NCBI GenBank assembly: GCA_050293845.1
Contig: JBNKNM010000142.1
Coordinates: forward strand, 1-14,385
Origin: Pseudobacteriovorax sp.
GTDB taxonomy: Bacteria > Bdellovibrionota_B > Oligoflexia > Oligoflexales > Oligoflexaceae
DNA: 14,385 nt
Direction of reading: 5' to 3'
The position numbers and the translations under genes are program-made. Below the pieces are notes generated by a model, which was given only the letters and a program-made list of their open reading frames with translations, did no database searches and was not told where the DNA came from. Shown piece after piece: positions 1-14,385 of this stretch (position 1 is the first letter of the stretch; each line of letters begins with the position of its first letter).

Positions 1-53
1 GAAACATGGTATTTATATTCATTGTAATTTTGATGAACCATTCCATTCCGCAT
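1..53 (-). CDS. Possible 5' end of a gene running off the window (MRNGMVHQNYNEYKYHV...)
   Basis: ATG at 53-51 with GGAG (64-61) 7 nt upstream; the frame stays open to the window edge. Too short to assign a product. Confidence 0.35.
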   Translation of the reverse strand, partial: MRNGMVHQNYNEYKYHV

Positions 54-351
54 GATACCACTCCATTTGGTTCACAGACTTTTAAGCAAAATCGAGGCCA
101 AACCTAAGTTATCGAAATTAATAGCTTCTATCAGCCGCATTTCTTAATCAAATATTTCAACCATCAATTTTTTGTACATAAGCTGTAGAAATCTATAAAC
201 CAAACCAATCCATAACGACATACTAAGTTACTGCAAATATATTAACTCCATAGACTTAAGCGCTCCCCTCCCCTAGCCCCATAACTATAAGATGCTTTTC
301 AACTTATTCAAGGCCGTTTTCTATCTCAGCAGGGTTCTCTGTATATGCGGG

Positions 352-393
352 TATAATAGCTTTCTTCGCATTATAGTATAGAGTATGATGCGA
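352..393 (+). promoter_or_regulatory. Candidate -10 box followed by an operator-like inverted repeat
   Basis: TATAAT at 352-357 (no good -35). TCGCATTATA (366-375) and TATGATGCGA (384-393) form a 9/10 inverted repeat with an 8-nt spacer, about 70 bp upstream of the ATG at 461. Confidence 0.35.
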
Positions 394-460
394 CTTATGC
401 TTTATTTTCTGTTCAGTTCCTTTAGTTTTGCAGATCGTCAAAGCATTAAGGAGCAGCGCT

Positions 461-1216
461 ATGAGCATACGAACAACTGTAATAACCCTTATTTTATTTT
501 ATTCTTCGATAGTGCTGAGTAAACCTCTTAAGATCGGTGTTCTTTATTGGTCGAGTACAATAGAAGGTCAAGTTGCCATGCGTTGTGGATTAGAACAGCG
601 AGCAAAAGAATTACAACAATTGGGAATTTTAGACTTTCAGTTGTTGCCATTTGTAGCCGGCGATGGGACAAATGGAATCCTTAATCAAATTAAGCAATTC
701 AAGCACCTAGTCCTACAGGAAAAAGTCGACGCCATCATCATCCAACCTACGGATAATGCGGCTCTAGCTAGAAGCCTTCAACTTGCAAATAAAAACCGTA
801 TACCTGTAGTGGCATATGACCAGTACATTGTCGGCGGCTCATTATCCTCTTATATCACTTCCAATAACTACCAAGCTGGCCAGCTCAATGCTGAATATAT
901 CTACCCCATATTTCACGATGAAATCAAGATTGTTACCGTTGATGGTGACCCGGCGTCTGTTGCCAATATTCAGCAAGGGCGTCTGACAGTCATTGATAGT
1001 GCGCAATTTTGTGGAGAACTAGGGCGACAAAGCATGCAAACTATATTTGACCTGTTAACAGGCAAGCCGGTATCAAAAAAAATTTTGATTCCGACATTCC
1101 CCATTGTTAAAGAAACTCTTCACATCTACAAGGGATGGAAAGCTAAGATTCCCAAACCCTTCAAAAAAAGTTGGAAGAAAAATGAGCTGTGGAATAATCA
1201 GGCTATTCATCTTTAA
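461..1216 (+). CDS. Sugar-type (class I, RbsB-like/Peripla_BP_4) periplasmic substrate-binding protein with an apparent in-frame internal deletion; possibly non-functional
   Basis: AAGGAG at 448-453 favours ATG 461 over TTG 428. Signal-peptide-like N-terminus; motifs KVDAIIIQPTD, RIPVVAYD, SNNYQAG, IVTVDGDP. Only about 6 residues separate EYI from EIKIVTVDG, versus about 90 in RbsB-like proteins. Confidence 0.8.
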   Translation: MSIRTTVITLILFYSSIVLSKPLKIGVLYWSSTIEGQVAMRCGLEQRAKELQQLGILDFQLLPFVAGDGTNGILNQIKQFKHLVLQEKVDAIIIQPTDNAALARSLQLANKNRIPVVAYDQYIVGGSLSSYITSNNYQAGQLNAEYIYPIFHDEIKIVTVDGDPASVANIQQGRLTVIDSAQFCGELGRQSMQTIFDLLTGKPVSKKILIPTFPIVKETLHIYKGWKAKIPKPFKKSWKKNELWNNQAIHL

Positions 1217-1976
1217 GCTAAGTCTATGCTTTATCATTAGCAAGCTTCTAGCCAGCACTCCTCCACAGATTACTTTAGGGGTATATGAAAGCTGCCCTTA
1301 CTTTTGCTGGGAAAAGCAGCCGGGATATGTTTATAAATTGCTACATCTGTTTTTTGAACATATGGGAACTCGAATGGTAACCAAACAAATCACTTTGGAG
1401 CGCGCATCATTTTTATTAGCCGCTAAGGAGATTGATATTGCAGTGTTTCCCTCTTACGAGCTGCATAGCCAAAGAGAGATTGAACCTTTTGGACCTGCAC
1501 TTGGTGTAAGCTATGCAGGCATCTTGCACTTGAAGCGCCCCCATTCTGGGTTTTGGGACCTTTCTTCTCTGCAAAATACCCATATTGTGGCATCACCCCT
1601 TGGGTTTTTAAAACAACGACTTCAGGAGGTCATCGCCAAAAGCATGCACCACTCTGAAATCACACAAGTTTCGGGGAAGCGAATCGAGCAACGTTTGTTT
1701 AAATTGGTAAAAATGAAGCGCTTTAACTACGCCATACACGACTTTAATATTCTACGATACCAAATCAAAAACCAAAAAGATTCTGAGCTTCAAGTGTCTC
1801 CGTCATCTATACTAGGTTTCTTTCCCCTACGTCTTGCCACCCTTCACAGCCAAATAAAGATATTAAAACTCGGAGGAAAGCTCTCTCAATTCCTAACACG
1901 ACTGCGTCGATCTCCCAGGTTCAAAGAAATATTGCAAACTTATGACATCGATGACTGGTATTACCTCACCTACTAA
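1182..1976 (+). CDS. Family 3-like (amino-acid type) extracellular solute-binding protein
   Basis: Start probably ATG 1182 (hydrophobic signal-like segment follows), overlapping the upstream gene by 35 nt. Motifs ESCPYFC, PGYVYKLL, LERA...KEIDIA, KRFNYAI and C-terminal FKEILQTY match the SBP_bac_3-like pattern. Confidence 0.7.
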   Translation: MSCGIIRLFIFKLSLCFIISKLLASTPPQITLGVYESCPYFCWEKQPGYVYKLLHLFFEHMGTRMVTKQITLERASFLLAAKEIDIAVFPSYELHSQREIEPFGPALGVSYAGILHLKRPHSGFWDLSSLQNTHIVASPLGFLKQRLQEVIAKSMHHSEITQVSGKRIEQRLFKLVKMKRFNYAIHDFNILRYQIKNQKDSELQVSPSSILGFFPLRLATLHSQIKILKLGGKLSQFLTRLRRSPRFKEILQTYDIDDWYYLTY

Positions 1977-2104
1977 GATCAGACTAAACCAAGGTATAAG
2001 AACATGGTGCTAGGGAAAACAATCATAATCAACCTTTGGCATTTCTTTATGAATCAAATGTGGTAAAGTATGCGCTAATAGGCTCCCTATGGAAAGGTAA
2101 GTCG

Positions 2105-2497
2105 ATGCATAAGGTGCTAAAATATTTCAGTCTCATCTTATTTATATCCACAGTAGCCAGCTGCGGCGGGGCTAGCCATTCTCCTAGCTCATTAAAAGTA
2201 TTGCCTCATTATGATTTCTACTATCAAGAAGGAATGACTTGCTTAGAGTTTGATGATGTATACTTAGAATTGTTTGCTGATATTGACTTTCAACCAGGCC
2301 GATGCCCTTCTTTCATCCCTGGGAACCACGATCAGGGGATTAAGAAACAATTATGTATCGCCGGCTGTTATTTTGAAAACTGGCACCTTGTGAAATATTA
2401 CTACAAAAATGAAGGCCATGCCTATACTAACACCTTAGGGGATGCCAAGGAAGATTGTCTGAAAGCTGGTGGACAGTTCAAACTCAAAGCACACTAG
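2105..2497 (+). CDS. Cys-rich lipoprotein, hypothetical
   Basis: ATG 2105 with GAAAGG upstream; MHKVLKYFSLILFISTVAS-C has a basic N-region, hydrophobic core and lipobox. Five further Cys and a C-terminal CLKAGGQF motif. Confidence 0.7.
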   Translation: MHKVLKYFSLILFISTVASCGGASHSPSSLKVLPHYDFYYQEGMTCLEFDDVYLELFADIDFQPGRCPSFIPGNHDQGIKKQLCIAGCYFENWHLVKYYYKNEGHAYTNTLGDAKEDCLKAGGQFKLKAH

Positions 2498-2622
2498 GTT
2501 TAGGCTTACCCGGCTTTGCTATTTGCTCACTATTGCCGTCGCTAATTACAATAATCATTCCCTGTTCGCTACTACTTGCTTTGTTGATGACTGGCAACCT
2601 TTATGAATTCTGTAGTGACCAT

Positions 2623-2652
2623 AGCTACAAACCCTTTGAACGTGTAGCTTTT
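2623..2652 (+). terminator. Possible weak intrinsic terminator
   Basis: AGCTACA (2623-2629) pairs with TGTAGCT (2643-2649), 13-nt loop, short T-run after. Confidence 0.25.
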
Positions 2653-2885
2653 GCGTTGTTACGACCTTTAAACATATTGAAAATCCTTAAGGATTCCGCT
2701 AGATCGGTAGTTGACCTGCGGGGAACTACACGGCTGATAAAGCGAATCAACCTTTACGAAGACACAGGAGTGTCTGACTTTTGGTAGGCTTAACTGCCAC
2801 CTTTCACGTGGAGCTGAAGTTAATTGTTTTTAACATGCGGAACCTAGATTAACAGGTTAACGGACTAGCAAGCGGGAGACAATGC

Positions 2886-4001
2886 ATGAACGGCGCAATT
2901 TTGAAAGCACTACCAGCTTTCATAACCAAAGAGCCAAAAAGTGCCATGGGTGAAATCATGGAGAACTCAATAAGCATCAAGGACCAAGGTATTTGGCTTA
3001 CAGTTGGTCAGGTAGCCCAAATGGTTGCTCCCGATCACAGCAGAGCATTTGGAGGCAACCTTCGCCAACCTAATTTTCGAAGGCTCCTCAAAGCAGCAGT
3101 CGCCTTTACATTAGGAGAAGGTAACTTTCGTTTGAATCTATCTATGGCAGCAAGCCAGCAACACTTCCAGGATTTTGTAGACAATAACAACCAACTTGAT
3201 GAGGAACAACTAAGTATTCTTCATGATACGGTTCGGTCTATAGAATTCAGAGCAAGCCCTAATGCACCTTCTCAGCATTGTTTTTTAGAGCTAGATAATG
3301 TGCAGATCCTCTATGAAACCCAGGCAGTTCTTCAAACTATTCCTAAATCCTTAAGAAGCTACATACTGTGGCAACTTGGGCATGGTGACCTCCAACAAGT
3401 AACCATGTATGATGGCCGCCCTATACCCAATACCCATGCCCGCGTTGAAGGTTTATCTTCCGCCATAAGGGACTTCGCGTCCTATATTAACCTGCCCATG
3501 GCAGATGCTGTTACTGCCTGGCAAAACGGATTAAGAACAAAAAATGATACCCTGGGCCAAGAGACAAGCGATGTTTTTGAAGAAAAGCTCCGAGCCATTA
3601 GAGAGTACTTCGCTACAGCGACCCAAGACTTACTAAATTTGAATGACCCTTACCGCCAGCGGGCAAGTGCTATTATCCTTTCAGGAGGAGGTGCTAAAGA
3701 CCAGATGGTTTTGGATTGCTTGCGTGAAGAGGTTGAAAGTGGTGGCCATTACAAACTTTTTGCGATTCATGAATTGCCGGTAAATACTCCAGAGCTCAAC
3801 GATCCAGCTTTTACTTGCGTACAAGGGCTCCTCAAAACAGGCAACATAGCACTTGATATTGGTAACTCGTCATTGAAAACAGGTTTTGACGGATCTCGAG
3901 CACAAGCAGTACGATCAAGTAACAGTGATAGGACCGCAAATACTAATCCGCTATTTGGTGGAACAGCTTCGTCAAATCAAAATCCTATGACTTCAGGATA
4001 A
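2886..4001 (+). CDS. ParM/StbA-like actin-fold ATPase, apparently circularly permuted
   Basis: GGGAG at 2874-2878 precedes ATG 2886. Actin-superfamily elements in order: LPAF (aa 9-12), VGQVA (40-44), connect-1 VQILYE144, degenerate phosphate-2 QLGHGD (163-168), adenosine motif IILSGGGA (263-270), connect-2 DPAFTCVQGLL (306-316), then phosphate-1-like IALDIGNSSLK (321-331). Confidence 0.85.
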   Translation: MNGAILKALPAFITKEPKSAMGEIMENSISIKDQGIWLTVGQVAQMVAPDHSRAFGGNLRQPNFRRLLKAAVAFTLGEGNFRLNLSMAASQQHFQDFVDNNNQLDEEQLSILHDTVRSIEFRASPNAPSQHCFLELDNVQILYETQAVLQTIPKSLRSYILWQLGHGDLQQVTMYDGRPIPNTHARVEGLSSAIRDFASYINLPMADAVTAWQNGLRTKNDTLGQETSDVFEEKLRAIREYFATATQDLLNLNDPYRQRASAIILSGGGAKDQMVLDCLREEVESGGHYKLFAIHELPVNTPELNDPAFTCVQGLLKTGNIALDIGNSSLKTGFDGSRAQAVRSSNSDRTANTNPLFGGTASSNQNPMTSG

Positions 4002-4005
4002 GCAC

Positions 4006-4377
4006 GTGGATGATGACAGAATAATATTGAGAATCCCAAAGAATGGATGTGATCGAGAAATTGTGTCAACACTTTTAGAAGACCAAGCTGAATCTCTTCC
4101 ATTCTCTCTACCCCCCTTGGTTCATTGGCCTGCGGGAGCGCGGGCATGCTCGAATCGAGCGATTATATTGATGAGAGCCGGATTATTGTATTTACATCAG
4201 CAAAGCAAGCATTCCACCTATAAAAATGATCACCACAGCAAGCAAAATCAAGAGAATGAAAAAAAAACAGTAGAGCCTATTTCTGATATTATCCCTACTA
4301 AGTCTCCTGAAGCTGATATAGAAGAGCAAACACAAAATATTAAAAAACCCGAATTTGATATTTCTCTATTTCAATAG
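4006..4377 (+). CDS. Putative ParR/StbB-like ribbon-helix-helix adaptor protein
   Basis: Starts 4 nt after the actin-like gene. N-terminal strand RIILRI, helix DREIVSTLL, helix SNRAIILMRAGLLYL, then a polar/acidic linker and a hydrophobic end (FDISLFQ). Size, position and layout fit type II partition adaptors. Confidence 0.6.
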   Translation: MDDDRIILRIPKNGCDREIVSTLLEDQAESLPFSLPPLVHWPAGARACSNRAIILMRAGLLYLHQQSKHSTYKNDHHSKQNQENEKKTVEPISDIIPTKSPEADIEEQTQNIKKPEFDISLFQ

Positions 4378-4391
4378 TATTGAAGTAAATA

Positions 4392-4727
4392 ATGCCCACG
4401 CAATCTGAAAAAGAAAAAACAAAGAAGATTATTCAATCCTTTTCGTCACTTTGGTTTATTGAAGAAGAATCCACTGCTGGCATCGGAACAATTATAGATG
4501 TATGTTATACTTATGAAAGTGCCGTAAATTCTTTAGAAGATTTACGGCAAAAAAAATTGCAAAGCCTCATAAACGAACCACAAGGAATCAGTAAAACTAC
4601 CTTAAACTCATCTTACTATATCGGTCGCGAAGAAGATCCAAACTTTTATCTGCCAATATTCAGAATACTTTCTGCTGAAGTCACACTAAATGCATACGGC
4701 TACAATGCCTTAAACAAATGGCTATAA
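4392..4727 (+). CDS. Hypothetical protein (111 aa)
   Basis: ATG-started ORF 14 nt downstream of the ParR-like gene, same strand, globular-like composition; no family recognised. Confidence 0.6.
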   Translation: MPTQSEKEKTKKIIQSFSSLWFIEEESTAGIGTIIDVCYTYESAVNSLEDLRQKKLQSLINEPQGISKTTLNSSYYIGREEDPNFYLPIFRILSAEVTLNAYGYNALNKWL

Positions 4728-4740
4728 TTCCTTGAGAGTA

Positions 4741-5031
4741 CTAGTCAGCAAAACTGCGTTTTACTTTTGCAAGAACAGCTTCTCTTCGAGCCGCCTCTTT
4801 AACGAGTTTTTTGATTGCTACTGAGTTTTGTAAAAAATGACCTACGGCTTTTAATAAAAAGGGTATCCATGTCGGGTGGACTTGATATAATCCCATGTCC
4901 TGAAAGGATTCCTTTATAATGAATTTGATCTGATCTACATCAACTCGCCACTCGTCGGTTATGGTTTTAATTTCTTTACGCTCAAAAGCATCTCGGATAA
5001 ATATATCAAGTGGAATTGGTTCCATTAACAT
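4741..5031 (-). CDS. Hypothetical protein (96 aa, predicted helical)
   Basis: ATG-started ORF convergent with 4392-4727 (13-nt gap), normal protein-like composition; no family recognised. Confidence 0.65.
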   Translation of the reverse strand: MLMEPIPLDIFIRDAFERKEIKTITDEWRVDVDQIKFIIKESFQDMGLYQVHPTWIPFLLKAVGHFLQNSVAIKKLVKEAARREAVLAKVKRSFAD

Positions 5032-5127
5032 AAAATATACCTAGCTTAGCTTTATTATTAACGACAGCACACAGCCCTCTGTAGTTTATTACATTAAAAA
5101 ATCCTCACCTACCTGGGAAAGCTGCGA

Positions 5128-5142
5128 TTAGCAACTTGCTAA
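5128..5142. promoter_or_regulatory. Perfect inverted repeat TTAGCAA-C-TTGCTAA, candidate regulator binding site
   Basis: Seen directly; intergenic, about 100 bp upstream of the minus-strand start at 5031. A 1-nt spacer fits a DNA site better than an RNA hairpin. Confidence 0.4.
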
Positions 5143-5335
5143 GACTTGTGCCCCATGTTCTTTTGAATCCCTTAAAAAAACTGGATAATTTATTAATTTT
5201 TTCGATCGCGCTCTAATAGTTTTTTGGATTTTACAGGCTATCAAATTTTAGCACAGTTGATCATAAATTGAGAATACTGCAAATGTAATCATCCTCAGAA
5301 GGACCTAAGCTGGTGTTCTTCATATAGCGCTTTGT

Positions 5336-6223
5336 CTACTGACGAGATTTAGTGCTTTCCTTATCAAGATAGCTATGAGGGAGCTGAAAGTAATCAAAAA
5401 GATACTTGGGAGATCGACCATAGGGTATATATTCTCCAAGGGGCTTAAACAACAACTGATCAAGGTTTATGCCAATACTTATAAAAGTTGTTTTTGTCTT
5501 AGGCGTATCTCTATCCTTAAACCCCCTAGCATAGTAACCAATACCAAATTCCAGATATCGGCCTATGTTATGACTTTTCAAAGTAGGAATTCCAGTTCCT
5601 TTGAAAATAAGGTGATATTTCTGATTCATATAATCAGTGATAGGGTGTCTTGCTTTTCTGAAGCTATTAAGGTCATATTCCAGCCGAAAGTCAATTAAAT
5701 CCTGAAGATATGGGAAACGATTTCGCATCATAGCGAAGCCGATCCCGGTACTATTTGCAATCAAATCTTCATAGGAAAAGCCATGATCTTCAGAATATCC
5801 ATCAAAGACTTCCACATAAAGCATAATGAACCATGAGAAGATTGCAGGGTAATAGGAGAATATATATTGGTTCTCTAATTTACGATTCCAGCTCCCATAA
5901 AAAAACTCAGTCATAATATAGCTAGAATAGAAATGCCCCAGCTTGTCATGGCCACCGCTGCCTGTATCAAAACCAAACCAACCTTCTTCATTGAAACTAA
6001 AACCTTTAGAACTCCCCCACGCCCAACTATTGAGACCTAAGTAAGTCACAAAGCCAGTAACCGCAGCTACTTCGTAGTTAATCAACTGCAACGACTCCCA
6101 TCCACTTTTAACTACTTTATCTTGTGATTCCAATAAATTAGCTTTAACTATGGGATTTGCCACGGACTGCAAAGGCATGCAGGCAAGGCTAAATAAGATA
6201 CTGATTTTAATGATAAATACCAA
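5336..6223 (-). CDS. DUF2279 (YfiM-like) domain protein, exported or membrane-associated
   Basis: TTG start with GAGGA 7 nt upstream; signal-peptide-like N-terminus; motifs GGHDKLGHFYSSY, EVFDGYS..HGFSYEDLIAN, DYMNQKY, YLEFGIGYYARGF. Confidence 0.85.
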   Translation of the reverse strand: MVFIIKISILFSLACMPLQSVANPIVKANLLESQDKVVKSGWESLQLINYEVAAVTGFVTYLGLNSWAWGSSKGFSFNEEGWFGFDTGSGGHDKLGHFYSSYIMTEFFYGSWNRKLENQYIFSYYPAIFSWFIMLYVEVFDGYSEDHGFSYEDLIANSTGIGFAMMRNRFPYLQDLIDFRLEYDLNSFRKARHPITDYMNQKYHLIFKGTGIPTLKSHNIGRYLEFGIGYYARGFKDRDTPKTKTTFISIGINLDQLLFKPLGEYIPYGRSPKYLFDYFQLPHSYLDKESTKSRQ

Positions 6224-6339
6224 AACCTAATCCTCAGTCGTGGCTCATTGTTTATTCTGACAAAACTACAGGGCTTTGATCTCTAGCATACTACAAGGAA
6301 AAATCAAACATCCTACTATTGGTTGCTAAGAATTTCAGC

Positions 6340-6429
6340 GAGTTCAAGGAGTCAAGTCCTCCACCTAAAGGAGGTTCACAGCATGGTTTTTGCTTAAATT
6401 GCGTGAAAACTCTTGATTCACTTCAACTC
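6340..6429. repeat. 90-bp element bounded by imperfect 17/18-nt inverted repeats with internal hairpins
   Basis: GAGTTCAAGGAGTCAAG (6340-6356) versus CTTGATTCACTTCAACTC (6412-6429); internal CCTCC/GGAGG (6358-6374) and TTCAC/GTGAA (6375-6407). Confidence 0.45.
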
Positions 6430-6607
6430 AATATGATCTAGAACTTAGTGTTTTTACAGCACCACAAAGGTGGTATTGGTGTGGACCTTCATCATTCTTG
6501 GATTATCGTGTACGATCTTTTTTTGAGCCGATCTGTGACCTACGGTATTTACTCAAGTAGCGTAGCGGACAAGGTTTTGTTTTTTAAGGGTTGGAATTGA
6601 CCTAGGC

Positions 6608-6645
6608 CTCCACTATAGGCCGTATCAGCGGCTCTATAGTGGGAG
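6608..6645 (-). terminator. Strong stem-loop 30 nt downstream of the 6676-7709 gene pair (terminator or 3' stabilising hairpin)
   Basis: CCACTATAG-GCCG (6610-6622), loop TATCAG, CGGC-T-CTATAGTGG (6629-6642); extends by CT/AG. No U-tract follows on either strand. Confidence 0.5.
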
Positions 6646-6675
6646 ACATAATAACAATGAAAAAATGTGGTCTTG

Positions 6676-6969
6676 CTACTCAGTAAATAAAAAGTCAGAA
6701 GGAGTGACTGGTGCTAGACATTCTTGTTCTCCAACTAAAATCTCACCATCTGACCAAATTACAGGAATATCCGTATGGGGAATGTAGGCAAAATCTTGTT
6801 CTTCTAGAAGAAGATTTAATGCTTCGTATTCTAAAGGGGAAACCTCAACGGAGTACCCACAATCATCAAATGCATAATTATTAAAATGAAAGAAACCCCC
6901 TCCACTTTGCTCCCCCGCAAAAAGTGAACTGGAGAAAATCAATACTATTGCTGTAATTGTCTTTTTCAT
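6676..6969 (-). CDS. Small acidic secreted protein, hypothetical
   Basis: Sec signal MKKTITAIVLIFSSSLFA; ATGA overlap with the upstream regulator; two Cys; Asp/Glu-rich mature part. Confidence 0.8.
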   Translation of the reverse strand: MKKTITAIVLIFSSSLFAGEQSGGGFFHFNNYAFDDCGYSVEVSPLEYEALNLLLEEQDFAYIPHTDIPVIWSDGEILVGEQECLAPVTPSDFLFTE

Positions 6970-7709
6970 TCGATTGCCTCCTTAACATCGATGAAATTCC
7001 CAAGTAGGCTAAACTGCCCAATTCGGGTGGCTTTTTCGTTTCTGTGTTTAGATCTAATTTCGTTCATACGAGCCACATACTCACGTCCTGCCTGTCGCAT
7101 TTCTTCAAAGGCAGCGTCAGAAAGAAGCTCCGAGAAAATCCAATAATGTGCACCCCGACCAATGTTCTCCTGATTGAAGGACTTCGCTAAAAGAGAAATC
7201 TTTTCCAGAATACTAGCGATCGAAGAATCAGAATAATTTTCCGTGAAAGTAAAGTACTTACCATTTACTTCTCGCAGCATGCCTATCGAACAAAGCTCTT
7301 CCGCCCTTTTTAAGCCAGCAATTTCACCCAAATCACGTGCAATACGTTCTTTAGGGACACCATTACTCTGCTGGGCGAGCCCGATAATATACTGATCATA
7401 CTCCTTCCAGCTCAACACCCTCTGAGAGGGGTCAATAAACTTATAGTTACCATCAAAAAGCGGTTTCCAGACTTGGACAAACCTAGGATCGTATTTGCCA
7501 ATCAGTTCATGAATATCTTTACGGGGCATAAATACCGATAGGACTGGTATAATAGTGGTATCAATTCCACATTGAGTTGTTTCATTATTAACAAGGCGTC
7601 TCACTGTAGAGTAAGACAAGCCTGACTTTCTAGCCAAGCTTGTGATGGATCTCTTGGGGTTTTCATCGAGGTACTTGCGAACTTTTTCTCGTACTTCTTC
7701 TATAAGCAT
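6966..7709 (-). CDS. HTH DNA-binding protein (N-terminal XRE-like HTH; C-terminal region resembling TIGR02147/DUF4423-type proteins)
   Basis: SITSLARKSGLSYSTVRRLVN is a clear HTH; a second winged-helix-like segment (ERIARDLG...EELCSIGMLREVNGKY) and a terminal QFSLLG strand follow. Start probably ATG 7709 (GGGA 6 nt upstream); 7721 and 7727 are alternatives. Confidence 0.75.
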   Translation of the reverse strand: MLIEEVREKVRKYLDENPKRSITSLARKSGLSYSTVRRLVNNETTQCGIDTTIIPVLSVFMPRKDIHELIGKYDPRFVQVWKPLFDGNYKFIDPSQRVLSWKEYDQYIIGLAQQSNGVPKERIARDLGEIAGLKRAEELCSIGMLREVNGKYFTFTENYSDSSIASILEKISLLAKSFNQENIGRGAHYWIFSELLSDAAFEEMRQAGREYVARMNEIRSKHRNEKATRIGQFSLLGNFIDVKEAIE

Positions 7710-7863
7710 TTTTAATCCCATCCACACCTATTGGTTGATCCATAAACAAGCATAATCTGCCTGCTTTAGCAATAACGATCTAGTAACATTTTATAAAGAA
7801 TAAAGGAAGGAACTTTCTTCAAAAAACAAGCTTGCGAAACTCGTTATGTAGAGAGAGGAATGG

Positions 7864-7896
7864 CCGCTGTCAAGCCTTCAAAAGCTCATACAGCGG
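7864..7896 (-). terminator. Stem-loop downstream of the POT gene
   Basis: CCGCTGT (7864-7870) pairs with ACAGCGG (7890-7896) with inner AGC/GCT, 25 nt after the stop; pyrimidine-rich tail on the minus strand but no clean U-run. Confidence 0.3.
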
Positions 7897-7921
7897 AGTT
7901 GCTTGATGATTTTTTTTTAAA

Positions 7922-9301
7922 TTAACCCTCAGCAGTAGACAAAGAGGCGTTAGATGGAAACTGATCATCGTTGCCTTCATTATTTTCAACTTGATTTGGC
8001 TTATAATATTTCACCACGGCTAAGAAGAGTACGGCTGTAACGCCCATTAAATAAGCGAAAAAGAAGTAGTAATCAGCACCAGCCAACTTGCTCGAGCCAT
8101 CTTCATTTATTATAAAGAAGTTTACGATGGACACAAACAGATTGCCTATGGCAACAGAGAAATAGAATAAAGCCATAATTATTGACTTGAGACTTTTAGG
8201 GGCTTGAGTATAGGAAAATTCTAAACAAGTAATAGATACAAACACCTCGCCCATTGTTAGGAATACGTAGGCTAATACCTGCCACATAATAGAAGGTGAA
8301 TTACCTGCGTCGATAAGAGTTTGGCAGTAGGCGATAATGAGAAATGAGAAAAAAGTGATAAATAGACCAATTGAGATTTTCTTAAGTGGAGTTAATATTA
8401 TAAATCTATTAAGAAAGGGATAAATAAAATAACTAGCTAACGGTATAAAAGTTAATATTAAAAAAGGGTTTGCTGCTTGAATCTGAGAAGGAAGAATTTC
8501 AAAGCCAAAGACGACGCGATCGAGTTTATCTGCCTGCAATACCCATGACGAACCACTTTGGTCAAACAGCGCCCAAAACATAGCCACGAATATATAGATA
8601 ATGCTTAACTTACCTAAAGCTTTTAAACTGCTTCTGCTGGTCGCTTCTGAAATAAATTTCTTACCACGAGGAGGAATATGAATAAAGCGATTGCGCCCCG
8701 TCCAAAAGATTATAGTTGCTAAAATCATCAGTAGACCAGGAACTCCAAAGGCAACAGATGGACCATAGCTGTGCAAAAAGATGGGAGTGGCCGCTGTTGA
8801 TAGAAAGGCACCCAAATTAATCGAGAAATAAAACCAGCTGAAGACCTTTTCCATCAGATGACTATTGCGCTTACCGAACTGGTCACCCACATGAGAGGCT
8901 ACACAAGGCTTAATACCTCCTGACCCAAAGGCGATAAGACCTAAGCCAAGGAGTAATCCCCATCTCGTTTCATCCATTGCTAGAACAATATGACCTGCAC
9001 AGTAGAAGATTGACAAATATAAAATTGTCTTATACTTACCAACAAACCAGTCAGATAGTAGTGCACCCAAAAATGGGAAAATGTAAACTGAAGTAGTAAA
9101 AAGATGGTAATAGCCTTTGGCCTCGTCGGCACCCATTGGTGCCAAATTTCCACTAGCATCCATGAGGTACTTAGTCATGAAAATGATAAGAATGGTCCGC
9201 ATTCCGTAGTAACTGAATCGCTCTGCTGCCTCGTTGACCACAATAAAAGGAATGCCACCCGGTAATTTATCCGTATTCTCGGGTTTTGATCTATATACCA
9301 T
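7922..9301 (-). CDS. POT/PTR2 family proton-dependent oligopeptide transporter (MFS)
   Basis: ExxERFxYY signature (EAAERFSYYG), GALLSDWFVGKYKTI, GSGGIKPCV, FYFSINLGA, LEFSYTQAPKSLKS; many hydrophobic segments; AGGGG ribosome-binding site. Confidence 0.95.
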   Translation of the reverse strand: MVYRSKPENTDKLPGGIPFIVVNEAAERFSYYGMRTILIIFMTKYLMDASGNLAPMGADEAKGYYHLFTTSVYIFPFLGALLSDWFVGKYKTILYLSIFYCAGHIVLAMDETRWGLLLGLGLIAFGSGGIKPCVASHVGDQFGKRNSHLMEKVFSWFYFSINLGAFLSTAATPIFLHSYGPSVAFGVPGLLMILATIIFWTGRNRFIHIPPRGKKFISEATSRSSLKALGKLSIIYIFVAMFWALFDQSGSSWVLQADKLDRVVFGFEILPSQIQAANPFLILTFIPLASYFIYPFLNRFIILTPLKKISIGLFITFFSFLIIAYCQTLIDAGNSPSIMWQVLAYVFLTMGEVFVSITCLEFSYTQAPKSLKSIIMALFYFSVAIGNLFVSIVNFFIINEDGSSKLAGADYYFFFAYLMGVTAVLFLAVVKYYKPNQVENNEGNDDQFPSNASLSTAEG

Positions 9302-9464
9302 CTTTGTCCCCTAATAAGTTGAACTTACACATGATCCCTAAATAAGCCCCATTGCTAACACATTTTTCATGGTTTTCTAAATCAATAGTTGATTGGCTGG
9401 TAGATAAAGCATATGCAATAAGCTATCCAAAGGGTCTCAGCTATTATAAAAGTTATTAGATTTT

Positions 9465-9480
9465 ATGTGGTTAATCACAT
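9465..9480. promoter_or_regulatory. Near-perfect 16-bp palindrome ATGTGGTTAATCACAT, candidate operator for the POT gene
   Basis: One mismatched pair in 8; about 165 bp upstream of the POT start. Confidence 0.3.
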
Positions 9481-9543
9481 CAACACGTTCAATTGTCATA
9501 GGTCTTTAGAAAAAGTTAGCATCAACCTGACATGCAAAACAAC

Positions 9544-9569
9544 AGCTTGGATCTAGCGGTAGACAGGCT
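9544..9569 (-). terminator. Possible terminator after the kinase-GGDEF gene
   Basis: Imperfect hairpin AGCTTG-GA-TCTA/GCGG/TAGA-CAGGCT directly after the stop at 9572; the minus strand continues GTTGTTTTG. Confidence 0.3.
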
Positions 9570-9571
9570 TT

Positions 9572-12500
9572 TTACGCTGCACCTGTGACACGATTGCGAC
9601 CTTTTTCCTTGGATTGATAGAGAGACTCATCAGCACGCCTGACAAGAATTTCTGCCGAGCGTACTTCGTCGTGGAGGTAGGATACTCCTAAGGATGCTGT
9701 CACTCCTAATTTTCCACCCTCATGCTCAATGGGATTTTCTTCAATCGTCGTGCGGATCCTATCAGCGACAATCATTGCCAAATCAAAGGTTGTTTCAGGA
9801 AGTATGACAGATAGCTCCTCACCACCATATCTGGCGACAACGTCAGATTTGCGACAGGTTTGCTTTATAAGATTAGCAACATGCTTCAGTACTTGATCAC
9901 CGACTTGGTGTCCCCACTGATCATTGAAAGTTTTAAAGTGATCGATATCAATCATAATCAAAGATAAATTTCTTTGCTGACGCTGCGATTGCAGGATTTC
10001 TTGTTCCAACATACTTTGGAAGTAATCATGATTATAAAGCCCAGTTAATCCATCCGTTGCAGCTTTTACGGATAACTCTAAACGTCCTGCAGCAGACAAG
10101 CATATTATTTCAAGAGTTTCAATTCGTTCCGCAGTAAAGCTATTGGCAGCACGGTTATTTTCCAGGTACAATAGTCCTACAACTTCAGCAGCATCTTTAC
10201 CACCTACCGTAATAGGCATACAAAGAATAGATCGCACACTATTTTTCATGATATAGGCTTCATGATGTAAAGCAGGCAAGGTATCATTTTCTTCTAATGC
10301 ATTATCAATAACTACTGCTTTAGATGTTCTTTGTGCATAATTGATAAGCCTGATACAAACAGAATCGGATTTTTCAACAGGAATGGATTGCAATATTTTA
10401 GGAATTTCCATATCTACAGAGCCTTCAGCTTCAACAAAAAATTTACCATCTTTCTTTAGGAGGAGAACTCCTTTTTGAGCCCCTGCAAATTCAATGGCAC
10501 TGGAAATTATTTTCTCTAACATGCGTGAATGGATAGTCTCTTCGGCTATAGCTAGCAGAGCTTTTTTAAGAGTCGTAATATCAATAGTAGATGATGACAT
10601 TGTTGCTAGGGAACCCGTCATGGGGCGGTCCCCTAAACTATTTATGATATGCGGATGATCCTGTTCCAGTTGCATGATCTTTCTAATAGCGCCCCACTTA
10701 TGGTAAGAGTAACGAGCTCGTTTCATGTAGGCAATAGCCATAGTCAAACGATTTTCTGCTAGATGAAATTTTGCTGACAACTCATTACCCAAAGCTTCAT
10801 CTTGTAGAAATTGATTCGTGCGAGCCAAGGCAATCGCTTCATCGTAAAGTTGCTGAGCCTTAAAACTTTTTCCTCGAAGTCTAGAAATCTCAGCTTTTAG
10901 AAGCAGATACCTTTGTCCTTGATTAGCTTGACAGCTTTGACTCCAAATTTTGAATTTTTTTATTATTTTTTTGATTTCTTTCATGGCACTTTTTGCTTCA
11001 CTCTTTTGAAGCTTAGGCATTCTGCTAATCAAGGTCAAAGCTCTATAAAAGTAAAAAACAGTACCATTATATGTACCTATTCCTGCCTTAAATTCTTTTT
11101 TCGAAGTATTAGACCATTCGTGAGCTAACTCGTATTGCTCAAAAAAGTAAGCCATTTTCATTTTTAAAAAATAGGTGAGAAATAAACCTGCCGCATCACC
11201 ATTTTGCCTATGTAGAACACACATTTCATCATCATCATAATAATCACCTTTTAATCTCCAGGGAACTACACTCTTATCTTCTACAACGAAGTTAAAGGCT
11301 GCTTGACGATAAAGTTCTAATATATAGGTATTTCCTTTATGATCTAATGATTTAATGACATCGTGATATTTTTCCATATCTTTTAAAACTATAGGAAGCT
11401 CTACACCCGCTAAGAAAGATCGATAGCAATAACCCATGGCTCCATGCACAGCAAATTCTAAATTTCCGGCATCAACCCCACTCTGATAAGCCTTAATTAA
11501 TTCTGGTAGAGTGGATCTTATTGGTTCTTTCCAAGGTCTTAGATATAAATTGAAGGAAACAAGTATAGTTGCTTCGACTTCTCGTGTTTGCATTTTTTCA
11601 TATAACTTGATACCCAGTTCACCAAATTTATACCCTTTTTCATAAGCTCCAAATATTCCGGCTACCATAATTCCGTAATTTGTAAAAGCCAATGCTGAAG
11701 TCGGTGCGATACCATAATTCAAGCTTGTTAAAACTGAGTCACAGATGGATAGTGGAACTTGCTTTGGCATATACAGAAATATACACTGCGACAAAGTATA
11801 CTGGAAATGAACGCGCGCCAAGCGTAAAGGATCTACCATAGGAGGCTTAGCAATAATTTGGCTGAAATTCTTTCCAGTTAGTTTCCACCAACACTTGGCA
11901 AAGCCCCAAAGTATCTGTAATATATTAGGATTACTTGATATCTTTACTCCCAATAAAGTCAGTATTTTTCTCCCTTGCTTCACCGCAGCATTCATGTCGT
12001 TACGTGCGATGGCTGCTTGAACTTGAGTTTCATAAATGGGAATTTTTTGCAGTAGGTTTGTAGCTTTTTCTAGTACGATTTCTCCATAGCGATCCACTTC
12101 CTCTTGCTTACCAGCAAGGAAAGAAACTTCACAAAGATTCTGACAAAAGCTTAAAAGAAGGTCATAATGACTTCCCCAATGCCTCTCCTCGACCTTTGCA
12201 TAAGATTTGCTGAGATATTCGAATGCTAAGGGATACGCAGAAGCATTTTTGGCTTTTTCTGCTGCCTGGATGTTGAGTTTAAGTAAAGCAATGAGTTCAT
12301 GATCTTCTTGTACCAGCTCTATTGAACTATTAAAGTGATTGACAATACTGAATAGGTGATCATCGCGATGATATTTTTCATCAAGATCAAGAAGAGTTTG
12401 CGCCACCTTACGACGGATGAATTTATGCTTTCGAGAAGGGATAAGGTCATAGGCAGCTTGTAAAATTCTATCATGAGCAAAGCGATATTCGATATCAATA

Positions 12501-14383
12501 TCTTGCTCACCGACTTCGATATCAAGTTCTACCAAACGGTAAGACTCACCAATGGGAATGATAAGCCCTTCCTCTATGGCTGGATGTAAGCTTTTTGCGA
12601 CATAGTGACTAGACTCCCCTGATACCTTAGTCAAAGTTTGCAAATCAAAGCTTGAACCGATACACGAAGCCAGTTTAACTAGCTCTATAGTTTTATTTCC
12701 CAGTCTATTTATCCTCTGGGTCATCAAGTCAACAACATTGTCAGTAAGGCCGGCAATCTTAATTTTTTCTAAATTCCAGCTCCATTGGCCTTTATCAGTA
12801 TTGAAATATAGCAGTCTATTTGTATAAAGATTTTTAAGAAACTCTTCGGTAAAAAAAGGGTTTCCACCGGTTTTTTGAAAAACAAGCTTCGAGAGTTCTT
12901 CAGTATTTTGGGTTTTAGTATGAAGGGTATCAGCTATCATTTGATTGAGTTGATGTAATTCAAGCGCCCTCAGTTCGATTTTTAAAACCACCTCATTCCG
13001 AGCATTAAGATCTTCCATTAACTGATCTAAGGGGTGGGTGGGTCCAACGTCCTTATTTCTGAAAGCCCCTATAAAACAAAAATATTGTAATTCATCATCT
13101 GTCAGAATTTTCTCTAAAAGTTTAACAGAAGAAAGATCGATCCATTGAAGATCATCTAAATACATAATTAGGGGATGTTCTTCGCAAGCAAATAACTTAA
13201 TAAAATTCTTAAACAAGATAATGAAGCGATTTTCACTTTCTGCTGCACCCAGTATCGGTGCAGGTTTTTGATGTCCTATAATAAGTTCCAAATCAGGTAC
13301 AATTTCAAGGAGCACTTGACCAATTTCACCAACAGATTTCTGGATTTTTAGTTTCCATTCATTGAGTTTATAGTCTTTTTCACTCAAAATTGAACGACAA
13401 AGCTCCCGTAAAGCTTCTGAGATAGCACTATAGGGAATACTTCGCTTGAGCTTTTCAAATTTTCCTTGAATGAATAAACTATTTTGATTGCTTATTTGTT
13501 TAGCAAGCTCTTTAGCTAAGGAGCTTTTACCTGTTCCTGGGTACCCACTTATAAGTACTGATTGTTTATTCCCACTTGCAACCCTATTGTAGAGGTCTTG
13601 CAAAAGCTTCAACTCTTTTTCACGACCATAGAGGTTTTGAGTGATGCGCAGTTGATCAGAAATATCCTGCATGCATAGAGGAAATGCACGCACATAGCCG
13701 CTACTTTCCAAGGCATCAGAACACTTTATTAAATCAGCTCGTACACCCCAAGCGCTTTGATAGCGATCTTCAACATTTTTATTCAGTAATTTGATAATAA
13801 TATCTGAAAGAATCTCAGGTATTCCGGAATCTATGTCACGTGGTGGAATGGGGCGTTTTGCAATATGGTAGTGTATCAATTGAATGGGATCTTCAGAAAT
13901 AAAAGGAAGTTTGCCAGTAAAGATTTCGTATAGAGTAATACCAAATGAATATAAATCAGTCCGACTATCTAAAAACCGATTCATCCGCCCTGTTTGTTCC
14001 GGAGACATATAGGGCAAGCTACCCTCTGTTACCTGGTTTGAATTCCTACTCGCATGCTCTCTTGATAACTTCGTCGAAATTCCAAAATCAATGATTTGGA
14101 TCAAACCATTTTTTGGATTATACAGAATATTACTAGGATTTATGTCTTTGTGGATAATATTATTGGAGTGCAATTCAACTAATGCACCTGCCAACTGAAT
14201 ACTAATCTTCAAAGCTTCTGGGAGGCTAAAAATTTTCTGATCCATTATGGATCGCAGAGAATCCGACTGGGAATCTTCAAAAACAAGCATAGGGCAGTTG
14301 TGAAATTTTTCCAGTCCTAGTATTTTGGGAGCATGCTTTAAGTTTATTTCGGTGAGTATTTCAAACTGATTTTTATACCGAAC
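9572..14383 (-). CDS. Multidomain Ser/Thr kinase - AAA (P-loop) ATPase - helical region - GAF - GGDEF diguanylate cyclase; 5'-truncated by the window edge
   Basis: The frame stays open upstream of ATG 14290 to the edge (VRYKNQFEILTEINLKHAPKILGLEKFHNCP, kinase N-lobe-like). Kinase HKDINPSN, DFG, YMSPEQ; Walker A GYPGTGKS; Walker B YLDDLQWID; GGNPFF; GAF SILCMPI..GLLYLEN; TDGLTGLYN, DIDHFK, I-site RKSD, RYGGEEL. Confidence 0.95.
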   Translation of the reverse strand, partial: VRYKNQFEILTEINLKHAPKILGLEKFHNCPMLVFEDSQSDSLRSIMDQKIFSLPEALKISIQLAGALVELHSNNIIHKDINPSNILYNPKNGLIQIIDFGISTKLSREHASRNSNQVTEGSLPYMSPEQTGRMNRFLDSRTDLYSFGITLYEIFTGKLPFISEDPIQLIHYHIAKRPIPPRDIDSGIPEILSDIIIKLLNKNVEDRYQSAWGVRADLIKCSDALESSGYVRAFPLCMQDISDQLRITQNLYGREKELKLLQDLYNRVASGNKQSVLISGYPGTGKSSLAKELAKQISNQNSLFIQGKFEKLKRSIPYSAISEALRELCRSILSEKDYKLNEWKLKIQKSVGEIGQVLLEIVPDLELIIGHQKPAPILGAAESENRFIILFKNFIKLFACEEHPLIMYLDDLQWIDLSSVKLLEKILTDDELQYFCFIGAFRNKDVGPTHPLDQLMEDLNARNEVVLKIELRALELHQLNQMIADTLHTKTQNTEELSKLVFQKTGGNPFFTEEFLKNLYTNRLLYFNTDKGQWSWNLEKIKIAGLTDNVVDLMTQRINRLGNKTIELVKLASCIGSSFDLQTLTKVSGESSHYVAKSLHPAIEEGLIIPIGESYRLVELDIEVGEQDIDIEYRFAHDRILQAAYDLIPSRKHKFIRRKVAQTLLDLDEKYHRDDHLFSIVNHFNSSIELVQEDHELIALLKLNIQAAEKAKNASAYPLAFEYLSKSYAKVEERHWGSHYDLLLSFCQNLCEVSFLAGKQEEVDRYGEIVLEKATNLLQKIPIYETQVQAAIARNDMNAAVKQGRKILTLLGVKISSNPNILQILWGFAKCWWKLTGKNFSQIIAKPPMVDPLRLARVHFQYTLSQCIFLYMPKQVPLSICDSVLTSLNYGIAPTSALAFTNYGIMVAGIFGAYEKGYKFGELGIKLYEKMQTREVEATILVSFNLYLRPWKEPIRSTLPELIKAYQSGVDAGNLEFAVHGAMGYCYRSFLAGVELPIVLKDMEKYHDVIKSLDHKGNTYILELYRQAAFNFVVEDKSVVPWRLKGDYYDDDEMCVLHRQNGDAAGLFLTYFLKMKMAYFFEQYELAHEWSNTSKKEFKAGIGTYNGTVFYFYRALTLISRMPKLQKSEAKSAMKEIKKIIKKFKIWSQSCQANQGQRYLLLKAEISRLRGKSFKAQQLYDEAIALARTNQFLQDEALGNELSAKFHLAENRLTMAIAYMKRARYSYHKWGAIRKIMQLEQDHPHIINSLGDRPMTGSLATMSSSTIDITTLKKALLAIAEETIHSRMLEKIISSAIEFAGAQKGVLLLKKDGKFFVEAEGSVDMEIPKILQSIPVEKSDSVCIRLINYAQRTSKAVVIDNALEENDTLPALHHEAYIMKNSVRSILCMPITVGGKDAAEVVGLLYLENNRAANSFTAERIETLEIICLSAAGRLELSVKAATDGLTGLYNHDYFQSMLEQEILQSQRQQRNLSLIMIDIDHFKTFNDQWGHQVGDQVLKHVANLIKQTCRKSDVVARYGGEELSVILPETTFDLAMIVADRIRTTIEENPIEHEGGKLGVTASLGVSYLHDEVRSAEILVRRADESLYQSKEKGRNRVTGAA

Positions 14384-14385
14384 AA

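Follow-up and report, generated by a model that had tools for sequence, protein, structure and literature searches.

A ParMR-like three-gene operon of Pseudobacteriovorax with a putatively circularly permuted ParM, probably fixed in its host

A three-gene operon of Pseudobacteriovorax sp. (GenBank assembly GCA_050293845.1, contig JBNKNM010000142.1) is best explained, with a probability of roughly 60%, as a type II (ParMRC-like) actin-filament system that is built on a circularly permuted ParM, has become fixed in the host and positions a cellular cargo. The whole stretch of DNA analysed, called the window here, is a 14.4-kb contig (14,385 nt) within a draft assembly of 741 contigs. The operon comprises three ORFs, referred to as M, R and gene 3:

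2886..4001, + strand: gene 1 (M), 371 aa, ATG start; predicted circularly permuted ParM-like actin-fold ATPase (AlphaFold2, Foldseek, VIA-align)
4006..4377, + strand: gene 2 (R), 123 aa, GTG start; ParR-like adaptor (alignments A2/A3, A3 profile, complex prediction)
4392..4727, + strand: gene 3, 111 aa, ATG start; clade-specific protein with homologues in the same position at loci L009, L010 and L011

The ORF listing confirmed the string of three + strand genes described in a first-pass annotation of this DNA, with gaps of 4 nt (4002-4005) and 14 nt (4378-4391). The same three-gene order is present in three other genomes (loci L009, L010 and L011), so the string is not due to chance. As that annotation had also stated, rep, integrase, relaxase and phage genes are absent from the window, none being recognised by Pfam in 13 ORFs or by PHROGs in 9 ORFs, and the flanks are occupied by transport and signalling genes, among which Pfam identified a periplasmic binding protein, a DUF2279 lipoprotein, an HTH protein, a POT transporter and a kinase-AAA-GAF-GGDEF protein. 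A promoter and terminator scan of the window gave counts no higher than in shuffles.

The label of actin-like gene, given to M on first reading, is borne out by fold and not by sequence models. The AlphaFold2 model of M (pLDDT 87, pTM 0.84) was matched by Foldseek to ParM, Alp and actin structures with E-values of 4e-12 to 1e-10 (pCBH ParM, 3.9e-12), and the best matches were ParMs, Ta0583, Dh-cParM1, CorM and R1 ParM. Using VIA-align, the top match was Dh-cParM1 (8x1i), with a Z of 22.7 and an rmsd of 3.2 over 294 aligned residues; ParMs and CorM scored Z 22.7-19.9, versus about 17.5 for actin and MreB. M is therefore modelled with the two-domain actin (ASKHA) fold of the ParM/Alp proteins and lies nearest to ParM structures. 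At the sequence level, M belonged to none of the families in Pfam or NCBIfam, including ALP_N, ParM_N and StbA, and to none in PHROGs, with a weak NCBIfam match to anhydro-MurNAc kinase (E 0.083), and a phmmer search of the PDB was empty at E<=10. The M family recovered by profile search amounts to 43 clusters among 1.84 billion representatives.

The nucleotide-site motifs and the C-terminal region of M were placed as follows:

3369..3398, + strand: phosphate-2-like motif W162-Q171 (WQLGHGDLQQ), with Q163, G165, H166, G167, D168 and Q170 invariant in alignment A1
3675..3701, + strand: adenosine-type motif I264-D272 (ILSGGGAKD), with S266, G267 and G268 invariant and K271 and D272 at least 90% conserved
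3846..3887, + strand: putative relocated phosphate-1 beta-hairpin I321-F334 (D324-x-G326-x-x-x-x-K331), from the AlphaFold2 model and alignment A1
3912..3998, + strand: predicted disordered C-terminal extension of M, residues 343-371, with pLDDT <50 for residues 343-368

From the order of these motifs and the sequential alignment of the model, the M family is read here as a natural circular permutant of the actin fold, the most unusual trait of the operon and one that the first-pass annotation had not noted. In the canonical order phosphate 1 comes first; the M chain begins at the strand after the usual first hairpin, and its DxGxxxxK motif is found at residues 324-331 of 371. The hairpin in the AlphaFold2 model is made of strands 321-324 and 329-334 (block pLDDT 86). 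In A1, conservation reaches at least 90% at D324, G326 and K331, and a C-terminal DxG[NHRS] is carried by 50 of the 51 M family rows. When the structures were aligned sequentially with VIA-align, M residues 2-320 paired with the targets from about residue 18-23 onward, leaving unpaired both the M hairpin (321-334) and the first 17-22 residues of the targets.

Relatives that Pfam recognises were compared in the same way. In the related proteins P0056 and P0060, the match to ALP_N begins at residues 2-4 of the protein and position 17-18 of the profile, and a DIGN lies at the C-terminus; in the canonical P0057, the match begins at profile position 1 and the motif is N-terminal. Among the distant profile matches (P0055, P0056 and P0060; E 7e-5 to 7e-4), ALP_N starts at position 17-38, together with the C-terminal DIGN. 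The window's own genome also encodes an M paralogue, whose match to phrog_691 'partition protein' (E 2.6e-8) begins at profile position 26 and whose ALP_N match in Pfam (E 1.6e-4) is below the cut-off. The 40-aa C-termini of 6/6 members were not recognised as ALP_N by Pfam, which gave a stray OrfB_IS605 match (E 0.072), and pieces of the window M (the C-terminal 29 aa, the C-terminal 45 aa and residues 1-311) gave no Pfam match. To our knowledge, a single chain topology is kept throughout actin-fold proteins, from MreB through eukaryotic actin. No description of a permuted ParM was found in the literature covered, which did not extend to subscription-only papers.

The motif WQLGHGDLQQ is assigned as phosphate 2 from its position in the modelled fold. 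The canonical Asp at its start is replaced by Q163, a Gln that is invariant in A1, so the ATPase chemistry of M may differ. In the proposed nucleotide site, the phosphate-1 hairpin would be supplied from the C-terminus rather than the N-terminus, while a catalytic Glu (E144) and the phosphate-2-like and adenosine motifs appear to be retained, and M would most likely bind ATP and polymerise. The disordered extension is limited to the window's clade (P0001 and P0005-P0011) and is absent from the other A1 rows.

Two conserved parts were identified in R, both from alignments A2/A3:

4006-4212, + strand: conserved N-terminal domain of R, residues 1-69, followed by a low-complexity linker
4339-4374, + strand: conserved C-terminal tail of R, residues 112-123

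Like ParR, R is encoded directly downstream of the ParM-like gene across relatives. Conservation of gene order, which the first-pass annotation had proposed to check, was examined with the A3 profile. Of 15 distinct loci, 14 have an R homologue after M, nine of these 14 being in the A3 training set and five independent; at the Aeromonas locus, an unrelated 119-aa ORF stands where R would be. R thus co-occurs with the actin-like gene, and what had been named in advance as counting against a ParMR pair, an R that neither models as a ribbon-helix-helix (RHH) dimer nor accompanies the actin gene in other genomes, was not observed. The layout described for R, a strand and two helices followed by a flexible tail, was recovered in part: in the AlphaFold2 monomer model, which is poor (pLDDT 55), residues 16-26 and 50-69 are helical, and R ends in a low-complexity tail. 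The model contains no strand and so gives no support for an RHH dimer. R matched no family in Pfam, NCBIfam or PHROGs. The likeness to R1 ParR proposed on first reading found no counterpart, as Pfam, with PF10784, matched 0 of 9 members at E<=10, and an R profile search of the PDB at E<=10 returned no ParR or RHH chain. Mediator Med9 and TFIIH Ssl1, which came up for the R profile in PDB and Pfam at E<=10, were rejected as chance-level matches. In the Atlas, the nearest family-bearing cluster to R was PF10784 at 0.79, a weak lead. When homologues of R and of gene 3 were sought by word index, only the query proteins themselves came back.

Co-folding of M with R, which had also been suggested, predicted the R tail in the M cleft with an ipSAE of 0.71, the best control reaching 0.00. 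Over the runs the ipSAE was 0.72, 0.71 and 0.69, with at least 73% of contacts common to the runs and a partner pLDDT of at least 46; the mark used for such complexes is attained by 116 of 157 solved complexes and by 2 of 215 mismatched pairs. The predicted contacts connect R 112-123 with M 137-150, 172, 178-184 and 317-319, and the tail is thereby predicted to act as a ParR-type peptide that binds the IA/IIA cleft of a ParM. This score may reflect resemblance to 4a62, a solved complex of ParM with a ParR peptide that is among the fold matches.

Gene 3 had been put forward as a possible third component, and it is indeed conserved in the window's clade (4/4 genomes), its homologues in L009, L010 and L011 showing 23-26% identity. 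The window's own genome has one copy of it. Its A4 profile had no match in the 17 other loci searched, and gene 3 was assigned to no Pfam, NCBIfam or PHROGs family; its best Atlas score was 0.84, with recognition under its mark. The third ORF of Silvanigrella-type loci (76-78 aa) was considered as a homologue and rejected as unrelated (hhalign probability 0.07). Gene 3 may serve as a clade-specific modulator.

The nearest mobile relatives of the cassette are phage and plasmid partition modules. Relatives of M were found on a Pigmentibacter plasmid and eight Aeromonas plasmids (plasmid sizes 45-373 kb), on one viral contig and at relaxase- or endolysin-linked metagenome loci. The window's genome itself carries an M-R paralogue on a 43-kb phage contig (C25) that looks like a complete tailed phage; a tblastn search of M against the phages collection gave no match. 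In a quick tree of M, the window clade is tight, with a support of 100, a stem of 0.88 and short tips. The HTH protein at 6966-7727 was considered as a cassette-linked gene, a homologue being present near the C25 M-R pair, but it belongs to a 12-copy family in the genome and the link is therefore taken as coincidence; the small ORFs flanking the two HTH copies are unrelated.

Upstream of the operon, one further feature was noted:

2790..2861, no strand assigned: TTAAC/GTTAA pentamer cluster within the 98 nt that precede gene 1, with 6 of the window's 31 TTAAC sites in these 72 bp

From its sequence, the cluster is a candidate operator or centromere-like site for R, singled out post hoc and to be treated as a lead only. 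Relatives at L016, L017 and L020 have 24-45-nt repeats directly upstream of M; no parC-like repeat array was found in the window or at 3/3 orthologous loci, and the window copy thus lacks the array that lies beside a ParMRC operon.

These features can be brought together in a mechanism. The M-R pair would descend from modules with which plasmids and tailed phages are partitioned. The R tail is predicted to enter the cleft between M subdomains IA and IIA, while the R N-terminal domain, probably dimeric, would hold the cargo, most likely DNA and possibly at the TTAAC cluster. The window copy belongs to a slowly evolving Pseudobacteriovorax/Oligoflexus-like clade, which appears to have gained gene 3 and the disordered M tail and to have lost the large upstream repeats. 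The slow evolution of the clade, the added gene and tail, the lost repeats and the ordinary cellular neighbours on large contigs lead to the reading of a ParMR-type filament system that is probably fixed in the host. Between a secondary replicon and a domesticated system, the two possibilities that the first-pass annotation had offered, the evidence leans to the host-fixed one.

A rather unlikely alternative, though the likeliest of the three considered, is that the cassette serves to partition a large secondary replicon (megaplasmid or chromid), with R binding its centromere and M filaments separating the copies. It draws on the 45-373 kb plasmids that carry M-R relatives, on the TTAAC cluster upstream of M and on the R N-terminal domain, which is conserved between mobile and window-clade copies. 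Moreover, in 3/3 window-clade relatives dnaA and all ParB_N genes are on contigs other than those that bear M (561, 280 and 122 kb). In one of them (G005), the 400 kb sampled of contig C4 contained no tRNA, and none of its 80 large ORFs was an informational core gene. A control region on contig C1, in contrast, contained two tRNAs together with GroEL, SecDF, UvrA, PurA/B and others, although the cut-off was not the same in both screens (1e-60 and 1e-100). With 50 tRNAs in the 6.68 Mb of the window's genome, however, 0 tRNAs on C4 versus 2 in the control is within chance, and C4 carries proA, acs, sppA, cls and otsAB. The composition of the window is also typical of its genome (GC 39.2% versus 41.1 +/- 2.0; tetranucleotide correlation 0.978, rank 137 of 204). 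Neither the window nor the +/-7.5 kb around 3/3 orthologues contained a detectable replication-initiator, relaxase or conjugation family, and the repeat array of the plasmid and phage relatives is absent. There is no flank synteny among the four genomes and the four loci have no gene in common outside the cassette, which argues against a conserved rep-par unit. The missing synteny says little on mobility, because around the POT transporter in a same-genus genome the transporter alone was matched.

Improbable, and more so than a secondary replicon, is that an integrated phage or plasmid left the cassette behind or carries it as cargo, so that the cassette serves that element or is decaying and has no role for the host. 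The paralogue in a complete-looking tailed-phage contig of the same genome is consistent with such an origin, as are the phage- or plasmid-borne state of other relatives, the patchy occurrence of the M gene (5 of 41 related genomes) and the non-syntenic flanks. The relatives also rank differently by similarity of M (G002 75% > G001 70% > G005 62%) and of the flanking transporter (G001 82% > G005 67% > G002 63%). The overall identity of M across relatives (62-75%) is nevertheless similar to that of the transporter (63-82%), which is a sign of host fixation. Against a leftover, the three ORFs are intact in 4/4 genomes, M keeps all its motifs at this level of identity, and the branches within the clade are short. 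Mobile-element families were absent within +/-7.5 kb at 3/3 orthologous loci, and no phage, integrase or transposase family was found there or in the window. In run X1, the DNA depth over the cassette was the same as over the flanks. RNA library X4 yielded two exact contigs, both within M, with the rest of the window uncovered, and X3 yielded short pieces only; the contigs inside M are a weak hint of expression.

That M is a non-polymerising, kinase- or chaperone-like actin-fold ATPase with unrelated small proteins downstream and no filament system is very improbable, for although no ParM sequence model matches M, Q163 takes the place of the acidic residue of phosphate 2 and the anhydro-MurNAc kinase match exists, the structures that M matches best are ParMs that form filaments, MreB and actin scoring well below them, with no kinase or Hsp70 chain among the matches listed, the adaptor layout and predicted cleft binding are ParR-like, the paralogue matches a phage partition family and the relatives occupy partition-gene positions on plasmids.

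The host-fixed reading can be extended to a wider proposal, which is tentative and falls somewhat short of even odds: Oligoflexia of the Pseudobacteriovorax/Oligoflexus group may have taken over a partition module from a phage or plasmid as a cytoskeletal or positioning system of the host, with a permuted actin, a new third subunit and a disordered tail. If this is true, the phosphate-1 hairpin can be relocated without loss of the ability to form actin filaments. With the hairpin at the C-terminus, the M family would offer a natural experiment on how a nucleotide site and filament contacts are constructed. The family, with members on Aeromonas megaplasmids, the Pigmentibacter plasmid and phages, is missed by standard ParM models, and type II partition systems are therefore under-counted. 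A named relative, Pseudobacteriovorax antillogorgiicola, may be available for experiments.

Among known systems, ParMRC of plasmid R1 and other plasmid ParMs (pCBH, pSK41, B. thuringiensis ParM, Alp7A and AlfA) are close to the window operon, the fold of M being nearest to ParMs. The plasmid ParMRC operons have the same order, M then R, and R likewise consists of an N-terminal domain, a flexible linker and a tail that is predicted in the IA/IIA cleft (compare 4a62); the relatives of the window cassette are plasmid- or phage-borne, with repeats upstream of M. The window operon differs in that the phosphate-1 hairpin of M is placed at the C-terminus, while theirs is N-terminal, in that M has no Pfam or NCBIfam ParM/ALP match and R no detectable ParR similarity, and in having a third gene and no adjoining parC-like array.

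The chromosome-encoded Dh-cParM1 and Cb-cParM resemble the window operon in setting, as ParM-ParR pairs in a chromosome-like context that, as far as the available part of their description goes, are conserved among related species. Both are from Firmicutes and are listed in that part as ordinary ParMs, with permutation unmentioned (J Biol Chem 2025, PMC12270681). For Cb-cParCMR, the same part reports a parC with palindromes (PMC12270681), whereas none was found at the window cassette.

A parallel for a host role is CorMR of Anabaena sp. PCC 7120, presented in the accessible part of a preprint as a chromosome-fixed ParMR pair that was repurposed from DNA segregation (bioRxiv 10.1101/2025.06.27.661541). 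CorM (9rmi) is a top fold match of the window M, with a Z of 19.9. Going by the same part of the preprint, the clade-specific disordered extension of CorM is N-terminal, whereas that of the window M is C-terminal, and CorR binds the membrane via an N-terminal amphipathic helix (bioRxiv 10.1101/2025.06.27.661541), whereas the window R starts with an acidic stretch in which no amphipathic helix was seen by eye. Unlike the window operon, CorMR is not described there as having a permuted actin or reported to have a third gene. Regarding chromosomal fixation and vertical inheritance as in CorMR, the window cassette has non-syntenic flanks, and it forms a tight clade, is found on large contigs and has no nearby mobile genes. 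If the wider proposal is true, the window clade would represent a second, independent host takeover of a partition machine after CorMR, this time with an extra subunit.

The first-pass annotation had claimed a three-gene layout on the plus strand, and the ORF list agrees with it. The intervals are 4 nt between M and R and 14 nt between R and gene 3, and a GGGAG lies 8 nt upstream of the ATG of M.

2886-4001, + strand: gene 1 (M), ORF of 371 aa, ATG start
4006-4377, + strand: gene 2 (R), ORF of 123 aa, GTG start
4392-4727, + strand: gene 3, ORF of 111 aa, ATG start

The window is the entire contig C142 (14,385 b), which belongs to a 6.68-Mb draft genome (741 contigs, 96% complete). We consider the finding to be real, and the cassette is predicted, with a probability of about 0.85, to be a ParMR-type actin-filament module. 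None of the three products has a match in Pfam, NCBIfam or PHROGs, and M has none in a PDB sequence search at E≤10, so the label actin-like cannot be derived from family searches. A word-index search with M returned 16 proteins, the few named ones coming from Pseudobacteriovorax and Oligoflexus; one UniRef name among the relatives is 'Plasmid segregation protein'. The M family is small, the M profile finding only 43 clusters at E≤1e-3 among 1.84 billion representatives.

It is at the level of fold that the actin-like claim was substantiated. An AlphaFold2 model of M, built on the family alignment, reached pLDDT 87 and pTM 0.84, with residues 343-368 as a disordered tail, an extension found in the window's clade only. 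Its best Foldseek matches were pCBH ParM (E 3.9e-12), Ta0583, the chromosomal ParM Dh-cParM1, Bacillus thuringiensis ParM, CorM and R1 ParM. VIA-align gave Z 22.7 against Dh-cParM1 (8x1i; rmsd 3.2 over 294 aligned residues), 22.3 against pCBH ParM, 19.9 against CorM and about 17.4-17.9 against MamK, MreB and actin. The invariant E144 is located at the hinge helix and, judged by its position in the model, would be the catalytic Glu of ParM. Three motifs are conserved across the family alignment:

W162-Q171: mid-chain; Q163 is an invariant Gln where an acidic residue usually opens phosphate 2
I264-D272: adenosine type
D324-x-G326-x-x-x-x-K331: C-terminus; has the actin-fold phosphate-1 loop form

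Motif order, alignment ranges and the secondary structure of the model together suggest that M is very probably a circularly permuted ParM. No motif of phosphate-1 form occurs at the N-terminus of M in the family alignment; the chain begins LPAFITKEP, which we take to resemble the strand after the first hairpin of actin and ParM. Almost every one of the 50 VIA-align rows listed pairs M residues 2-3 with target residue 17-30, or later where the target bears an N-terminal extension, and stops at M 320. This leaves unmatched both the first hairpin of the targets and the confident C-terminal hairpin of M (strands 321-324 and 329-334). Two distant matches of the M profile, P0056 and P0060, match Pfam ALP_N from profile position 17-18 only, at their own residues 2-4, and carry DIGN at the end; in the canonical P0057 the match begins at position 1, and the motif is N-terminal. 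For an M paralogue encoded in the window's genome, the match to phrog_691 'partition protein' begins at profile position 26. Of the 51 full-length rows, 50 end with a C-terminal DxG[NHRS] region, and the remaining one, P0017, has a divergent end; Pfam is blind to the short C-termini of the family when they are searched alone. No description of a permuted ParM or bacterial actin was found in the literature searched, and the stem 'permut' is absent from the CorMR preprint (bioRxiv 10.1101/2025.06.27.661541) and from the chromosomal-ParM paper (PMC12270681).

Another actin-like gene was observed in 5 of 14 genomes of a sister genus (g6; loci L046-L050, for example G013:C1:1153514-1153897 in a single-contig 7.6-Mb genome). 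It matches ALP_N from position 9-18 only and has a C-terminal DxG motif, followed by a 110-119-aa ORF of adaptor-like layout, and is therefore read as a second permuted actin pair in sister-genus chromosomes. Three of these loci (L047-L049) have one small membrane-protein neighbour in common.

The conservation of gene order across relatives, which the first-pass annotation had proposed to check, was found for R: among 15 distinct loci, 14 have an R homologue immediately 3' of M. The R profile was built from nine of these, and five are independent (L020, L072, L073, L075 and L076). The exception is an Aeromonas plasmid with an unrelated 119-aa ORF in the place of R. Three parts are distinguished in R:

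N-terminal ~69 residues: conserved; hydrophobic strand-like stretch, helix, LPFxLP...WP loop, and helix starting S/T-x-R-A
linker: variable, low-complexity
C-terminal tail: conserved; ends FDISLFQ in the window's clade

Co-folding of the actin with the R tail, likewise proposed earlier, was carried out with M residues 1-342 and R residues 80-123 and gave ipSAE values of 0.72, 0.71 and 0.69, while each of the three controls gave 0.00. The runs had at least 73% of their contacts in common and a partner pLDDT of 46 or more; this mark is reached by 116 of 157 solved complexes, against 2 of 215 mismatched pairs. The predicted contacts join R 112-123 to M 84, 91, 102, 137-150, 172, 178-184 and 317-319, which would place the tail against the hinge helix and in the cleft that separates subdomains IA and IIA. 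The ParR peptide of the solved R1 ParM-ParR complex occupies the same IA/IIA cleft, and because the sites coincide, the passing score may partly reflect likeness to that complex. The sequence likeness of R to R1 ParR proposed in the first-pass annotation found no support, as profile searches of Pfam and PDB at E≤10 gave no ParR or RHH match; the Atlas lead for R was PF10784, at 0.79 only. Of the ParR layout, the order of domain, linker and conserved tail stood; an RHH fold was not seen in the low-confidence monomer model (pLDDT 55), which has two helices and no strand. R is thus best described as a predicted ParR-like adaptor by layout and modelled contact, not by sequence family.

The suggested third component recurs, with gene 3 homologues of 23-26% identity behind gene 2 in the remaining three clade genomes (L009, L010 and L011). 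The gene 3 profile found nothing in the 17 other loci searched. The gene is single-copy in its genome, has no Atlas lead, and is a clade-specific addition; its product might modulate filament dynamics or cargo attachment. A different ORF of 76-78 aa follows R in Silvanigrella-type loci (L017:2082-2318, L073:6381-6611 and L076:6390-6626); it was rejected as a counterpart, being unrelated to gene 3.

In relatives beyond this clade, mobile DNA carries the M-R pair. An M relative of 41.6% identity is encoded on pGTC16762-3, a circular 44.8-kb plasmid from Pigmentibacter ruber. Eight plasmids of Aeromonas, 190-373 kb in size, encode a permuted-family protein of 30-37% identity that is labelled 'hypothetical protein' and followed by a 119-aa ORF. 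On one of these, A. media pAeme3 (NZ_CP038446.1), a MobH relaxase lies 2.3 kb downstream. A predicted viral contig with an M-R relative shows 99.98% identity to part of a Silvanigrella genome that bears baseplate genes. One metagenome contig with such a relative presumably encodes a TrwC-type relaxase, as read from its N-terminal sequence, and another a gene that we take to be an endolysin. In the window's own genome, a paralogous pair of 32% identity lies at C25:14438-15837 (L023-L025). Contig C25, of 43.2 kb, looks like an entire tailed-phage genome, encoding terminase, portal, head-protease, sheath, tube, tape measure, baseplate and endolysin as well as two methyltransferases and repressors. 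Searches revealed neither an integrase (E≤1e-5) nor a terminal overlap of at least 15 nt, and the contig may be a phage-plasmid. In three Silvanigrella/Pigmentibacter loci, large repeats with a common GACACT/AGTGTC core immediately precede M and are candidates for the parC, centromere or operator in the mobile versions:

L016:4258-4366: 38-nt inverted repeat
L017:577-704: 24-27-nt repeats
L020:5843-5982: 45-nt direct repeats

The four clade loci themselves have no repeat array next to the cassette. In the window, 6 of the 31 TTAAC sites cluster in 2790-2861, a motif picked post hoc.

In a quick tree, the window's M (P0001) groups with P0005-P0011 with support 100, a stem of 0.88 and tips of 0.09-0.27, against a whole-tree median tip of 0.49. 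The M gene is present in 5 of 41 related genomes, the window's own included. A host-fixed positioning or cytoskeletal function of the cassette in this genome is a tentative reading, not far from an even bet. Cassette contigs in the three other clade genomes measure 561, 280 and 122 kb, and signalling, transport and metabolic genes lie within ±7.5 kb. Phage, plasmid and transposon families are absent from these flanks and, by Pfam and PHROGs, from the window, where the lack of mobile-element genes had been claimed correctly. The composition of the window is typical of its own genome. M identity to the window copy is 70%, 75% and 62% in G001, G002 and G005, and that of the flanking POT transporter 82%, 63% and 67%; conservation is comparable and the ranking different.

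That the cassette is instead the partition system of a large secondary replicon is less likely, with signs on both sides. In favour of such a chromid, dnaA and the best ParB gene are on other contigs in all four genomes, and 400 kb around the orthologous cassette (G005:C4:155001-555000, L026-L045) hold 0 tRNAs and, among 80 ORFs between 400 and 1000 aa (leaving aside 9 longer ones), no informational core gene at E≤1e-60; proA, acs, sppA, cls and otsAB are included. A 400-kb control from G005:C1 holds 2 tRNAs and GroEL, SecDF, UvrA, PurA, PurB, pyruvate kinase, PBP1A and CoxA, from a screen of 80 out of the 95 ORFs in that size range at E≤1e-100, a cut-off different from that used for C4. With 50 tRNAs in the whole 6.68 Mb of the window's genome, chance can account for the tRNA difference. 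Signs that speak against a plasmid are the absence of replication or transfer genes near the cassette, a two-gene relative at 1.155 Mb in a single-contig 2.95-Mb genome (G040), and the fact that only the cassette is common to the four loci. The absent flank synteny is in itself uninformative, because the POT transporter neighbourhood is likewise not syntenic in a same-genus genome. A leftover of an integrated element is improbable.

Elsewhere in the window, the match of ORF 428-1216 (+) to Peripla_BP_4 is limited to positions 1-114 of 258, and the ORF is overlapped by ORF 1104-1976 (+), which has no family match; 428-1976 may be a frameshifted or split binding-protein gene. A 253-aa protein with an N-terminal HTH (6966-7727, -) belongs to a family with 12 copies in the genome (22-62% identity), one of them near the paralogous pair on C25. 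A protein of >1,570 aa (9572-14383, -) combines Ser/Thr kinase, AAA_16, TPR, GAF and GGDEF and extends past the contig end. A root-metagenome RNA library (run X4), located using this stretch itself, has two contigs identical to 3204-3362 and 3679-3840, both within M, and none for the rest of the window, a weak hint of expression.

The cassette thus comprises a predicted filament-forming actin, a ParR-like adaptor with a tail predicted to dock in the canonical cleft, and a third gene specific to the clade. It is like ParMR in the features tested, and differs from classical ParMRC in two, the order of the motifs and the lack of an adjacent parC array.
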